Below, piece by piece: positions 1-64,000 of a stretch of DNA of 64,000 nucleotides. The DNA is taken from positions 142,529 to 206,528 of the IMG/VR virus record IMGVR_UViG_3300025364_000003; one strand, written 5' to 3'. The position numbers and the translations under genes are program-made. Below the pieces are notes generated by a model that had not been told where the DNA came from, did not search any database, and worked only from the letters and a program-made list of their open reading frames with translations. Positions within the stretch are counted from its first letter, which is position 1, and each line of letters begins with the position of its first letter.

Positions 1-406
1 CAGTAAATTCTTCACGCTTGTGAGAGGGGCTTGCGTCAATGTGCACCTCCGGCGAAACAGAAATTGCTTCCTGCATTGCCAAGCCAATCATGCATGATCG
101 AGTAACCTCGTCAAACATTCTCATCTTTTGCACACCAACAGGAAACTTTGCACGAGGCACAAATTCCTTAGTATAAAAGTACAAACCACCCTTACCGACT
201 CTGTGAACAGAGATTACGGAAATGAATTGGAATGCATGGCCAATCATCTGAGAGTCGGTACCAACGGCAACAACATAATCGTATCCCTTGTGATTTGGAT
301 CACGCATGAAGGAGCCAATGTGCTTAAACACTTCTTCAGTGCTTCGCTTTTCCTTGGAACCAGGCTCGTTCCATTGGACTGTCATTACTTGCTCTTGGTC
401 ATACAT
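1..406 (-). CDS. RNase H-like YkuK-family protein, runs off the left edge (not in ORF track)
   Basis: Manual translation from ATG at 406: MYDQEQV...YVVAVGTDSQ...FISVISVHRVGKGGLYFY...PEVHIDASP. VGTDSQ, HRxGKGG and EVHID are YkuK-type motifs. Confidence 0.75.
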   Translation of the reverse strand, partial: MYDQEQVMTVQWNEPGSKEKRSTEEVFKHIGSFMRDPNHKGYDYVVAVGTDSQMIGHAFQFISVISVHRVGKGGLYFYTKEFVPRAKFPVGVQKMRMFDEVTRSCMIGLAMQEAISVSPEVHIDASPSHKREEFT

Positions 407-417
407 TTTAGAGTTAC

Positions 418-1197
418 CTATTCCTTTTCTAGGTCAGTGCGCAATGCGCCACAACGATTACAATTTTTTGAGCTTTTGCGGTTACGTGCTCCGCACTCTG
501 CACAATCCCACCTTTGATCATCCAACTGCTTATATGTGTTGGGAGACTCCTTGGTTCTCACCAAAAAATTCTTTTTTACGTACTGACAATAATAACCCCT
601 GCACATGTCAGGTCGCTTCTCATAAATTCCGCACATTCCATTGTCCGGATTTAAAAATTTACAACCAAATCTAGGACCCATCGCCTGAATCCTCATCATT
701 GGATACGAGGTAGGTTTTTGAAAAATGGGGTGACCATTGAAAAATTTTTCCCCAATAAGCTTACCTTCCTCGTAATCTATAACTACGTCGCTACGCTTGT
801 AGTTCCACCCCTTCTTCTTAGCATATCTCAGAAAAGATTTAACCCATTTCTCCTTAACGGGACCAAGAACATGTTCTAAGTCGTCCGGATCAAGCCTGCA
901 ACATGCTGAAAATACTCCGGGAACTCCACAACAATTGGAAAGACAGGTTTCTGTTGCTACCTCATCTGTAAATAACTTTCGTTCACTTTTTGGTTTTGAT
1001 TGCCACATATCGGCATGATTTAGCGACAACACAGGAAGGTAGTATTTATTTTCTTTTCTTGCTTGTGATAATTCTTCTTTTGTGTGTTTAATAGGCTTAT
1101 CTTCATCTAATTCAGAAAATGGGTTAAGATCGATACGATCTTTGTCCATCGAAATAAGCTCATCCAAGCTCAAAGTTTTTCTATTTTGTTCTGACAC
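418..1197 (-). CDS. YkgJ/UPF0153-like Cys-cluster (Fe-S/Zn) protein with C-terminal zinc ribbon
   Basis: CLSNCCGVPGVFSACC and CKFLNPDNGMCGIYEKRPDMCRGYYC; C-terminal WDCAECGARNRKSSKNCNRCG. Confidence 0.7.
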   Translation of the reverse strand: MSEQNRKTLSLDELISMDKDRIDLNPFSELDEDKPIKHTKEELSQARKENKYYLPVLSLNHADMWQSKPKSERKLFTDEVATETCLSNCCGVPGVFSACCRLDPDDLEHVLGPVKEKWVKSFLRYAKKKGWNYKRSDVVIDYEEGKLIGEKFFNGHPIFQKPTSYPMMRIQAMGPRFGCKFLNPDNGMCGIYEKRPDMCRGYYCQYVKKNFLVRTKESPNTYKQLDDQRWDCAECGARNRKSSKNCNRCGALRTDLEKE

Positions 1198-1247
1198 GAT
1201 TATCTATACTATTTAACTGTGAAATTGCAACTCAGGCCGGAGAAAAT

Positions 1248-2543
1248 ATGTCCTCGCTTAGACAAGAGTATAACAAAAGTAAAACTCGCAAAGAAAAGAT
1301 TGTCTCGGAAGCAGCTATTAATTGGCTGTCAGAAAATGTTATCATTATAAATGAAAAAATTGATAGAACTACTGTTTCTAGATTGATTGACAGCATCCAA
1401 AAGTTTGAAGAAACTTTTGGCAAATTTGCCGCTCGACTTCCGACAATCAACCAATACCTTAGCGCAGCCGAAGCTGGTTTGCAACAGGTTATCACTGGAA
1501 AGGCTAATGATCGTAAAGCCTCAACAATGTTAAAGAAATTGACCATTCTTTATTTCACCTTCAGCGATTTCTTTTCAAGAGATTTGCCAATTCTTCTTAG
1601 GGCAAAGATTTTTGATGCTGCAAAGGAACAGCCGGATGTTCGACTTGATATGCTCAGAAATCGAAATGGCGCAACGTACGATCCACATCTTGTAAGAGAT
1701 GCGCTTGCAAATGCTCTGAAACCAACAAAAGAAGAAAAAAAGCTTCTTGCAAAAATTTATCGTTCATCGCTTCTTCCAAAACTTAATGCCGAAGAAATTG
1801 CTGGACAAATGATGACTCTAACCTTTAACGAACTTCAAGAATTAACACAGGTCGGCAGAGTGCCAATGGCAGCTACTCCAGAAGAAATGACTGGTGGACA
1901 AGCTGGTTTGCCTGGGGAAGAAATCCCGCCAGCCGAAGTTCCCGTACCTGAAGGTGCCGTGGGAAAAGGAGAGGTGCTTACCGAGCAGGCCCTTAGAGAA
2001 GCTGCCGGATTGCTCAGTGAAGCAAAAATTGACGAATTGCGAGGAGCTGTTGCAAGTTTAAAACAACTTGTAGACTCAGCCGGACTCAGCAAATTATCGC
2101 CAAAGGTAGATAAGCTACAGTCAGATTTGCTTAGGGCAATGAATTCTGATGCATTCGTTAGTTATTGGGAAACTGTTAAGCAAGCAGGTAGCGCAGGCGG
2201 CGCCAGGGGCCTGGCATCACAGCTTGGTGCTTTGTTTAAGCAAAGCCCTCAAGCCCAAGAAATTGCTAAATTAATTGGCAGAACGAACGCAACGGTAGAA
2301 ATTTTTAAGTCTATCGCCCAAGCATGGCCTTCTATTGAGAAAGCAATTGCGAACAAAGAATCTTTAAATGCTGCGGATGTTGCCAACATCAGAAAGATAC
2401 TCATTGGTGCAGCACCAAAGCAAAAGGCAGGATTGGTTGGCATGGTTGGCAATGCTCTCAATAGGCTCGTTGGCAAAGACGCAACTGAACCATATATTAG
2501 CGTCGAAGAAATTGTTGAAGCACTCGTTGGAGAATTGCAATGA
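1248..2543 (+). CDS. Hypothetical helical protein (possible virion/internal protein)
   Basis: 431-aa ORF with GGAG SD and an upstream CTATTTA motif; internal P/E-rich linker. Confidence 0.6.
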   Translation: MSSLRQEYNKSKTRKEKIVSEAAINWLSENVIIINEKIDRTTVSRLIDSIQKFEETFGKFAARLPTINQYLSAAEAGLQQVITGKANDRKASTMLKKLTILYFTFSDFFSRDLPILLRAKIFDAAKEQPDVRLDMLRNRNGATYDPHLVRDALANALKPTKEEKKLLAKIYRSSLLPKLNAEEIAGQMMTLTFNELQELTQVGRVPMAATPEEMTGGQAGLPGEEIPPAEVPVPEGAVGKGEVLTEQALREAAGLLSEAKIDELRGAVASLKQLVDSAGLSKLSPKVDKLQSDLLRAMNSDAFVSYWETVKQAGSAGGARGLASQLGALFKQSPQAQEIAKLIGRTNATVEIFKSIAQAWPSIEKAIANKESLNAADVANIRKILIGAAPKQKAGLVGMVGNALNRLVGKDATEPYISVEEIVEALVGELQ

Positions 2544-3028
2544 CGAAAAATAAAAGACTCTCTGTGCAAGAACAAGACCAAACTGGAGTTGACGCTGCGG
2601 TCGCCCGTGGACAAAATCAAGTTCCTGATGATAAGTTTGAAGAGTTCAAAACCACGATGTCGAGGTTGTACCAGGCGACACAACAAATTGGTGGAGGCAC
2701 TGCCGGCTCGGCGCCGACAGCGGCGGCTGGACAGACACAACCACCAAGACAAACTGGCGCTCCGTCAGCAACAGGTACGCCTGGTCAGACCCAAAGGGGT
2801 GGTTCACAACCTCAAGGTCGTCAAACACCTTTGGAACAACAAATACAACAAAGTATTAGCCAGCCTGCCAACGTTCAAGGATTTGTCGAAATAAAAAGAG
2901 ACGCATCTGATGCGGCATTGACCCATATAGCAAGGCAATTAGGCGTAGAAGAAGATCGGCTCAAGAAACTTGCAATTGATGCAGACGTTAGGTTGTTAAT
3001 CAATCCTGATCTTCTTAGGGTCCAGTGA
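2540..3028 (+). CDS. Hypothetical protein with Q/G/T/P-rich linker
   Basis: 162-aa ORF with ATGA overlap to the previous stop. Confidence 0.55.
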   Translation: MTKNKRLSVQEQDQTGVDAAVARGQNQVPDDKFEEFKTTMSRLYQATQQIGGGTAGSAPTAAAGQTQPPRQTGAPSATGTPGQTQRGGSQPQGRQTPLEQQIQQSISQPANVQGFVEIKRDASDAALTHIARQLGVEEDRLKKLAIDADVRLLINPDLLRVQ

Positions 3029-4496
3029 ATTTTACAAAGCCTGAACTTGTCATAAGGAGCATAATAGCTTTGCCGGCGAGCATTATACCACCGATGCTGC
3101 TAATTGCAGGAACTTTTTGAACCTTTTCTTGTTTGAGCCTCTCGCTAAAGTTTGCGAACACCTTTTTAAAGAAATGTTCAATTTCTTCATCGTTAATGGG
3201 TGCCGTTGTGAATTCCTCACAAAAATATTTTAATTCATTAACTAAATTTACTGTACCATAATGAAGCATTGTTTTGATCTGTCTCAAAGCAATATCAATT
3301 TTAACTCTTTGTTCATCATTTTTTGTAGATGATAAATTTGGCAAGTGAACCAAAACAGAATTTGATACCAGTGAACGGAGTCGTTTGTCAAACAACTCTT
3401 GCACTTCTTCGTGCAAAAAATAATTCTGCCTTTTTTGAAGGATAGATTGAGCTTGGGAAGCAACTGCTGCTCTCGTGCTTCCGTTTTCGATTGTGCATTC
3501 GTTCGAATCTAATCTCACTCGTTCTACCAAGGGCAGTTCATCATATTTTGTAAAAACAACAAGGTCACCTTTCATGGATGAAACAGGTAAAGAACCACAA
3601 ACTACCGCAATATCATTGACAATGTTTAGCGAATCAATATCGGAAGGCACTCGCACAGGTTGCACGTCAAGTAATCCTCGCTCCTGGTTTGCTTTTAAAG
3701 TTGCGACGACCTCTTCAGAAAAACCATGAGCAATTATTACCATTGGTATTTTTGTTTCCAAACACTTTGTTAGTAGATGATCGATTTCTGAAACTTTCTC
3801 GACTAATCCATCTACAACTAAAAGCTTACAATTACGGCGTTCCCAGGTATTTTTTTCGAGCATAAATTTGAATGGCTTCAATTGAAAAGTGTAGCCTTCT
3901 TTTAGTTCAATAAAAAAGTTATCTTGCCGACCATTTTCTACGAAAATGCGACCTTCAAGACCAGCAAGATTTAAAGCTTCCCAAATGGCTTGAGCCAGAA
4001 CTTTGTCGGACCCGCAAATTTTATCAACAACATCACGAATGTTGTTAGGGCTAGGAATCGAGGAGTTTTTTTCAACCTGATTTTTAAATTGATCTACAAC
4101 TTTATCGAATTGCTGTAGCAAAATTTGGGCATTGGTTTTTTCCATTGAAGTTTTGATCATTTCATTGACAAGCGTCACTCCGAACAAATAAGCTATATTC
4201 GCTCCACCGGCCGAAAGAAGTTCAGACTGGTAACATGACTTGAAAAGTGTAGAAGCCAATGCACGGGTTGTTCTGTCCGCTGGAGCGAGCTTTTTAAGAA
4301 GCTTTCCAATGAAATGGTAGCTGTCCTTTTCAAGAGGGTACAAGTCTTCATGGAGAATTAAATTTATTTTTGAGTATAACGAATCAATATTGTTGATTCC
4401 TGAAAATAACTCTCTGTGAACTTGTTCCTGTGGAATAAATGTGGTTGCTGTCTTCATATTTAATAAATGTAAACTCTTTAGAGTAGAAGGTATCAA
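3015..4496 (-). CDS. groEL: Divergent GroEL/Cpn60-like chaperonin
   Basis: ALNLAGLEGRIFVENG..IELKEGYTF, KIPMVIIAHGFSEEVVATLKANQERGLLDVQPVRVP and IVNDIAVVCGS align with GroEL intermediate/apical segments. GDGTTT motif not present. Start codon uncertain (4496 or 4457). Confidence 0.8.
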   Translation of the reverse strand: MIPSTLKSLHLLNMKTATTFIPQEQVHRELFSGINNIDSLYSKINLILHEDLYPLEKDSYHFIGKLLKKLAPADRTTRALASTLFKSCYQSELLSAGGANIAYLFGVTLVNEMIKTSMEKTNAQILLQQFDKVVDQFKNQVEKNSSIPSPNNIRDVVDKICGSDKVLAQAIWEALNLAGLEGRIFVENGRQDNFFIELKEGYTFQLKPFKFMLEKNTWERRNCKLLVVDGLVEKVSEIDHLLTKCLETKIPMVIIAHGFSEEVVATLKANQERGLLDVQPVRVPSDIDSLNIVNDIAVVCGSLPVSSMKGDLVVFTKYDELPLVERVRLDSNECTIENGSTRAAVASQAQSILQKRQNYFLHEEVQELFDKRLRSLVSNSVLVHLPNLSSTKNDEQRVKIDIALRQIKTMLHYGTVNLVNELKYFCEEFTTAPINDEEIEHFFKKVFANFSERLKQEKVQKVPAISSIGGIMLAGKAIMLLMTSSGFVKFTGP

Positions 4497-4502
4497 AAAT
4501 AA

Positions 4503-5024
4503 ATGTCTGACTCAGAACGTGATGAAAAAATTGATAAACTTTTAGAGTTGCTTATAGAAGCTCCAGCGCTAAATGGCGGATTCGCCAAATTATCTGATGC
4601 TGTTAAAAATATAAAAGATACCAACACTAAAGTTTTATATGAATTGCAATTGGTAAAAACAAACCAAAACGTTCACACGAAAAAAATTGAAGATATGCAT
4701 GAATCACTTTATGATCCAGACAATGGTCTTTTTTCAAGAGTTACTGCCGCAATTAAAGACAATAAAGCACAGGAAGCTGGCATTGAATTTATTAAACAAA
4801 AAACAGAACACCTAGAAACGGCTCATACTGATTTTGCGAAAAAAATTGCCTTGCTTGAAGAAAAGCATGATGCAATAGAAAGAATTGCCGGAAAAGATTT
4901 ACAAGAGCTTCATTCGACCATATCTATCAGAAAGAACATGTTGCGAGCGTTTTGGATATTTATAACAGGAACGATTGCAGGACTGGCAAAATTTTTATGG
5001 GACATATTCCCAGTATTGTTTTGA
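4503..5024 (+). CDS. Coiled-coil protein with one C-terminal transmembrane helix (possible holin/XhlA-like)
   Basis: Heptad-rich body, then AFWIFITGTIAGLAKFLWDIFPVLF. Confidence 0.45.
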   Translation: MSDSERDEKIDKLLELLIEAPALNGGFAKLSDAVKNIKDTNTKVLYELQLVKTNQNVHTKKIEDMHESLYDPDNGLFSRVTAAIKDNKAQEAGIEFIKQKTEHLETAHTDFAKKIALLEEKHDAIERIAGKDLQELHSTISIRKNMLRAFWIFITGTIAGLAKFLWDIFPVLF

Positions 5025-5089
5025 TTTTTAGACACTTGTTTGATGAAAGAAAATAATTCAAGAATCAGGTGTTATAAAAGGAGATAAAG

Positions 5090-5302
5090 ATGAGTGATGT
5101 AAAAACAGCTGAAGAACTCAAGGAGCTTTGGGCAGACCTTTGTCATTGTGTGGAGTCCATGGAAAAGGACTTAGAAAAAAATCTAAACAAAGGAAATTCT
5201 GCTGCGGGCCGACGAGTACGAGCACAGCTTAGAGATCTTAAGAAGAAGTCCGCAGAGTTGATCAGGGAGCTTGTAAAGCTCGATAAATCATCAAAGGACT
5301 GA
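5090..5302 (+). CDS. Histone H1-like Hc1-family nucleoid-associated protein
   Basis: KGNSAAGRRVRAQLRDLKK matches the KGNxAAGxRxRKxLxxLK core of Hc1-like proteins; strong AAGGAG SD. Confidence 0.7.
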   Translation: MSDVKTAEELKELWADLCHCVESMEKDLEKNLNKGNSAAGRRVRAQLRDLKKKSAELIRELVKLDKSSKD

Positions 5303-5303
5303 T

Positions 5304-5741
5304 ATGGGTTTCAGAAAAGCAATTTATGATGTTGAGGAAAAGGGACTGGATCCTACCGTTCCTCATAACCAAATTGGTGATGATGGAAGATTGTTGTCTG
5401 ACGTTGAACCAAGCGAACCTGCTGCTGCGAGTTCTCCAAAAAAAGAATCGCCAAAGGAGAAGTCCACCCAGAAACCATCTAAGGGAGTAGCAGCAAAAAG
5501 TCGTAAAAGGAAAGAGGTGGAGACTCCCGACAGCAAGGTTTCTGTAGAAATCGAGTTCAAGGATGAACCTCTTCAGGCGGCAGAGGAATTATCGGACAAC
5601 GAACCAAAAATTGAAACCAAAAAGAGGAATAAGAAAACTTCAGCAAAAACCAAATCCAGAACAAGAGCCAAAAAAAAGACCTCTTCGCCCACCAAGAAGA
5701 AGATAAGCAAAGAAAGGGCTGGAGGTAAGAAGGAATCCTAA
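5304..5741 (+). CDS. Low-complexity protein with Lys-rich basic C-terminal tail
   Basis: 145 aa; KKRNKKTSAKTKSRTRAKKKTSSPTKKKISKE. Confidence 0.6.
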   Translation: MGFRKAIYDVEEKGLDPTVPHNQIGDDGRLLSDVEPSEPAAASSPKKESPKEKSTQKPSKGVAAKSRKRKEVETPDSKVSVEIEFKDEPLQAAEELSDNEPKIETKKRNKKTSAKTKSRTRAKKKTSSPTKKKISKERAGGKKES

Positions 5742-5744
5742 TAG

Positions 5745-7082
5745 ATGGCCAAGAAAACATTCGTACTTGACACAAACATTCTTTTAGCCGACCCAAACGC
5801 AATTTTTTCTTTTGAAGAAAACGAAGTTATTTTACCTTTTGTTGTTCTGGAGGAACTTGATAAGCATAAGTCCAACCAAGGAGAGATTGGCCTCAGCGCA
5901 CGTGAAGTAAGTCGTCAATTGCATGACTTATTAAAGGTTGCCGATAGACAAACTATGAAACGTGGCATTTCGCTACCTAATGGTGGCAAGTTGAAAGTTG
6001 TTTCTTCCTCAGGACAATCCGATCTTTTTGACAAAGAGCTTGCAGCAGATAAAGCAGACAATCATATTCTAGCGGTTTGTCTTGGACTGAAAAACAAAAA
6101 AGTTATTTTAGTCACGAACGACATGCTTCTTAGGGTAAAGGCAGATGCCTATGGCATTGCCAATGAAAATTATAGAAAAAATGTCATAGCCAAAAACATT
6201 GAAAGCATGTATTCAGGCATCAGAGAACTGAATGTCACGAAATCTGTATTGCATGAACTTTGGCAAAAATATAGAGACAAGGACAGTTTAACGAATTTTA
6301 TCAATGATAAAATTGATAACTTAAAACCAAATGAATTTGTTCATATAACAAACGGTGGATCAAATAAGCCATTTTTAATTCGAAAGCAAAACGATTCAAT
6401 CAGGTTCGTACCCGAAGGCTTTGAATTGTCGAAAGTGAAACCTCGCAATCTAGAACAGAGACTTGCTTTTGATCTTCTTATGGACAATTCTGTCAACCTT
6501 GTTTCTATCGTAGGAAGCGCAGGAACAGGCAAGACATTAATTACTCTTGCGGCAGGACTCGAACAAGTTGTAGACAAAAAGAAATACAAATCATTGCTTG
6601 TGTGTCGGCCAGTTCAACCTCTTGGAAAAGACATTGGTTATCTTCCAGGAAGCAAAGAAGAAAAGATGGAGCCATGGATTGCCCCCATAAAAGACAATCT
6701 TCGTTTTCTTCTTACAAGTGATGGAAGAAAGTCTAGGAATAGCGAGAACAGTCTAAATTACTACTTCGATATGGGAATCATCGAGGTTGAGGCAATGACC
6801 TACATTCGAGGTCGCTCTATTGCCAATGCATATATGATCATTGATGAAGCACAGAATTTGTCAGCTCATGAATTGAAAACAATCATTACACGAGTGGGCG
6901 AAGGTACCAAGATTGTACTAACTGGCGACATTGAACAGATTGACAACATGTACGTTGATTCTGTTTCAAACGGACTTGCTGTTGCCGTTGAGAGGTTCAA
7001 GGAACATGACATAGCTGGTCATATTACCTTGAAGAAGGGCGAACGAAGCAAGTTGGCAACTTTAGGTTCAAAAATATTGTGA
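5745..7082 (+). CDS. phoH: PIN-domain PhoH-family ATPase (YlaK/PhoH2 type)
   Basis: N-terminal PIN (FVLDTNILL, LEELD, ADNHIL, LVTND); Walker A GSAGTGKT; IRGRS; IIDEAQN; LTGDIEQID. Confidence 0.93.
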   Translation: MAKKTFVLDTNILLADPNAIFSFEENEVILPFVVLEELDKHKSNQGEIGLSAREVSRQLHDLLKVADRQTMKRGISLPNGGKLKVVSSSGQSDLFDKELAADKADNHILAVCLGLKNKKVILVTNDMLLRVKADAYGIANENYRKNVIAKNIESMYSGIRELNVTKSVLHELWQKYRDKDSLTNFINDKIDNLKPNEFVHITNGGSNKPFLIRKQNDSIRFVPEGFELSKVKPRNLEQRLAFDLLMDNSVNLVSIVGSAGTGKTLITLAAGLEQVVDKKKYKSLLVCRPVQPLGKDIGYLPGSKEEKMEPWIAPIKDNLRFLLTSDGRKSRNSENSLNYYFDMGIIEVEAMTYIRGRSIANAYMIIDEAQNLSAHELKTIITRVGEGTKIVLTGDIEQIDNMYVDSVSNGLAVAVERFKEHDIAGHITLKKGERSKLATLGSKIL

Positions 7083-7133
7083 ATCGTCAAAACGAGTCCT
7101 CTGATTTATACTAACTTTGATTGAAAGTTGTGT

Positions 7134-7615
7134 ATGAAAAGGAAATTTAATGGCAATTCTGACAAAGGTAGAATTTATCGGATTGCCAATACTAAAAACG
7201 GTAAATTTATATTGGTTCTACAATTCTGCAAAAACTTTAAAAGCGTGCTTATCAACACGTTTTTTCTTTGAAAAACAACAAACACCAAAAAATGAAGCAT
7301 GCATGGAAGGTAATGCTGCCGAAAAAAGAAAGCAACGTTCTCAAAAAATTTCCAAAGCATTGTCCGGAATCAAACGTTCACCACAAGAACATAAAAGAAA
7401 AATAAGTTATTCCTTGAAAGGAAATATAAAGGAGATAAAAGTCCACTTCTCAGGTGATGCGAAAACATTAGACTTGTTTCTCCAAGAGGTGAACAATTCG
7501 ACTACATTGTCAATCTAAATAAGTTCTGTATTCAGAATGACTTGAATTATAAATGTATGTGGAAATTCCTCAACAGGAAGATGAAAAGTTATAAAGGTTG
7601 GCATCTTGAATAAAT
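7134..7615 (+). pseudogene. Degraded GIY-YIG homing endonuclease
   Basis: MKRKFNGNSDKGRIYRIANTKNGKF, then frameshifted fragments YIGST, KRAYQH and RKMKSYKGW. These parallel the intact enzyme at 50646 (RGIYKITNTKNGRYYYGS..KERAYSH..KGKTKSSGGW). Confidence 0.7.
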
Positions 7616-7663
7616 GTTAGTGATGATAAGACTAAAAGAAGCCTTGAATGGTAATTACCGAGT

Positions 7664-8395
7664 GTGATAGACGATAGCAACAAATACGGTCGAAATAGGA
7701 ATCTATGGCGCAGGGTTTATAGTTTTAGGAGACGCAAACCTGTCAACACTCAATTGGTTGATGCTGAAACAGGTGTGACTTTCTCCTATGATCTTCAGCA
7801 AATCTTGCGGCATAGAGATTATTTTATTATTAAGACCACTGCCACTGCTTCAGCTGTTATTCCGCCCATACCACCTCCGTTACTCCTGGGAGAATACGAT
7901 GAGGGTTTGGTGTTCTTCAACAATACAGATTCGGCAGTTGCTTCGTTTGATACTTGTTTTTCTGACACCCCCGATGCGGTTGTTCTTTCGGTAGAGCCAA
8001 GCCCTAATAATGATGATTTTATAATTCCGTATGGTATTACTTTTAATTCATGTTCAATGAGTATTGGGTTGTCGGCGCCTTATAGTGGTGCGGTTAGATA
8101 TCGAGCAGTTTATTCTTCAACAGGTTACCCCATCAATGTCACCAGTTCGCTTGTGCCAGCCTCGGGTACATTTCAAGTTTCAGCTGGACACATTACAGCT
8201 TCGCAGGCAACGGAATTTACGGCAAGTCATCCTTCGGGCGGAAGCTTGGACTTTTTTGCCAAAACAGCCTGGGACTTTTTTGGCAACTTTGACAATAACG
8301 TATTTATATCAGAAGACAATGCAACCAGCACATCAACTTCAGGATCAATATCAGCGCCACTTAGCAATCCAATATATTTCATAGCATTCTTTTGA
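7664..8395 (+). CDS. Putative virion structural protein
   Basis: 243 aa; basic N-terminus (RRVYSFRRRKP) and S/T/G-rich beta-type body; head of the structural operon. Confidence 0.55.
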   Translation: MIDDSNKYGRNRNLWRRVYSFRRRKPVNTQLVDAETGVTFSYDLQQILRHRDYFIIKTTATASAVIPPIPPPLLLGEYDEGLVFFNNTDSAVASFDTCFSDTPDAVVLSVEPSPNNDDFIIPYGITFNSCSMSIGLSAPYSGAVRYRAVYSSTGYPINVTSSLVPASGTFQVSAGHITASQATEFTASHPSGGSLDFFAKTAWDFFGNFDNNVFISEDNATSTSTSGSISAPLSNPIYFIAFF

Positions 8396-8427
8396 AGAAC
8401 TATTTACCCTAGTCAAGGAACGTAATA

Positions 8428-11400
8428 ATGGCAAAAGACTTTCGAGCCAGTCAAGTACAAACAACCCAAATAATCTCTTCGGGATCTTCCGGCACAAATG
8501 CAAGAATTGTTGTCTACCCCGTGGAGAAGCAGTCGGGTGCTAGCCCAAATCAGGGCATAATCGATCCTGACAAGTTTTCAACTGGTTCTATTGGAGTAGA
8601 TACATTTATTTTTGTTTCTGGCGGCATCGGCGAGCGGAACACAATCAATAATTCTATTGCTGTATTCGGTGGTGACGTTCATATTTCTGGTAATCTTACT
8701 TCAGATCAACAAATTTTTGGCGAAGGAGAGAGCCTTTTTAGGTTGGGTGTTGTTGATTATGCTACAACTGAAAACACCTCTTCGAATCCGTTAGTTGCTG
8801 GACAAGTTGCATTTCCTGGTAATGAATTTTCCGGGTCTTCATTAACTCTTAGAGCAATCCTTGCCAATACAACTGGTTCTGGCATTGCAGCTGTAAAACT
8901 TTTTAACCTTGATTCACTAACTTTTGTTGATATTAATGGACCTTCCCAGCAAGAGCTTGCGGTAACTGGTACTACGCCAACTCTTGTTGAATCTGTCAAT
9001 CTATTGAGTGCCTCAGGATTTACGACCGGGTCGTTGGCTCTTTACGAACTTCAGCTGTTTTCAAACAGCAGTACAAACACTGCGCAAGTGGGTGGAGGTG
9101 AACTTCGTCCTTCGGGCTCATTTACCGCCAACACAATTATAACAAGCAGCGTAACCGTCATATCTGGAAATTGGATAGATGACAATAGTCGTTTGAGAAC
9201 CACTGCTTCCGTAGCTATTGATAGTGATGGAAATTTTGCCAATGAGAAAGGTTCCGATAATTATTTTTATGTTTCAGGAACTATAAATTCTTGGACTACA
9301 GCTTCGCTGTTTGGCAATCGCAGCATTTCTGTTTTTGGGGGAGATGTAAGAATCTCTGGTTCTGTAATCGGAGGTTCGGGTTCAGTAATACAAGACAATT
9401 TCCCCGGAGGGACAACTGGAAGTAATTCACCGTTCAACTTTATAGGCGGTGGTGTCAACCACACAATCACTCCGTTCTCAAACGGCCAGGAGACTAGCAC
9501 AGCTGGGACAACTGCAAGAAACTTCATTGGTGCAGGTACGGCAAATACTATCACTCAATCTAGCGATTCCGCTATTGTGGGTGGAAAAAGAAACCAAATT
9601 TCCGAAGGGGTTCTTTCGGGTGCATTTATTGGTGCCGGCAGTTCCAACAGTGTTAACGGCAATGATGCTACACAAGTAGCCGGTTTTGACAATTCAGTTG
9701 GTGGCGATAGAGCATTTGGTGGCGCCGGCGACTCAAATGTTTCAAGTGCTGACGATGGTTTTGTAGGTGCGGGCGCAAACAACGTTGTCGCACTTGGAGC
9801 TAACCGCTCAGCAATCGTAGGCGGAAGCACTAACAATATTCAAAATGGTGATACCGATTCCTTCATTGGGGCAGGTACTTTTAACACTATTGATGCAAAA
9901 AACTCGGCTATTGTAGCTGGCACAAACAACATTGTTGATTTTGATGCAAACCATTCTTTCATTGGCGCAGGTCAAAATAACCGAATTGATACTCTCGGTG
10001 CTACATTATGGGAGGCGATCCTTGTTGGCTCTGGGAACAGAATCCAAGGATTTAGCGCAAATGCTACAAATTACTCTGTTATTCTTGGCGGTCAAAGCAA
10101 TTTGATTGTCAACAGCGCTTCCCTTCTTTATGGATTTGATCTTACAAGTAGTTTTTCTGAGGGGAACACAATCCAGTTTGGTAGCCGAATTTCAGGCAAA
10201 CGCCCATATAGATTTGTAGTTTCGGCTTCCAAAGGTTCCGTTTTTCACGGTGGATTGTCAGGTTCGCTTACAACACTAACCGATGGCAGCCCTTATCTTA
10301 TTGCTGGAACCAATATTACACTCTCAACTGGTTCCAGTGGAGCCGTAACTATCAATTCTACCGGTGGTGGAGGCGGCGCCGACTCAGATTGGACTTTAAC
10401 AGGTTCAACACTCTATACAACTTCATCAATTGTAGTTGGTCAACAAACCACTACCAATCCAATTGGAGAAGATGTATTTTTCTTTGTTTCAGGCACCTTT
10501 GGATCTGGTTCTGCTGTCGATGCAGTTTCCGTATTCGGCGGCGATGTTAGGATTTCTGGTACGTTAGCAGTTGGAACTGGTTCTGTTTTCATTAAGGATG
10601 ACTCCATTTTCTTTGGTTCGGCCTCCATTAGAAATGTTGGAGGTCAACTCCAATTCTTTGATGATAATAATTTAGCTGGACAAACCTTGCAGCAGCTCGC
10701 AACTGGTAGTGGGGGAGGAGAAACATCATCTCTACAACAAGCTTATAATCTAAACAATGTTGTTACTACAAGTGTAGCAAGTGGTTCATTTACATTGTTC
10801 GCAAATGACGACACTCATTCTCCATTTGTGATTAGTGCCAGCGCACACTCCACTGGCGATCCTCCGATTATTGATATAAGAACTGGCACAGGAAGTCCAG
10901 AATTTTTCCGAGTCATCGATACGGCCAATAAAGAATTCATGACCATTGAAAAGGCTGGAAATTTTGATAGCCGTATTAATATGAGGTCAGAGGGTTCTTT
11001 TGGTATTTCATATGGCTGGCTCAACAACACAAACGCTGGAATCGGTCTTAACACAGACAATATACGGTTCCAGGTTAGCTCTGGCGATTCTTTTGAATTC
11101 GTTTCCACTGAAGGCGTCGTCGCCTTTACAATTAGTGCTGGAGGCAGCATTGCTGCATCTTCGATTGTTGCTGGAGTAAGTGTAGCTGTTTCAAGCACGC
11201 TCGGTGTTACAGATACCATTCGTGCCAGAGGCGGGCTTGCGGTTGATCCAGGCGCAAACATTAGCGAAACTACATATGGCACAGATGCTATCATGGTTGT
11301 TTCTGGAGTTGTTGGCGGCAAGGATTCTACTGCAAATTCCACTGCTTTGTTTCTTGGTGATGTTCATATTTCTGGCAACCTTACTGTAGATGGTACAGCA

Positions 11401-12819
11401 CCTGGTGGTGGCGGAAGTTCTTTCTTCTATTCAGATACGGCTAACGTTATTGAACAATCAGGCTCGCTTGAAATGTCAGGCTCTGGGCTTTTCAAGTCTG
11501 GCCTAACTGGTGCCTTAAACGTGCTTCCAGACGGTTCACCGTTTATTGTTGGGGGTGGAGATGTTTCGGTATCTTCGGCTTCCAATGGAAGAATTACAGT
11601 AAGTGCAAATCTGTCAACATCAAGCAGCCTAATCCAGCTTTCTGTTGTCGATTACACAACTACGACTGCCACATCAAGCAATCCAGCAGCTCTTGGACAA
11701 ATCATTTTTGACCCAAGTGATTATACGGGTAACATTATTCTAAAATCAGTTCTTTCAGCAGCTTCTTCATCAGTCACTGCTTCTGTCAGACTTTTCAATG
11801 TAACCTCTGGTGCTCTTGTTCACATTGGAGGAGCAGGTCAGACCGAAATTACCTCGGTTGGCACAACTCCAACAATCGTTGAATCAGTCAACTTGCGTAA
11901 TGCAACCAACTTCTCTGCCGGGGCGGCCATTTACGAATTCCAAGCATTCACCTCGGATGAGTCTCAGCTTGTTACAGTTGGTGGTGGCGAAATCAGGACC
12001 AATGGTTTGGTTGATAAGAGCATTCCTATTACTGGTAGCTTGTTGTCATTTGGTATTGCCGACTATGCTACTACCAATAGCACTTCCTCCAACCCAGAGG
12101 CCGTAGGACAGCTTGTATTTGATCCATCGGAATACACCGGCCCAATTAAACTTAGAGCGGTTCTAGCGTCAACCACAGGCTCTGTGACAGCTTCTATGCG
12201 ACTGTTTAACGTAACTTCGGGCTCGTTGGTTCATATTGGTGGTTCAGGCGTTACAGTGTTGGAAACAACAAGCGTGACACCGGAGTTAGTTGAATCTGTT
12301 AATTTGCGTGACGCCACAAACTTTTCAACAAACCAGGCCATTTATGAACTTCAGCTTTACACAACAACTGGTTCGCAATCTGCCATTGTTGGTAGTGCTG
12401 AGTTTAGAGTGACCGGCTCAGTTACTGCGCCTCCAACAAGACTTAGCCTTGGAAGCTATACTACTACAACAGCAACTTCATCAAATCCACAAGCTGTTGG
12501 TGGTGGTTACTTCGTACCTTCAGAGCATAATACCAACTTGTGTGTTTTCCGAGCTGTTCTTTCTACTACAACAGCTTCAAATACCGCATTTGCACAGCTT
12601 TATAATATAACATCAGGGGCGTTGGTTCATGTGGGCGGACCAGGAATAACAGAACTTTCTTCGTCGGCCAATTCGCCAACCAATGTTGAATCCGTGAACC
12701 TGTTTAACGCAACAAACTTTAACCCAGACACAAGCTCTGTATATGAGGTTCGTGTTTATGGAAGTGGCTCGTCGTCGCCAACAACGACGCTAGTAAATTC
12801 AGAACTGGTGTGTTCTTAA
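8428..12819 (+). CDS. Long repeat-rich tail fibre/adhesin-like virion protein
   Basis: 1463 aa, S/G/T-rich. Four copies of a ~120-aa domain (DY.TT..TSSNP...LFN...VESVNL), four FVSG...FGGDVxISG motifs and YadA-like FIGAG..N.I repeats. Confidence 0.75.
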   Translation: MAKDFRASQVQTTQIISSGSSGTNARIVVYPVEKQSGASPNQGIIDPDKFSTGSIGVDTFIFVSGGIGERNTINNSIAVFGGDVHISGNLTSDQQIFGEGESLFRLGVVDYATTENTSSNPLVAGQVAFPGNEFSGSSLTLRAILANTTGSGIAAVKLFNLDSLTFVDINGPSQQELAVTGTTPTLVESVNLLSASGFTTGSLALYELQLFSNSSTNTAQVGGGELRPSGSFTANTIITSSVTVISGNWIDDNSRLRTTASVAIDSDGNFANEKGSDNYFYVSGTINSWTTASLFGNRSISVFGGDVRISGSVIGGSGSVIQDNFPGGTTGSNSPFNFIGGGVNHTITPFSNGQETSTAGTTARNFIGAGTANTITQSSDSAIVGGKRNQISEGVLSGAFIGAGSSNSVNGNDATQVAGFDNSVGGDRAFGGAGDSNVSSADDGFVGAGANNVVALGANRSAIVGGSTNNIQNGDTDSFIGAGTFNTIDAKNSAIVAGTNNIVDFDANHSFIGAGQNNRIDTLGATLWEAILVGSGNRIQGFSANATNYSVILGGQSNLIVNSASLLYGFDLTSSFSEGNTIQFGSRISGKRPYRFVVSASKGSVFHGGLSGSLTTLTDGSPYLIAGTNITLSTGSSGAVTINSTGGGGGADSDWTLTGSTLYTTSSIVVGQQTTTNPIGEDVFFFVSGTFGSGSAVDAVSVFGGDVRISGTLAVGTGSVFIKDDSIFFGSASIRNVGGQLQFFDDNNLAGQTLQQLATGSGGGETSSLQQAYNLNNVVTTSVASGSFTLFANDDTHSPFVISASAHSTGDPPIIDIRTGTGSPEFFRVIDTANKEFMTIEKAGNFDSRINMRSEGSFGISYGWLNNTNAGIGLNTDNIRFQVSSGDSFEFVSTEGVVAFTISAGGSIAASSIVAGVSVAVSSTLGVTDTIRARGGLAVDPGANISETTYGTDAIMVVSGVVGGKDSTANSTALFLGDVHISGNLTVDGTAPGGGGSSFFYSDTANVIEQSGSLEMSGSGLFKSGLTGALNVLPDGSPFIVGGGDVSVSSASNGRITVSANLSTSSSLIQLSVVDYTTTTATSSNPAALGQIIFDPSDYTGNIILKSVLSAASSSVTASVRLFNVTSGALVHIGGAGQTEITSVGTTPTIVESVNLRNATNFSAGAAIYEFQAFTSDESQLVTVGGGEIRTNGLVDKSIPITGSLLSFGIADYATTNSTSSNPEAVGQLVFDPSEYTGPIKLRAVLASTTGSVTASMRLFNVTSGSLVHIGGSGVTVLETTSVTPELVESVNLRDATNFSTNQAIYELQLYTTTGSQSAIVGSAEFRVTGSVTAPPTRLSLGSYTTTTATSSNPQAVGGGYFVPSEHNTNLCVFRAVLSTTTASNTAFAQLYNITSGALVHVGGPGITELSSSANSPTNVESVNLFNATNFNPDTSSVYEVRVYGSGSSSPTTTLVNSELVCS

Positions 12820-14099
12820 TGGCTGGTAATAAAATCATAGTTCCTGACATTTTTGTATCTTCAAGAACTGAAGACACAAATTCAAATGCTTATAGCACCT
12901 TTCAAGGCGCCTTTAAAGCATGTTGGGATCACCTAAAATACCTCGAAACTTTAGGAATAACTACGGAAATTGCACGAAATCATGGGACTGCTGTAAATGG
13001 TCGTGGACCAGGAACCGGCTGGTGGGACGAACCAACACGTTTTGGTAACAACGGGTGGTCATGTTTTAGATGGAATTCAAACACTAATAGAAGCTGGGAA
13101 TGGTACATGTTTATTCAAAATTGCGATACCGTTGGTCCGACTGGCCCTGGATTACCTGGCTATAGTATTCCTGGAGCTGGTAGTACTCGTGGATTTCATG
13201 TAGCAGCCGCTATTACAATTTCTGGTTCTGTTACATCTAACCCTTGGGGTGGAACCACTGGTTCTCTTGGTTCTGATGCCAAAGGCAGCCCAGTTTGGAT
13301 ATCTGGTTCAAATAATCACAAGCTTTTTGTTTTTCCTGAAGCCAATGGCGTTAGTGGTGTTTTGGGAGATGGAAGAACCAGCACCGATCGTGAAGGACTC
13401 GCTGTGGATAGCGACGCAGGTGGAAATGCCTCACATCGTAGAATAAGCTTTATTACAGATGATGATTCGTTTTTATATATCAGAAACAACGGTCAGGCTG
13501 ATTATTCGATTGGATATTTGGGACTCTACGAGGCTTTTAATCGACAAAATGCTGAAGGAGTTGAGGATACTACAACGCCAAACTTTGTTTGTTATTGGGA
13601 TTTCTCTCCGTCAGACCCATGGGAAGCGTCTAAAGACATTGGAAGTTTGACAGTTGAACCAGGCGACAATGAACAAGGGGCTTGTATTTTGCCGCACGAG
13701 CAAGATAGCCAAATGAGAGGAATACGACTTTTGACTATACCAGATAGTACAGTTGATGGTGTTCATGTTTTGAAATACGGACAAAGGCTGACCAAGCCAA
13801 CGGTTGCATTGCACGATGCAACATTTTCTCTGCGGTCCGCTGGGGTTTTTGAGGCTTCGACACTATATCAAGGAACAGTCGGTAGGTTTGATCCGACTAT
13901 GTTACAGGTTTCGAAAGGAATACCAAATTTTGCTCGTATTACAAATACAAGCATACCCAAAATGGCAATAAACCCACTTCAAAATAGTTCAAATCTTGCA
14001 ACATCTTGGATAATTCCATGGCATCCAGATGCTCCATATCTGGAGAGGCGTGATCGATTTGGTGATAGAAGAAGATACGTTATAACGAGTAGCGGTTAA
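12819..14099 (+). CDS. Putative virion protein, paralog 1 of 3
   Basis: TAATG-coupled start at 12819; motifs WNSNTNRSWEWY and NPWGGTTGSLGSDAKGSPVW shared with 14101 and 15596. Confidence 0.7.
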   Translation: MAGNKIIVPDIFVSSRTEDTNSNAYSTFQGAFKACWDHLKYLETLGITTEIARNHGTAVNGRGPGTGWWDEPTRFGNNGWSCFRWNSNTNRSWEWYMFIQNCDTVGPTGPGLPGYSIPGAGSTRGFHVAAAITISGSVTSNPWGGTTGSLGSDAKGSPVWISGSNNHKLFVFPEANGVSGVLGDGRTSTDREGLAVDSDAGGNASHRRISFITDDDSFLYIRNNGQADYSIGYLGLYEAFNRQNAEGVEDTTTPNFVCYWDFSPSDPWEASKDIGSLTVEPGDNEQGACILPHEQDSQMRGIRLLTIPDSTVDGVHVLKYGQRLTKPTVALHDATFSLRSAGVFEASTLYQGTVGRFDPTMLQVSKGIPNFARITNTSIPKMAINPLQNSSNLATSWIIPWHPDAPYLERRDRFGDRRRYVITSSG

Positions 14100-14100
14100 A

Positions 14101-15339
14101 ATGGCAGGAACAATTAGAGCAAAACTTGACGGATATTTCTTTGGCGAATCCGACGACAACAATGCTAAAGCTGCGTTTAAGTTTGTTTGGGACCATCTAA
14201 AGGAGCTTGAAACACTAGGCATTGTGACCGAAGTCGCTAGAAACAATGGAACTAGCGCAGGCGTAGGCGATACTGGCTGGTGGAACGATAGCAATTCATT
14301 TGGCAACGATTGCTGGGCCGTATTTCGATGGAACGCAAGTTCCAATCGTTCATGGGAATGGTACTTCTATATGCAAGCTGCTGTTAGCTATACAGCGGGA
14401 GTGGGTGCACCAGCGTTAGTTCAAGGTGGTACAAGCATTGATGGTTTAGTGATGGCTGCGGCAATTTCTGCCAATACCGCATCGGGTGTCACGTCTAACC
14501 CCTGGGGCGGAACCACTGGTTCTCTTGGTTCTGATACCAAAGGTGATCCCGTCTGGACTACAGGTTCTGTTGGCGATGGTCTTTTTGTTTTTCCTCGTTC
14601 GAATAATTTAAGTGGTTCGCACAATACAAGCAAGCAAAATTTATGGCTAGCTTCTTCTGAAGCTAGCCATATGCGGGCTCATGTTATTACTGACGAAGAT
14701 AGTTTTCTTGGCATTTTTGGCAACCCGGACGCAGAATCTGACTACTCTTCATATTCTATGAGCTTTATCGGACCATACAAGCCAAACCAAATTATATCTT
14801 CAAGCGTAACCACGCCATTAACTGTTGTACAGGCAACAGAAGATACGCTTGGCATGTTTAATCCAGGCGTAGAACATGGCGGCACAGCGGGATCTGCTGT
14901 TAATTGTGGCGGAGGTATAATTGCAGCAGATAAAATTTCAGTACGAAGTCTTAGAGTTGATTTTCCAAGACCTAATATAGGCAGTGCATTTTTACCCACT
15001 GATCAGTGGGGTTCAGAGATACAAGGACACGTTTCTGGTTCCGATGATGCGAAATGGATTCCTTTAGACCCATTTTTATTTGTTCATAATAATGAACCTG
15101 ATTATCAGGGTTACGTTGGTCAACTTAACAATCAACTAATTAAACTGGTTCGGTATGCACACCTAACACATCGCTCATCAGATGGAACTAAAATAACCTT
15201 TTCTACAAACAGAAACTGGTTTGTTGATTCCATTGGAACTGTTGCAGATAATGTTGTTCTTGTTCCTTGGACTGGCTCTGTTGATGTAGGAAAAAATCTT
15301 GGGATTCGTGATGGTGTATTTAGTGGGAGCATTGGCTAA
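14101..15339 (+). CDS. Putative virion protein, paralog 2 of 3
   Basis: WNASSNRSWEWY; NPWGGTTGSLGSDTKGDPVW. Confidence 0.7.
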   Translation: MAGTIRAKLDGYFFGESDDNNAKAAFKFVWDHLKELETLGIVTEVARNNGTSAGVGDTGWWNDSNSFGNDCWAVFRWNASSNRSWEWYFYMQAAVSYTAGVGAPALVQGGTSIDGLVMAAAISANTASGVTSNPWGGTTGSLGSDTKGDPVWTTGSVGDGLFVFPRSNNLSGSHNTSKQNLWLASSEASHMRAHVITDEDSFLGIFGNPDAESDYSSYSMSFIGPYKPNQIISSSVTTPLTVVQATEDTLGMFNPGVEHGGTAGSAVNCGGGIIAADKISVRSLRVDFPRPNIGSAFLPTDQWGSEIQGHVSGSDDAKWIPLDPFLFVHNNEPDYQGYVGQLNNQLIKLVRYAHLTHRSSDGTKITFSTNRNWFVDSIGTVADNVVLVPWTGSVDVGKNLGIRDGVFSGSIG

Positions 15340-15593
15340 TGGCTGACTACGAAGGTATAGACACAACTGATTATGAAGCTGAAGTATTTCAAGCTTATTC
15401 TTCGCAACCAGTTAGCTTAAGAAAACGTGACATTTGGGTGGCCGCAGAAACAGCAAGGCAGCCAACTACTACGACAGGTGCTAACGTTGTTAGACTATTT
15501 CGTGGGATAGTCGGAGGACAATTTGTATTTAGCACAGGTAGTCCTCCGACAGGGGCAACAGACGTCGTTGTAATTACTGAGGTTATAGAATAA
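15339..15593 (+). CDS. Small hypothetical protein between paralogs 2 and 3
   Basis: 84 aa, TAATG-coupled. Confidence 0.6.
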   Translation: MADYEGIDTTDYEAEVFQAYSSQPVSLRKRDIWVAAETARQPTTTTGANVVRLFRGIVGGQFVFSTGSPPTGATDVVVITEVIE

Positions 15594-15595
15594 AC

Positions 15596-16858
15596 ATGGC
15601 CGGAACAATCAAAGGAAGGTTGCTTGTATCTTTGTCTAGTAGCGGAGCTGGCGCTGATCAGAAAAACATCGCCTTATTTTACCGCTCTGTTTATGATTTT
15701 CTTAAGGTTCAAGTTGAAACAGAAGGCTATGTTACAGAAATAGCCAATGGCGGAAGCAGCGGAAGTAATATTAGCCCAGGAGCCTTTTCTGTTTGGCGTT
15801 GGAATACCAGTTCTAACAGAAATTGGGAATGGTACATGCTTATTCAGTTTACTTCTGGAAGCACTGTACCTTCAAGTCGTTTGCCAGTTAATATTGAAGG
15901 TTTCGGTAGCACATTTAACAACATGGGTTTTGGCGCCGCTGTTGGCATAAATCACATATCTGGTAGTTATACATTCTTTAATCCATGGAATGGAACTACT
16001 GGTTCTTTTGGCTCTGACAGTAAAGGCAACCCTGTTTGGGGTACGACCGCTTCAAATCCTTTGGCAGACGTACATCTTTCTGTTATGCCGAGGAGCAATA
16101 TTAGTGGTAGTAGGATTATCAGTAACGCAGGAGCAACTACCTTTTGGGACGAACGTTCTGATTTAGCTGGATTTGCGAGTGGCTTTACGGGTCAGTACAA
16201 CAATGGACTGATGTTAAACATGTTTGCTGACGAAGACAGCATCATGGTTTTGGTAAAAGATGATGATTCAAACGATCACGGTCATATATACATTGGCCCA
16301 TATGATCCGCTACCAAGTTTGTCTGCTTCAGTTCCCGCCCCACTGATGATGTATAGGAAACTTTGGGCAGAGTCTAGTGACTTATTTGACAACAGTGACA
16401 CTATTTGGAGCAATATAAGAGCTGGAACAGCATGTACTGTTTTCCCAATGAGCAACACTCTATCAAGCTCAGAGCTTTTCCTCCCAACTTGTGGGATAAT
16501 GCCCACCTTTGCCCCCTTGTTTGGAACTATTCAGCCGAACAAGCAAGCTCAAATTGCTTTGAATACCACTTCAAGCTTTTATGAGTCAACACCAATTTTT
16601 ATTCATAGACTCGAACGTCCATTTGGAATGGTTGGTATGTTTAGAAGTCAATTGTTGCGCCTTATTTCTGGGGTGGGAGGGGATACTTTTCGGTATGCCA
16701 CTAGTAATAGTGGTTCCAGTGCGCTAAGAAGAGCATTTTTTCCCGTTGATAACATAAGTGAGGAAGCTGGCACATATTCGACACCTTGGTCGGGCTCATT
16801 GTTGCCCAACACTGGGTCAGGTGTTTTTACAACCATTTCTGGCGGATTCATATTTTAG
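15596..16858 (+). CDS. Putative virion protein, paralog 3 of 3
   Basis: WNTSSNRNWEWY; NPWNGTTGSFGSDSKGNPVW. Confidence 0.7.
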   Translation: MAGTIKGRLLVSLSSSGAGADQKNIALFYRSVYDFLKVQVETEGYVTEIANGGSSGSNISPGAFSVWRWNTSSNRNWEWYMLIQFTSGSTVPSSRLPVNIEGFGSTFNNMGFGAAVGINHISGSYTFFNPWNGTTGSFGSDSKGNPVWGTTASNPLADVHLSVMPRSNISGSRIISNAGATTFWDERSDLAGFASGFTGQYNNGLMLNMFADEDSIMVLVKDDDSNDHGHIYIGPYDPLPSLSASVPAPLMMYRKLWAESSDLFDNSDTIWSNIRAGTACTVFPMSNTLSSSELFLPTCGIMPTFAPLFGTIQPNKQAQIALNTTSSFYESTPIFIHRLERPFGMVGMFRSQLLRLISGVGGDTFRYATSNSGSSALRRAFFPVDNISEEAGTYSTPWSGSLLPNTGSGVFTTISGGFIF

Positions 16859-16859
16859 T

Positions 16860-17519
16860 TTATAAATTGAAAATAATGAACGGTTCTGGCCTGGGTCCTA
16901 GCACCATCATTCTTACATGTTCTATGTCTTCTTCAGTAATTGAACCTCTTCGTCCATTGTTGTGAGGATACATCACTGACTGAATTTCTCTATCATGATG
17001 CAGTCCAAGTGCATGACCAAATTCATGTATAGCGGTACTTAAAACCCTGTCGTCGGGTATTCCAACGTGTAGTTGAATTTTGCTTCTTGCAATTGACATT
17101 TTTATTCCAAAAAAATCATGTCGAAAATAACGATGAGCCAAACCAAAAAGTTGGTAACCACATTCATTTTGCGGTAGCGGTTCTTCATTTATCCAAATTG
17201 TATTTTCTTCCATTGTTTCCATTGGAACACTTTCTTCATACGAAAATATATTTAATTCGGTTTCTCGATTCCAGGTTGCAATGGCCTGTTGCACAACTCT
17301 TTTTCGTTTTTCTCTCATAGAATAATCAACAATGACTCGTATTGGGAAAGCTTCTTGATTCCATAAAACTGGTTGTCCGAAGTCGTTTTCAATGACATTG
17401 GCAAAATCAGCAGATGGCACATTATGATTTTCATTGCAGTGCGAAGGTGTCGTTTCGGCATGTGTCGGAACGCAACCAGATGCTAAAGCAATAAATAAAA
17501 ATGCAAAGTTTTTCAACAT
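16860..17519 (-). CDS. Matrixin/M10-like zinc metallopeptidase, probable lipoprotein
   Basis: HEFGHALGLHH (HExxHxxGxxH) plus Met-turn SVMYP. From ATG 17519: MLKNFAFLFIALASGC, a signal peptide with lipobox. Confidence 0.85.
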   Translation of the reverse strand: MLKNFAFLFIALASGCVPTHAETTPSHCNENHNVPSADFANVIENDFGQPVLWNQEAFPIRVIVDYSMREKRKRVVQQAIATWNRETELNIFSYEESVPMETMEENTIWINEEPLPQNECGYQLFGLAHRYFRHDFFGIKMSIARSKIQLHVGIPDDRVLSTAIHEFGHALGLHHDREIQSVMYPHNNGRRGSITEEDIEHVRMMVLGPRPEPFIIFNL

Positions 17520-17545
17520 GTTCTTAAATATATAAAACCTACTTA

Positions 17546-20089
17546 ATGAAAGCAATGTCTTCCAAGAACAAAAATAATAATTGGGAAAAGCAATTCCGTG
17601 AACTTGAAAAAAGGGCGGTTAGACATGAACAAATTTTACAAGAGGCTGGTTATGCTGGAGGCCCGAGTTCCGTTGATGGGTCTGCAACTTTCAGGGGAGG
17701 CCCATACGGTTTTGGAGGCGTAAATCAACTGGCTGCTGGTTTGTCTGAGCCGGTAAAGAAGTTGAAAAAACAAAGAGATGAGGAAGCGGTTTATAACATT
17801 GCAAGCCAACAAAGAATAAATCGTGGGTACCCGGCACCACAATCCGTCACAGGATTTCCCGGTGGTGAATCTAATTCCGGCATTCGCTCTGGACAGCATT
17901 TCCCCACAGAAATTGAACCAATAGCAGTTTCTTCCGACGACCTTTCAAAAATGGCTGCTGACGAAGATCCAACAGATGACTATTTTGGCTTTGATGATGA
18001 TGAATTAGAAGACATGAAAGATAGGTCAGACAGAGGGCTGAAAGAATTTGGAGTATCAGGTGCTCAAGGAGCTATGAGAGGTGTTCCTTCAGACAAGAAT
18101 TATCGTGACCTTCCTGGGTGGCCACGTCACAATTCGCTTGAGAAACCCGGCAACTTCGTTCCAGAAATTGAAGGAGACGAAGATGGGGATGGCGAAGAAG
18201 ATGACTACTTGACCGATGAGGAATACGTCAATGACGTGCTGCGTTTGAATGGCATGGGGGTTAAACCCGGTCATCTCAAAAAATTGTTTGGTCAGGGTGG
18301 GCTTGAGGAATCAGCTCTCTATGAGCGCACGCTTTATCATGGAACTGTGATTGATCACAAGGACAGCATAGAGCAGTATGGCCTCACGGGTGAACTTGGA
18401 GACTGGGTAAAAGATGCTTACGGTTTGGAACTGGATGAAGAAGACTGGGAAGAACAACTTGGTGGTATAACTTTCGCTGCTCAAAAGAGCGACATGAGCA
18501 TGGCTGTTGGAGCGATGCGTTTTCACATTGGCAAGAAGCTGGGAAAGTCACTGAGGGATGTAACAATTGAAGATATTCGTCGCTGGGGTATGTTGGTTGT
18601 CATAAAAGATGTCGAAGAAGAAGACGATTCATATGGCGACGGGTGGAAACAGCGTCCACCACATGGGCAAGAAGGCTATTATGATGAATATCCTGTTTCT
18701 GTAGAGCCTGGTGATTGGTTTACTAAAGAACAAGTGTACATCGATCATGTTCTTACAGGTGGTAAACTAATTGACTTCCTTCGTCGACATGGAGCACTCA
18801 GACATGTTACTTCGCAAGTAAAAGAAGACAAAGAAGCAGCTGCACGAAGAGAGTTGATCAAACTTGCAGTTGCTTATCATGATCCCAAGTATCGGGATGA
18901 TATTGTAAATAAAGTAAAGCAGCTGTCTGGGAAAATGCTGCAAAAGCAACTTGAAAACTACAGAGATATTGAAGAAGCACATGAAACCATTGCTCAAAAG
19001 AGAGCGCAAAGATACGGCGGGACTGCGCAAAAGCAGCGAGGACAACAGCTAAAATTTGATTTTGGGGAAGCGCTAAGTTTGAAAAATGTATTTCTAGAAA
19101 CGTATGTTGCTCCCCCCTATGGTCCAGAACCCGACAAAGGAACAGAGCATTACAAGCGTGGGAATTGGGAAGAAACTCCAATAGGAGATGATTGGCTTAT
19201 TAATCCAGTCGATCATTCTGGTGGTCATGCTGAAATGCCAGCAGCAAAACATAGTCCTGGCAGACAAGCTTATGGACAAATAGGTTCTCCTAAAGACTTT
19301 GTACCTGAAGACTGGGAGCAGAGACATTCCAAAACAAAAGAGGAACCAATGGATCCAGAAGAACTGAAAAAATTTATCGAATCTGTTGTTAAGGAAGCAA
19401 TCAGAGAAGAAAGAGTGAACGAAGAAGACTTGGTTGAAGGTTCGAAAAATGAACCAACCAATCCAGAACTTTGGTCTAGGGCAAAAGTAGCAGCAAAGCG
19501 TAAGTATGATGTATATCCGAGCGCTTATGCTAACGCTTACGCTAGTAAATGGTATAAAGACAAAGGTGGTGGCTGGCGCAAAAAGAAAAAACCCAAGAAA
19601 GAATCTCTTGAGAATATCATTCGAAATCTCGTTAAAGAAGAAATGGGCGTTCAAGAAAAAGTTCACAAAGATAGCGGTCTTGGAAAATGGTTTGGAGAAA
19701 AGTGGGTTGATATCTCCAGAAAGAAAAAAAGCGGTGGACATCCTGAATGTGGCGCCTCGGCTGACAAGGGTAAAAGAAAAAGTGATAGTTCAAAAGCATA
19801 CCCAAAGTGCGTGAAGAAGTCAAAGGCGCAATCCATGACCAAAAAGGAAAAAGAAAGTGCTACTCGCCGTAAAAGAGCAAAGCCTAACAAACCTGGAAAG
19901 CCTGACAACACAGCCACAGACAAGACAAAAAAAGAAGCATACACTGGCATTGACGACAAAACAGGTCGTGGAGAACCAAAAGGTGGCAGTAAGGCTTTTC
20001 AAAAAAGTCGTAAAAAAGTTTTTGACTACGATGAAGAACACAAACCCAAGGGAATTGAGGATTTGAAAAATTATCACATGGATGATTAA
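17546..20089 (+). CDS. Large modular protein with an ART-like YHGT domain and conserved basic phage modules
   Basis: 847 aa. RTLYHGTVIDHKDSIEQYGL; internal LKKFIESVVKEAIREE and LENIIRNLVKEE helices; NPELWSRAK..KYDVYPSAYAN and GLGKWFGEKWVDIS..CG..YPKCV modules. Confidence 0.6.
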   Translation: MKAMSSKNKNNNWEKQFRELEKRAVRHEQILQEAGYAGGPSSVDGSATFRGGPYGFGGVNQLAAGLSEPVKKLKKQRDEEAVYNIASQQRINRGYPAPQSVTGFPGGESNSGIRSGQHFPTEIEPIAVSSDDLSKMAADEDPTDDYFGFDDDELEDMKDRSDRGLKEFGVSGAQGAMRGVPSDKNYRDLPGWPRHNSLEKPGNFVPEIEGDEDGDGEEDDYLTDEEYVNDVLRLNGMGVKPGHLKKLFGQGGLEESALYERTLYHGTVIDHKDSIEQYGLTGELGDWVKDAYGLELDEEDWEEQLGGITFAAQKSDMSMAVGAMRFHIGKKLGKSLRDVTIEDIRRWGMLVVIKDVEEEDDSYGDGWKQRPPHGQEGYYDEYPVSVEPGDWFTKEQVYIDHVLTGGKLIDFLRRHGALRHVTSQVKEDKEAAARRELIKLAVAYHDPKYRDDIVNKVKQLSGKMLQKQLENYRDIEEAHETIAQKRAQRYGGTAQKQRGQQLKFDFGEALSLKNVFLETYVAPPYGPEPDKGTEHYKRGNWEETPIGDDWLINPVDHSGGHAEMPAAKHSPGRQAYGQIGSPKDFVPEDWEQRHSKTKEEPMDPEELKKFIESVVKEAIREERVNEEDLVEGSKNEPTNPELWSRAKVAAKRKYDVYPSAYANAYASKWYKDKGGGWRKKKKPKKESLENIIRNLVKEEMGVQEKVHKDSGLGKWFGEKWVDISRKKKSGGHPECGASADKGKRKSDSSKAYPKCVKKSKAQSMTKKEKESATRRKRAKPNKPGKPDNTATDKTKKEAYTGIDDKTGRGEPKGGSKAFQKSRKKVFDYDEEHKPKGIEDLKNYHMDD

Positions 20090-20107
20090 AAAGTTAATCG
20101 CAAGATG

Positions 20108-20135
20108 TTGACAGTCTTCACTGAGTGTTTACCTT
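20108..20135 (+). promoter_or_regulatory. Sigma70-like promoter upstream of HSP20
   Basis: TTGACA (20108-20113), 16 nt, TACCTT (20130-20135). Confidence 0.45.
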
Positions 20136-20177
20136 ACAGCTGTCACAAGAGTGACAACATTTTTAGGAGGAAACATT

Positions 20178-20606
20178 ATGGGACTTTTAGCAAGAAAAAA
20201 CCTTAATTCTGTTAACCCAATTTTTAATGATAGCTTTTTTGATGATTTCTTTAGAGATCCTTGGGGTGTTTCCCTTGCTCGCCCCAACTATTCAAACGTT
20301 GCTCGATACCCAATTAGGCGTCTAAGAACTGACAATGGAACGTTTAAAGTAGAATTTGATGTTCCAGGCGCCGGAAAAGATGACATCGAAATTCATTATG
20401 ATGAAGAAACTGGTATTCTCACCGTCTCCTCTAAGACAGAGGAAAATTCCAAAGAGTTGGAAACGAGTCGCACATTTAGCTACCAAGTTTCGGCCTATGA
20501 TCTAGATACCGAAACCATAGAAGCTACCTGCGACAAAGGAATATTGACTATAATAGGCAAGCCTATAACAAAGCAGCTGACCCGAAAGCGAATTGAGATC
20601 AAGTAA
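20178..20606 (+). CDS. Small heat-shock protein (HSP20/alpha-crystallin)
   Basis: AGGAGG SD before ATG 20178; FDVPGAGKDDIEI, GILTV, TFSY, ATCDKGILTI. Confidence 0.88.
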   Translation: MGLLARKNLNSVNPIFNDSFFDDFFRDPWGVSLARPNYSNVARYPIRRLRTDNGTFKVEFDVPGAGKDDIEIHYDEETGILTVSSKTEENSKELETSRTFSYQVSAYDLDTETIEATCDKGILTIIGKPITKQLTRKRIEIK

Positions 20607-20637
20607 AAAAAAGCCCCCGATTACGGGGGCTTTTTTT
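20605..20637. terminator. Bidirectional intrinsic terminator
   Basis: A-run, GCCCCCG-ATTA-CGGGGGC, T7; lies between convergent genes. Confidence 0.85.
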
Positions 20638-20662
20638 ATTTATACACCTGTCTCTGTTGTGA

Positions 20663-21163
20663 TTACCAGTTGATTTTGAAAGACTGCCAACCTCTGTTAG
20701 GAACACGAGCTGGCTTTGACTTTTCATTTAAGCCAAGAACTGCCTTCTCTTCCTCGGTTAGCTTTGCAAGGGCATTTTTCCTGAGCTTTTCTTTTCTTTC
20801 TTTTTCGGCTCTAATCTTAGCCTGGCGTTCTTTTTCAGCTTTCTCTTTTGCTCTCTTTTCGGCTGTAGTGTCAAGTTCAGCTAGCTTTATGATCCGAAAC
20901 CCAAACTTTCCTTCTTTTTTCAATTTTTTCAGACGGTTGTAAACCCCTTTTTCAACATCTTTGACAAAAGGGTCGCCATATGGTCGAGAATAACATTCGG
21001 GAGTTACACCAGAAGGGTTTCTCCTTCTCACTTCTGCCCAGTAATTTTCGACGAAAGTTTTAGAATCATCAACTGAAAGATGAACGGTATAGCCATCAGG
21101 GCGCTGCCCCCATCCACTTTCAGACTCAAGCCATTCTTGAAGAACAACGGGGAAAGTAGTCAT
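20663..21163 (-). CDS. Hypothetical protein
   Basis: 166-aa ORF with GGAGG SD (ESESGWGQRPDG motif, K/E/A-rich helix). Confidence 0.7.
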   Translation of the reverse strand: MTTFPVVLQEWLESESGWGQRPDGYTVHLSVDDSKTFVENYWAEVRRRNPSGVTPECYSRPYGDPFVKDVEKGVYNRLKKLKKEGKFGFRIIKLAELDTTAEKRAKEKAEKERQAKIRAEKERKEKLRKNALAKLTEEEKAVLGLNEKSKPARVPNRGWQSFKINW

Positions 21164-21183
21164 ATCTGCCTCCTAATTTTAGT

Positions 21184-21567
21184 TTAGCTGCACCAGACAG
21201 GTCTGTAAACTACTCGAAACCATTTCTTAAATTCTTTTAGCGTTGCTTCAACATAAATGTACTCTTCTTTAAGAATTTTGAATCTGAAATGATCACGTCC
21301 ACGTCGTGACGGCTGAACATCCAAATACATAAACAACTCCCCCTTTAAAAGGGCCGCTTCTTTTCCAGAACCAAGCTCTACTCCAATTAGGTCGTTTTCT
21401 ATTTGAATCAACGCACCTGGACTTAATAGCAACGGGTCACGCACTGGCAAAAGAAAACAATCCACAAATATAACTATTTCTTTAGATGTGAACCAATTAT
21501 ATATCAACATAAGTGATAAATTGAGATGATTGTTTCTCAAGCTATTACAAACTAACATTAGGAGCAA
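21184..21567 (-). CDS. Hypothetical protein (start uncertain)
   Basis: 127-aa ORF filling the gap on the minus strand. Confidence 0.45.
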   Translation of the reverse strand: MLLMLVCNSLRNNHLNLSLMLIYNWFTSKEIVIFVDCFLLPVRDPLLLSPGALIQIENDLIGVELGSGKEAALLKGELFMYLDVQPSRRGRDHFRFKILKEEYIYVEATLKEFKKWFRVVYRPVWCS

Positions 21568-21570
21568 TTA

Positions 21571-22089
21571 ATGGAAGATTGGGAAAAAAAATATTGGGCA
21601 CAAAAAATGCAACAGCTCCAAAAAAATCCTCAGGAACTACCACATCATGAGCCGGCACACATAGCTCAAGATAGACAAAGGGCGCAACAAGCTGGAAATC
21701 ATTGGAGAGAAATTGATCCTCTTACGGCCATGTATGCTAATCAACAGGGCATGACGTCTAGGGGAATGGGTCCTCAGGTGCAAGTTGTTCATTTACGTGA
21801 AGGGGTAGTCTACTACAAGAAAGTAGATGTAGAAGGATTTGGCACTACAATGCCAATGGTTCGCTCATGTGGACCAGCAGTAGGCGTTGTTGGAAGGGAA
21901 TTTGAAATGCGCCAAGAATGTCATTGTTATCTTATTGACAATCTTGAAGTTGTTGATCTTGGAAATGTAAACCCACAAAAGATGTTAAAATTAGTTGAGG
22001 TTCGGGCACCATTCATTGGAACTATTTTGGTTGAAAGTAGTGCAGTTGTTGCACCTGGAGACAGGGGACCAAAAATTCTCAAAGGATAA
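21571..22089 (+). CDS. Hypothetical protein
   Basis: 172-aa ORF with AGGAG SD. Confidence 0.65.
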   Translation: MEDWEKKYWAQKMQQLQKNPQELPHHEPAHIAQDRQRAQQAGNHWREIDPLTAMYANQQGMTSRGMGPQVQVVHLREGVVYYKKVDVEGFGTTMPMVRSCGPAVGVVGREFEMRQECHCYLIDNLEVVDLGNVNPQKMLKLVEVRAPFIGTILVESSAVVAPGDRGPKILKG

Positions 22090-22395
22090 CAAGGATTATG
22101 TCTATCTTTCGTATCTGATGTGAAGTCAAGCTCCGGAAACATCATTATAGAGTAAAAGAAGCACTGTTCCTTGCGAGTGAAATTCGTTGGGAGAATATAG
22201 AACGTTGGTCAATTTGAAGTTGTATGTATTTGCAAATACAAATAAGTGATGTCTTTTAATAAAAATCCCGGATTGTCTCTATAGAATACAAGATCCATTT
22301 TTGGCTGTAAACCAAATAATATCAAGAAAGACCGACAATAATCCTGCAAAATTTGAGATTACTACTTATGCTTAAGTTTACCAGGACCGGAACCA

Positions 22396-24366
22396 ATGAC
22401 ATCAAATTTTCCAATTTTATTAGATGATTTTCCAAATCCGTCAGGCAGTACATTTTTGTCTGCTACGGGTGCATTGGGTCACGCTGCACAACATACCAAT
22501 ATGAATGATGCCATTGAGGCCATTCAAACACGTATTGGTGTAACGGGTTCAACGGTAAACACGAGTCTTGACTATGAAGTTCACAATGTCGATCACGGTC
22601 ATGATCATGATGGTATCAACTCAAGACCAATTGCTTTAGGCACCAGCGGTTCAGGTTGTACATTTGAAGATGGTTTGTTTGATTTTACAGTTTTCACACG
22701 AGCCGGTGAGGCAATTTGTAAAATAAACGAAATTCTAAAATCACTTGCGCCATCACCAGCACCCAATCTTGATGATCTTGGAGTTGTGGATACGGGCACG
22801 GCTGGCATTTTATCGTTTGGCAATACCCAAGGGGTGTCTGGATATGCGAATGTAACTGGAACTGGTTCTTTGCCAGCTGTCGATATCAACGATTTATATT
22901 CCGTGTCTTCTTTTTCGGGTGATCTTAGACGTGGATTGTTCAACAATTCTACGACGATAAATGGAATTTTGAATGATGACGTCGCCGCCGATCTTCCAAA
23001 CTATCCTGGCAATGCTTTTGGAAACGCCGACCAAGGGATACTTCGGCTTGTTCTAAACGGAGCAACCTTGGTAACCATGAGTCTAACCTCTACTTCTTCA
23101 TCCATAACATCCTCTACAGCCGATGGAAGTTTTTTAGCCGTCTCTTCATTGCAGACAGGAAGTTTTTCCAATGGTGACCCTTTTACACTATTCAAACATA
23201 GAACAGGTGTGTGGTCAGTTGATCCTGGCGACCAAAGAAACGGATGGAATGTTGCTCGTGTTTTTCATGAAATTGGTGGGACCTCTACCGAAACAAACAG
23301 GGTGGCCTGGGTTGTTGACGACAATCCTGCTGCTCCCACTGCACCGTCAGGTTCCTTACATACGTTGAACCTTACAGGGTTAAAATATCTCACAGGGGTA
23401 AAATACTTTACTGGTGGATCAGCTCTTTACAACACAGCTATTTCTGGAGCGTATAGAAATGCATACTCTTCAGGAAACGCTGTTACTTTTACCAATTCTA
23501 CCAATATATCTTTTAGTTCACAACCTTTGTCTTCTATTGTTGTCGGTCTCGAAGATGAAAACAAAGTAGAGGTAATCACAAACAAGGCTGGCACAATCAC
23601 AGCAGCCAAACTCTTACCAGGAACCATTACTGCGAGAGTTAACTGCACCAAGCCTATTGGTCCAAATCTCACAAACGGGGGAGTTTCGAGCATAGGTGAA
23701 ATATTCTTAAACAGTCAAGCTGCAAACAGCACCGTTTTAAGAGATAGATTTAGAGATGAAAATTTTAGACTTGAGGTTGCTGATTACGATCTTCAAGCAG
23801 ATATTCCAGCTTCTGGTTGGGATAGCACCACCAATCGTTCTGGTTCTTCAGCTCTTCCGTTAGTCGTTTTCGATGAGTGCTTAAGAGCACTTCCCGGTCT
23901 TCCGGACAGTGGCGGAGGGAATGGAGATTTCAGTGGGTTTGCCAATGGCCCATCGGCCAATGTGGACTATAGTGATTTCTCTGGTTCCCTAACATATTAC
24001 CGTGAGTTTATAAACAACACTGGTGGTTCAAGATCAAATTTTGATTTACAAATAACTGGCTCTGGCACTTGGAGCACTGGAAGTGCAGTTTTGGGTGCTA
24101 ATAATAGATTTTTGGTGGAGGTAAAATTACCAGAGAAAACAGGTTGGAACGTCTATACTCCGTTTCAAAAGGTTGGTGATCCGCAGATTCCAAATGATGG
24201 AGCAGGAATTTTAAATGGATCGTTTGATGAAACACTTCCTGCTGCAAACAAAGGAACGTTTGGCACCATATTTGTAGCGGACGGCAACTACATCGTTGTA
24301 AGAATAACCGCCAATGCACAGTGGTCTGGAGAAATCTGTGACATGAGATTGGTGTGGACGTCATAA
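22396..24366 (+). CDS. Putative tail/fibre-associated structural protein
   Basis: 656 aa, S/G/T-rich. N-terminal NFP..LD..NP...HAAQHTNMNDAIEAIQTRIG is typical of phage fibre attachment segments. Confidence 0.65.
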   Translation: MTSNFPILLDDFPNPSGSTFLSATGALGHAAQHTNMNDAIEAIQTRIGVTGSTVNTSLDYEVHNVDHGHDHDGINSRPIALGTSGSGCTFEDGLFDFTVFTRAGEAICKINEILKSLAPSPAPNLDDLGVVDTGTAGILSFGNTQGVSGYANVTGTGSLPAVDINDLYSVSSFSGDLRRGLFNNSTTINGILNDDVAADLPNYPGNAFGNADQGILRLVLNGATLVTMSLTSTSSSITSSTADGSFLAVSSLQTGSFSNGDPFTLFKHRTGVWSVDPGDQRNGWNVARVFHEIGGTSTETNRVAWVVDDNPAAPTAPSGSLHTLNLTGLKYLTGVKYFTGGSALYNTAISGAYRNAYSSGNAVTFTNSTNISFSSQPLSSIVVGLEDENKVEVITNKAGTITAAKLLPGTITARVNCTKPIGPNLTNGGVSSIGEIFLNSQAANSTVLRDRFRDENFRLEVADYDLQADIPASGWDSTTNRSGSSALPLVVFDECLRALPGLPDSGGGNGDFSGFANGPSANVDYSDFSGSLTYYREFINNTGGSRSNFDLQITGSGTWSTGSAVLGANNRFLVEVKLPEKTGWNVYTPFQKVGDPQIPNDGAGILNGSFDETLPAANKGTFGTIFVADGNYIVVRITANAQWSGEICDMRLVWTS

Positions 24367-24382
24367 AAGGTAAGGTATCTAA

Positions 24383-25447
24383 ATGTCTCTAAACCAGGCA
24401 CTGATTGCTTTCAAGAAGCTCTTCAATAGGCCACATACGTCCAATGATAAACAATTGCTGGCTAACGAAGGTTATTTTGTAGGCTTTCAACAAGACACTT
24501 CTACCATTTTTGCAGAGCGACCTCCGGCAAACCCGCCGGGTAGTCCTTTCCAAGTAAACACAGGTTCGTTTTATGCTAATGATGGCACCACTGAAAAGGT
24601 TAGACTAACTTTAGAATTTGTTTCGGGAACTGACACTTCTAATGGTAGACACGGTTTCCAGGCAAAATTACCTTCCGACTATGAAACCAGTTCTTCCAAT
24701 CCAAAAGCTGGAACCGGTTTTTTTGTTAATAATCAAGTTCTACAGTTCACAACCGGTTCTGTGCAAATTGTTACAGAATTTGTTGGTGGTTCAGGGTACC
24801 AGGCACTTCTACGAAATAAAAATTTGCAACAAATTCCGTTGCTTGATCCCAGAGAATGGATTCTTTATGAGTTTGGTGGTTTAATTTATCAAGAAACGCC
24901 GCCAGCCGTTGGTCCGACAAATGAAAACCCAGGGTTTTTAGATTGTTGGATTTATATCGGCGACATGGCTTCAGATGTAACCAGTTCGGTTTCTGCATCT
25001 GGAATTACAACTAGAATTAATGGCACGAACCTCACTACCAATACGCAAGTTATTAATATAAGCGGCTCAATTGTTTCTGCATCGGTCACAGGCGGAACTG
25101 ATGTAACTTATGCTTTTGATGCTCTAAAAGCTGATGACAGAGTTCACATACTTTTGTCTGACGGTGGACCTTTTGAAAAGTATCTTTCCGGTTCCTTCAG
25201 GGAGGCAATTTATATTAATAAAATTTTCCCTTCAGCTTCTGTTTGGTATGAGGATAGCTCTAAAACAAAAAAAATTGTTGAGAAGATTTGGTCATATAAT
25301 TCAAACAAAACTGTGAATACGATAGTCAGGAACGTATATGCTACTGATGGTACAACAATTCTAACAACCGCTACCGACGCAATTACCTATGGCAGTGGCT
25401 CTGTTCCACCTATTGCAGAAGTAAGTCGCATAAGAAATATTACATAG
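24383..25447 (+). CDS. Putative virion structural protein
   Basis: 354 aa in the same operon; beta-rich composition. Confidence 0.55.
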   Translation: MSLNQALIAFKKLFNRPHTSNDKQLLANEGYFVGFQQDTSTIFAERPPANPPGSPFQVNTGSFYANDGTTEKVRLTLEFVSGTDTSNGRHGFQAKLPSDYETSSSNPKAGTGFFVNNQVLQFTTGSVQIVTEFVGGSGYQALLRNKNLQQIPLLDPREWILYEFGGLIYQETPPAVGPTNENPGFLDCWIYIGDMASDVTSSVSASGITTRINGTNLTTNTQVINISGSIVSASVTGGTDVTYAFDALKADDRVHILLSDGGPFEKYLSGSFREAIYINKIFPSASVWYEDSSKTKKIVEKIWSYNSNKTVNTIVRNVYATDGTTILTTATDAITYGSGSVPPIAEVSRIRNIT

Positions 25448-25485
25448 AACAATATACTTAAGACCAACGCAGTAAAGGTAAAAAC

Positions 25486-26343
25486 ATGAGTCTAGAATCA
25501 CCATTTTCAGTTTTGTTTGATTCCGAAGGAACAGAGCTTGCGGTAACCGCAAGTCAGTCTGGTTCATTCTTGGACGGCACACAGCCAGGATTTTTGGTTA
25601 TGGGTTCTGGTTCCAATGGAGCACAGTTCCTCAGACTGGCAAGCGATGGTGCTCTTTTTATTACTGGTCAAGTAACTGACACAGTCGATATTACAGGTGC
25701 GTTGCTTATTACAGGTGCAGTTGCACAGGGCGACGCCGGCTCTATACCTGAATCGTGGTACGTTAGAATCACTGACGGCACTCAGGTTATTGGCGATAGT
25801 TTTTCTACTCCGATTTTTGTTACCGGATCTGTTCTTGCTGAATTGGATGGAGCTACTTTTGACGGAGGCGCTCTTCTTGTTACTGGTAATCTTGCACTGG
25901 ATCCAAATTCTGTCGTTGTTGTTTCTGGTAACAACTATGATGCAGATGGCAATCTTCTTGTTGCTCTTTCAGGCGTTGCAGTTTTCAATGAACATCTACA
26001 GGTCACAGGTACTGTAAATGTCGTAGAACCTGTAACAGTTACCGGCTCCGTTTCCACAACACCTGTAAAGTGTCCCAACACGACAGTTACAGGATTTGAT
26101 GCTAATACTACATCAGTTACAGTTCTTGCAACAAATACTGCCCGCTGTGGTGCAACATTCTTCATGGATGGAAACTCTCGGGCATTTATCAAGCTCGGCA
26201 CAGGCGCCTCTACAACCGATTTCTCGATTCTGCTAAGAAATAATGGTTATTTTGAACTTCCAGCGAGTTACACCGGAGAAGTTTCAGCAGTTTTCAACAA
26301 TAACGCAAACAACACATTGAGGATTACAGAAATCACAGAATGA
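25486..26343 (+). CDS. Putative virion structural protein with V.VTGS-type repeats
   Basis: 285 aa; repeated ITG/VTG strands. Confidence 0.55.
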   Translation: MSLESPFSVLFDSEGTELAVTASQSGSFLDGTQPGFLVMGSGSNGAQFLRLASDGALFITGQVTDTVDITGALLITGAVAQGDAGSIPESWYVRITDGTQVIGDSFSTPIFVTGSVLAELDGATFDGGALLVTGNLALDPNSVVVVSGNNYDADGNLLVALSGVAVFNEHLQVTGTVNVVEPVTVTGSVSTTPVKCPNTTVTGFDANTTSVTVLATNTARCGATFFMDGNSRAFIKLGTGASTTDFSILLRNNGYFELPASYTGEVSAVFNNNANNTLRITEITE

Positions 26344-26363
26344 TAGCACTATAAGTTTGAAAC

Positions 26364-26391
26364 AAAAAGCCACGTCTAACGTGGCTTTTTT
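26364..26391. terminator. Bidirectional intrinsic terminator
   Basis: AAAAAGCCACG-TCTAA-CGTGGCTTTTT between convergent genes. Confidence 0.8.
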
Positions 26392-26989
26392 ATTTAACTA
26401 ATTCAATTTCTATTTGAACCTCTGGAAATTCTTCCACAAGTTTTTCCGCAGCTTGTACATTAAACAGATTGTCATCGAAGAATCGTAGAATTTTTATATT
26501 TCCTTGTTGAAGCTTACCCCTCAGATATGCTTGTTTTCTTGCAGCGTTTAGCTCACCAACATCACCCGTAGGCGTGAAATCTCCAACTGCTACAACTTCA
26601 ACGTCCGGCATTCCTTGTTGGGATATGAATTCAATAATTTCATTGGCCGCTGGTCGTGCAGTACAAATAGAAACCCCGTAAGGTCCTAGACGCTTGTAGT
26701 CGGCTTTCATTCGATCAAAATGAGGTAAAGTAACAGGATTTAAAATAACTCCAAAGTCTGATAAATCAAATTCTTCATCATCCTTAAGATGATATTCATG
26801 AAATTCGTGCGGCGATAGTTCTCTTGTTTTACCAGTTGTCTTATTTATTAAGTGAACAGTGCCTTCTGTACTGCAAAGTGTATCGTCAAAATCATAAACA
26901 TTTAGCTCATTTGGTGCGTTATCAAATATTTCTCTCAATATTTTACTTGCATATTCTTTGATCAATATTTCTAATCTGGGCTTTGACAT
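26390..26989 (-). CDS. HAD-superfamily phosphatase with N-terminal leader helix
   Basis: Motif I YDFDDTL (DxDxT), motif II CTAR, motif IV FFDDN; leader LEILIKEYASKILRE. Confidence 0.8.
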   Translation of the reverse strand: MSKPRLEILIKEYASKILREIFDNAPNELNVYDFDDTLCSTEGTVHLINKTTGKTRELSPHEFHEYHLKDDEEFDLSDFGVILNPVTLPHFDRMKADYKRLGPYGVSICTARPAANEIIEFISQQGMPDVEVVAVGDFTPTGDVGELNAARKQAYLRGKLQQGNIKILRFFDDNLFNVQAAEKLVEEFPEVQIEIELVK

Positions 26990-27016
26990 ATTTTCATCCT
27001 AATTATCTCTGATGCT

Positions 27017-28300
27017 ATGTCCACTTTCACAACAATAATCAGACCAACACCTTTCGGCTTTTACGACTCAGATCCAATTTATCAATTGGATGCTGATAAA
27101 ATCATTTTTTATGTGCTGAGGAAACTGGGTGAGGATGTTCTTTCGGTTGAGCTCACCAAGAAGATGATATGGGCTTGTTTCGAGGAGGCCACATTAGCTT
27201 TTAACGCTCACATTATAGAATACCAAGCTAAGTCAAATCTTTCAAGTCTATTAGGACAAGCCACAGGTTCTGTTGATCCTAATAATCCTACAAATAACAC
27301 AGCAGAACTAAACATCAACCTTACGGACAATTACGTTCGTCCAAATCTTGATTTCCTTGTTCGCCAAGCGGAGCCATACGCCGCTGAAATAGGCTATGGA
27401 CAATCTTTAGATACTTTCAGCGGGTCTATCGATCTTCAAACTGGCAGACAAGACTATGATCTTTATACGGAATTAAAAAGCACCGCTGGGACACCACTTC
27501 TTCAGCTTATGCCAACAGGTTCTCGTGGAAGAATGAAAGTAGTCGAAGTTTTCCATTTTGGTCCTATCCAGTTTGTATATAACTCCAATCTTGCTTCCAA
27601 TTTCATTGCTTCTGGACTTCCGGTGGAGTCCTATGTTCCAGATACACGTTTTTATGTTCTTCCCTTGTTTGAAGATATTCTCAGAGCAGGCATGCTTGAA
27701 ACAGCTCAGAGAGTTAGACGTTCTCACTATCGTTACAGAATTGATGGTAGAAATCTCAGAATCTTCCCAGCACCAAGTCACCTCATACCCGGATTTAGCG
27801 ATAAGCTTTGGGTCCGTGTAGCATTTCCTCCATCAGTAGCGCCAGGCATTGTTCCCGGAGGCGGTGTTTCAAGTTCAATAGGTGGTGACGTAAACGGTGA
27901 ACTATTGCCTCCGCTTCCTGATGATACACTTTTTGGCGTTTCTCACCCAGCTAACGTACCATTTGGATTGATCAAATATCGTTCTCTAAACCCTTGGGCC
28001 AAACATTGGATTTTCCAATACACTCTTGCTCTTTGCAAAGAGTTACTTGGCTTGATCAGAGACAAATTCAAAAACTTCCCTATCCCAAATGCCGAACTTA
28101 CTTTGAATGGTGCCGATCTCATTCAGCAAGCACGTGAGGACAAACAAAACCTCCTTACTGGTGATGGTGGGTTGCTAAGTGTTCTCGACGGTCTCACCTA
28201 TGACAAGTTGGCTGAAATGAAAGCAAACACAGCAGAATTTGAAATGAAACAATTGCAAATGTTACCATTTCCGCCCAAATATGTTATTAGCTTCGGGTAG
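27017..28300 (+). CDS. Neck protein, T4 gp13-like
   Basis: LRKLGEDVLSVELT..ACFEEA, WIFQYTLALCKELLGLIR.KF..PIP.AELTLNG, ending VISFG. Confidence 0.75.
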   Translation: MSTFTTIIRPTPFGFYDSDPIYQLDADKIIFYVLRKLGEDVLSVELTKKMIWACFEEATLAFNAHIIEYQAKSNLSSLLGQATGSVDPNNPTNNTAELNINLTDNYVRPNLDFLVRQAEPYAAEIGYGQSLDTFSGSIDLQTGRQDYDLYTELKSTAGTPLLQLMPTGSRGRMKVVEVFHFGPIQFVYNSNLASNFIASGLPVESYVPDTRFYVLPLFEDILRAGMLETAQRVRRSHYRYRIDGRNLRIFPAPSHLIPGFSDKLWVRVAFPPSVAPGIVPGGGVSSSIGGDVNGELLPPLPDDTLFGVSHPANVPFGLIKYRSLNPWAKHWIFQYTLALCKELLGLIRDKFKNFPIPNAELTLNGADLIQQAREDKQNLLTGDGGLLSVLDGLTYDKLAEMKANTAEFEMKQLQMLPFPPKYVISFG

Positions 28301-28454
28301 GGGACAAACGTATCCTTTCATATAACCTATGAGTGCAAAGCTCAAAAATATAAAGGGTTACAAAGTTGATTTGGAAGGCAAGAATTAATTTCTTGCATTG
28401 GGTTAGTAGCTCTACTTATCAGTAGTTTATTATGATTAATGTTTGGATTAATAA

Positions 28455-28916
28455 ATGAAAATTTCCAAGAAACAAATAAGAACCTTGGTTCGTGAAGCAG
28501 TACGAGTGCAGCTTGATGAAATTTATGGCATTTCACAGTATGAACGTATGCTTGAGCTAAAACATCAATATGAAGACGACATTAAAGTTCTTGATAAGAT
28601 TGGTCCCGAATTATATCAAAAGATCATTGATTTTAGAGAACAGGCAAGTGATTTCAATGAATTCAAAAGGCTTGTGAGGGGCATGCCCGTTCACATGGCA
28701 AAGAAGTTTTGGGATCGCCAAATGGGCAAAGTTTCAACAGAGCGACTTGTGGAACTGCGTGATGAATGGGAAGAACTTAAAGATCGTTTCAAAGAGATAG
28801 ATGCAACAACAGAAGCTGACCGAGCTTATGGACGCAAGCGAACAAAAATTATTGATACAGAAACTGGTGAGGTCATTGGGACCGAAACGGACAAACGAGG
28901 CAGTCTGGGTTCCTGA
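28455..28916 (+). CDS. Hypothetical protein with KISKxQIR leader (putative internal head protein)
   Basis: MKISKKQIRTLVREAVRVQLDE. Confidence 0.65.
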   Translation: MKISKKQIRTLVREAVRVQLDEIYGISQYERMLELKHQYEDDIKVLDKIGPELYQKIIDFREQASDFNEFKRLVRGMPVHMAKKFWDRQMGKVSTERLVELRDEWEELKDRFKEIDATTEADRAYGRKRTKIIDTETGEVIGTETDKRGSLGS

Positions 28917-28925
28917 GGAGTTTCA

Positions 28926-29513
28926 ATGAATGCTCAGCTCGAAAAGCTTATTTGCGATATTCTAATTTTAGAATTTGCAGATCATATAAATGAAATAAAA
29001 GCAACAATCAACAGCGAACCTCCCACGTTTGAGCGTTGGTTGCAACATGTCGGCGGACTTGATTTTCTCGAAGATGAATTTCATGAATTTCGCAATGTAG
29101 ATGAATTGGAAGACTCGGAAGCATATGAAGACGCTTTAAGATTTGCCGAGGAGGAGTATGAACATCTTTTTGATAAATTTATCAACTTCTCCAATCCAGA
29201 AACACTATACCGTTGCATTAGTGCTCCAACCATATAGGATATAAATTTGTCAAAATTAGGAGAGTATTGGTCAGTTTTTCCTTCGCATCAAAGTTGTTAT
29301 CTTAGTAAAAATAAAAAGCACCCAAAATGGGTGGTAGCTGCAAATGTTCCATTGAATGGGATAAATTGGTATGAAACCATGACAGCTAACATGGGAACAT
29401 TTGCCGCCGAACAGGAAGTGACTTTATACAAGCATGCAGAAGTAGAGGTGCTTTACATCCTTGACAATAATGGCAAAAAACATAAGCCAAAACAAAAAAT
29501 TGGAATAATCTAA
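28926..29513 (+). pseudogene. ADP-ribosyltransferase-like protein interrupted by an in-frame TAG (29235-29237)
   Basis: ORFs 28926 and 29247 are in the same frame: LYRCISAPTI*DINLSKLGEYWSV...AAEQEVTL. R, S and ExE spacing resembles R-S-E ARTs. Confidence 0.55.
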
Positions 29514-29914
29514 TGACCTACCACAGCAAAAAGCATATTCAACAAATTATTGAAAGTGTTTTAGAAGAACAGTGGGGAGCAATTACATCCAATAGAATTT
29601 ATGGACGACAAAGGAATGGCGGGAATGTTAATCCACCAGAATGGAATGACAGTACGCCCAAGGTTGTTGAATACAGAAACAAACTTCGAGACTTAGAACC
29701 AGTCATTCGTCAAAGTCAACAGTACAAACAATTTCTTGAAGATTTAGGCCACACCAACCCAAATGATCAATCTTCATTGTTTGGCATGTATGAGAACTTC
29801 TTGAGATATTTTGCTATTGATAAGCACGTCTTTCAAGATGGCGATAATGATGATTGGACAGCGGCAAAAGCTGTAGCCGAGTATTTCAAATATCATCCTG
29901 ACCGTCTGAGTTGA
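29513..29914 (+). CDS. Hypothetical protein with leader helix
   Basis: TAATG-coupled; KKHIQQIIESVLEE. Confidence 0.6.
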   Translation: MTYHSKKHIQQIIESVLEEQWGAITSNRIYGRQRNGGNVNPPEWNDSTPKVVEYRNKLRDLEPVIRQSQQYKQFLEDLGHTNPNDQSSLFGMYENFLRYFAIDKHVFQDGDNDDWTAAKAVAEYFKYHPDRLS

Positions 29915-30326
29915 CTGGAATTAGTTTCCAATCAATTTTCATTGGACAGAACACTATTCTTTTATACACCTTGTCACTGACAAGCAAAGTAATAAAATCC
30001 TTTTGATCAAATTCGGTAGACGCATCCTCAAGAAACATAACTGGTTTGTCAAAAGAGTGAACTTCGTACTCTTTAGAAAAGAAAGGTTTCTTTTTCACTT
30101 CTCTAAGGACCAGATAGTGCGCATTCCAATATGAATCCAGATCTTTTTTGGTATCTTTGTTGTTGGACGGACGAATTACGTAGCCTTCGAATATGTCTGA
30201 TGACACATCTTCTATTGACGTGCACTCTTTGGGGATAACCCAGTACAGTTTTCCCGGAATAAGATTGGGAACATCCAAACTTCGCTGCATCTCAGATAAA
30301 ATGCTGTTGAGTGCATCAATGTTCAT
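29886..30326 (-). CDS. Hypothetical protein
   Basis: 146-aa ORF; 29-nt convergent overlap with the previous gene. Confidence 0.55.
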   Translation of the reverse strand: MNIDALNSILSEMQRSLDVPNLIPGKLYWVIPKECTSIEDVSSDIFEGYVIRPSNNKDTKKDLDSYWNAHYLVLREVKKKPFFSKEYEVHSFDKPVMFLEDASTEFDQKDFITLLVSDKVYKRIVFCPMKIDWKLIPVNSDGQDDI

Positions 30327-30377
30327 ATTCTAAATAACCTCTTGGCCTACCTAATTATTGCTGAGAGGTAGGTCACC

Positions 30378-31082
30378 ATCGCACGCTTATTCATTACGCC
30401 CCGTGAGCAGCAGCTAATCAACGACTGGACTAAAGAGTTCGTGAAAGACGTTGTTGGTCAGTACATTTGGTACTATCCAATTTCAATTCTTAAATCGGAC
30501 GTTCATCCGGTGTATGATGAAGCGATCGTTAAAATATTTGATAATCCCATCAAGATTGATGCTTTGGTCGATCAACCAGACAGGGGGCAATCCATTGGCA
30601 AATGGACAGTGGAAAGCACAACTACTATTTCTGTTTACGTTCAAGTCAGAGATTTGATTGACAAGGGTTTTTCACCAGACATTGGTGATTATTTTGTTTA
30701 TGGTGAAGATGTTTTTGAAATTAATGTCATTATGCAAATGGGTGATGCTTTTGGTCAGGCAGAATATGATGTATATTGGAAAATAGATGGCAAACTTGCT
30801 CGCTCGGGACGATTTGATCTTCCACAATTTAAAAAGCTTCTTGAAGATAGGAAAGTGTTTGAAGAATCGCAAGTTCAGAAAAGATTTGAGCAACAGCGTG
30901 GACTCAAGGAAAACACTGAGGACGGAGCAACTGGTGATGTCCGTCAGGTTAGAGAACGACTTGCTGACGACATGGCACCTATCGCTCTCAATGAAGGCCC
31001 GAGAACTGTAAATCCTGAAGATGAAGAAGATACCTCCGATACTACTGGTAAGAAGGCTTCATCTTCTTTTTATAATGAATAG
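30378..31082 (+). CDS. Neck protein, T4 gp14-like, probable ATC start
   Basis: Frame is open from ATC 30378 (IARLFITPREQQLINDWTKEFVKDVVGQYIWYY); GAGG SD upstream; in-frame TAG at 30369. Body: YDEAIVKIFDNPIKIDALV, GDYFVYG. Confidence 0.7.
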   Translation: MARLFITPREQQLINDWTKEFVKDVVGQYIWYYPISILKSDVHPVYDEAIVKIFDNPIKIDALVDQPDRGQSIGKWTVESTTTISVYVQVRDLIDKGFSPDIGDYFVYGEDVFEINVIMQMGDAFGQAEYDVYWKIDGKLARSGRFDLPQFKKLLEDRKVFEESQVQKRFEQQRGLKENTEDGATGDVRQVRERLADDMAPIALNEGPRTVNPEDEEDTSDTTGKKASSSFYNE

Positions 31083-31106
31083 TGTTCATTCACTATAAAT
31101 TAAATT

Positions 31107-31598
31107 ATGGCACAAAATTCTATAAAGAAGCCGTCTAAGCCTCGACGTCGAAGAAGCAAAAAGAAAAGCGGTGGGAGGGGTCACTACAAAACCGGTTATC
31201 ACACTTCTCCTAAGTGTTCCAATGGCCCAGCAAAATATCGCTCTGGTTGGGAGAAAGTTGTTTGCGAAAGCTTGGATGCAGATCCGGATGTTGTAGAATA
31301 TCAATACGAACCTTTTGAGATCAAATACGTTTCTAATCACAGAACTGGAAGAATAAGAATCTACATTCCTGATTTCTTAATCACATACTCTTCCGGAGAT
31401 AGAAAATTGGTTGAAGTTAAGAGAGAGAAGCATCTTGAACGACCAACAGTCAAAAAGAAAGCGTTGGTTGCAAGAGCTTATGCAAGCCGTAACGGTATGG
31501 AGTATCAGTTTTGGACAGAAAAGAAAATCAAGGAACTCCAGAAGATGCTAAAGAGTTCGAAGACCTCTTTGACGAAAGCGAAGACGAACGAGAAATAG
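31107..31598 (+). CDS. Head-completion nuclease, T4 gp4-like (TnsA N-terminal-type endonuclease)
   Basis: YKTG, YRSGWE, YEPFEIKY, YIPDFL, LVEVK. Confidence 0.82.
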   Translation: MAQNSIKKPSKPRRRRSKKKSGGRGHYKTGYHTSPKCSNGPAKYRSGWEKVVCESLDADPDVVEYQYEPFEIKYVSNHRTGRIRIYIPDFLITYSSGDRKLVEVKREKHLERPTVKKKALVARAYASRNGMEYQFWTEKKIKELQKMLKSSKTSLTKAKTNEK

Positions 31599-32179
31599 TA
31601 GACATAGGTCTCGATATTTCCACAAGTATTGTTGGTCTTGTAGTTTTGAATGCAACCACCAACGATCTTATCAAGATGGATGCAATTAAGCTCACCAGCA
31701 AAAAGTATTCAGATACCTGGGACAAGGGGACTCGTGTTGAAAAGGAACTTGCTAGGATTGTTGATCTAGAAAAGTATGTTGTCAACCACATTTTTGTGGA
31801 AGAAGCTCATATGAAGTTTACGCCAGGATTTTCTAGTGCAAAGACTTTGTTTTCCCTTGCATGCTTCAACGGTATTGTTTCATTTACAGCTTATAAGTTG
31901 TTTGGTGTGAAACCAAAAATGATCAATGTAAGAACTGCTCGTAAAAACCTTGGGATTAAGATCAACTATAAGGACAAGTCCAAGGACACTAAAACAAAGA
32001 TATTTGAAGCGGTCAAAAAAATGAACCCGCATTTCCCGTGGGCTAAACATGTAGCTAAAGGTGGAAAGAAAAAAGGTCAAACTGTGTGGAGTAAACACAA
32101 TTTTGATATGGCAGATGCTTGGATTATATGCGAAGGCGGTCGTCGAACAATAAACCCTTCTGGTAAAAAGAAACGCTAA
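31511..32179 (+). CDS. RuvC-like Holliday junction resolvase
   Basis: IGLDISTSIVG, IFVEE, FDMADAW; TTG start with GGAG SD inside the upstream gene. Confidence 0.78.
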   Translation: MDRKENQGTPEDAKEFEDLFDESEDEREIVDIGLDISTSIVGLVVLNATTNDLIKMDAIKLTSKKYSDTWDKGTRVEKELARIVDLEKYVVNHIFVEEAHMKFTPGFSSAKTLFSLACFNGIVSFTAYKLFGVKPKMINVRTARKNLGIKINYKDKSKDTKTKIFEAVKKMNPHFPWAKHVAKGGKKKGQTVWSKHNFDMADAWIICEGGRRTINPSGKKKR

Positions 32180-32180
32180 T

Positions 32181-32563
32181 ATGGAACCTGGTGATATCGT
32201 TGTAGCAAAACGGTTAATATACCATGAAGGAATCAATATCAAAGGTGTTTGGTCATCTCCTAGTAGTCATGAATCAAATCTTGTTTTGGCGATAAAATTT
32301 CTGTTTATTCTCATAAAGAAGCTTATTTGTTTACCGTATTGAGTGAAGGGCGTACGTTAGAAAAACATTATTCGGGTTATGAAGAATTTTCTAAAGAAGT
32401 TCTTCATGTTTCTAAAATTAAAGGGATGGTAATTGACTTCGATCCATTGGGTTCAAAAAGACCCCATATTGAAGGAATAGCAGCAGTTTTAATTGAAGAC
32501 AAGGTTTGGTGGATAGTTGCTGGCGATCTTCAAGTAGTAAAGTTAGGCAAGGGTAAGCAATGA
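32181..32563 (+). pseudogene. Hypothetical protein split by a -1 frameshift at T4 (32284-32287)
   Basis: ATG 32181 gives MEPGDIVVAK...ESNLV; continues in the -1 frame as GDKISVYSHKEAYLFTVLSEG (ORF 32327). Confidence 0.5.
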
Positions 32564-33207
32564 GTGCAACCGGAAGAAAAAAACACAACTCTAAAGGGAA
32601 GGCCGAAGAACGTGATCCTTTCGATTATTATCCTACGCCAAATTGGTGCATAAAACGCTTTGTAGAAAAAGCATCGCACAGGTTGCCAGTTGGTAATTGG
32701 ATTGAACCAGCAGCTGGCGATGGCGCAATCATACGTTCTATCACCTCTTATGGTAAGGGATATGAGAAAGTTCAATGGACTTCGGTTGAAATTCAAGATA
32801 GATTTAAAGAATCGCTTGAGGAAGTATCTGATAAAGTTTGTATTGGAAATTTTGCGTCTTATTTACATCCAGGCTCAAAAGCCGACGTGTGCATTACCAA
32901 TCCTCCATACAAACTTGCTGAGTCAATGATTAAACATGCACAGACTCAGGCTAAATCCGTTGTTATGTTGTTGCGAATTAACTTTTTGGCAAGTGAAAAA
33001 AGACGTGATTGGATGGAACAAGATACTCCTGACATTTATGTTATTCCAAATCGTCCTTCGTTTCGTGGTAAAGGTTCTGACGCTACTGAATATGCTTGGT
33101 TTGTGTGGGACGATAAATCGTGTGGTAGAATTTTCATACTCGATTCAACGCCTCGGGGCGTGCGACAAGCAGAAAAGAAGGCTTTGAGACAAAAGCAAAC
33201 TATTTAA
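32560..33207 (+). CDS. Phage DNA N6-adenine methyltransferase
   Basis: DYYPTP, IEPAAGDGAI (SAM-binding), ITNPPY (catalytic), SDATEYAWFVW. Confidence 0.85.
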   Translation: MSATGRKKHNSKGKAEERDPFDYYPTPNWCIKRFVEKASHRLPVGNWIEPAAGDGAIIRSITSYGKGYEKVQWTSVEIQDRFKESLEEVSDKVCIGNFASYLHPGSKADVCITNPPYKLAESMIKHAQTQAKSVVMLLRINFLASEKRRDWMEQDTPDIYVIPNRPSFRGKGSDATEYAWFVWDDKSCGRIFILDSTPRGVRQAEKKALRQKQTI

Positions 33208-33214
33208 TGTTGCT

Positions 33215-33961
33215 GTGTTACTCAAAGAATATATAAACTATCAAGTTGCTAGTGTCTTGCTCGAAATCAGAGGCACGTTCAAGTGGAATGAATTTAAGGC
33301 ACTTAGTACCCTAGACCAAAAACTTCAATACGCTCAACAACATCTCAAGGAGCTTGGAAGAGGTAGCAGCAGGGCTGCCTTCCTACTAAGCAATCGATAT
33401 GTTTTAAAGATTGCCCTTCCTCAAGCGGCAGAAAAGGGAATGGGGCAGAACAAAGGCGAGCTTCAGGTCTTTGCTAATACGGCAAGCAAGAATTATGTAA
33501 CCGCTATTCATGACGCTGGCGAAGATGGCCATTGGCTCGTTTCAGAAATTGCACGACCACTTGCAAGCACAGAAGAATTTCAGAAGCTCACAGGGGTTCC
33601 CTGGGAACAGTTTGTTTCTATACTGAAAAATCATGAAGATATCAAGAGTGAATTTAGCGAGATCGAACAGGGCATTCAAATGTGGTCTCGTCGTCTCAAA
33701 AATGCTCAATCGCAGGGTAATGAAGCGGGTATTGACAAGTTTACAAAGAACGTTCAAAACCTTCAGCAAAGAAAAACAAACCTTCAAAAAATGTTAAATT
33801 CACCAGTGGTACAAGGTGCTCTTGCTTTGATGAATCAAGCTGGTGTTATGCGTGGTGATATTCTTGAAGTGGATCATTGGGGCAAAACCGCTGATGGTCG
33901 TGTAGTTCTATTAGACTACGGCTTTACAGAGGACTTGGTTGACCTTTACCGAGCTGCATGA
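33215..33961 (+). CDS. Protein-kinase-like fold protein, paralog 1
   Basis: Gly loop LGRGSSRAAF, VLKIA lysine, QNKGE helix-C Glu, GDILEVDHWG catalytic loop, VLLDYG. Confidence 0.8.
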   Translation: MLLKEYINYQVASVLLEIRGTFKWNEFKALSTLDQKLQYAQQHLKELGRGSSRAAFLLSNRYVLKIALPQAAEKGMGQNKGELQVFANTASKNYVTAIHDAGEDGHWLVSEIARPLASTEEFQKLTGVPWEQFVSILKNHEDIKSEFSEIEQGIQMWSRRLKNAQSQGNEAGIDKFTKNVQNLQQRKTNLQKMLNSPVVQGALALMNQAGVMRGDILEVDHWGKTADGRVVLLDYGFTEDLVDLYRAA

Positions 33962-34755
33962 TGAGACTGAAAGAACAAATACGCTTCATGGTTTTTCAAA
34001 CACTTCATGAAATTAGGAGTAATTTCAAGTGGTCTGAATTTAAAAAGATAGATGATCACTTTGACAGGGCCTTGTACCTTATAAACACTGGTACTCAAGT
34101 ATTAGGGGAGGGAACTTCACGTCTTGTATTTTTGTTAAGCAATAGGTTTGTGCTCAAACTAGCCCAACTAGCCCAACCTCTTCCACGTTCTCCTCGTAGT
34201 TTTGAGAGAGGGAAGGCGCAAAACAAATATGAAGTAGATTTGTCTACCGATCCAGATGTAAAACCAATTGTGGCCGAAGTCTATGATGCGGCCGATGATT
34301 ACTCGTGGATTGTTTCGGAGTTGGTTCGACCAATAAAAAATATAAATGAATTTAAAGATTTAACTGGGTTTTCGTTCACTGATTTTCGCCAGGTTCTTAA
34401 ACTTGTTTTTGAGGGCGAACTTGAAAATACCATTGAGAAACATCGCAAATTGCGACAGAGGTATATCGAAGAGATCAATCGACTTGACTCTGAAGATACG
34501 GCCGATAAAACAAATATTGAATACTACAAAAGCCAACTTGAGGCTATTGAAAAAGTTATTGAATATCAAACTGAATTACCCGAACACCCAATGGTACAAG
34601 CTGCTATTGAATTAATTTCTGATAAGGGTGCAATGGCTGCCGATATGATCGTGTTAGACCACTGGGGCAAAACTGCCGATGGCCGTGTAGTTTTGTTGGA
34701 TTATGGTTATTCGAGAGATGTAGCTAGAAAACATTATGATGTTACGTGGATCTGA
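33958..34755 (+). CDS. Protein-kinase-like fold protein, paralog 2
   Basis: LGEGTSRLVF, VLKLA, QNKYE, ADMIVLDHWG, VLLDYG. Confidence 0.8.
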   Translation: MMRLKEQIRFMVFQTLHEIRSNFKWSEFKKIDDHFDRALYLINTGTQVLGEGTSRLVFLLSNRFVLKLAQLAQPLPRSPRSFERGKAQNKYEVDLSTDPDVKPIVAEVYDAADDYSWIVSELVRPIKNINEFKDLTGFSFTDFRQVLKLVFEGELENTIEKHRKLRQRYIEEINRLDSEDTADKTNIEYYKSQLEAIEKVIEYQTELPEHPMVQAAIELISDKGAMAADMIVLDHWGKTADGRVVLLDYGYSRDVARKHYDVTWI

Positions 34756-34779
34756 ACAAACAAAATCATATATATTGTT

Positions 34780-35489
34780 ATGTTAGTTGCAAATCTTAAA
34801 GAACAAATACATTTCATGGTGTCGCAAACTCTTTTAGAAATTAGGAGTAATTTCAAGTGGTCGGAGTTTAAAGAACTTGAAACTCCTAAGGGAATGGCAT
34901 ATTACCTAGAAAAAACAGGCACCGAAAAACTAGGCAGCGGGTCTTCTAGATGGGTTTACTTATTGAGCAACCGCTATGTCTTAAAATTAGCTGATCCTTT
35001 AAATCCTCGTAGGGGACTGGCCCAAAATCATGCAGAACTTGAAGTTGCAACCGACTCAGTGTAGCTCCATTCGTGTCGCAAATTTTTGATTATGATCCTG
35101 ATGGTTTCTGGTTGGTATCTCAACTTGTTAGACCATTGAATAGCGATGAAGATTTTGAAAAACTAACTGGTGGAATCGACTGGGAAGCATTTCAGTATGC
35201 CGTACAAACTTTTTTGTATGAAGCTAGGGGGGATTTTAAAAAAGCTGCTGATGAACTTGAGTTTAGGGCATCAAGGAGAAATTCTGATCATTATGCAGAA
35301 GTATTACTCAAGGCTCTTTCATATCTTAAGACAAACAAGTGGGTGAGAAATTTTCTAAAAATGGCAAAAAAATACGATTTGCTTCCAGAAGATTTAACAT
35401 TTTTAGATCATTGGGGCAAAACCGCTGATGGACGTGTAGTGCTTCTTGACTATGGTTATACGGCATTAGTTCATGATCTACACTACTGA
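34780..35489 (+). pseudogene. Protein-kinase-like paralog 3, split by a -1 frameshift near 35059
   Basis: LGSGSSRWVY, VLKLA, QNHAELEVATDS; continues as VAPFVSQIFDY...EDLTFLDHWGKTADGRVVLLDYG. Paralog 2 has TDPDVKPIVAEVYD at the junction. Confidence 0.75.
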
Positions 35490-35558
35490 CAATTCTCTAT
35501 TGTCTAAACAATTATTTCTAAAATGCGTTCGACGTGGGTTTACTTACTATTTACCCAT

Positions 35559-36776
35559 ATGTCCGGCAATGAAACTCGACAGAATATCCCAAGAGATCCA
35601 AGGAATCCTGAACCACATGTAGATTCTGGATATGAGGGTGACGATACCTCGGATACGTTTTTGATTCCGCCAGTTGGAATTGAAGATGCGGACATGACTC
35701 TGTTCAGACTTTTTGACAAAGATATTGGATTTACTGTTCGATTAGTAGAGACGGCAAACAAAGATATCCAGATTAAAAAGCCTTTTGTAATTTTCGCTAC
35801 TGGTGAACGATTTGTGCTTGCAAAGCGATTGCGTCCACCAAGAGATAGAAACGACAAATTGATGCTTCCGGCCATTTCTATCCGAAGAACATCTATTGAA
35901 CAAACATCGCTGGACATTACTGGCAGAGGTATCAATCAGTTTACTGGCAATCTTGTCATTAAGCGACGTCTTGAAAAGGGAGACAGGGATTACCAAAACT
36001 TTATTAATAAGCTGGGGTTTAAAAACTTAAAAAATTCTTATTCTACCGAAAGAGAAACAGGCGAACTGAAAAACGACGTTTCGGTGCAGCAAGGCGGGCT
36101 TTTAGAACAGAGAACCAGTTTGAATAACATGTGGGAAATTATCACAGTACCACAGCCACAGTTTTTTACTGCAACATACGAAGTAACTTTTTGGACTTCG
36201 TTTACCCAACACATGAATTATATGATAGAAACGTTTATCTCATCGTTTCTACCAAACGATAGAATACACAAGTTGGTAACCGACAAGGGTTACTGGTTTC
36301 TTGCTTACACGCAAGAACAGTTTGCGAATCAAGAAAATATTGATGATTTCACTGAAGATGAAAGAATTTTGAGGTACTCTTTCAATGTTCAGGTTAAAGG
36401 TTATATTTTCGCACCACAGCATCCAACTAATGCTGTTCCAGTGAGAAGATGGATTTCATCGCCAACGGTAGTTTTCGACGTAAGTTCATATTCTACCGAA
36501 GTGTTGGAGAAGGAACATCTAAATCGTCCACCGCAAAAAAACAAGGACAATCCGGAAAATTTCACATTGACAGACATTGAACTGGATCCCCAAACAAAAC
36601 AGACTCCAACAACAAATGAAAGATTCGCTGTTCGAAAAGATATAATCGACCCGATCACAGGAAAGAGGAAGCGTCGTTACGTATCTATTTTAGAGTCCAA
36701 TGAAAAAAAGGGAGAGACAGTTTACAGGGCATCCGACGTTGAAACATTGGAAGAGTTTATCAAGACACTCAAATAA
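35559..36776 (+). CDS. Tail terminator/sheath stabiliser, T4 gp15-like
   Basis: PPVGIEDAD..LF, ATGERF, LPAISIRR, PQPQFFTATYEV.FWT; directly upstream of the sheaths. ATG 35559 preferred as start. Confidence 0.65.
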   Translation: MSGNETRQNIPRDPRNPEPHVDSGYEGDDTSDTFLIPPVGIEDADMTLFRLFDKDIGFTVRLVETANKDIQIKKPFVIFATGERFVLAKRLRPPRDRNDKLMLPAISIRRTSIEQTSLDITGRGINQFTGNLVIKRRLEKGDRDYQNFINKLGFKNLKNSYSTERETGELKNDVSVQQGGLLEQRTSLNNMWEIITVPQPQFFTATYEVTFWTSFTQHMNYMIETFISSFLPNDRIHKLVTDKGYWFLAYTQEQFANQENIDDFTEDERILRYSFNVQVKGYIFAPQHPTNAVPVRRWISSPTVVFDVSSYSTEVLEKEHLNRPPQKNKDNPENFTLTDIELDPQTKQTPTTNERFAVRKDIIDPITGKRKRRYVSILESNEKKGETVYRASDVETLEEFIKTLK

Positions 36777-36857
36777 GAAGATTTCTCCTCAGGTGGTGTC
36801 TAATTAGTTAGGAGTATACTGACAAATTGCCTCAGGTAATGGTAAAAGGAACGGAAC

Positions 36858-39800
36858 ATGGTTAGCCAAATTTTTAACTTTCCAGGCTTCTTCGATAGAG
36901 AAATCGATCTAACAGCCCAGATTCAGGAGCCAGTAGGCGTTCCAGCTGGTGTAATTGGTGGTGCCGAACGTGGTCCGGCATTCGTCCCATTCACTGTTGG
37001 ATCATTTGCTGATTTCCGAACTCGCTTCGGCGATCTAAATCCAAGATATGCTGCGCCATACGCAGTCGATAGATTCCTGGAAAACAGGACAGCACTTACC
37101 TTCATCAGAATTCTTGGTGCGGGTGCCAATGAGACGTCAAGTGATATCGAGACAACTCGTTTGCAAGGAACAGTCAAAAATGCTGGATTCCGTCTAAGTG
37201 GAACTCTCAGTTCCGTTAACCCAGCTACTACTAATGGTGCTGTTCAATTCCTCGTCGCTCGCCACGTTGTTACTGCTTCAGAAGCACTCGGAATGCCGAT
37301 GTTTTCTGACAATAATTCACTTCTTACCTCGGGTTCGAACGACGAGGTTTACCTTACTCGTGGTGTTATTTTCGCTGCGTCAGGTACTCGAATTCAAATT
37401 CTAAATGGAGATGACAGCAACGAGCAGTACAGCAGCTTTGTTGATGACGTTGCAACTGTAAACTCTGCAAGCAGAGAATTCAAAATTGTTATTTCTTCAT
37501 CGGCTGGTGCGTCGTTTGGCAATGACGACGGATTCCCTGGCGTTAGAATTCTAACCGCTTCTCTGAATCCAAGTTCTGATAACTACTTTGCCAAGCTGAT
37601 GAATACTGATCCAGAAAGGTTCAGCGACGAAAAACATGTGGTCTATGCTGATTATGCAGTCGATGCCGAACTCGCAAATGTTGGCACTGGAAGCGGCGAT
37701 GTTGCTATTGCAAGCGGTAGCATTAACACTTCTTCTACTTCTGGCAACACCTCTCTTCCATTCCTAGAGGCGTTCGGTCGTTTTGACACCAGATTCACAA
37801 CTCCAAAAACACCTTGGTTTATCTCGCAACCATATGGCAAAACTGAGTATGACCTCTTTTACATTGAAGCTGTTGATGATGGCGCATACGCAAATCAGCG
37901 TTTCAAGATTTCTATCACCAATCTTCTCAAGTCTTCAAATGTTCGTGATAAACACGGAACTTTCACACTTGTTGTAAGAACATTTGATGATACAGATGCC
38001 GAACCACAGATTCTTGAGCAGTTCAACAACCTTTCTCTTGATCCGGATTCGGACAACTACATTGCTAAGGTTATTGGAGATAAGCGTGCTCGCTTCAACT
38101 TTGACGCTGAAGCTGAAGAAGATCGTCGCCTTCTCACCACTGGCAAGTTTGAAAACAGAAGCCGATACATTCGAGTATTTGTTTCTGACCAGGTAGCACA
38201 AAAGAAGATTCCTGAAGATGCTGTTCCATTCGGCTTCCGAGGAACTGCTCCATTGAGCACCAACTCACTTCTTTCTGATACTGCTGGGTCGGCGGCCCTA
38301 GCAAGACTTGCTTTGTCGGGTGCAACTGATCCACGTCTTGCGTGGTCTATAGTACCTCCTCTTCCATACCGTTATAAGGTAACAAGAGGAAATGCAGCAA
38401 CCAATCCGGGTTTCGAAGGTGCTCCAGGAGCAACCGAATTAACTGATGCACGTTATTTTTGGGGGGTCAAGACTTCTAGAAACACCAACGCACTGAATCC
38501 AAACATTGTCAATCTTCCAAACCAGTTGGTCAACAGCTACACTAAGTTTGCAGGTATTGAAAAACTTGATGTACTTGTTACAGGTTCAGCTAAAGATGAT
38601 TTCAACAACAATAAGTTTACGCTTGCTCGTGTTGCGCTAGGAAATGCATCACTCAATGATGTTACATCATCAGCCGCAATCCACATGAAAGAAGCTGCTT
38701 ATCTTCGTAACAGAACGCCAGATGGGTTCGAATACAAGATAACTGATGAAATTTCTGGTCTGGATAGAATTACATTTGCCACCCTTTACCAAAAGGGCAC
38801 GTCTGCTGCCGACTTCAACAAGTTCACCAACTTTGCAAAGTTTACCTCTATTCTATATGGTGGTTTCGATGGCGTCAACATTCTTGATAAGAATGCAGCT
38901 ACATTTAATGACCGTTCCACTTCAACAGAAACTGCTGGAAGCGAGGTTGGAAATGCAGCATCTACTTTCACTTCACCTGGACTTAACGAGAACGTAAACG
39001 GATTTGGTACTTCAAACCAGACTGTTTTCGCTTATCGAAGAGCTTCAGAGATTATCACTGATGCAATCGCATCTAACATCAATCTGCTTACTATTCCAGG
39101 TCAGCGTGATCCGTTGGTCACAGACTTTGCTGCTGATGAAGTTCGTGACTTTGGTCTTGCTTTCTATGCCATGGATTTACCAGCATATGACTCTGATGGT
39201 AACAGAATTTGGGACAATCAAACTTCAAGATTTATCGACATCGAACAGACTGCAAATAACTTTGAGCAGCGTGCTCTTGACAATGAGTTTGCAGGTGCTT
39301 ACTTCCCAGATTTCGTACTTGAGGATGATGTAAACAGGCGCAGAGTAACCGTTCCAGCTTCTGTTGGAGCACTTGCAGCACTTGGATTCAATGACCGTGT
39401 TGCTTATCCTTGGTTCGCACCAGCAGGCTTCAACAGAGCAGCTCTTGATTTTGTACAGCTTACAAAGACAAGAATTAAGCAACCAGAACGTGAACGTCTT
39501 TTTGACATTCACATTAACCCAATCGTCAAATTCCCTGGCGAATCTGGTTTCGTAATCTTCGCACAAAACACGCTTGAACAAGCCGAGTCTGCGCTCGGCA
39601 GTATCAATGTTGTTCGAATGTTGAATGAACTCAAGCGCAGGATAATCGAGATTGGCAACCGAGCAATCTTCGAACAGATTACTCCGGAAATTTACACTGA
39701 ACTTGATAGGAGATTCCGCAGCGTTCTTAACCTCATTTCGGCTCGTGCTGGTATTGAGAGATTTGATGTCATCGTTGATGGCAGAAACAATACAAACCTT

Positions 39801-39917
39801 GATCGTGAGAACAATAGAGTCAATGCTCGAATTGTGCTCGTTCCAACGAGGGCGGTTGAGTTCATTGCAATTGACTTCATCATTACTAGAAGCGGCGTGT
39901 CGTTCGATGCCGTATAA
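36858..39917 (+). CDS. gp18: Contractile tail sheath protein 1
   Basis: FPGFFDREIDL, GAERGPAFVP, WFAPAGFNR, INPIVKFPG..VIFAQ.TL, INVVRML, PTRAVEFIAIDF. Confidence 0.92.
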   Translation: MVSQIFNFPGFFDREIDLTAQIQEPVGVPAGVIGGAERGPAFVPFTVGSFADFRTRFGDLNPRYAAPYAVDRFLENRTALTFIRILGAGANETSSDIETTRLQGTVKNAGFRLSGTLSSVNPATTNGAVQFLVARHVVTASEALGMPMFSDNNSLLTSGSNDEVYLTRGVIFAASGTRIQILNGDDSNEQYSSFVDDVATVNSASREFKIVISSSAGASFGNDDGFPGVRILTASLNPSSDNYFAKLMNTDPERFSDEKHVVYADYAVDAELANVGTGSGDVAIASGSINTSSTSGNTSLPFLEAFGRFDTRFTTPKTPWFISQPYGKTEYDLFYIEAVDDGAYANQRFKISITNLLKSSNVRDKHGTFTLVVRTFDDTDAEPQILEQFNNLSLDPDSDNYIAKVIGDKRARFNFDAEAEEDRRLLTTGKFENRSRYIRVFVSDQVAQKKIPEDAVPFGFRGTAPLSTNSLLSDTAGSAALARLALSGATDPRLAWSIVPPLPYRYKVTRGNAATNPGFEGAPGATELTDARYFWGVKTSRNTNALNPNIVNLPNQLVNSYTKFAGIEKLDVLVTGSAKDDFNNNKFTLARVALGNASLNDVTSSAAIHMKEAAYLRNRTPDGFEYKITDEISGLDRITFATLYQKGTSAADFNKFTNFAKFTSILYGGFDGVNILDKNAATFNDRSTSTETAGSEVGNAASTFTSPGLNENVNGFGTSNQTVFAYRRASEIITDAIASNINLLTIPGQRDPLVTDFAADEVRDFGLAFYAMDLPAYDSDGNRIWDNQTSRFIDIEQTANNFEQRALDNEFAGAYFPDFVLEDDVNRRRVTVPASVGALAALGFNDRVAYPWFAPAGFNRAALDFVQLTKTRIKQPERERLFDIHINPIVKFPGESGFVIFAQNTLEQAESALGSINVVRMLNELKRRIIEIGNRAIFEQITPEIYTELDRRFRSVLNLISARAGIERFDVIVDGRNNTNLDRENNRVNARIVLVPTRAVEFIAIDFIITRSGVSFDAV

Positions 39918-39973
39918 GATGAGCCAGGCAAATAGTTACATAGAAAGATTAGTCGACTAATCGGAGAGAATTC

Positions 39974-42900
39974 ATGACTCAAATTAATTTCAAAAGTGCA
40001 GGAGTTTCAGCCAGGGTTATCAACCTTACTGGCCCAACAGCAATTCAACCTGTTGGAATCCCAGCTGGTGTGATCGGAACTGCTGTAAAGGGACCTGCAT
40101 TTGTTCCTGTAACTTTTGCAACAACGCAGGACTTTACGGTTGTATTCGGACTTCCAGAAGACAACAAGGCAAATGGACCACTTGCTGTGGGCGAGTGGCT
40201 TCGTAATAGACAAGCAGCAACTTACCTTAGGGTTCTTGGTGCTGGTCAAGCCAAGAGAAGAGAACAATCTGGAGAGAATCAGGGTAAAGTTCAGGGTGCA
40301 GGTTTTGTTGTTGGTGACGAACAGCCACAAGCTGGTGGAGCATTGGATAACAACATGTACGCCAATGAAGGGGGACCTCTAGGGCGTTTGTATTTCCTAA
40401 ACACCTTTATGTCAGAAGCAAACGGTTCGGGTTTTCTTACTGACGCTGGTCTCCCTGGTGAGGGAACGCCAATCGTTAGGGCAGTTCTTTTAGCTGCTTC
40501 CGGTGTTATCATCACCCTTTCTTCGTCACTTTCTGCATCGACAATGGTTCCAGGAGCAGCTCCAGCGTCAAACCTTGTTGCCACAGAAGAAAATAAGAGC
40601 GGTTCATTCCTAGGCTCCGTCAACCTCTCCGGCGGCAGACAGGAATTTGTGATGTTCTTGAATGGTCACAAGGGAACTGATCCTCTATTTCCCAATGTCA
40701 TTACTGCATCTTTTGATGTTGACGCACCAAATTACCTTGGCAGTGCCCTTAACACCGATCCTTTCAACCTTGAAAAGGCAGGTTACTTGCTTTATGCCGA
40801 TTACTCGGTTCATCCAAACCTTGCAACCGTTACTGGTTCTTCTGTGGTCGATACCACTACTGATGAAGTTGTAGGTGGAGGTTTGGCAGCTGGATTTGAA
40901 CCAATCGCATTCTTGGCAACTGGTTCATTGTCTCGAAACTCCGGCTCAACCGTAGTACCAAGTTATGAAAACTGGGAAGATAGATACACTACGCCAAAAT
41001 CACCTTGGATTGTTTCACAGAGGCTTGGCGGCAAGCCAAGAAATCTCTTCAGAATTCATCTTTTGGATGACGGTGCTTGGGGCAACGATCAGGTCAAATG
41101 GTCTGTTGAAAACATTGTTCCGGCAATCAATGATGTAAACCCTTATGGAACTTTCGACCTTCTCATCCGTCGTTTCAACGACATCGATAAGAAACGTGAG
41201 GCAACTGAGGCTTGGAGAGGGCTTTCACTCAATCCAAGCTCCGACAATTACATTGCTAGAGTGATTGGTGACCTCAACACCTTCTACAACTTTGATGCTG
41301 CCGAAGGTAACCAGAAGATTCAAACTACTGGCGAGTATCCAAACCAGTCCAAGGTTATCAGAGTAGAAGTCTCGCCAGACGTTGAAAACGTTGAGTTGGA
41401 TGCTTCGGCTCTTCCGCTTGGTTTCAGAGGAATTCCACACTTGGTAACCTCGGGAACTGCACCATTGGCTCCATTAGGCGAAGCACTTGCAGACAGCGTT
41501 CTTATTACTGGCTCTTCTGATCCAGCTCACAATGTCGTACAGATGCCAGTTCAGTTCCGCAGAAGCCTTAACCTTGGTTCGGTTACCAGCCGTCGTGTAG
41601 ACAAGGGCCTCTATTGGGGTATTCAGTTTACTCGTCAGCTTTCAGTTGAAGAGCCAAACTCAACAACCGAGCCAGAAAGAACTATTGCCAACTTCACCAA
41701 GTTCTTCCCTAAGCATCAGACTGATTGGTTGAATGTTGTCGTCAGCGACAATGAAGGAGTGGCAGATGCGGCAGAAACCGGTATTCTTGATGCGGATAGG
41801 TTCAATAACAACCTATTCTCTCTTGAGAACATCAGGATCGTAAGAGATCCGATCACGAATCTTGCTGACACTACCCAGCTTGTAAGTTGGAGTTATGTAA
41901 GAGCCGGAAACGTAGCTACCTCTGGTTCGGTTAGAGCATTGACAGCTGACGATTTGTCGGATTCATCTGTAAGGCAGGTTGCTAAGTTCAGCGGAATTAT
42001 CCAGGGCGGATTTGATGGTGTTAGAATCTTTGATGAAGACACTGCCAATCTTACCAACCTCGCAATTATCGAAGAAATGGACAACACAAACAGGGGAGTG
42101 TCGAATGGTCCTACCGTAAAGGCTTATGATACCGCTTTGGATATCATTGCCGACGACACCGAAACTGATATCCAACTTCTTACCATCCCAGGAATTAGAC
42201 ATCCACAGATCACCGATGACGCTCTACAGCTTATCGAGGAAAGATTTGATGCAATGTACATCATGGATCTTCCAGAGTATGACACCACAAATCAACTCGT
42301 TACTGCTTCCTCACAGGATTTGAGCGTTAGATTTACCGCAAATCAGCACCGTGATCGAGGTTTGAACACTTCCTTCGGAGCAGCTTACTTCCCAGACGTA
42401 ATCTTGAGGGATACACTCAACAACACTATTCGACAGGTTCCGCCTTCGGTTGCTGTTCTTGGTGCATTCGGTCTCAATGATGCAGTCGGATTCCCATGGT
42501 TTGCCCCAGCAGGTTTTGCACGTGGCGCCCTACAGACAACTGAAGAATCTACGCTTCCATTGTCCCGTGACAACATGGATGCGCTTCAAGATGTCAAGAT
42601 TAACCCACTTGTATCCTTTGCAGGATCGGATGGTGTTGTAGTCTGGGGTCAGCGTACTCTACTTGCTCGTGATTCTGCACTTGAGAGAGTCAATGTACGT
42701 AGACTTCTCATTCAACTTAGAAGAGATGTTCGCCGTGTTGCTCGACGCTTCGTATTCGAACCTGGTCGTGCCGAAACGCTTGCAAGATTTTCTCAGTTGG
42801 TAAACCCAATCTTGAAGAGGGTGCAGGACCAGAGAGGCGTGGAGAGATTCCTTGTAAGAATTGACACCACAACTACTACACAAGCCGACATTGAAAACAG

Positions 42901-43003
42901 AACGGTTCGTGGAAAGATTTTCCTTGTTCCAACCAGAACTTTGGAATTCTTGTCCATCGACTTCGTCGTTACCAATCAAGGCAATTTCGTTTCATCGCAA
43001 TAA
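39974..43003 (+). CDS. gp18: Contractile tail sheath protein 2
   Basis: SAGVSARVINL, GTAVKGPAFVP, WFAPAGFARG, INPLVSF..GVVVWGQRTL, VNVRRLL, PTRTLEFLSIDF. Confidence 0.92.
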   Translation: MTQINFKSAGVSARVINLTGPTAIQPVGIPAGVIGTAVKGPAFVPVTFATTQDFTVVFGLPEDNKANGPLAVGEWLRNRQAATYLRVLGAGQAKRREQSGENQGKVQGAGFVVGDEQPQAGGALDNNMYANEGGPLGRLYFLNTFMSEANGSGFLTDAGLPGEGTPIVRAVLLAASGVIITLSSSLSASTMVPGAAPASNLVATEENKSGSFLGSVNLSGGRQEFVMFLNGHKGTDPLFPNVITASFDVDAPNYLGSALNTDPFNLEKAGYLLYADYSVHPNLATVTGSSVVDTTTDEVVGGGLAAGFEPIAFLATGSLSRNSGSTVVPSYENWEDRYTTPKSPWIVSQRLGGKPRNLFRIHLLDDGAWGNDQVKWSVENIVPAINDVNPYGTFDLLIRRFNDIDKKREATEAWRGLSLNPSSDNYIARVIGDLNTFYNFDAAEGNQKIQTTGEYPNQSKVIRVEVSPDVENVELDASALPLGFRGIPHLVTSGTAPLAPLGEALADSVLITGSSDPAHNVVQMPVQFRRSLNLGSVTSRRVDKGLYWGIQFTRQLSVEEPNSTTEPERTIANFTKFFPKHQTDWLNVVVSDNEGVADAAETGILDADRFNNNLFSLENIRIVRDPITNLADTTQLVSWSYVRAGNVATSGSVRALTADDLSDSSVRQVAKFSGIIQGGFDGVRIFDEDTANLTNLAIIEEMDNTNRGVSNGPTVKAYDTALDIIADDTETDIQLLTIPGIRHPQITDDALQLIEERFDAMYIMDLPEYDTTNQLVTASSQDLSVRFTANQHRDRGLNTSFGAAYFPDVILRDTLNNTIRQVPPSVAVLGAFGLNDAVGFPWFAPAGFARGALQTTEESTLPLSRDNMDALQDVKINPLVSFAGSDGVVVWGQRTLLARDSALERVNVRRLLIQLRRDVRRVARRFVFEPGRAETLARFSQLVNPILKRVQDQRGVERFLVRIDTTTTTQADIENRTVRGKIFLVPTRTLEFLSIDFVVTNQGNFVSSQ

Positions 43004-43035
43004 TTGAATAAATTTCCCCATAAGAGAGGTAAATA

Positions 43036-43140
43036 ATGAAGGGTCTACTCCACCGTTTAATAAATCTTTTCAACTCTGAGCACTGTTGCTGCTGTTGTGG
43101 CTGCTGTCAGTGCCGGAACTGCAAGGGCAGCTGTAAGTGA
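43036..43140 (+). CDS. 34-aa Cys-rich peptide (metallothionein-like composition), not in ORF track
   Basis: AGAGAGGT SD; MKGLLHRLINLFNSEHCCCCCGCCQCRNCKGSCK; TGA stop overlaps the GTG start of the next gene. Confidence 0.7.
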   Translation: MKGLLHRLINLFNSEHCCCCCGCCQCRNCKGSCK

Positions 43141-43991
43141 ATGATAGGGATAGAATACAAGGATTCATTTCTGACTTAGTCAAAGAAGAATTGACTGAGG
43201 TATCTCCTGTATTTTATCCCACAATCAAAAAGGGAATAGAAGCTGGCCGTGAGGCTTCTCGTAGACAGGCTTCGGCCTACAGGGGAAGGCACGGCCAAAC
43301 CTTTTCTGATGAACTTGCTCAAATACGTCGAGATTCCAAGCGTAAAAGGGATAGGCATCATAAGATGCTGTCGCTTTCCAAGCATCTGAAAAAAGTTTTC
43401 GGAAATAATGCATATGGTGGCTCTGCACTTGCCACTGTAGAAATTTCTAACGATTTTAAAGCTGATGTTAAAGCTGAATTTGTGAGCGTTATGGGAATTG
43501 ATAATGTCAAGTTTGTAGTTTCAATAAAGAAAAACGGCAAAGAAATTCTTACCAAAGAATTTGTTGCTGGATTAGGGGCAAAACAAAGTGTAGCAAGGTT
43601 CATTAAGAAATTTCAGGAAAAATTGCAAGAGGATGCAGCAATGAAGGTTACGAAAGCGCAACTAAAAGAAATGGTCCGCAAGATCATTAGAAAAAAATTA
43701 ACAGAAATGGATCTTGGTGAAAAAAGTCGATCTACTACAGGGGCTGACAGGAGGATGAGTCCATCTCAACTTGAAAAGCATCTTGAAAAGGAAAGAGAAA
43801 GATCAAAACAAGCCAAGGTTGTTAAAAAACGACAAGCAATGAAGCAATCGGCTCGTGGTATGGAATTAGAGAGTCGCATAGATATTGATCGAGATGTTGA
43901 CAACGAAGAAATGGTTGATGCTAAAGAAGAAGAATATCTTACCAAGCTCGAAAAGTTAATTCTTCAAAGTGAAAAGGAAGGGCTTTGCTAA
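43137..43991 (+). CDS. Hypothetical protein with two leader-like helices (putative internal head protein)
   Basis: IQGFISDLVKEELTE at the N-terminus; MKVTKAQLKEMVRKIIRKKLTE from 43641. Confidence 0.65.
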   Translation: MNDRDRIQGFISDLVKEELTEVSPVFYPTIKKGIEAGREASRRQASAYRGRHGQTFSDELAQIRRDSKRKRDRHHKMLSLSKHLKKVFGNNAYGGSALATVEISNDFKADVKAEFVSVMGIDNVKFVVSIKKNGKEILTKEFVAGLGAKQSVARFIKKFQEKLQEDAAMKVTKAQLKEMVRKIIRKKLTEMDLGEKSRSTTGADRRMSPSQLEKHLEKERERSKQAKVVKKRQAMKQSARGMELESRIDIDRDVDNEEMVDAKEEEYLTKLEKLILQSEKEGLC

Positions 43992-43992
43992 A

Positions 43993-44550
43993 ATGACTAC
44001 TATAAAACAAATAATTGAAGAAGCTGTCAAGGAAGCACTTGACCCAGTTGGGAAAACTGAAACGGGGAAAAAGGTAGGGGTCGGTCAAATTCGTGACATC
44101 GACAACGATGGTGATATTGATAGTTCTGATGCGTATCTTGCATATCGTCGAAAAAAAATTACACAGGCAATGAAAAAAGAAGATCGTGAACTCAATGAAA
44201 AAACAATGACTTGGGGTGATCTTCCATCGGAAGATGTTTTTGAAGATTTAATGGATGGCAAAGCTTTCAACATGAAACTTCAGGGTGCCGACTCTCTTGC
44301 GTTTGAATATGCCATGACTCTATCTGATAATCCAGGAGCGGGAAGTACAGCATCTGCGGGCAGTCTTAGAGCTACCATAGAAGCCCTTATCAACGCTCCA
44401 GAGCCAGACGAACTTTCTGATGACCAATACGAAGAGGTTGAAAATGTTCTTGACGAATGGAACGACAGATACGGGGATGTGAGCATTGAAGAAACTGCGT
44501 GGTCTTTGGCTTCTGGTATTATGGAAGTCCTTGGAATTGAATGGATTTGA
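43993..44550 (+). CDS. Hypothetical protein with DxDxDG EF-hand-like loop
   Basis: MTTIKQIIEEAVKEAL leader; DIDNDGDIDSSDAYL. Confidence 0.65.
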   Translation: MTTIKQIIEEAVKEALDPVGKTETGKKVGVGQIRDIDNDGDIDSSDAYLAYRRKKITQAMKKEDRELNEKTMTWGDLPSEDVFEDLMDGKAFNMKLQGADSLAFEYAMTLSDNPGAGSTASAGSLRATIEALINAPEPDELSDDQYEEVENVLDEWNDRYGDVSIEETAWSLASGIMEVLGIEWI

Positions 44551-44559
44551 TAGAGTAAA

Positions 44560-45054
44560 ATGCCAAAGAGTAAATATCCAAAAAGCGTACAAGATCTACC
44601 AGAAGACGACTACAGTCAGTGGACGGCAGTTTATCACAGTGCACGTGACGGGGGCGACAGCAAAGAAACCGCAGCAAAAAAAGCTTGGGGTGCTGTTAAG
44701 GAATCCGGCTTGCAAGAAAGTGGTGAAGATAATCCATGCTGGGATGGTTACGAAATGGTCGGTATGAAAACCCAAAACGGGAAAGAAGTACCTAACTGCG
44801 TTCCGAAAAATGAATCAAAAAAACCTGTACGTATTTCAAAAACGCAGCTTAAAGAAATGGTAAAGCGGGCCGTTAGAAATCAATTACAAGAGGCTTCCAC
44901 TGTTCGAAAGCGTCAAATGATACTTGATCGGTTTAGAACCGAAGCAAACCTTTCAACTTATGAATTGCTAGAAGACGTCCTTGAATTCATTGATGAAAAG
45001 ACTTGGCAGAAAGTATTGCAGGGCATTGGTAACAAATATGGTTATCGACTTTAA
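44560..45054 (+). CDS. ChaB-like domain fused to a PCWxGY..VPNCVP module
   Basis: YPKSVQDLPE...YHSA...ETAAKKAWGAVK; PCWDGYEMVGMK..GKEVPNCVP; RISKTQLKEMVKRAVRNQLQE. Confidence 0.65.
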   Translation: MPKSKYPKSVQDLPEDDYSQWTAVYHSARDGGDSKETAAKKAWGAVKESGLQESGEDNPCWDGYEMVGMKTQNGKEVPNCVPKNESKKPVRISKTQLKEMVKRAVRNQLQEASTVRKRQMILDRFRTEANLSTYELLEDVLEFIDEKTWQKVLQGIGNKYGYRL

Positions 45055-45126
45055 CAGAATAAAACAAAGACATAATAAATGAGCAGAATAATTTACCTAT
45101 AGAGCCTTTATACGGGAACAGGTAAA

Positions 45127-45618
45127 ATGAAGCTTAATAGAACACAATTCAAGAAAATTTTAAAAGAGTGCATCAGAGAATTAATAACAGAAGGTGCATT
45201 TGACAATGTAATCAAAGAAAATGTTCAACCAGTTGCTGCAACAGCTAGGGTTGCTCCAAATGATTTTGTAGGACAGGTTACTAAAAATTCTACCACGGCG
45301 CAACCACCATTCTCTTCTGTTGGTCATATGACACCAAATGAAAGACTTAGGGAACTTTCTCGTATTGCAGCTATGCAGACCGCTCAAGGTGACCCAAAAC
45401 AAGCTGCAATGATGGAAAGTATTTTTGCAGACACGGCAATGACGACCCTACAATCGCAACTTGGAACAGAAATGGGCGGCGGAGGTGGTGTTTATCTCGG
45501 CGAACAAGCAAGTCCAGAGGTAGAACAGATTGATCAGGCCCAACTAAATGCTCTTAGTGGCGACCGTCCAAAAAATCATTGGGCAGCTTTAGCATTCGGA
45601 AAGTATGAGAATAAGTAA
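45127..45618 (+). CDS. Hypothetical head-associated protein
   Basis: MKLNRTQFKKILKECIRELITE leader; upstream of the scaffold gene. Confidence 0.65.
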   Translation: MKLNRTQFKKILKECIRELITEGAFDNVIKENVQPVAATARVAPNDFVGQVTKNSTTAQPPFSSVGHMTPNERLRELSRIAAMQTAQGDPKQAAMMESIFADTAMTTLQSQLGTEMGGGGGVYLGEQASPEVEQIDQAQLNALSGDRPKNHWAALAFGKYENK

Positions 45619-45672
45619 AAGTTTTTAGTGACGTAATATTTAGTAAGCAGATAGTAAGCAAGGAAACAAGCA

Positions 45673-46203
45673 ATGCCATTCGAACAATTCAAAGTTGATG
45701 TCCCATCCACTACCCGTGGAAACGGTTCTTCTGATACCGAATCACTACAAACTGCACACCCAGGTTCTCCAATTTACCGTAATGAAATTAACGATGCTCT
45801 ATTGGAGGAACAGGCTAATTCAGTTTTGATTGGTCCGCTTGATGCTTCAGACCCGATCGATTCTGGAAGAGGTACCGATGTTCAGGCAATTGCTTACTGG
45901 GATCTCCCAACAAACTATGGCAGAGATTATGAGCTTGCACCAAATCTCGATGAGGTTGTGGTTGGCGGTGGTGGTCTACCAGGTTCGCCGTATGCTCCAA
46001 ACATCGCAGTTCCAGCCGAAGGTCAAAACCCAGCTGATATTCCAGCAGAAGGCGTTGGTGTAACTCAAGCTGCCCAAGGCGGCGGCGGGCCCTTTGGTGG
46101 AGATGGATTAGCTTCTCCATCCGACACAAGAGAAAACGTTGGTCGTCAAACCATTGGCTCTCTTGGTCTTGGCACCTCGACTCCTTCTGGTGGTGGCGCC
46201 TAA
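45673..46203 (+). CDS. Hypothetical G/P-rich protein
   Basis: 176 aa, directly upstream of the scaffold gene. Confidence 0.6.
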   Translation: MPFEQFKVDVPSTTRGNGSSDTESLQTAHPGSPIYRNEINDALLEEQANSVLIGPLDASDPIDSGRGTDVQAIAYWDLPTNYGRDYELAPNLDEVVVGGGGLPGSPYAPNIAVPAEGQNPADIPAEGVGVTQAAQGGGGPFGGDGLASPSDTRENVGRQTIGSLGLGTSTPSGGGA

Positions 46204-46221
46204 TTCACTTAAGGAAATAGA

Positions 46222-48483
46222 ATGACAGATCTTTTTACAGAAGCAGTAAGGGACGCTGAAAAGCTTAAGGAAATCGCAGAGGCCGATGCGAAGAAAGCCT
46301 TAATTGAAGAACTCACCCCTTACATTAAAAAAGTAATTGCGAAGGAAGCTATGGGTTCCTCGGACTTCTTCTTTGAACAGGAAGATGAAGAGGAGGTTTC
46401 GCCTCAACTACCACCAGACCCTCAGGGTATGGGTGGTACACAACCAACCACTGCTCCAGCCGGCACAACTGATCCGACTCAAACGGTTGCAGGAGAGCTT
46501 GGCGATCAAACAGTGGACGCCCCAGTTCCTGCACCTGGCGGTGAGGATTTGGTTGGTGCTTCTATGCCAGATGAAGATGGAAAGATCGTTGTTGATTTCG
46601 AAGATCTTTTTGTAGACGCTGACTCGGATCAGGTTACAATTACGCCTGGAGAGGCACCACTCCAAGCAGCAGGTGCTCCAGCAGGTGCACAGCCAACTCA
46701 GCCGACAGAGCCAGCTGCTGTGCCAGCTCCAGAAACTGCTGGTCCAGCAGCACCAGTTCAACCAGCTGCTGGTGAGCCAACTGAAGAAGAAGAGGAAGTT
46801 GCACCGCTTCCAACAGAGGCGGTTTCTTATAAAGAATACAATAGGGTCCTTAGTAATATTTCTGAACGGATTGATCGAGCTTATTTCTCAGGACGAGTTT
46901 CTGACATCACGAGAAGTTCTCTTAAAAAGAGACTTTTTGATTTAGTCGAAGCTTTGGATGGAATGCGAGATCGGGGCCTAATTACTAACAAACAAGCTCG
47001 TCTCAACGAAAACAAGTTAGAATTTTTATTCTTAAAGCTGAAAGAGGCAGGTTTGGATAATAGTTACTTGAAGAAAGAACAAGGTAAAGGTACCGATATG
47101 ACAAGTCTCAAAGAATTTGCAGCAAAACTTTTCGAGGAAGATGAAAACCTCGCTAAGGATTCTGCTCACACTGGCGAGTCCGGTTTGAAAGTTGATGACG
47201 AATATTCACGTCACGCAGCTGATGTATCTGGTGTTGATCCACATCTTGGTGGTCCCGAAGACGTTGAAGTCGCTCAGGAGGGCAAGCTTGCCGAAGAGAT
47301 GAAGGGTGGAACCGCTGGCTCTGTTGATGCAGATGCAATTAGTGGCGATGTGCACGATCGTCCTTGGGATGAGGCCGAGCCTGTTGTTGATGAGGAAGAT
47401 CAGGATCAAACCGTTACTCGTTCAATGAATGAGAACAGCGCAGACGCAAACACTGATGCAAATGATGACGTTGCAGAAGGTGCAGCTGGCTTTGGTGACA
47501 CTAACGAAGAACCAGTCGCAGAGTTTGAAGTTGATGACGCCGAACTTGCAGAGGCAGTAAGGGCAATCCGCAAGGAAAATATCAAACGTAAGCTTGATGC
47601 TCTTAGAGAAGCTTCCGACGGCAAAGAAGCAGAGTCATGGGAAGATGCCGAACCAGAAGGTGGTGATGACGGTTCCCATGAGAACCTTGAGGACAGGAAA
47701 CATAAGAGCAATCTTAAAATGAAAGAAAGCATGTACGAAATGGATATGATGGAAGATGATGACCTTGGTGTTGATGATGCCGCAGATCTTGTTCTTTCGG
47801 TAGACCTTCCGCCAGAGGTTGAAGAAGAGTTGGCAGCACTTGGTGTTGATGATCTTGACGTAGACGTTGATCTCAATGTAGGTGCTGAGGATGAGGAAGT
47901 TGAAATCGTTGATGACGAGGATGACGAAATGGATGTTGACCTTGGTGGCGACGTAGACGATATGGAATCCGCAGAAGAAGACATGGTTCTTGCAGATGAG
48001 ATGGAAGAGGCAATGCACATGGAATCCCGTAAGTTCAAACACCTCGCACGTAAGAACAGACTTCTTGAAAAGAAGCTCGCAAAGGCTGTCAAGCTTCTTG
48101 AAGCAAGAGGCAAGCAGGTTGAAGGATTGAACAGACAGCTCGCAGAGACCAACTTGTTCACTTCAAAGACAGTTTACTACAGCAAATTCCTTCAGAGAGC
48201 ACTCTCTGAAAAAGCACTCACCAAGAAGGCTCTACAGCAAATTGTCGAGCACCTTGACAAGGGTGCATCCGTAGCCGAGACAAAGGCTATTTACACAAAA
48301 ATTAAGCGCAGGCTCGACGAGCATGCATCAGCTTCCCGCAAATTGGGTGGTTCTTCCTCTAAGGTGACCAAACCAGGGAGCGCAAACCTCACTGAGGCCG
48401 CTCAGCCACAGGCAGGTCATGATTCCAATGGCCAATCCGCAAATCGCTGGCAGGTACTTGCCGGGATCAAAAAGGTTGACTAA
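46222..48483 (+). CDS. Prohead scaffold/core protein, T4 gp22-like
   Basis: Very acidic; coiled-coil C-terminal region (QLAETNLFTSK..Y, QIVEHLDKGASVAETKAIY); ends RWQVLAGIKKVD; immediately upstream of the capsid gene. Confidence 0.8.
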   Translation: MTDLFTEAVRDAEKLKEIAEADAKKALIEELTPYIKKVIAKEAMGSSDFFFEQEDEEEVSPQLPPDPQGMGGTQPTTAPAGTTDPTQTVAGELGDQTVDAPVPAPGGEDLVGASMPDEDGKIVVDFEDLFVDADSDQVTITPGEAPLQAAGAPAGAQPTQPTEPAAVPAPETAGPAAPVQPAAGEPTEEEEEVAPLPTEAVSYKEYNRVLSNISERIDRAYFSGRVSDITRSSLKKRLFDLVEALDGMRDRGLITNKQARLNENKLEFLFLKLKEAGLDNSYLKKEQGKGTDMTSLKEFAAKLFEEDENLAKDSAHTGESGLKVDDEYSRHAADVSGVDPHLGGPEDVEVAQEGKLAEEMKGGTAGSVDADAISGDVHDRPWDEAEPVVDEEDQDQTVTRSMNENSADANTDANDDVAEGAAGFGDTNEEPVAEFEVDDAELAEAVRAIRKENIKRKLDALREASDGKEAESWEDAEPEGGDDGSHENLEDRKHKSNLKMKESMYEMDMMEDDDLGVDDAADLVLSVDLPPEVEEELAALGVDDLDVDVDLNVGAEDEEVEIVDDEDDEMDVDLGGDVDDMESAEEDMVLADEMEEAMHMESRKFKHLARKNRLLEKKLAKAVKLLEARGKQVEGLNRQLAETNLFTSKTVYYSKFLQRALSEKALTKKALQQIVEHLDKGASVAETKAIYTKIKRRLDEHASASRKLGGSSSKVTKPGSANLTEAAQPQAGHDSNGQSANRWQVLAGIKKVD

Positions 48484-48538
48484 CGGAAAATAGATATTTT
48501 AACACATACTTAGAAACAGGAGATTTGAGGAGAATACC

Positions 48539-50461
48539 ATGAAGACTTTCACTTTAGAGCAACTCGCAGAAGGCGTACACCGTCGCTCGCTTGGTGCAGA
48601 CTCACCACGACTCGTAAAGAAGTGGGGAGCAACTGGTCTTCTTGAGGGCCTAAAAGGCATGAACCGAGATGGCATGGCACGTCTTCTTGAGAACCAGGCA
48701 GCTGAGCTTCTCAAGGAAACCAACGCTTTGTCCCTTGGTGGTGCTTCTTTGACCTCAAGCGGGAAGATTGCAGGTTTCACAAACGTTGCATTCCCAATCG
48801 TTCGCCGTGTTTTCGCAGGTTTGATTTCAAACGAGATCGTGTCGGTTCAGCCAATGAGCCTTCCAACCGGTCTTCTTTTCTACCTCGATTACACTTACGG
48901 CAGCTCGGTTGGTGGTGACGCAGGAACCGCAGCTAACCAGTTTGCAACAACTAGCGTTGTAGATCCATCAACTTACACCAGCCAGGATTCCGTATACAAC
49001 AACCCACGTGGTGTTGGCGTACGTTCTGGTTCTCTTGCAACCGGTGGACAGTATGACCTTGTAGGTCATGGTTACTCCAAGGTTCACAAGCAGAGCCGTT
49101 TCCTTTCTGGTTCAACCGACTCTGTTGGTTACTGGGCATCTGGCTCCATTTGGACCCCAGGTGGCACAGTAGACACCGCTGATGACTTCGAAGGTCTCAA
49201 CGCACGTTTCGTCATGTACGATACTCGTGTTGAAAACGACCTTACCGATGGCGTACTTGATTACTGCTTCGTGTTTGTCAGCGCATCTGAGTTTACCGAC
49301 AAGATCAACGGTGCTGACCTCAACAACCTCAACCAGATTGCACTCACCGGTTTCGGTGCAGCAACCAACTCTGCTGTTGAGTGGGGAGAGAAGTATCAAG
49401 GTGGTCGAGGCGTGCTTAACCTTCGTCAGATGAACCAGCGTGGTAACTGGAACTCAGCAACTGGTATCTTCACACCAGATCCGCTTAACGGTTCACACGT
49501 GCTTCACGTAGTTCGTCTTGCAAATGCAGGTACCGCACCAGCACCTGATGGAGCTGTCGGTAATGCAGTAACTGCTTCGGCAGCTATCGCAGACGCACTC
49601 AGCGTAAACTCTGACGGTTCAACTCTTACGATTCCAAGCTTCGAGTCTGACTTCGCAGTCGACGCAAGCCCACGTATCCCAGAGGTTGACATCCGCATTG
49701 AGTCCACCAGCGTTACGGCACAAACCCGTAAGCTCAGGGCTCGTTGGTCGCCAGAAATGGCTCAGGATCTCACAGCATTCTACTCAATCGATGTAGAAGT
49801 TGAGCTTACAAACATTCTCTCCGAGATGATTACGCTTGACATTGACCGTGAAATCTTGAACGACCTTCTCACCCAGGCAGGAGCAGCAAACCTCTACTGG
49901 TCCCGAGCACCAGGTAAGCTTGTCAACAAGTTCACCGGCGCAGAGGCTCTCCAGAGCAGCACGCTTTCTCCAGGCCCAATGGCATTCGTAAACATTCAAG
50001 AGTGGTACCAGACCCTCCTTGAGACTGTTACGGACGCAGCAAACACCATTCACCGTAAGACACTCCGTGGTTCCGGTAACTTCATTGTTACTTCCCCAGA
50101 TGTCTGCACCATCCTTGAGCACCTTGTTGCCTACAAGCCTTCCTACAGAGTAGATGCTGACGGTCAGGTTCGTGACAACATGGTAATCGGAGCAGAGGCA
50201 GTTGGTACTTTGAACAACCGTTACACGGTCTACAAAGACCCATATTTCCCAAGCAACAAGCTCTTGATCGGATTGAAGGGTAACACCTTCCTTGAGTCAG
50301 GATTCATCTACGCACCATACGTGCCACTTATCCTTACTCCAGTTATCTACGCTCAGGAAGACTTTACTCCACGTAAGGGCGTCATGACCCGATACGGTAA
50401 GAAGATGGTCAGAAATGACTTCTACGCAACCGTAACTGTTCTTGACATGGGTATAATTTAA
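48539..50461 (+). CDS. gp23: Major capsid protein, T4 gp23-like
   Basis: KKWGATGLLEGL, FPIVRRVF, SVQPMSLPTGLLFYLD, TRKLRARWSPE.AQDL, EITLDIDREIL, YAPYVPL, FTPRKGVMTRYGK. Confidence 0.96.
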   Translation: MKTFTLEQLAEGVHRRSLGADSPRLVKKWGATGLLEGLKGMNRDGMARLLENQAAELLKETNALSLGGASLTSSGKIAGFTNVAFPIVRRVFAGLISNEIVSVQPMSLPTGLLFYLDYTYGSSVGGDAGTAANQFATTSVVDPSTYTSQDSVYNNPRGVGVRSGSLATGGQYDLVGHGYSKVHKQSRFLSGSTDSVGYWASGSIWTPGGTVDTADDFEGLNARFVMYDTRVENDLTDGVLDYCFVFVSASEFTDKINGADLNNLNQIALTGFGAATNSAVEWGEKYQGGRGVLNLRQMNQRGNWNSATGIFTPDPLNGSHVLHVVRLANAGTAPAPDGAVGNAVTASAAIADALSVNSDGSTLTIPSFESDFAVDASPRIPEVDIRIESTSVTAQTRKLRARWSPEMAQDLTAFYSIDVEVELTNILSEMITLDIDREILNDLLTQAGAANLYWSRAPGKLVNKFTGAEALQSSTLSPGPMAFVNIQEWYQTLLETVTDAANTIHRKTLRGSGNFIVTSPDVCTILEHLVAYKPSYRVDADGQVRDNMVIGAEAVGTLNNRYTVYKDPYFPSNKLLIGLKGNTFLESGFIYAPYVPLILTPVIYAQEDFTPRKGVMTRYGKKMVRNDFYATVTVLDMGII

Positions 50462-50491
50462 ATTATTCCTGCCCTCGCCGGCAAAAAAACG

Positions 50492-50521
50492 AAAAAGCGA
50501 CCACTTGTTGGTCGCTTTTTT
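50492..50521 (+). terminator. Intrinsic terminator after the capsid gene
   Basis: AAAAAGCGACCA-CTTGT-TGGTCGCTTTTTT. Confidence 0.85.
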
Positions 50522-50571
50522 CTTTTAAAATTCCCTTGTGTTTTCAAGGCCCACCCGCTATTTTTGATATT

Positions 50572-50608
50572 GTTACTGTGTTAGATATGGGGGTATATAT
50601 CCTGCCCT
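50572..50608 (+). repeat. Diverged second copy of the capsid-gene 3' end
   Basis: GTTACTGTGTTAGATATGGGG encodes VTVLDMG, as does 50432-50452; TCCTGCCCT follows both copies. Confidence 0.6.
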
Positions 50609-50645
50609 ATGCGCCCTATTCTATAGTATAGAGTGGAAGGCAGTA

Positions 50646-51539
50646 ATGAAAATATTTTTACACGGATATGCAAATAAGCGTGGTATTTATAAAATTACTA
50701 ATACAAAAAATGGACGTTATTATTATGGATCCGCTTCTCGTTTAAAAGAACGAGCTTATTCTCATCGGGACGATTTGCGCAGAAATAGGCATGCGAATTT
50801 GTTTTTACAAAGAGATTATAACAAATGTGGCGAAGATGCATTTATATTTGAAGCAATAGAAACAGTAGATGGAGCCAGGGAAGAACAACTCGCTAAAGAA
50901 CAGGCTTACCTTGATAAATTTTTTGATGGAGGAAACGAATGTTACAACCTTTGTCCAAAAGCAGAAAGTAGAGAAGGTAGCAAAAATGTTCGTCCATTTA
51001 ACCCAGAAACAGACGGGCGAGTAACATCACGAACGCCAGAAGTGTGTGCTATTGTAAGCAAGAAAAACAAAAAGACGTGGAACACACCAAAGAAAAAAGA
51101 AGAAGCTCTCAAGAACGCTCAAAAGCGTTGGGATAACCATTCTGCTGATGTAACCGTCACCAATAAAAAGACTGGTGAAACTGTTACCATTGAAGGTTCT
51201 GTCAGGTCTTGGTGCCAAGAAAGAAATCTCTCTTATAAGTCATTTCATTTAATGCTCAAAGGCAAGACTAAATCTTCAGGCGGTTGGTTTCTTGGCACGG
51301 AAGAACCGACTTACGTGGAACGCAAGGGTGAAAAAAGAAAACCTTTGTCGGATGAACATAGAGCCAAGATAGCGGGTGGTAAATATGCTGGTGTTGTCTT
51401 GAAGAACAAGGTGTCTGGTGAGATGTTTGTGGTTGGTGAGAATGCCAAAGCTGATTGCCGTGAGCGTGGCATTTCATATTCAAGCTTTGCAAAAATGATG
51501 AGTGGTAAGTGTAAAAGTGCTTCTGGTTGGATAGTCTAA
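50646..51539 (+). CDS. Free-standing GIY-YIG homing endonuclease
   Basis: GIYKITNTKNGRYYYGSA..R, HAN..LQRDYNK.GEDAF, EQAYLD, YNL; two C-terminal SYxSF..M..GK.KS..GW repeats. Confidence 0.9.
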   Translation: MKIFLHGYANKRGIYKITNTKNGRYYYGSASRLKERAYSHRDDLRRNRHANLFLQRDYNKCGEDAFIFEAIETVDGAREEQLAKEQAYLDKFFDGGNECYNLCPKAESREGSKNVRPFNPETDGRVTSRTPEVCAIVSKKNKKTWNTPKKKEEALKNAQKRWDNHSADVTVTNKKTGETVTIEGSVRSWCQERNLSYKSFHLMLKGKTKSSGGWFLGTEEPTYVERKGEKRKPLSDEHRAKIAGGKYAGVVLKNKVSGEMFVVGENAKADCRERGISYSSFAKMMSGKCKSASGWIV

Positions 51540-51561
51540 GTTTTTACTAACAAGATTTTAG

Positions 51562-51585
51562 AGCCTCGTCAAAGACGAGGCTTTC
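51562..51585 (+). terminator. Probable terminator hairpin
   Basis: AGCCTCGTC-AAA-GACGAGGCT followed by a short T tract. Confidence 0.55.
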
Positions 51586-51610
51586 GTTGTTAAAGTCACT
51601 ATTTATACTA

Positions 51611-52225
51611 GTGAACAGTAACCTAAAATCGTTATTAACCTTTCTTGAATCCAGTGCTCAACATGAGGCACTCGAATACGGAACGGAACCAAAAGATGAG
51701 GTTGCTTATCCACCATTTATAAAAAAGCTCGCCAAAGAAGTGGAATTGTTGGATAGAAAAGTTCAAAAGGCATATGAAGAGGGGGATCCCAATGCTACAG
51801 AACTTGATGTGTTGTTTGCAATGAAGCAAGAACAGTTGGAAACTGCCTTATCAGAGTTAGAAGACGAGCCGAAAGAAACTGACTTCGAGGATGAATTTCA
51901 AAGTGGCGGGCAAGAAGAAATGATGAGGCAATTTGCTTCAATCTACCGACATTGGCATGAAAAGATTCCTTATCAGGGTGTCATGTTGGACAAACAACAA
52001 CTTCTTGAGTTTCTTCGTGCTTGGGCTAGAGATTACGGCTTTAGACTTGGTGGATTCAAGGAAGAGACAACTGACGAGCAGCTTTTAGATGCAGCCAAAG
52101 ATTCATATGAGCGCATGAAATATCTAATCAACAAAAAGCAAGTTGTTGAACACAAAGCGTTGAATCTCGAATCTCTCTTGTCGGTCCTTGAACAAGCCGA
52201 ACTTGAAGCGTGTTTGGACGAATAA
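51611..52225 (+). CDS. Hypothetical acidic protein
   Basis: GTG start after CTATTTA; LKSLLTFLES and LESLLSVLEQ motifs. Confidence 0.6.
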   Translation: MNSNLKSLLTFLESSAQHEALEYGTEPKDEVAYPPFIKKLAKEVELLDRKVQKAYEEGDPNATELDVLFAMKQEQLETALSELEDEPKETDFEDEFQSGGQEEMMRQFASIYRHWHEKIPYQGVMLDKQQLLEFLRAWARDYGFRLGGFKEETTDEQLLDAAKDSYERMKYLINKKQVVEHKALNLESLLSVLEQAELEACLDE

Positions 52226-52319
52226 CGAAGCTTGAATTCAATAATTGTTGTGTCACATTGCTCAAGAGAGCATACAAAAACTTCATACTAAAAAAGTATG
52301 ATGATTACTTGGAGTAGAA

Positions 52320-52691
52320 ATGTTAACAGAAAGACGTCTTAAGAAACTCGCTGGGCTTATAAAAGAATATGAAGAGGGTCTAATGGTCGGGGAAACGTAT
52401 CAAAGCTGGCTTGACGAACATGGCAAATTACCATCCTTGCCATCTAAGGCAGCAGACAAAATCGTGTACTCGCTTCATGACCTTGAAACGGAAACCGATA
52501 CAGAAGGATACGACGAACTTCAGATAAGCGTTGGTCGCTTACCTAAAGATCTTAAGTTAAAGATTGGTGATGAAATCCTGGTAGTTCCATCAGGATGGTA
52601 TTATTCAACTGAGTCAGAATGGGGCGGACCTAATGTACATGGCCCGTTTGATTCAAAAAAAGAAGCTAGAAACGCAGCAGTGTTTGGCTAA
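52320..52691 (+). CDS. Hypothetical protein with R.KKLAGL leader
   Basis: MLTERRLKKLAGLIKE. Confidence 0.65.
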   Translation: MLTERRLKKLAGLIKEYEEGLMVGETYQSWLDEHGKLPSLPSKAADKIVYSLHDLETETDTEGYDELQISVGRLPKDLKLKIGDEILVVPSGWYYSTESEWGGPNVHGPFDSKKEARNAAVFG

Positions 52692-52695
52692 TTGA

Positions 52696-53520
52696 TTACT
52701 GATCAAACAGGTACTCTAGGAGTCCTTCAACTACTGATTTTGGTTTCTTTTTATTTATCTTCTTTTTCTTCGTTGGATATTTGCCATGAATGTTTGGTGG
52801 ATTCTTTACGGCTTTCCAGATAAACCAAGTAACAGCTTGAAGTTCTTGTGGAGTCAATCCAACTAGGTCTGCTACTTTTCTGTAATCATGAATGATAGCT
52901 TCTCTTTCAGCCTTTGTTGGTTGTCTTAGATCTTGGAGACGTGTTTTAATTCCTCTCCACACATTGATTGCATGTCCATCAAGAACCAACTCTCTTTCGA
53001 CTCTGTCGGGATTCAACAAAGAATGAAAAAACACGGAAACCTTTGGACCTGCAACAAGACCAACATCTCCGGTGTCGAGGATCTTCAAAGCTTTATAAAC
53101 GTTCGATTTGTATGCAGGAACTTTTTCAAGTGGCCCCAAATCACGTTCGCCTTCAAGCATCAACCAGTTTTCTATTAGCCTCTGTGCGGCCAAGAGATTG
53201 ACTTTCCAGCCAAGGTTCGGACTGAGAACGGCAACAACGGCAGCGGTAACTGGCAACGGCAGCTCATATCTTTCTGCTAATTCTCTTACGTGTTGATGAG
53301 CATGTTGATACCAGTTGCTCCAGTAGTCGATTTCATCTTTGGTTGCTTTTTTCAGTACAGAAAGAATATTATGATAACTTTCGTTTTTTTGAAGATTCAT
53401 TTTTTCATGAGGGATTTTTTTCCTACTTGGTTCATTTAGAACGAAGTCTAAGCCGAATCTTTCCCTCTCATCATAATCGGCTTCAAGGAGCCATTTTAAT
53501 AGTCGTTCAACGTTTCCCAT
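52696..53520 (-). CDS. Conserved phage protein, possible HhH-glycosylase-like fold
   Basis: WYQHAH, AAVVAVLSPNLGW..N, GPKV..F, VLDGHA, ELQAVTW. Confidence 0.55.
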   Translation of the reverse strand: MGNVERLLKWLLEADYDERERFGLDFVLNEPSRKKIPHEKMNLQKNESYHNILSVLKKATKDEIDYWSNWYQHAHQHVRELAERYELPLPVTAAVVAVLSPNLGWKVNLLAAQRLIENWLMLEGERDLGPLEKVPAYKSNVYKALKILDTGDVGLVAGPKVSVFFHSLLNPDRVERELVLDGHAINVWRGIKTRLQDLRQPTKAEREAIIHDYRKVADLVGLTPQELQAVTWFIWKAVKNPPNIHGKYPTKKKKINKKKPKSVVEGLLEYLFDQ

Positions 53521-53528
53521 GGAGATAA

Positions 53529-53798
53529 CTATTTCTTTTCTATTCTAAAAACCAGTGGTCTCTTGCAATTTGGACCTTTAATAACCCTGTGCCATGTCTT
53601 GGATTTAATAAACAATGTTCCTTCCATTAGCTTGGGTATTTCATTGTCGTATTGGAACCACCAGTCATCAGCTTGCATTACTTCAACAATTCGGTCTTCT
53701 TTATCTCGGTGCCAAACCAACTCTTCCGAATCGACATTTGGGTCGAACTCACGGATTACAACATTAGTTGATAACGTCTTTTCTTTGAACGGAAACAT
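53529..53798 (-). CDS. Small cupin-like conserved phage protein
   Basis: ELVWHRDKEDRIVEV...WHRVIKG; TAATG-coupled start at 53798. Confidence 0.7.
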   Translation of the reverse strand: MFPFKEKTLSTNVVIREFDPNVDSEELVWHRDKEDRIVEVMQADDWWFQYDNEIPKLMEGTLFIKSKTWHRVIKGPNCKRPLVFRIEKK

Positions 53799-54403
53799 TA
53801 CCACCAACGATACGATTTAGATGCGCCTGTCAATGACGGATAACGACCAATTCTACATGACCAGTAACCTGCGGTACAACGATCGTTTTTATCCTCACAA
53901 TTGTGTCTAGCGGCAAAAGATTTTCGGCGTTCAGGATCTGATACTTTCACACTCATATCTGGTGAACCAAAGGAGATTTTCTTGACTTTATCCCCGCATT
54001 TTTGATAAACATAAAACTTTTTGGATCCACCACGCTTTGGTTTGCCAAGTTCAACATCTTTTCCTTGATACTCGGCCTCATCAAGCATTTCGCTTCCTTC
54101 GATCATCGGAATGCCGAGAGGAACTTTTTTGTTTTCGTAGATGGCAAACTCACCAACGCCTTGTTCGATCAATTCTTTTTCTTGTTCAGAGAGTTGAATT
54201 TTGCCTTCGGTGTAAAGTTCTTTCATTTCCCTCATTAGGGAAAAGAACGCTTTCGACTTTACACGATAAATGTTGTCATAAAAACTGATACCATTTTCAA
54301 GATGAAATCGCATTCCCTCTGACAAGACACGCCCATACTTGTTCTTTTCAATCTCTTCTTTGACAAGCTTGTTAATTTCTTCTTCCAGTGTTTGTTTTGC
54401 CAC
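53798..54403 (-). CDS. Conserved phage protein with leader helix
   Basis: LEEEINKLVKEEIE; KKFYVY..VKKISFG...ERRKSFAARHNC...AGYWSCR. Confidence 0.7.
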   Translation of the reverse strand: MAKQTLEEEINKLVKEEIEKNKYGRVLSEGMRFHLENGISFYDNIYRVKSKAFFSLMREMKELYTEGKIQLSEQEKELIEQGVGEFAIYENKKVPLGIPMIEGSEMLDEAEYQGKDVELGKPKRGGSKKFYVYQKCGDKVKKISFGSPDMSVKVSDPERRKSFAARHNCEDKNDRCTAGYWSCRIGRYPSLTGASKSYRWW

Positions 54404-54451
54404 ATTTATGCTCCTGATTGCTAATTATTCGGGTAAAACTAGTTGGACCAA

Positions 54452-55696
54452 ATGAATCTAATAAAACCAAATGTTAACATCTGGTATCATGGGACGGAAA
54501 AGGGAATTAGTGGACCTTTGCGTTCAATATATCTAACACCAAGCAAAAATTTGGCTAAGCTGCATGGCGATGTTTACGCATTTAGAATTGATCCTAACGC
54601 TAGGTGGCTTGATATTGGCGAACTTTCTTGGGGCGTTCCAAGTATGGATACTATGGGATACGCTGAAGGGATGGATGAAAGATTTCGTTCTAAAGGCTTT
54701 GATGTGGTTTGGGATCGTTCTGATTATCGAAGAGGCCACCAACAAATCTACGTAGTTAACCCTGAGGTACTGTCAATGGTTGATAATATAAACGAATCCA
54801 TTAAGCTCAATAAGCTTTTGATGTTTCTTGAGGCCATATCTCCAGAACAAGTGGAAAAAATCGCATCAGCAGAACCAAATGATGTAATCACGGTATATCA
54901 TGGGACCCCTAAGTTCAGACTTCCTCTTTTGCTAAGTGGATTTGATGCAACCCAAGACATACCAAGAGATTATGGCGGGCCTGTTCATAGGGGCTTGTTT
55001 GTTACTCCAGATTTTGAAGTTGCTAAGAACTTTGGTGGTGGTGCCATTATAGAAATAAAGGTTCCAGCGAAGTTCATCCATGGAACTAACTACAGTGGTT
55101 TTATTGGCCGTAAACAGCAAAAGGAAAAAGGTAAAGAAATATTCGACTGGATTAAAGAAAAGTTTCCTAACTCATTTCGTCCGTACATGAGTCACACAAT
55201 GTTGTCGTCGGGCGCAGAGCCTCAAGGTTTGTTGATAGGAGTTGTAAAGCCAACCCAAATTACAAAGGTCTGGATTTACGAACATGAAAGTAACCAATGG
55301 GTTGAGTACGATCGTAAGGAATATTTGAAAAAACGTGATGTTTATAATCGACGTAGAGTTTTAGATCGATACGAAGAAGAAACTTTCTTTGATCCAGAGA
55401 TACACATGGCTGACCCAAATTTAGATCTTCAAGATTTTGTGAAAGCCTTAGCTAGGTTTGAAAACCGAGAAGGAATGGAAGAGAAATACTTGAAGTTTCT
55501 AAAAATGATGGGTAGCGTAGGAAGAGATAGGCTTGAAGAAAAACTAAGCATGATGGAAATAGGCGGTGCTAAGCTTGGCAAGCTGGCCATGAAAAACATT
55601 ATCGATCAAGTGATGGAATTAGTGGAAAAGGAAAAGAAACCTAAGATTGAGTCAACATTATCAATTGATAAGCTTTTGCACTACTTAGAAGGGTGA
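54452..55696 (+). CDS. Protein with two tandem ADP-ribosyltransferase-like (HGT) domains
   Basis: WYHGTEK..IYLTPSKNLAKLHG and VYHGTPK..GLFVTPDFEVAKNFG..IIEIKVP..EPQG; joined by LNKLLMFLEA. Confidence 0.6.
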   Translation: MNLIKPNVNIWYHGTEKGISGPLRSIYLTPSKNLAKLHGDVYAFRIDPNARWLDIGELSWGVPSMDTMGYAEGMDERFRSKGFDVVWDRSDYRRGHQQIYVVNPEVLSMVDNINESIKLNKLLMFLEAISPEQVEKIASAEPNDVITVYHGTPKFRLPLLLSGFDATQDIPRDYGGPVHRGLFVTPDFEVAKNFGGGAIIEIKVPAKFIHGTNYSGFIGRKQQKEKGKEIFDWIKEKFPNSFRPYMSHTMLSSGAEPQGLLIGVVKPTQITKVWIYEHESNQWVEYDRKEYLKKRDVYNRRRVLDRYEEETFFDPEIHMADPNLDLQDFVKALARFENREGMEEKYLKFLKMMGSVGRDRLEEKLSMMEIGGAKLGKLAMKNIIDQVMELVEKEKKPKIESTLSIDKLLHYLEG

Positions 55697-55702
55697 GCAC
55701 GT

Positions 55703-56548
55703 ATGAGCAATAAACTAAGATGGAAAAAATTAGCAGGACTTCTTACTGAAGGATATGAAGATCGCTGGCCTTCCCGTGAAGACGAAGAAGAAGAATTGGC
55801 CGATCTAAAATCAAAAGCAGAACCAAGACTTCCTCGAACTGTTGTTGTTGATGATGAAGAATATATTGGTGGTCGTCGGGCACCAGCCTGGATGCGTTCG
55901 GACTACGATCCAAAGAGTGATTCATATGCTTTTGATCTTGACTACAACCCGTATAAAGAATTAGATGAGCAAGTTGACATGGTTGCAGATATGAATGCGC
56001 CAGTTGAACCAGTAATTTCTGGACTTGCTCCTATCTCAAGTTTGGAGCAACAAAGAGATGATGTCAGAGATGAAATCGATGATGTCAAGAACTGGCTCGC
56101 TGGATACGTTTCTTATCTTAGAGCAATTCATCTTTGGTTTCACGCAGCTCATCATCTTACCAAAGGCACTGGATTCGCTGGTGACCATGAAGACCTTTAT
56201 GGAAGGATATATACTGAAGTCCAAGATGAGATTGATGGCGCCATAGAAAAAGCTGTCGGTGTTACCAACGATGAATTGCTTGCTTGCCCTCTGATGATTA
56301 CAAGCAACGCTGTTGAAATAATGGAAGAAGCAGGTTGTAAGGTAAGCGACAGTGCTCACAATATCGCAAAAGCCGGACTTCGTCTTGAAAAAGCTTATAT
56401 AAAATTTGTTGAGGAAATGTTTGCAACTTTGGAAGAAATGGATGCCATGACGCTTGGTTTGAATGATCAACTTGCATCATCAGCCAACACTCACGAGACG
56501 TATGTTTATCTTCTTCAGCAAAGAGTTAAGGATAGCAAAAAATTGTGA
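55703..56548 (+). CDS. Dps/ferritin-like domain protein with RWKKLAGL leader
   Basis: HLWFHAAHHLTKGTGFAGDHEDLYGRIY...IDGAIEK...HETYVYLL. Confidence 0.7.
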   Translation: MSNKLRWKKLAGLLTEGYEDRWPSREDEEEELADLKSKAEPRLPRTVVVDDEEYIGGRRAPAWMRSDYDPKSDSYAFDLDYNPYKELDEQVDMVADMNAPVEPVISGLAPISSLEQQRDDVRDEIDDVKNWLAGYVSYLRAIHLWFHAAHHLTKGTGFAGDHEDLYGRIYTEVQDEIDGAIEKAVGVTNDELLACPLMITSNAVEIMEEAGCKVSDSAHNIAKAGLRLEKAYIKFVEEMFATLEEMDAMTLGLNDQLASSANTHETYVYLLQQRVKDSKKL

Positions 56549-56551
56549 TAA

Positions 56552-56941
56552 TTAAACTACTTTTTTAACTCTCAAAGCACATCTTTCTGGTTTCAAACCA
56601 TTTAACCAGCCTCTTGATGTTTCTACAACATATTTGACCGGGGGAGTCTTGTAAAGTGTTTGTGTTCCTGATTTCATGGGAATAAAACAAACCAAATGGC
56701 CATTTTTATCAAATCCAAGCAAATCTAAATCAAACATTACATTATTCATGTGAAAATGGCGAGAAGATTCTTCATCAAACAAAAACAATAAGCCTTCGCC
56801 TGGTTTTGGAATGTCTTTTTCGAATTGATATCCGCAGGCTCTTTCGGCATCGGTGCTAAGCACACGCATTTTAATTGGTGCGTCACCAATTCTTCCATGA
56901 CAAAAAACGTGCATAAACGTAATTAGGACAAAGTAAGACAT
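56552..56941 (-). CDS. DUF192 (UPF0127)-like protein
   Basis: EGLLFLF, FHMNNVMFDLDLLGFD, YVVETSRG. Confidence 0.75.
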   Translation of the reverse strand: MSYFVLITFMHVFCHGRIGDAPIKMRVLSTDAERACGYQFEKDIPKPGEGLLFLFDEESSRHFHMNNVMFDLDLLGFDKNGHLVCFIPMKSGTQTLYKTPPVKYVVETSRGWLNGLKPERCALRVKKVV

Positions 56942-57022
56942 GGAGTTCGATGATAAACTTTTTTATTTGACTATTTATATCTACAGGATTTCATACGAAT
57001 CTTCAAAAAACCGTTGCAACCA

Positions 57023-57029
57023 CTATTTA
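57023..57029 (+). promoter_or_regulatory. Candidate late-promoter element CTATTTA (representative copy, upstream of tail tube)
   Basis: CTA(A/C/T)TTA recurs within ~7-60 nt upstream of many virion genes (see findings). Confidence 0.5.
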
Positions 57030-57056
57030 AGCAAAGGAACAGTCGGAGAATAAACA

Positions 57057-57548
57057 ATGGCAGAGACACTTACAGTAACAGATATGCTTCCTACTAAGTT
57101 TGAACCACTTGCAAAACGTAGGTTCTTGCTTGCTATTGAAGGCATTGACTCCTTTATCGTAAAAACCGCAGCTAGACCAACATACACCACAGAGGAAATT
57201 ACAGTCAACTGGATCAACCACACTCGTTACCTCGCAGGTAAGACAACCTTCAGTACAATTTCAGTAACTCTTCACGATCCAATCGCACCTGCTGGTGCGC
57301 AGCAAGTTATGGAGTGGGTGCGTCTTTGCTTTGAATCTGTTTCTGGCCGTGGTGGTTACGCTGATTTCTACAAGCGTGACATCCAACTCAAGATGCTTGA
57401 CCCAGTTGGTACCGTAGTTCAACTTTGGGACATCAAGGGTGCATTCATTACAGAAGCAAACTTCAACGACGTTTCCTATGATTCAACTGCTGACCTTGCA
57501 GAAATCTCATTGACCATTCGCTTCGATAACGCAGTTTTGCAGTTTTAA
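57057..57548 (+). CDS. gp19: Tail tube protein, T4 gp19-like
   Basis: FEPLAKRRF, TLHDPIAPAGAQQVMEW, YKRDIQLKMLDPVG.VV..W.IKGAF, LTIRFD. Confidence 0.9.
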   Translation: MAETLTVTDMLPTKFEPLAKRRFLLAIEGIDSFIVKTAARPTYTTEEITVNWINHTRYLAGKTTFSTISVTLHDPIAPAGAQQVMEWVRLCFESVSGRGGYADFYKRDIQLKMLDPVGTVVQLWDIKGAFITEANFNDVSYDSTADLAEISLTIRFDNAVLQF

Positions 57549-57589
57549 AATATATTTGTTCGCAGTACACAAATATCAAACAACATGGT

Positions 57590-57623
57590 AAACTCTCCTT
57601 AGAAGACAGTTCAAGGAGAGTTT
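57590..57623 (+). promoter_or_regulatory. Hairpin sequestering the SD of the downstream HNH gene
   Basis: AAACTCTCCTT (57590-57600) pairs with AAGGAGAGTTT (57613-57623); GTG start at 57625. Confidence 0.7.
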
Positions 57624-57624
57624 T

Positions 57625-58470
57625 GTGTTTAAGTGCCCTTTGTGCAAAAACCAATATGAAAAACTTATTTCTTTGTCTGTCCATTACAGAAAAGGGCACA
57701 AGAAAAAGTCAAAAGATTTAATTGTTGACTTGTATTACAATGGCAGAGAGCCCACGTGTGCTTGTGGTTGTGGCGGGGAAGTAAAATTTCTTGATATAAC
57801 TCGTGGGTTTCGTGAATTTATTCATGGACACGCAGCACGCATACCAGAAAAAAATAATTTTGTTTCAAACAAAGCCCAACAAAACAGCGCTAAAACACGT
57901 AAAAAGATGATTGAAAGTGGAGGCTGGAAACCATTTCACCTAAAAGAAACTAGTGAACATTGGGGCAAAGGTTTATCAAAAGAAACCGACGACCGCATAG
58001 CCAAAATGGCTAACTCCATTAAAACAAATAAAGTTGAAATTGAAAAACGTTCAAAACGTATGCGCAAAGGACGTTTAGATGGAACAATACCGACACTTCA
58101 CAAAGAGAACCATAGCCAATGGAAAGGTGGTATCAGCCCACTAAATCAATATTGTCGTAGTAGTATTAAACTTTATTCAAATTGGAAATATCCTTTGCTT
58201 AAAGCGGCAAAATTTCAATGTGTCATGTGTAAAAAACCTGGTCCTGGCTTGGAAATACATCACAACAAAGAAACAATGTCTTCCATAATTCGTAAATTTG
58301 CTAAAAAATTTAAATGGGATCATTATTACAACAGCAATGCACCAGCAAATGATCAAAATTTGATTAATATCAAAGATCAAATTGCAGAAGCCGTTGCTGA
58401 CTACCACATTCAAAACAATGTGTCCGGCGTTGTCCTGTGTTCCAAATGTCACAGTAAAGAACATAACTAA
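57625..58470 (+). CDS. Free-standing HNH-type homing endonuclease with N-terminal zinc finger
   Basis: CPLC..HYRKGH, CACGCG..FIHGHA, SQWKGG, CVMC...EIHHNKE...VVLCSKCHSKEH. Confidence 0.8.
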   Translation: MFKCPLCKNQYEKLISLSVHYRKGHKKKSKDLIVDLYYNGREPTCACGCGGEVKFLDITRGFREFIHGHAARIPEKNNFVSNKAQQNSAKTRKKMIESGGWKPFHLKETSEHWGKGLSKETDDRIAKMANSIKTNKVEIEKRSKRMRKGRLDGTIPTLHKENHSQWKGGISPLNQYCRSSIKLYSNWKYPLLKAAKFQCVMCKKPGPGLEIHHNKETMSSIIRKFAKKFKWDHYYNSNAPANDQNLINIKDQIAEAVADYHIQNNVSGVVLCSKCHSKEHN

Positions 58471-58489
58471 TTTCAGCTTTGCAACCCAG

Positions 58490-58520
58490 AAAAGACCTGG
58501 CCAAAAGCCAGGTCTTTTCT
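58490..58520 (+). terminator. Intrinsic terminator
   Basis: AAAAGACCTGGC-CAAAA-GCCAGGTCTTTT. Confidence 0.8.
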
Positions 58521-58543
58521 ATTTAAGCTTGTCGGAGTATGAA

Positions 58544-58849
58544 ATGAAAATAACCAAGTCACAACTTAGAGAAATGATCCGAGAAGCCATCAATGAACAG
58601 GTTGGCGGAAACGATATTCTACAACAAGACTTAGGAGGAGAAGGAAAAGAGCTTCTCGATACTTTTATTCAATCTATGGATGAAGCAGTACAAGCTTGGT
58701 ACGCATTACACTATTGGCTTGAACCGTCTGAAGAAGCAGATGTAGCAATGTTACAAGAGTTAGGTAAGGAAGTCGGGAATTTTATTGTTGATGAGAACTT
58801 GACTGCATGGCTTAACAGCCTTGCAGAAAAAGCAAAAGCTGACAAGTAA
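58544..58849 (+). CDS. Hypothetical protein with KITKSQLRE leader
   Basis: ATG 58544 with GGAG SD: MKITKSQLREMIREAINEQ. Confidence 0.7.
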   Translation: MKITKSQLREMIREAINEQVGGNDILQQDLGGEGKELLDTFIQSMDEAVQAWYALHYWLEPSEEADVAMLQELGKEVGNFIVDENLTAWLNSLAEKAKADK

Positions 58850-58874
58850 GACATTTTGAATCTAATTGATGTTT

Positions 58875-58903
58875 GCCATACTCATAGTATGGCTTTTTCT
58901 TTT
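58875..58903 (+). terminator. Probable intrinsic terminator
   Basis: GCCATAC-TCATA-GTATGGC followed by TTTTTCTTTT. Confidence 0.6.
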
Positions 58904-58925
58904 AAAAATTCCTGGAATATTTTTA

Positions 58926-59317
58926 ATGTTTAGTTCTGAAGGTGTGCTCAAGTATTTCATAATTGACGAAAGCAATTATAAGCTAACGCTTTTGGTCGAT
59001 ACGGAGATTGCTCGTTATTATCGTAATTTCGTTCCAAAGTCTCAGAAGTGTCGGCCTGGTCGTTATGCACCTCATATTACAGTTGTTAGAAATGAACGAC
59101 CTTTGAATATGAAAAAGTGGGGCTTGTATGAGAACAAAGTGATTAGCTTTGAGTATGAACCCTACATTTGGTATGATGAAACTTATTGGTGGCTTAATTG
59201 CCACTCTTCCTTCTTGAAAAAACAAGAGAAGAACTTGGATTACCAAAATGGGCAAAGTGGAACATGCCTCCAAGTGGAAAAGCTTGTTTTCATATGACAA
59301 TAGGCAATTCAAAATAG
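58926..59317 (+). pseudogene. 2H-phosphoesterase-family protein split by a -1 frameshift at A6 (59217-59222)
   Basis: First motif APHITVV; the -1 frame continues TREELGLP...CFHMTIGNSK*, supplying the second HxT. Confidence 0.7.
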
Positions 59318-59360
59318 GAACAACCATTCAGTATCCGCTAGTTAAGCTTATAGGATTATC

Positions 59361-59573
59361 GTGGCCAAAATCTTAAAAGAGCGATGGATGAAATTGGCTG
59401 GCTTACTCAAGGAAGCTGATGATTTGGAAATTGATATACAGGATTCAGATGATTCATCTTCTGAGTGGCAGAGAGACAAAAAACGCTCTGATGAAGAAGA
59501 GCCTGGTTGGGATCCTGCTGATGAAGATGAATGGCTTGCAGAAGAATTAGGTTCTTGGCATTCGGAAGGTTGA
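59361..59573 (+). CDS. Small acidic protein with RWMKLAGL leader
   Basis: MAKILKERWMKLAGLLKE followed by a D/E-rich tail. Confidence 0.7.
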   Translation: MAKILKERWMKLAGLLKEADDLEIDIQDSDDSSSEWQRDKKRSDEEEPGWDPADEDEWLAEELGSWHSEG

Positions 59574-59574
59574 T

Positions 59575-60033
59575 ATGAATAAAATAAACAAAAACAGATG
59601 GCAACAGCTCGCTGGACTCAAGGAGTCTTCTGTAGGAACAGAAGAAAGAGAACGGCTTAATGAAGGTTTTATGAATCTTGGAATGGCAAGTCCAGCACCA
59701 ATGGGTAATCCATTCGGCAATCGTCCTAAACAACCGGAATACAATTTTGAGGGAATTTTAGAAGAGATGGCTCCAGAATTGGATCCTGATAAAATTGAAG
59801 TTGAGCCTGATGAAGACCACGAGGGTTCTATGGCCAGAGGTCAACTTGAAAAAATCCGCAAATATTCCAAAGAATTGCTTTTAAAGCTTCCAGAAGATGC
59901 GCAACTTGAAGCTTGGGTGCAAAGCAAGCTTACTCTCGCAGCAGAAATGATGGACGTTGTAGCACACTATCTTCAAGATGAAGCTGGCGATGATCAGGAT
60001 GATGAGCACGGCCTCGAAAAAGATGTCAAATAA
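59575..60033 (+). CDS. Conserved phage protein with RWQQLAGL leader
   Basis: MNKINKNRWQQLAGLKE; DHEGSMARGQL...EAWVQSKLTLA. Confidence 0.7.
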   Translation: MNKINKNRWQQLAGLKESSVGTEERERLNEGFMNLGMASPAPMGNPFGNRPKQPEYNFEGILEEMAPELDPDKIEVEPDEDHEGSMARGQLEKIRKYSKELLLKLPEDAQLEAWVQSKLTLAAEMMDVVAHYLQDEAGDDQDDEHGLEKDVK

Positions 60034-60720
60034 AATAATAAAAGAGAGATGGCAGCGGCTTGCTGGTATTGTTAAAGAATCGTCTTATCACATGGCCAAA
60101 CATGACCATGTTGCAAGTGTTGTTAATAAACATGTGGCTGGCCTAATCAAAGACCTTGAGCTTGATCCAGTAGATGCCCCAGAAGTCTTCGATGATCTTA
60201 CTCATAACATTAAACGATATCTCTCTTCCGTACTAGGAGAATCAACATCTTCGATAGCTGAAAGAACATCACCTGAAGCGGCCCAGGACGTCGCTGCTTA
60301 CTTTGGAACTAATGATTCGGTAGATGGGCCATATAAAAAAGTTTCGGCTTTACAGCCCTTCCAAGACGCCAAACATCGTAAGAAATTTTTAAAAGCCATA
60401 CATGCAGAAGGTGCCTTGGGGAAAGCAAGTATCCGGAGACTGCATCGGAATATGCCGAGCTTCTTAACAAGCAGTCAAAAGGACCATTTAAACTAGTTGT
60501 CGATCCTTCTCATTGGGAACAATATGACGTAAGAACCGGTGAAGATTTAGCAAAATATTTGGCAATTGAGACTTATAGGGATGTATACAAGGATGTTTAC
60601 GGAATTCGTCCTCGGCGTAGTCTGGAAGACAAGTCTGTTGAAGAGATCGAAGCTATGATTGATTCTTTGTCGGAAGATTTTGAAGAAGACGACGATTCAT
60701 GGCTGCGCAATATAGACTAA
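60023..60720 (+). pseudogene. Leader-bearing protein split by a -1 frameshift at G4 (60418-60421)
   Basis: MSNKIIKERWQRLAGIVKE...AEGALG; continues in the -1 frame as GESKYPETASEYAELL...VVDPSHWEQY...YKDVYGIRPR...D/E tail to TAA 60720. Confidence 0.65.
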
Positions 60721-60770
60721 ATCAAGAACTCATCGTATGCTAATCGGTAATTAGCAAACAAAGGCAAGCC

Positions 60771-61433
60771 GTGCAAGATACGAAACAAACCTTTTTTAAA
60801 CAGATTGATAGATACTTTAATCGTTCACTTGATGAAGTTGCCTCTAATTTAGAAAAAATTGGCAGCAAACGAACCGATCCAAATTTGAATCAACATGCAT
60901 TTAGAGGGGAAGTAACTTTAGAAGAAGTAGTTCATATAAAACCAAAAGTTTCTAAATTCGTTCCAGGTACTTTGCTTACATCTCCAGAGGGTATTGACAA
61001 CTACGAAGAAAACGATTTTGGCGTTGGTAACTTAACGTGTGCCAGTTCAGAAGAAATGGAAGCAAATATTGTTTTGGGTCCCACGAAAGAGATTTCTGAA
61101 ATTGGGAAAACCAAAAGATTTCTTGTTCCAGAAACTATCATGATTACAGATGAGTTCATACAAATTCGCAAGCACACAACGGTAAAAGCAGCAGAAAATT
61201 TTGAAAAGTCTTGTCATAAAAACATCGTTTTTTATACCGTTAAACATGTTTTACATGTTTTAGACAATAAAAACAAGCTTACTATACCGACTAATATGTT
61301 TAAAGAAGACAATGGACAATTCAGCTCAGATTTGGTAATGTTTGATACATTTGATTATGATCTTGTAATGCATTTATATGACACTGCCAAGCCTGAGGAA
61401 ATTGTGAAACCGTTGTCCATATTCAACAAATAG
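60771..61433 (+). CDS. Hypothetical protein
   Basis: 220-aa ORF followed by a terminator. Confidence 0.6.
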   Translation: MQDTKQTFFKQIDRYFNRSLDEVASNLEKIGSKRTDPNLNQHAFRGEVTLEEVVHIKPKVSKFVPGTLLTSPEGIDNYEENDFGVGNLTCASSEEMEANIVLGPTKEISEIGKTKRFLVPETIMITDEFIQIRKHTTVKAAENFEKSCHKNIVFYTVKHVLHVLDNKNKLTIPTNMFKEDNGQFSSDLVMFDTFDYDLVMHLYDTAKPEEIVKPLSIFNK

Positions 61434-61437
61434 ACAC

Positions 61438-61460
61438 GGCGGCCGAATGGCCGCCTTTTT
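61438..61460 (+). terminator. Intrinsic terminator
   Basis: GGCGGCC-GAAT-GGCCGCC followed by TTTTT. Confidence 0.8.
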
Positions 61461-61472
61461 CTATTTAAATGC

Positions 61473-61721
61473 ATGCTTCAGAAACTTTCAAAACTTTTCA
61501 CCGAACATCCAGGAGAACAGGGAGAAACTTATTGGCAGCACGCTAAATTTGCCCTCGGTGTTTCTTTTCATTTTTTTATTTCTGCTATTTTTTTGATTTT
61601 GCATGCTTTATTTCCTTTTGTTTGCCCACCAAAACCATTTGAATTATCATCGACAATAAACTACTTAACCAAGAAATGCGATAATCGCAAGGCCGATAAA
61701 AGTGGGCCGCCGTATCCATAG
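61473..61721 (+). CDS. DUF6356-like small membrane protein
   Basis: LFTEHP...GETYWQHAKFA, then hydrophobic LILHALFPF. Confidence 0.65.
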   Translation: MLQKLSKLFTEHPGEQGETYWQHAKFALGVSFHFFISAIFLILHALFPFVCPPKPFELSSTINYLTKKCDNRKADKSGPPYP

Positions 61722-61755
61722 TATGGATTTACCAGATTGGTTCGAGGGAAAAAAA

Positions 61756-62571
61756 ATGACAAAAATTCTTAAAGAACGTTGGATGAGATTGGCCGGAGTG
61801 TTACAAGAAAAGACCGAGCCTAATCCAGGCGAAGACCGCCTTAAGGATGCTAAGCATTATGTAAGAAATGCTATGGAAGCACTTCAAACTGCCATCGAAA
61901 AAGGCTTGGATGAAGATCAAGAGATGGCAAAGGAAATTGAGGGCCAGCTTTCAACTGCTTACAAAAAGCTTACTGGTGCCGAAGAAAGCGACCGAAAAAA
62001 CATTGGCGAAGCACAGTTTGCAAAAGATGCGTTAGAAGACATTGAAACACTTTGGCAGCCTAAGCCAGGTGAAGATTATGAACTCGGCGTAGATTATCAG
62101 CAACCTCCAACAATGATTGGTTCGGTTCAAGATGAAGAGTTTTCTTTAGATGATTTTGATCCAGAAGATGAAGGGCTTACCATCAGAGAACCAGGTTACG
62201 AGACTGATCCAGAGTATGATGAGGATCAACTAGGCGATCTTTATGGTTCTACGTGGGAAGAAGAAGAGGAACGTACCCATTGGGGGGAACCGGTATTTAG
62301 AGATACAGATATTGGCAGAAAAAGCGACTTCATTAAGAGAAAAAGCGACTTCATTAAGTCAGAAGATGCCACACAGGCCGAGGATAAGCAATGGAGCAAG
62401 TCGGATTTGCAATACGCTGCGCAATATTTTTGGACAAGCGTTAATCGAAGAGGGAATGATTACGAAGACGCACTAAACTTTGCAAGTAACAATTTCGACA
62501 TTCCAAAAGATGTGCTTGAAAAGGCATATGACGATTTTGAAAAGGAATATGACACGATGTACATCTTTTGA
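61756..62571 (+). CDS. Acidic protein with RWMRLAGV leader
   Basis: ATG 61756: MTKILKERWMRLAGVLQE. Confidence 0.7.
   Translation: MTKILKERWMRLAGVLQEKTEPNPGEDRLKDAKHYVRNAMEALQTAIEKGLDEDQEMAKEIEGQLSTAYKKLTGAEESDRKNIGEAQFAKDALEDIETLWQPKPGEDYELGVDYQQPPTMIGSVQDEEFSLDDFDPEDEGLTIREPGYETDPEYDEDQLGDLYGSTWEEEEERTHWGEPVFRDTDIGRKSDFIKRKSDFIKSEDATQAEDKQWSKSDLQYAAQYFWTSVNRRGNDYEDALNFASNNFDIPKDVLEKAYDDFEKEYDTMYIF
62317..62358 (+). repeat. Perfect 21-nt tandem duplication (RKSDFIK x2)
   Basis: AGAAAAAGCGACTTCATTAAG at 62317-62337 and 62338-62358. Confidence 0.9.
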
Positions 62572-62595
62572 TAGATTAGCGTGCAAATCCCTTTT

Positions 62596-62630
62596 GGCTG
62601 CCCATGTTGTTCATGGGCAGCCTTTTTTTT
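62596..62630 (+). terminator. Intrinsic terminator
   Basis: GGCTGCCCATG-TTGTT-CATGGGCAGCC followed by T8. Confidence 0.88.
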
Positions 62631-62685
62631 GCAGGTTTGTCCTCTTTTAGTGGCTGAGTTTCAAAGGCTCCCTCAACCCACCCTT

Positions 62686-63411
62686 CTAAAAAATTTCTGC
62701 TGCAACAAGCTTTTCTTTGAGTTTTTTGTTTTCAATTTTTAATTTTCTTAACTCCAGGAGGAGTTTTCTGTGTTCACCAGAATGTTCATTTCTATTGAGA
62801 AGCTCAAGATTTTCTATCCTATTATCATCTTTAACTCCATTGATATGATGAACAACCTCATTTGATAAAAGAGGTCTTTTGAGGCTTAGTGCCATAATAG
62901 CTCTATGTTCAAGTATTTCAGGATTTCTTTTTCCATTATGTGTTACTGACATTGGTTTAAGAATTTTTTGTTCTTTTTCTGAAAAGAAGTCAAGTAGACA
63001 TACAATGTACCCAGAACTGTTATAGTGTTTTCCTACCATACCTGTTTTACTTTGACCGCTCCTTATAATTTTCGAACATAACAAACAGATTGACATTTTT
63101 CCTTGTCTGATTTTTCCTATATTTACTGTCCTAACCATTCTCCATTGTTTGCAAATACCACACCTCAGACAGAAAATTCGCCTAATTGAGTTCCCATCTT
63201 TAAATCTTTTAGTTTTATCCCAATTTATGGCTGCTCCATTAGGCAAGTTTTCAATACCTGAATTTATTTTCTTAGTCGATGAAGCAAGTCCTAAATTTTT
63301 TCGTTTCGACCAAACACTTGAAGTGTCAACATTTAATTCTCTTGCTATTTCAGCATTGTTTTTAGACCAGTCAACTTTAGACCAGTCTACTGTCCAAGAT
63401 TTTTTACCCAT
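62686..63411 (-). CDS. HNH homing endonuclease with N-terminal HTH and zinc fingers
   Basis: NAEIARELNV, CLRCGIC, CLLC, EHRAIM..L.RPL..NEVVHHINGVKDDNRIENLEL. Confidence 0.88.
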   Translation of the reverse strand: MGKKSWTVDWSKVDWSKNNAEIARELNVDTSSVWSKRKNLGLASSTKKINSGIENLPNGAAINWDKTKRFKDGNSIRRIFCLRCGICKQWRMVRTVNIGKIRQGKMSICLLCSKIIRSGQSKTGMVGKHYNSSGYIVCLLDFFSEKEQKILKPMSVTHNGKRNPEILEHRAIMALSLKRPLLSNEVVHHINGVKDDNRIENLELLNRNEHSGEHRKLLLELRKLKIENKKLKEKLVAAEIF

Positions 63412-63558
63412 ACAATTAAATATGATCCACTGGATAAAACATTCGACGTGTTAATTCGCAACTGTTATTAACATCTAAATCCCTTTTTTCCAATATGATT
63501 TAGATTTTTTGGCTGTTTTTGGTTGTTTTTTGCGTCCCTGGGTTTAAGCCCAGGTGAA

Positions 63559-64000
63559 CTAAAACAATTCACTAGCAATTAAACATCCACGAGATACTGC
63601 ACGAAGAGGATCTTCTGCATGGCGAACCTCTTTTAGCTCAACAGGGAAATTGTTTTCTTTAAGTTTCTTCTCAAGCATGTCGACAAATCCCTTTGCTTTT
63701 GAAGTGCCACCAGCCACAACAACTGGAAGTGGGTCTTTGAACTTTGGAAGTGCTGAAGAAACTGACAAATGTGCAGCTAACTGTTTTGTAGTGTAATCAA
63801 TCAAACGAACGTAGCTTGCAGCTACAGCCTCAAGAACCTGATTTTCGTTAGCTTGACCAATAGTAAACTCGCCGTTTTCTTTTTCGGCCTGCACGATAGA
63901 ATCTGGCTCTCCGGTTGCAACTGCTGCCATACGATCAATCCAGTCACCAGAACGGGTTGTTGAGAAGGTAAGCACTGGTTCGCCATTCAACATTACGCAG
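63559..64000 (-). CDS. Actin-like ATPase (MreB/ParM/FtsA/Hsp70 fold), C-terminal part; frame is open past the right edge
   Basis: RSGDWID, VVVAGGTS (adenosine motif), EDPLRAVSRGCL (connect-2); no stop between 63993 and 64000. Confidence 0.75.
   Translation of the reverse strand, partial: CVMLNGEPVLTFSTTRSGDWIDRMAAVATGEPDSIVQAEKENGEFTIGQANENQVLEAVAASYVRLIDYTTKQLAAHLSVSSALPKFKDPLPVVVAGGTSKAKGFVDMLEKKLKENNFPVELKEVRHAEDPLRAVSRGCLIASELF

Follow-up and report, generated by a model that had tools for sequence, protein, structure and literature searches.

A two-module protein with probable ADP-ribosyltransferase folds, encoded among the head and tail genes of a T4-like megaphage

What does a phage gain from a protein whose two halves each carry the short motifs of an ADP-ribosyltransferase (ART), and are those halves copies of one another? 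The question is raised by an open reading frame in the window analysed here, a 64,000-nucleotide stretch of IMG/VR record IMGVR_UViG_3300025364_000003. The gene (54452-55696, plus strand) has an ATG start codon at 54452 and a stop codon at 55694-55696, and encodes a product of 414 amino acids (aa), designated P0001. The source phage is T4-like, with a genome of about 461 kb, and is found in hypersaline lakes; gene calls on 23 public contigs include the 414-aa protein. Neither the gene nor the protein matched any GenBank phage in tblastn and megablast searches, and the gene was present in none of the RNA runs searched. When the full-length protein and three segments of it were compared with Pfam, PHROG and NCBIfam, nothing reached threshold and nothing meaningful was observed, while PDB profile searches with both modules returned no match even at an E value of 10.

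A preliminary description of this DNA had assigned paired HGT and [YF]xT motifs to each half of the protein, and the translation bears this out. The N-terminal half contains W11-Y-H-G-T15 and I26-Y-L-T-P30, followed by A35...G39; the second half contains V148-Y-H-G-T152 and L182-F-V-T-P186, followed by A191...G195. Each pair is conserved within its own protein family. The strand-1 His of the H-Y-E clade (H-G-[ST]) is present in both modules as H13 and H150, and in each model it is found where the first strand ends.

The N module (aa 1-112; 54452..54787, plus strand) is predicted to be a small ART-fold domain with an H13/Y27/Q98 triad. Its AlphaFold2 (AF2) model has a pLDDT of 89.9 and a pTM of 0.83. 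In VIA-align, this model matches diphtheria toxin (Z 6.7) and PARP1/2 (Z 5.2-5.4), with RES/MbcT-type toxins lower (9r35, Z 5.0; 6fkg, Z 4.8), and nearly every high-ranking entry has an ART fold; the top Foldseek row is KptA. At the profile level, hhalign aligns the module with the Pfam family ART-PolyVal (PF18760) over 94 columns (probability 78.6%, E 1.7e-5), placing Q98 opposite the ART-PolyVal Glu, and a search of the ESM Atlas gives a TM score of 0.64 to a PF18760 cluster. The family is rare, comprising 31 clusters among 1.84 billion representatives. H13 is conserved in 25/28 members, Y27 (the strand-2 Tyr of the clade) in 27/29 and Q98 in 26/29, and neither Asp nor Glu is ever found at the Q98 position. 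Because an acidic strand-5 residue is missing, canonical catalysis by this module is doubtful. Other acids are invariant, namely D66, D84, D88 and D91. Stand-alone proteins of 114-135 aa consisting of this module exist, suggesting that it can function alone.

The second or core module begins with another ART-fold domain (aa 138-293; 54863..55330, plus strand), assigned using AF2, VIA-align and hhalign. The core model (pLDDT 91.2, pTM 0.85) has VIA-align matches to TreX (Z 8.2), pertussis toxin S1 (7.7), Tpt1 (7.0) and Scabin (6.9), and further to PARP16 (6.2), Arr (6.0), DarT (5.7) and diphtheria toxin (5.3). Among the best 22 rows, all are ART-fold or ART-like except that at rank 18, a protein of unknown function; the Foldseek rows are weak and mostly ARTs. 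The residues that are invariant include H150-G151, G163-F-D165, R172, H179, F183, R220, S241-F-R-P244 (and with it R243) and E256-P-Q258; six of these (H150, G151, F183, E256, P257 and Q258) are kept in 29/29 core-family members, and K207 and H210 are near-invariant. F183 aligns to the strand-2 Tyr of the clade; as a Phe it is aromatic, though not a Tyr. The E256-P-Q258 motif precedes strand 5, making E256 or Q258 the candidate catalytic residue; a weak sub-profile alignment bearing on this choice (E 0.035) would require strand 5 to be approximately 3 residues longer. Hhalign matches the N-terminal half of the core to ART-PolyVal over 56 columns (probability 92.2%, E 5.9e-7). Within the core module, the ART-fold domain is followed by a helical C-terminal domain (aa 321-404; 55412..55663, plus strand), whose helices occupy model positions 208-277 with pLDDT >90. 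This domain has only weak, unspecific fold matches in VIA-align (Z <5), and it is kept in stand-alone members of the core family.

From these models, we are highly confident that both domains have the ART fold. The preliminary description had proposed two domains of the H-type ART clade and had named a per-domain structure comparison as the decisive check; with that comparison run, both domains model on the ART fold, and the proposal is supported by confident models, by structural matches that are almost exclusively ARTs and by remote profile kinship to ART-PolyVal. The top Z scores of 6.7 and 8.2 are moderate, in a range that the tool warns may reflect only a common arrangement, so the case for ARTs is built on match lists that hold hardly anything but ARTs, together with the profile matches. 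The departures from the clade appear, by alignment, to be a Phe in place of the strand-2 Tyr in the core and a Gln in place of the strand-5 acid in the N module. Judged from their profiles, both modules are remote relatives of ART-PolyVal, and the ESM Atlas leads point to ART-PolyVal and Arr. PF18760 (gathering threshold 31.2 bits) does not match P0001 or its parts even at an E value of 10, matches 0/29 N-family members, and gives sub-threshold matches to 9/29 core-family members (best E 0.0087). In a six-frame search of 206 kb of the phage genome, no canonical ART-PolyVal domain was found.

The two domains had also been described as tandem, a point that is refined here: there are two ART-like domains in the chain, but they are not a tandem duplication. 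BLASTP of one half against the other finds no match, and hhalign of the halves is weak (E 0.0047, probability 7.5%; with deeper alignments, E 0.012 and probability 3.6%), in the same register as that seen in the preliminary description. With a separate stand-alone family for each half, a recent internal duplication was rejected. The likeness of the halves is nevertheless real, since each separately matches ART-PolyVal over the same motifs and each folds as an ART. The halves are two distinct families, both modular and mobile. No paralogue of the double-ART protein was found within the 206 kb of phage genome.

This mobility is evident among the relatives. Core-family proteins carry additional domains of the ParB-like, GNAT or ART-PolyVal type, the N module adjoins ART-PolyVal, Arr-ms or GNAT domains in relatives P0053, P0047 and P0048, and the multidomain proteins reach 1340 aa. 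P0001 shares with polyvalent proteins the presence of two effector modules per chain that are reshuffled among relatives. Among the modifying domains of phage polyvalent proteins, ARTs are the most frequent; a single protein may contain several of them, and head packaging has been predicted (PMC5512222, PMC9503650). Fusion or fission with the neighbouring genes was also considered and is not supported: the modules downstream of the core in relatives P0003 and P0006 match genes of the window only via a short leader peptide.

The gene is located in a head-tail block. A gp23-like major capsid protein gene (48539..50461, plus strand), identified by PF07068 on the called gene and by tblastn matches to T4-like major head proteins, lies 4 kb upstream, and a gp19-like tail tube gene (57057..57548, plus strand; phrog_4542 tail tube, E 1.2e-28) lies 1.4 kb downstream. 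PF06841 matches the latter at E 3.8e-5 with 24.0 bits, below its 28.2-bit cut-off. The next gene (55703..56548, plus strand; 281 aa) starts with a conserved leader, R-W-x-x-L-A-G-L-L-x-E, that is common to at least 7 genes of the phage. The position between capsid and tail tube genes is kept in a sister megaphage, where the syntenic slot encodes a ParB-like domain, a core and a second ParB-like domain. With respect to expression signals, a scan for sigma-70 promoters and terminators gave counts at or below the shuffled expectation, and the T4 late-promoter box TATAAATA occurs 6 times, always on the minus strand and never upstream of this gene.

Two short peptides mark the module boundaries. 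The inter-module junction peptide (aa 119-128; 54806..54835, plus strand) ends F-L-E127 followed by A128, a candidate prohead-protease site, and a C-terminal copy (aa 405-414; 55664..55693, plus strand) ends Y-L-E413-G414. The recurrence of the LNKLLMFLEA helix at the C-terminus had been recognized previously, and both copies are indeed present (L119-A128 and I405-G414); it is not, however, a repeat peculiar to P0001. Peptides of this type are found at the start of stand-alone core-family proteins and between the modules of fused relatives, and in P0004, P0008, P0009 and P0010 the C-terminal copy is followed by a further module (ParB-like or ART-PolyVal). The peptides resemble the N-terminal propeptide of the phage's own capsid protein, and their hydrophobic-x-Glu ends are of the type cleaved by gp21 (PMC9026906). 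A homologue of T4 gp21 (PF03420, Peptidase_S77; 78.2 bits against a cut-off of 27) is encoded elsewhere in the genome (G000:C1:117261-117686). In both AF2 models, aa 112-125 have a pLDDT of <60, making the linker a low-confidence region; in the core model, confidence in the C-terminal helix is fair.

On balance, we lean towards an explanation in which P0001 is a 'polyvalent protein' type of effector with two modules, probably NAD-using, that would be packaged in the head of this megaphage and may be cleaved. Module 1 (aa 1-112) is a minimal, ART-PolyVal-related ART-fold domain with an H-Y-Q triad, and module 2 (aa 128-413) combines a different ART-fold domain (H150, F183, E256-P-Q258 and the invariant Arg/His residues) with the helical domain. 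At least one domain is probably an NAD-dependent transferase or NADase. We infer that the core, at least, would bind NAD+ and move ADP-ribose onto a host macromolecule, with the N module either performing the same reaction by a non-canonical route or binding NAD or ADP-ribose in a regulatory capacity. Since the gene lies within the head-tail block, the protein would be made late and built into the prohead. The gp21-type protease could then cleave behind E127 and remove what follows E413, and the separated modules would be delivered into the host together with the DNA, in the manner of T4 Alt.

Several alternatives concern the chemistry. The core may be the only enzyme, in which case the N module would be a pseudo-ART with NAD+, ADP-ribose or an ADP-ribosylated target as its ligand and would act as a sensor, targeting or regulatory unit for its catalytic neighbour. 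The Gln at position 98 and the tendency of the module to adjoin another ART-type domain (core family, ART-PolyVal or Arr-ms) in several multidomain members argue in this direction, and replacement of Glu by Gln in diphtheria toxin and PARP1 strongly reduces or alters catalysis. We nonetheless consider a pseudo-ART rather unlikely: the module exists as a stand-alone protein, its four invariant Asp residues could substitute for Glu, and mono-ARTs that lack the Glu, such as those of the PARP10 type, are active. The target may instead be a nucleic acid, either DNA/RNA ends or bases (as for DarT, Scabin and pierisin-like enzymes) or an RNA 2'-/5'-phosphate (as for Tpt1/KptA), with the purpose of protecting phage DNA, blocking host nucleic acids or repairing RNA. 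The tightest core superpositions are those on Tpt1/KptA lobes (7yw2, Z 7.0, rmsd 3.1; 9ld3, Z 6.8, 22% identity), the N module has KptA at the head of its Foldseek list, DarT and Scabin are also among the structural matches, R172, H179, R220, R243, K207 and H210 of the core could bind phosphates, and relatives carry fused ParB-like nuclease/DNA-binding domains. As fold matches do not tell substrates apart, the Tpt1 N-terminal RNA lobe is absent and ART-PolyVal (Tox-ART-HYD2 clade), the closest relative by profile, is counted among the protein-modifying ARTs (PMC5512222), we regard a nucleic-acid target as unlikely. Less probable again is that one or both modules are NAD+ glycohydrolases, whose effect would be to drain or alter the NAD+/ADP-ribose pools of the host or to eliminate immune signals derived from NAD. 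There are NADases with an ART fold, the N-module matches include RES and MbcT-type toxins, and NADase outcomes of ART chemistry have been described (PMC9503650), but these matches rank below the transferases and the R-E-S signature of RES-type proteins is absent from the sequence.

A further alternative concerns location: P0001 may be a cytoplasmic enzyme that is neither packaged nor cut, with the recurring peptides being helices for linkage or interaction that came along with the modules. We treat this as a serious possibility, albeit one that we would not bet on. The protein has no N-terminal leader, no MuF or portal fusion was seen, and distant core-family members adjoin non-structural genes (RNR, SNF2 and metabolic genes). 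Moreover, the C-terminal helix is fairly confident in the model, and a cut after E413, one residue ahead of the stop codon, would remove only that single residue, suggesting that the C-terminal peptide has another role. Against a non-packaged enzyme are the conserved capsid/tail-tube position in the sister phage, the gp21-type protease gene, the propeptide-like character and hydrophobic-x-Glu ends of the peptides, and the precedent of Alt, a head-packaged ART from which gp21 removes both termini (PMC9026906). Packaging of the double-ART protein in the head is, in our estimation, quite plausible while falling somewhat short of an even chance. Cleavage at the junction is more tentative, the circumstantial indications being the protease gene, the hydrophobic-x-Glu ends, the flexible linker and the Alt precedent.

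ART domains in polyvalent or head-packaged phage proteins are a known theme; the two families described here were previously unannotated. Pfam, PHROGs and NCBIfam recognize neither of them, so that the known range of phage ARTs gains two divergent branches. Their unusual active sites (a conserved Gln in one, an invariant E-P-Q with extra Arg/His residues in the other) allow cheap tests for unusual chemistry or targets. P0001 and its neighbours also provide a concrete hypothesis, in which leader and junction peptides and a gp21-type protease select and process head-packaged effectors in an uncultured giant phage; if true, this would generalize the T4 capsid-targeting principle and help in predicting injected effectors from sequence alone. 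A bolder version, which we offer as speculation with a low probability, is that a portable peptide code loads unrelated proteins, including the double ART, into the head and cuts fused effectors into modules. This code would have two forms, an N-terminal leader of approximately 18 residues (K-E-R-W-x-x-L-A-G-L-L-x-E, capsid-propeptide-like) and an L-x-x-L-L-x-x-L-E junction helix, and the H-Y-Q N module would represent a new non-canonical ART-fold class (an NAD/ADP-ribose sensor or unusual transferase), as a rule paired with a second ART.

Among known systems, ART-PolyVal (described in 2017; PMC5512222) is similar in both motifs and biology. The H-G-T of strand 1 and the G-x-[YF]-[LV]-T of strand 2 are common to both modules, the G-[YF]-D ... 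strand-5 ... P-E-x-L layout recurs in the N module, and ART-PolyVal domains are likewise phage-encoded and modular, with several ARTs per protein and ParB/GNAT-type fusions. The N module differs in having Gln where ART-PolyVal has the strand-5 acid, and the core differs in its Phe for Tyr, an insert of approximately 45 residues with an invariant G-R and S-F-R-P, its E-P-Q motif and its extra helical domain. Diphtheria toxin and the PARPs share the strand-1 His and strand-2 Tyr with the N module, which in contrast has Q98 for Glu, is only about 110 aa in length, lacks the PARP helical and acceptor loops and is 11-15% identical to them. The NAD lobe of Tpt1/KptA, DarT, TreX, pertussis S1 and Scabin match the core at Z 5.7-8.2 over approximately 85-129 residues; however, the R-S-E triad of the toxins and the RNA lobe of Tpt1 are both missing from the core, and identity is 9-22%.

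The closest parallels in phage biology are with virion proteins. T4 Alt is also an ART of a T4-type phage, and it is located in the prohead core, trimmed at both termini by gp21 after Glu and injected with the DNA (PMC9026906). The parallel here consists of the head-tail block, the gp21 homologue and the hydrophobic-x-Glu peptides. Unlike the double-ART protein, which is of the H-type, Alt is a member of the R-S-E (Alt/VIP2) clade, and no sequence or family match between the two was found. In a structure comparison, the N module superposes on residues 1419-1610 of chain B (probably gp27) of the cyanopodophage A4 pre-ejectosome (9k3a), with Z 6.5, rmsd 3.5 and 20% identity over 104 residues, and a Foldseek probability of 0.99. 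Although A4 is a podovirus, its protein exceeds 1700 residues and the annotation in the A4 paper does not include an ART for that domain, this chain provides a solved ART-like fold inside a virion-internal phage ejection protein.

The gene under study starts with an ATG at window position 54452, stops at 55694-55696 on the plus strand, and encodes a protein of 414 aa (P0001). A preliminary description had read this protein as two ART-like (ADP-ribosyltransferase-like) domains joined by a helix that recurs at the C-terminus, and all of the motifs on which this was based are found in the translation where they had been placed: W11-Y-H-G-T and I26-Y-L-T-P, followed by A35 and G39, in the N-terminal half; V148-Y-H-G-T and L182-F-V-T-P, followed by A191 and G195, in the second half; and a junction peptide at aa 119-128 with a look-alike at aa 405-414. 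Pfam, PHROGs, and NCBIfam hold no match for P0001 or its parts, and the target has no match in GenBank phages (by tblastn or megablast) or PDB sequence profiles. An IMG/VR viral record of 206.5 kb, with a CheckV completeness of 45%, ends with the 64 kb of the window. Identical copies of the gene are present on contigs of up to 461 kb from hypersaline-lake metagenomes, indicating that the genome is that of a megaphage of about 461 kb.

A word search retrieved 30 relatives of P0001. In their alignment, aa ~126-414 form the widespread unit, which also occurs as stand-alone proteins of about 265-285 aa; the first 115 residues are present in only two of these relatives (P0002 and P0003). Searched alone, the N-terminal part has stand-alone homologues of 114-200 aa, and its family is small: an exhaustive profile search recovered only 31 clusters among 1.84 billion representatives. 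BLASTP of the N half against the second half of P0001 is empty, and hhalign aligns the two family profiles at a probability of only 3.6-7.5% (E 0.005-0.012), weakly but in exactly the register of the preliminary description. By sequence comparison, the N module (aa 1-112) and the core module (a domain at aa 138-293 plus a helical tail) are two separate families. A recent internal duplication was rejected as their origin on these grounds (the empty BLASTP result, the low hhalign probability, and the separate families).

The core was modelled over aa 119-414 from 29 sequences (mean pLDDT 91.2, pTM 0.85). In an exhaustive VIA-align search, all of the 22 best-ranked entries except number 18, a protein of unknown function, are ART-fold or ART-like, and coverage spans model residues ~20-175, or protein residues ~138-293. 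The matches include TreX (Z 8.2), pertussis S1 (7.7), EcPltA (7.2), mouse Tpt1 (7.0, rmsd 3.1), Scabin (6.9), KptA (6.8, 22% identity), PARP16 (6.2), Arr (6.0), DarT (5.7), LT (5.7), and diphtheria toxin (5.3), where Z values below 8 may reflect merely a common arrangement. Weak BFVD matches are to jumbo-phage proteins, PARP-domain proteins, PolyVal ARTs, and DarT. The N module, modelled over aa 1-122 from 29 sequences (pLDDT 89.9, pTM 0.83), matches structures in the same cautionary Z range: diphtheria toxin (6.7), cyanophage A4 pre-ejectosome chain B (6.5, 20% identity), other diphtheria-like toxins (about 6), AcrIF11 (5.5), PARP1/2 (5.2-5.4), and RES and ParT toxins (about 5). Foldseek searches of each domain, which had been suggested as a check, place ARTs in both lists: there is no strong match for the core, whose weak rows are largely the same ARTs as in VIA-align, and KptA is the top row for the N module. 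Taken together, the near-exclusive ART lists, the whole-domain coverage, and independent profile evidence (discussed below) support assignment of both predicted structures to the ART fold; in both fold and remote homology, the two-ART reading is supported.

The part of A4 chain B that matches the N module (residues 1419-1610 in PDB 9k3a) is a domain of a virion-internal ejection protein of this cyanopodophage. It looks ART-like, and is not described as an ART in the structure paper.

Both modules are remote relatives, not members, of ART-PolyVal (PF18760), as judged from profiles. The ART-PolyVal profile was built from the PF18760 domain of a fused relative, P0008, and its stand-alone homologues. 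Against it, the N-module profile scores a probability of 78.6% (E 1.7e-5) over 94 of about 112 columns, with H13, Y27, and Q98 aligned with the ART-PolyVal H, Y, and E; the C-terminal third alone gives E 4.6e-5. The core profile scores 92.2% (E 5.9e-7) over the first 56 ART columns, taking in H150, F-D165, and R172 and placing F183 opposite the Tyr. PF18760 is the only Pfam family to recur among core members, with sub-threshold matches in 9/29. An ESM-Atlas ART-PolyVal cluster can be superposed on the N model at TM 0.64 (rmsd 3.2, 101 residues), and ART-PolyVal and Arr-ms are the annotated clusters nearest the core in a language-model search. ART-PolyVal belongs to the H-Y-D/E Tox-ART-HYD2 clade, kin of PARPs and diphtheria toxin (Iyer et al., PMC5512222).

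Conservation at the predicted active site makes the N module H-Y-Q: H13 on strand 1 (25/28), Y27 on strand 2 (27/29), and, before strand 5, Q98 (26/29, never D or E). Where ART-PolyVal has its strand-5 Glu, the N module has this conserved Gln. For the core, the pattern is H-F-(E/Q): H150, F183, E256, P257, and Q258 are each conserved in 29/29. Q258 directly precedes strand 5 in the model and E256 lies two residues earlier, and either may be the residue that faces the NAD site. Strand 5 of the core appears about three residues longer than that of the N module. G163-F-D165, R172, H179, R220, and S241-F-R-P244 are also invariant (29/29), K207 and H210 are nearly so, and the core carries an insert of about 45 residues with invariant basic residues.

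The target lies within the head-tail gene block. Upstream of it is a gp23-like capsid gene (48539-50461, plus strand), whose product shares about 30% identity with T4-like major head proteins, directly followed by a GIY-YIG homing endonuclease gene (50646-51539, plus strand). Two small genes, a minus-strand DUF7178 gene, and two more minus-strand genes precede the target; a 281-aa gene, a minus-strand DUF192 gene, and a gp19-like tail tube gene (57057-57548, plus strand) follow it. A sister megaphage has the same gene order with P0009, a core module between ParB-like domains, in the target's place, suggesting that this slot is a variable effector position within the head-tail block. More distant core homologues adjoin non-structural genes. 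The capsid and GIY-YIG arrangement recurs in the sister (L007); the T4-like phage IME08 likewise has a GIY-YIG gene, segD, after gene 23. About 8 kb from its effector slot, the sister encodes a 905-aa product with matches to the major vault protein shoulder domain (L007:17682-17824 and beyond; PF11978 and a faint Vault_3). About 8 kb downstream of the target, at 62-64 kb of the window (19108-20112 of locus L003), a gene matching Pfam 'Volactin' (PF25216) adjoins an HNH endonuclease gene.

A leader peptide of about 18 residues (x-K-I-L-K-E-R-W-x-x-L-A-G-L-L-x-E) heads at least seven otherwise unrelated genes of this phage, all on the plus strand and clustered near the target, including the gene directly downstream. 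N-terminal copies lie at window positions 52320, 55703, 59361, 59575, ~60020, and 61756, with others at 140851 and 141297 of the whole phage record (G000:C1); a further copy (window 48448) forms the C-terminus of the 753-aa protein encoded directly upstream of the capsid gene. Synonymous codons differ between the copies, which argues for selection on the peptide rather than the DNA, and every one ends in [LIV]-x-Glu. The leader resembles the N-terminal propeptides of the phage's own capsid protein and of a T4-like gp23, it marks module boundaries within the fused relatives P0003 and P0006, and stand-alone ART-PolyVal proteins begin with a similar helix. It may serve to target proteins to the capsid or mark them for processing by the protease.

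In T4, proteins enter the prohead core by means of short N-terminal capsid targeting sequences, the prohead protease gp21 cuts after Glu within a short motif, and both termini of Alt, the injected ART, are removed by gp21 (PMC9026906). The phage has a gp21-family homologue of its own (PF03420 Peptidase_S77, 78 bits), whose gene lies outside the window, about 80 kb upstream of the target (G000:C1:117261-117686, locus L002). By analogy with T4, a putative cut after E127 would free two pieces, aa 1-127 and aa 128-413. The low confidence of both models at aa 112-125 is consistent with an exposed linker. The core family conserves the aa 119-128 peptide as its N-terminal helix, and the stand-alone members closest to P0001 begin with this helix (hydrophobic-hydrophobic-x-Glu, then Ala, Ile, or Glu). 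Against cleavage, however, P0001 is without an N-terminal leader of its own, and a cut after E413 would take off one residue, so the C-terminal helix may instead be a docking element; in P0004, P0008, P0009, and P0010, the C-terminal copy is the joint to the next module. Among the neighbours, the DUF7178 protein (52696-53520, minus strand) has L-L-x-[WY]-L-x-E type peptides at its start and end, as around the core module, and a 212-aa ORF (51587-52225, plus strand) has similar peptides near both ends, suggesting a module-flanking helix common to several neighbours.

The relatives combine these modules variously. The core is flanked by a ParB-like domain at one end or at both (P0004, P0009, P0010, and P0018), is joined to a GNAT domain (P0006), or precedes a canonical ART-PolyVal (P0008); the N module stands directly before ART-PolyVal (P0053, 1340 aa), before an Arr-ms-like ART (P0047), or after ART-PolyVal plus GNAT (P0048). 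In P0022 (397 aa), the first part of the core-family domain is joined to a TnpB/OrfB_IS605 and Cas12f-like TNB region; either an IS may have inserted into a core-family gene, or the join may be an artefact of gene calling.

These modules constitute two new, unannotated, divergent ART families, one with a conserved Gln at the catalytic position. The most fitting description of the target is a two-module ART effector of the polyvalent type, encoded by a T4-like megaphage. Its enzymatic activity is inferred with most confidence, followed by its substrate (protein or nucleic acid), its packaging into the head, and, with least confidence, separation of the modules by proteolysis. In polyvalent proteins, ARTs are the commonest modifying domain, sometimes with several per protein (PMC5512222). 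Their modular architecture matches that of the target's relatives, suggesting that the double ART is a recurring arrangement and not an oddity.

Follow-up and report, generated by a model that had tools for sequence, protein, structure and literature searches.

A predicted 2H phosphoesterase gene split by a frameshift in a huge phage, and its intact virus-only relatives

Several described enzymes bear comparison with the gene reported here. T4 Acb1 (gene 57B; Pfam PF23474) is an anti-CBASS nuclease, a small phage 2H enzyme with two catalytic histidines. In the structure of Acb1 from Erwinia phage FBB1, residues 145–152 form a lid that closes over the ligand, and one His-to-Ala change inactivates the enzyme (PMC9117128). 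Fungal SAK proteins are 857–956-aa multi-domain proteins with RNA ligase, kinase and phosphatase parts, and a further group is made up of LigT/ThpR, archaeal 2'-5' RNA ligase, CNPase and the fungal Trl1-type CPDases. For jumbo phages, it was proposed earlier that 2H enzymes clear 2',3'-cyclic ends for RNA ligases (PMC7824862).

Here we analyze a locus of a hypersaline-lake huge phage in which the two HxT motifs of such a protein lie in different reading frames. On balance, we think it probable that the locus is a recently frameshift-broken copy of a stand-alone 2H protein of ~130 aa that is found only in viruses, that the intact relatives of this protein heal RNA ends, and that in this phage the function has been lost or is kept by slippage only. 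The family has more than 540 members, nearly all viral and many on contigs of 200–540 kb, none of which has been characterised. The locus would then be an accessory gene seen very soon after the loss of one base, in a ~460-kb phage whose population is clonal, and it illustrates that small split ORFs in huge-phage assemblies can conceal recognisable enzymes.

Gene layout and the missing base

The window, by which we mean the whole stretch of DNA analyzed, forms the 64-kb end of an IMG/VR record of 206 kb (GC 42.5%), itself part of a phage genome of ~461 kb. Within the window are genes for a T4-type major capsid protein, a tail tube, two paralogous tail sheaths and homing-endonuclease-like proteins. 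The capsid protein is closest to those of uncultured huge phages and Flavobacterium phages (~45–48% identity), a kinship that makes a Bacteroidota host possible. Homology to Gp23 in this 640-aa protein (48539–51539 region) falls mainly in residues 357–630, in two pieces, so the protein may have a large additional region, either N-terminal or inserted. Directly behind the capsid gene lies one for a GIY-YIG homing endonuclease (50646–51539). The tail-sheath paralogs are arranged in tandem at 36858–43003 and encode ~1,010–1,020 aa each.

The surroundings of the 2H gene are partly shared with relatives. The upstream tail-tube protein is 97% identical to that of the nearest related locus (L005), which also keeps the three genes downstream, an array of consecutive small acidic genes (59361–60496; 70, 152 and 157 aa) that have the N-terminal motif ERWxxLAGLxKE in common; PHROGs returned nothing informative for the first two of these (70 and 152 aa). 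Between the tail-tube and 2H genes lies a 281-aa ORF (57625–58470) with a zinc-finger-like N-terminus and weak matches to HNH endonucleases. Two related loci, L005 and L007, have other genes at this position, so the ORF may be a mobile insertion. A paralogous relationship between it and the 281-aa ORF at 55703 was rejected on comparison. A terminator-like hairpin, which ends 23 nt 5' of the 2H start codon, is a putative terminator that would close the preceding gene (Table 1).

Table 1. Features of the split 2H locus and of related loci. Positions are those of the window, or of the related locus where one is named.
Feature	Position	Strand	Basis or remark
Terminator-like hairpin, 8 bp, 3-nt loop, T-rich tail	58875..58903	+	consensus scan
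N-terminal part of 2H gene, 99 codons, frame 0	58926..59222	+	translation, gap-free alignment, profile match, PHROG 12204
First HxT motif (H-I-T)	59073-59081	+	frame 0, within APHITVVR; H50 is 59073-59075
Interval with one base missing relative to intact homologs	59214..59224	+	holds the A6 run 59217-59222 and the preceding TTG/GAA junction
C-terminal part of 2H gene, 31 codons and stop, -1 frame	59222..59317	+	stop 59315-59317
Out-of-frame tail of annotated ORF	59223..59297	+	24 unrelated residues and TGA at 59295-59297
Second HxT motif (H-M-T)	59291-59299	+	-1 frame, His at 59291-59293
CCA-adding enzyme and 2H gene pairs	L025 3670-5393; L060 3478-5393; L033 3760-5402		overlap 4 nt (L025, L060), longer (L033)
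Cargo-domain genes near 2H loci	L005 8052-9056; L007 1530-2876, 7036-9753, 9833-10411		

The annotated ORF (58926–59297, with its ATG at 58926) encodes 123 aa with a single HxT motif. Its homology to relatives ends in ...FLKK at the A6 run, and translation of the out-of-frame tail that follows contains no HxT motif. The -1 frame, open from 59198, reads ...EKTREELGLP...CFHMTIGNSK and then reaches a stop. The two motifs are in different frames and not on one polypeptide, so that the ORF as it stands lacks the paired motifs of a 2H protein. When the 123-aa ORF was used in a word search, nine intact relatives (123–140 aa) came up in which both motifs lie in one frame, and in an alignment with these nine homologs the two pieces of the window abut without a gap (FLKK/TREEL against FLERVREEL in P0002). 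The closest of them is P0002: its N-terminal part is 65% identical, and it agrees with the -1 frame of the window at 28 of 30 residues. The family profile, searched against the phage record, matches the N-terminal piece with an E-value of 1.1e-43 (profile positions 3–106) and the C-terminal piece with 4.7e-12 (positions 99–133), scores that place both pieces far beyond chance. In a structural model of the 123-aa ORF, mean pLDDT dropped to 70, 46 and 66 in the last three blocks of 10 residues, where the out-of-frame tail lies.

One base added between ~59214 and 59224 restores the frame, and an A added to the run gives a protein of 130 aa, which is the family length. The spacing from WWL to REEL is 29 nt in the window against 30 nt in the homologs. 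The codons at the site allow more than one position for the lost base: the -1 frame reads GAA AAA ACA AGA (E K T R) where L005 has GAA AGA GTT AGA (E R V R), and L007 has GAG CAG GTC at the shift site. Repair by an A in the run produces FLKKTREEL, whereas repair at the TTG/GAA junction produces FLEKTREEL. Since the -1 frame already reads EKTR, the missing base could equally lie at that junction, which would fit at least as well as the A-run, and the break cannot be pinned to the latter. Runs of A6 or longer are common in any case, with 250 on the + strand of the 206-kb record, and a screen of the genome for ORF pairs split at homopolymers returned 41 candidates that are mostly apparently ordinary gene boundaries.

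The original prediction had recognised both HxT motifs within 58926–59317, and translation of frames 0 and -1 bears it out; its proposal that a single-base frameshift splits the gene, and that both motifs are recovered in ~130 aa, is confirmed by the intact relatives. It had also held that an extra A in the A6 run restores the frame. The extra A does so, but A6 as the mutated site does not follow, as the TTG/GAA junction fits equally.

A viral family of minimal 2H proteins

We modelled P0002, the closest intact homolog, as a stand-in for the repaired protein and used this model in structure searches. The AlphaFold2 model, built with 78 relatives, had a pLDDT of 96.6 and a pTM of 0.88, and each HxT motif lies on a central strand. 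In a VIA-align search of 48,161 PDB chains, the top 21 matches were all 2H enzymes (Z 6.2–3.4), with unrelated folds at Z of 3.3 or below. The top six were, in order, CNPase, Acb1, MHV ns2, the phage BCSR5 PDE, drCPDase and 2'-5' RNA ligase, and Z was 6.2 for CNPase, 5.7 for phage Acb1, 5.6 for MHV ns2 and 5.5 for the Burkholderia phage phosphodiesterase (9q2y). Others among the 21 were Usb1, YjcG, ThpR, rotavirus VP3, plant CPDase, AKAP18, poxvirus cGAMP PDE and ASCC1. A second structure search gave 2H enzymes as 26 of its 26 top matches, down to Z 3.2, and Foldseek against the PDB returned nothing below an E-value of 0.2, although three of its weak rows were 2H enzymes; it took the exhaustive VIA-align comparison to reveal the fold. 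Although the Z-scores are of middling size and Acb1 (5.7) cannot be told from CNPase (6.2) by them, the uniformity of the matches and their coverage (residues 15–132) make the 2H fold secure. The gene is predicted from this model to encode a 2H phosphoesterase-type protein, as had been proposed from the sequence. Within this fold the family is minimal: it has an extra N-terminal beta-hairpin (residues 1–17) and two helices, and it ends 7 residues past the second His.

Profile-based searching extended the family to 542 relatives, mostly of 125–145 aa; about 550 intact relatives of 123–145 aa have both parts of the gene on one protein. Members stand alone (113–202 aa), and both His and the second Thr occur without exception in the 78 relatives compared. 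ESM Atlas clusters of the family are 73–98% viral and have fungal SAK RNA-repair proteins among their structural neighbours, and a pattern scan of GTDB species genomes, which has limited sensitivity, detected no copy, so that no cellular copies were seen. PHROG 12204, a group of unknown function, matches the N-terminal piece of the window (E 1.8e-11), with the match stopping at ORF residue 105. It includes hypothetical proteins of the Klebsiella jumbo phages RaK2, K64-1 and Muenster (34–38% identity by tblastn); these copies are annotated intact and none is characterised, whereas the copy in the window is split. No DNA match to the locus was found in GenBank phages, no curated NCBIfam model matches the family, and a profile search of PDB sequences gave chance matches only.

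Two other members of the family are disrupted. One of them (L063, 4989–5252) is 5'-truncated, with the first ~47 residues missing. At the same locus, a flavoprotein-like ORF ends just upstream of the 2H remnant. The other (L049, 3468–5356) has a frameshift near profile position 35, and the adjacent CCA-adding enzyme gene is in three pieces; this fragmentation of a second gene means that the L049 assembly may simply be poor.

We compared the gene neighbourhoods of 53 other IMG/VR loci together with L005, L007 and L009, which clustering at 80% identity reduced to 40 non-redundant groups. In six of these, the 2H gene has a gene for a class II CCA-adding enzyme within 5 kb, and in three loci (L025, L033 and L060) that gene lies directly upstream with overlapping stop and start (Table 1). 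The 2H proteins of the six CCA-linked groups are 34–68% identical to each other. The overlap suggests translational coupling of a two-gene tRNA-end module, and its presence in several deeply diverged lineages makes a role in tRNA-end repair or counter-defence directly testable. The reverse link is weak, with a 2H gene beside the CCA-adding enzyme in 5 of 80 phage CCA-enzyme loci. Other immediate neighbours among the 40 groups include cREC (two loci), Thg1, Ro60/TROVE, NFACT-R and RNase T. Close to the 2H locus, related huge phages also encode proteins with domains that are unusual as phage cargo (Table 1), namely Volactin, isocitrate lyase/PEP mutase, major-vault-protein shoulder and glutamine synthetase.

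In the phage studied here, the neighbours of the 2H gene are uninformative on function. The 206-kb record holds no CCA-adding enzyme and no second 2H copy; it carries eight tRNA genes (record positions 4106–89257), among them Lys(UUU) and two for Arg. A further gene, at 53662–54159 of the record and likewise outside the window, has an RNA_ligase domain (PF09414) whose score of 28.2 bits is just over the cut-off.

The best Pfam match of the family is 2H-SAK (PF22547), which 60 of the 78 members match at E <0.01 (best 6.9e-8); 2_5_RNA_ligase2 is matched by 11 and LigT_PEase by 2. With this match, and with CCA-adding enzyme, cREC, Thg1, Ro60/TROVE and NFACT-R as neighbours, RNA-end repair fits better than an Acb1-like function. 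From these patterns we infer that healing of RNA or tRNA ends by the intact relatives is more likely than signal degradation. Of the two functions named in the original prediction, Acb1-like or RNA repair, it is the second that gains from the comparison.

An Acb1-like counter-defence nuclease, which would destroy the cyclic oligonucleotide signals of CBASS, type III CRISPR or similar systems, is nonetheless an alternative for the family as a whole, and one that we regard as unlikely. The two share a superfamily and a chemistry, 7t27 (Acb1) and 9q2y are among the tied top structural matches, and the family is virus-only, small, patchy and decaying in some lineages, as accessory counter-defence genes are. 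A specific kinship with Acb1, as originally suggested, was not supported. None of the 78 members matches Pfam Acb1 (PF23474) at E <0.01, a model that scores the control, T4 57B, at 2.7e-60. When the family was aligned to T4 Acb1 with hhalign, the probability was 40.6% and lobe 1 of the family was aligned to lobe 2 of Acb1, a cross-lobe pairing. The protein ends so soon after the second His that it has no C-terminal lid of the kind seen in the FBB1 enzyme, and its recurrent neighbours are tRNA and RNA-end enzymes. By these comparisons the family does not belong to Acb1.

State of the split gene

The same truncated ORF is found on at least 25 contigs (21 + 4) from five JGI samples, three ENA assemblies and Logan runs, the longest of which are ~461 kb; one catalogued protein, P0123, is this truncated ORF called from an upstream ATG. 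All copies that we fetched are 100% identical to the window across 3 kb. Logan contigs of three hypersaline lake metagenome runs span the site with word depths of 58, 16 and 8 and show no difference or gap. A microbial mat run (X6) contains a relative that is ~97% identical; it does not cover 59022–59346 and hence says nothing on the shift site. No RNA run that holds the stretch was found in a run search. The break is real DNA and not a sequence error.

The C-terminal part, although out of frame, shows no decay. All family-conserved residues are intact in both pieces, and the comparison of the C-terminal part with L005 gives 18 identical, 11 synonymous and 3 non-synonymous codons. Against L005, dN/dS is 0.03 for the 30 out-of-frame C-terminal codons (dS ~1.45), 0.14 for the N-terminal part and 0.03 for the tail tube. 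This lack of decay means that the break is either recent or bypassed by slippage; by our own rough estimate, it spans less than about 15% of the divergence of the lineage. The locus is most likely a young pseudogene, that is, a recent inactivating one-base deletion that has become fixed in a clonal population.

We propose the following sequence of events. With one base missing in the interval given in Table 1, ribosomes would leave the frame after residue 99 and make the 123-aa product, which has the first catalytic HxT only and should be inactive, since the 2H enzyme Acb1 already loses its activity when one His is changed to Ala. The intact relatives would open 2',3'-cyclic phosphate ends on RNA, probably on tRNA cut by host nucleases, and the opened ends could then be restored by a CCA-adding enzyme or an RNA ligase. 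This accessory function would have just been lost in the present phage lineage, or would be kept only through rare slippage. Several observations tell against this account: the neighbours that point to RNA repair occur in a minority of relatives and are not those of this phage, and the intact conserved residues and low dN/dS would also fit a gene that is still translated by slippage.

Continued function through recoding seems to us improbable, though it deserves to be set out. If ribosomes slipped by -1 on G AAA AAA C, through re-pairing of tRNA-Lys, or if RNA polymerase inserted an A on the A6 run, some full-length enzyme would be made beside the truncated N-terminal half. The undecayed C-terminal part is what such a mechanism would leave, the allele is fixed in every assembly, the A-run sits in the loop of a small hairpin with a second hairpin starting 10 nt downstream, and the phage encodes a tRNA-Lys(UUU). 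The population is clonal, however, and fixation of the allele therefore says little. The shift site is not conserved either: no relative shares it, the nearest (L005) has GAA AGA GTT in place of an A-run, and the 51 other full-length IMG/VR copies (the 53 loci minus L049 and L063) are single ORFs. The heptamer is prone to slippage but does not conform to the canonical X XXY YYZ, being slippery for the A-site Lys codon only, and the local RNA fold lacks significance, with a z of -1.9 and 10 of 200 shuffled sequences folding equally well. Six A residues are also short for efficient transcriptional slippage. A more elaborate form of recoding, in which the break is no loss because slippage tunes a small amount of full-length enzyme, and in which the clade and phage CCA-adding enzymes together heal tRNA ends that host defence nucleases have cut, strikes us as less probable again.

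Phase variation, with the A-run as a switch between phages that make the enzyme and phages that do not, is very unlikely. Replication slippage can add a base to an A6/A7 tract or remove one, and the gene is otherwise intact, yet known contingency loci have tracts much longer than six bases, and the A-run is not even established as the place of the missing base. The suggestion that the gene is phase-variable between A6 and A7 alleles found no support in the allele survey: as far as assembled contigs can tell, since these hide minority alleles, only A6 was seen, in every assembly, and no intact ("on") allele of the phage's gene was present in the at least 25 contigs or among ~15 billion catalogued proteins searched. 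A homopolymer sequencing or assembly error that masks an intact gene is scarcely credible: the break does lie at or beside an A6 run and the sample numbers of part of the JGI assemblies are low and early, but it is identical in different pipelines (JGI, k141-named ENA contigs and Logan), and length errors at a six-base run are very unlikely at a depth of up to 58 if the assemblies are short-read.

Comparison with described 2H enzymes

LigT/ThpR, archaeal 2'-5' RNA ligase, CNPase and the fungal Trl1-type CPDases have the same fold and motif geometry as the viral family, with structural matches at Z 6.2 (2xmi), 5.9 (1iuh), 5.4 (1vgj) and 4.9 (5ldj) and faint Pfam matches to PF13563 and PF02834. 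The viral family differs in being ~40–50 residues shorter, in having two helices where this group has four or more, and in sequence, identity being 7–16%.

Acb1 is likewise a small phage enzyme with two catalytic His, and 7t27 superposes on the P0002 model with an rmsd of 3.2 Å over 101 residues (Z 5.7). The structural alignment stops at residue 113 of the 140-residue 7t27 chain, and the viral family, which has the extra N-terminal beta-hairpin, is without the lid and some 30 residues of the Acb1 C-terminus.

With 2H-SAK the family has both HxT motifs in common, and Atlas models of fungal SAK proteins align to it at a TM-score of 0.60–0.64 by query. SAK proteins are large and multi-domain, whereas this family consists of stand-alone proteins of ~130 aa and is virus-only. 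Most of its members score under Pfam's gathering cut-off of 27 bits for 2H-SAK; among the nine nearest homologs, P0010 reaches 28.3 bits and the others 12–26, and neither of the window's two pieces has a Pfam match, PF22547 included. Pfam would put these proteins on the fringe of 2H-SAK, a domain of RNA repair, and the family is most likely an uncharacterised, virus-only clade of minimal stand-alone 2H proteins that is distinct from Acb1.
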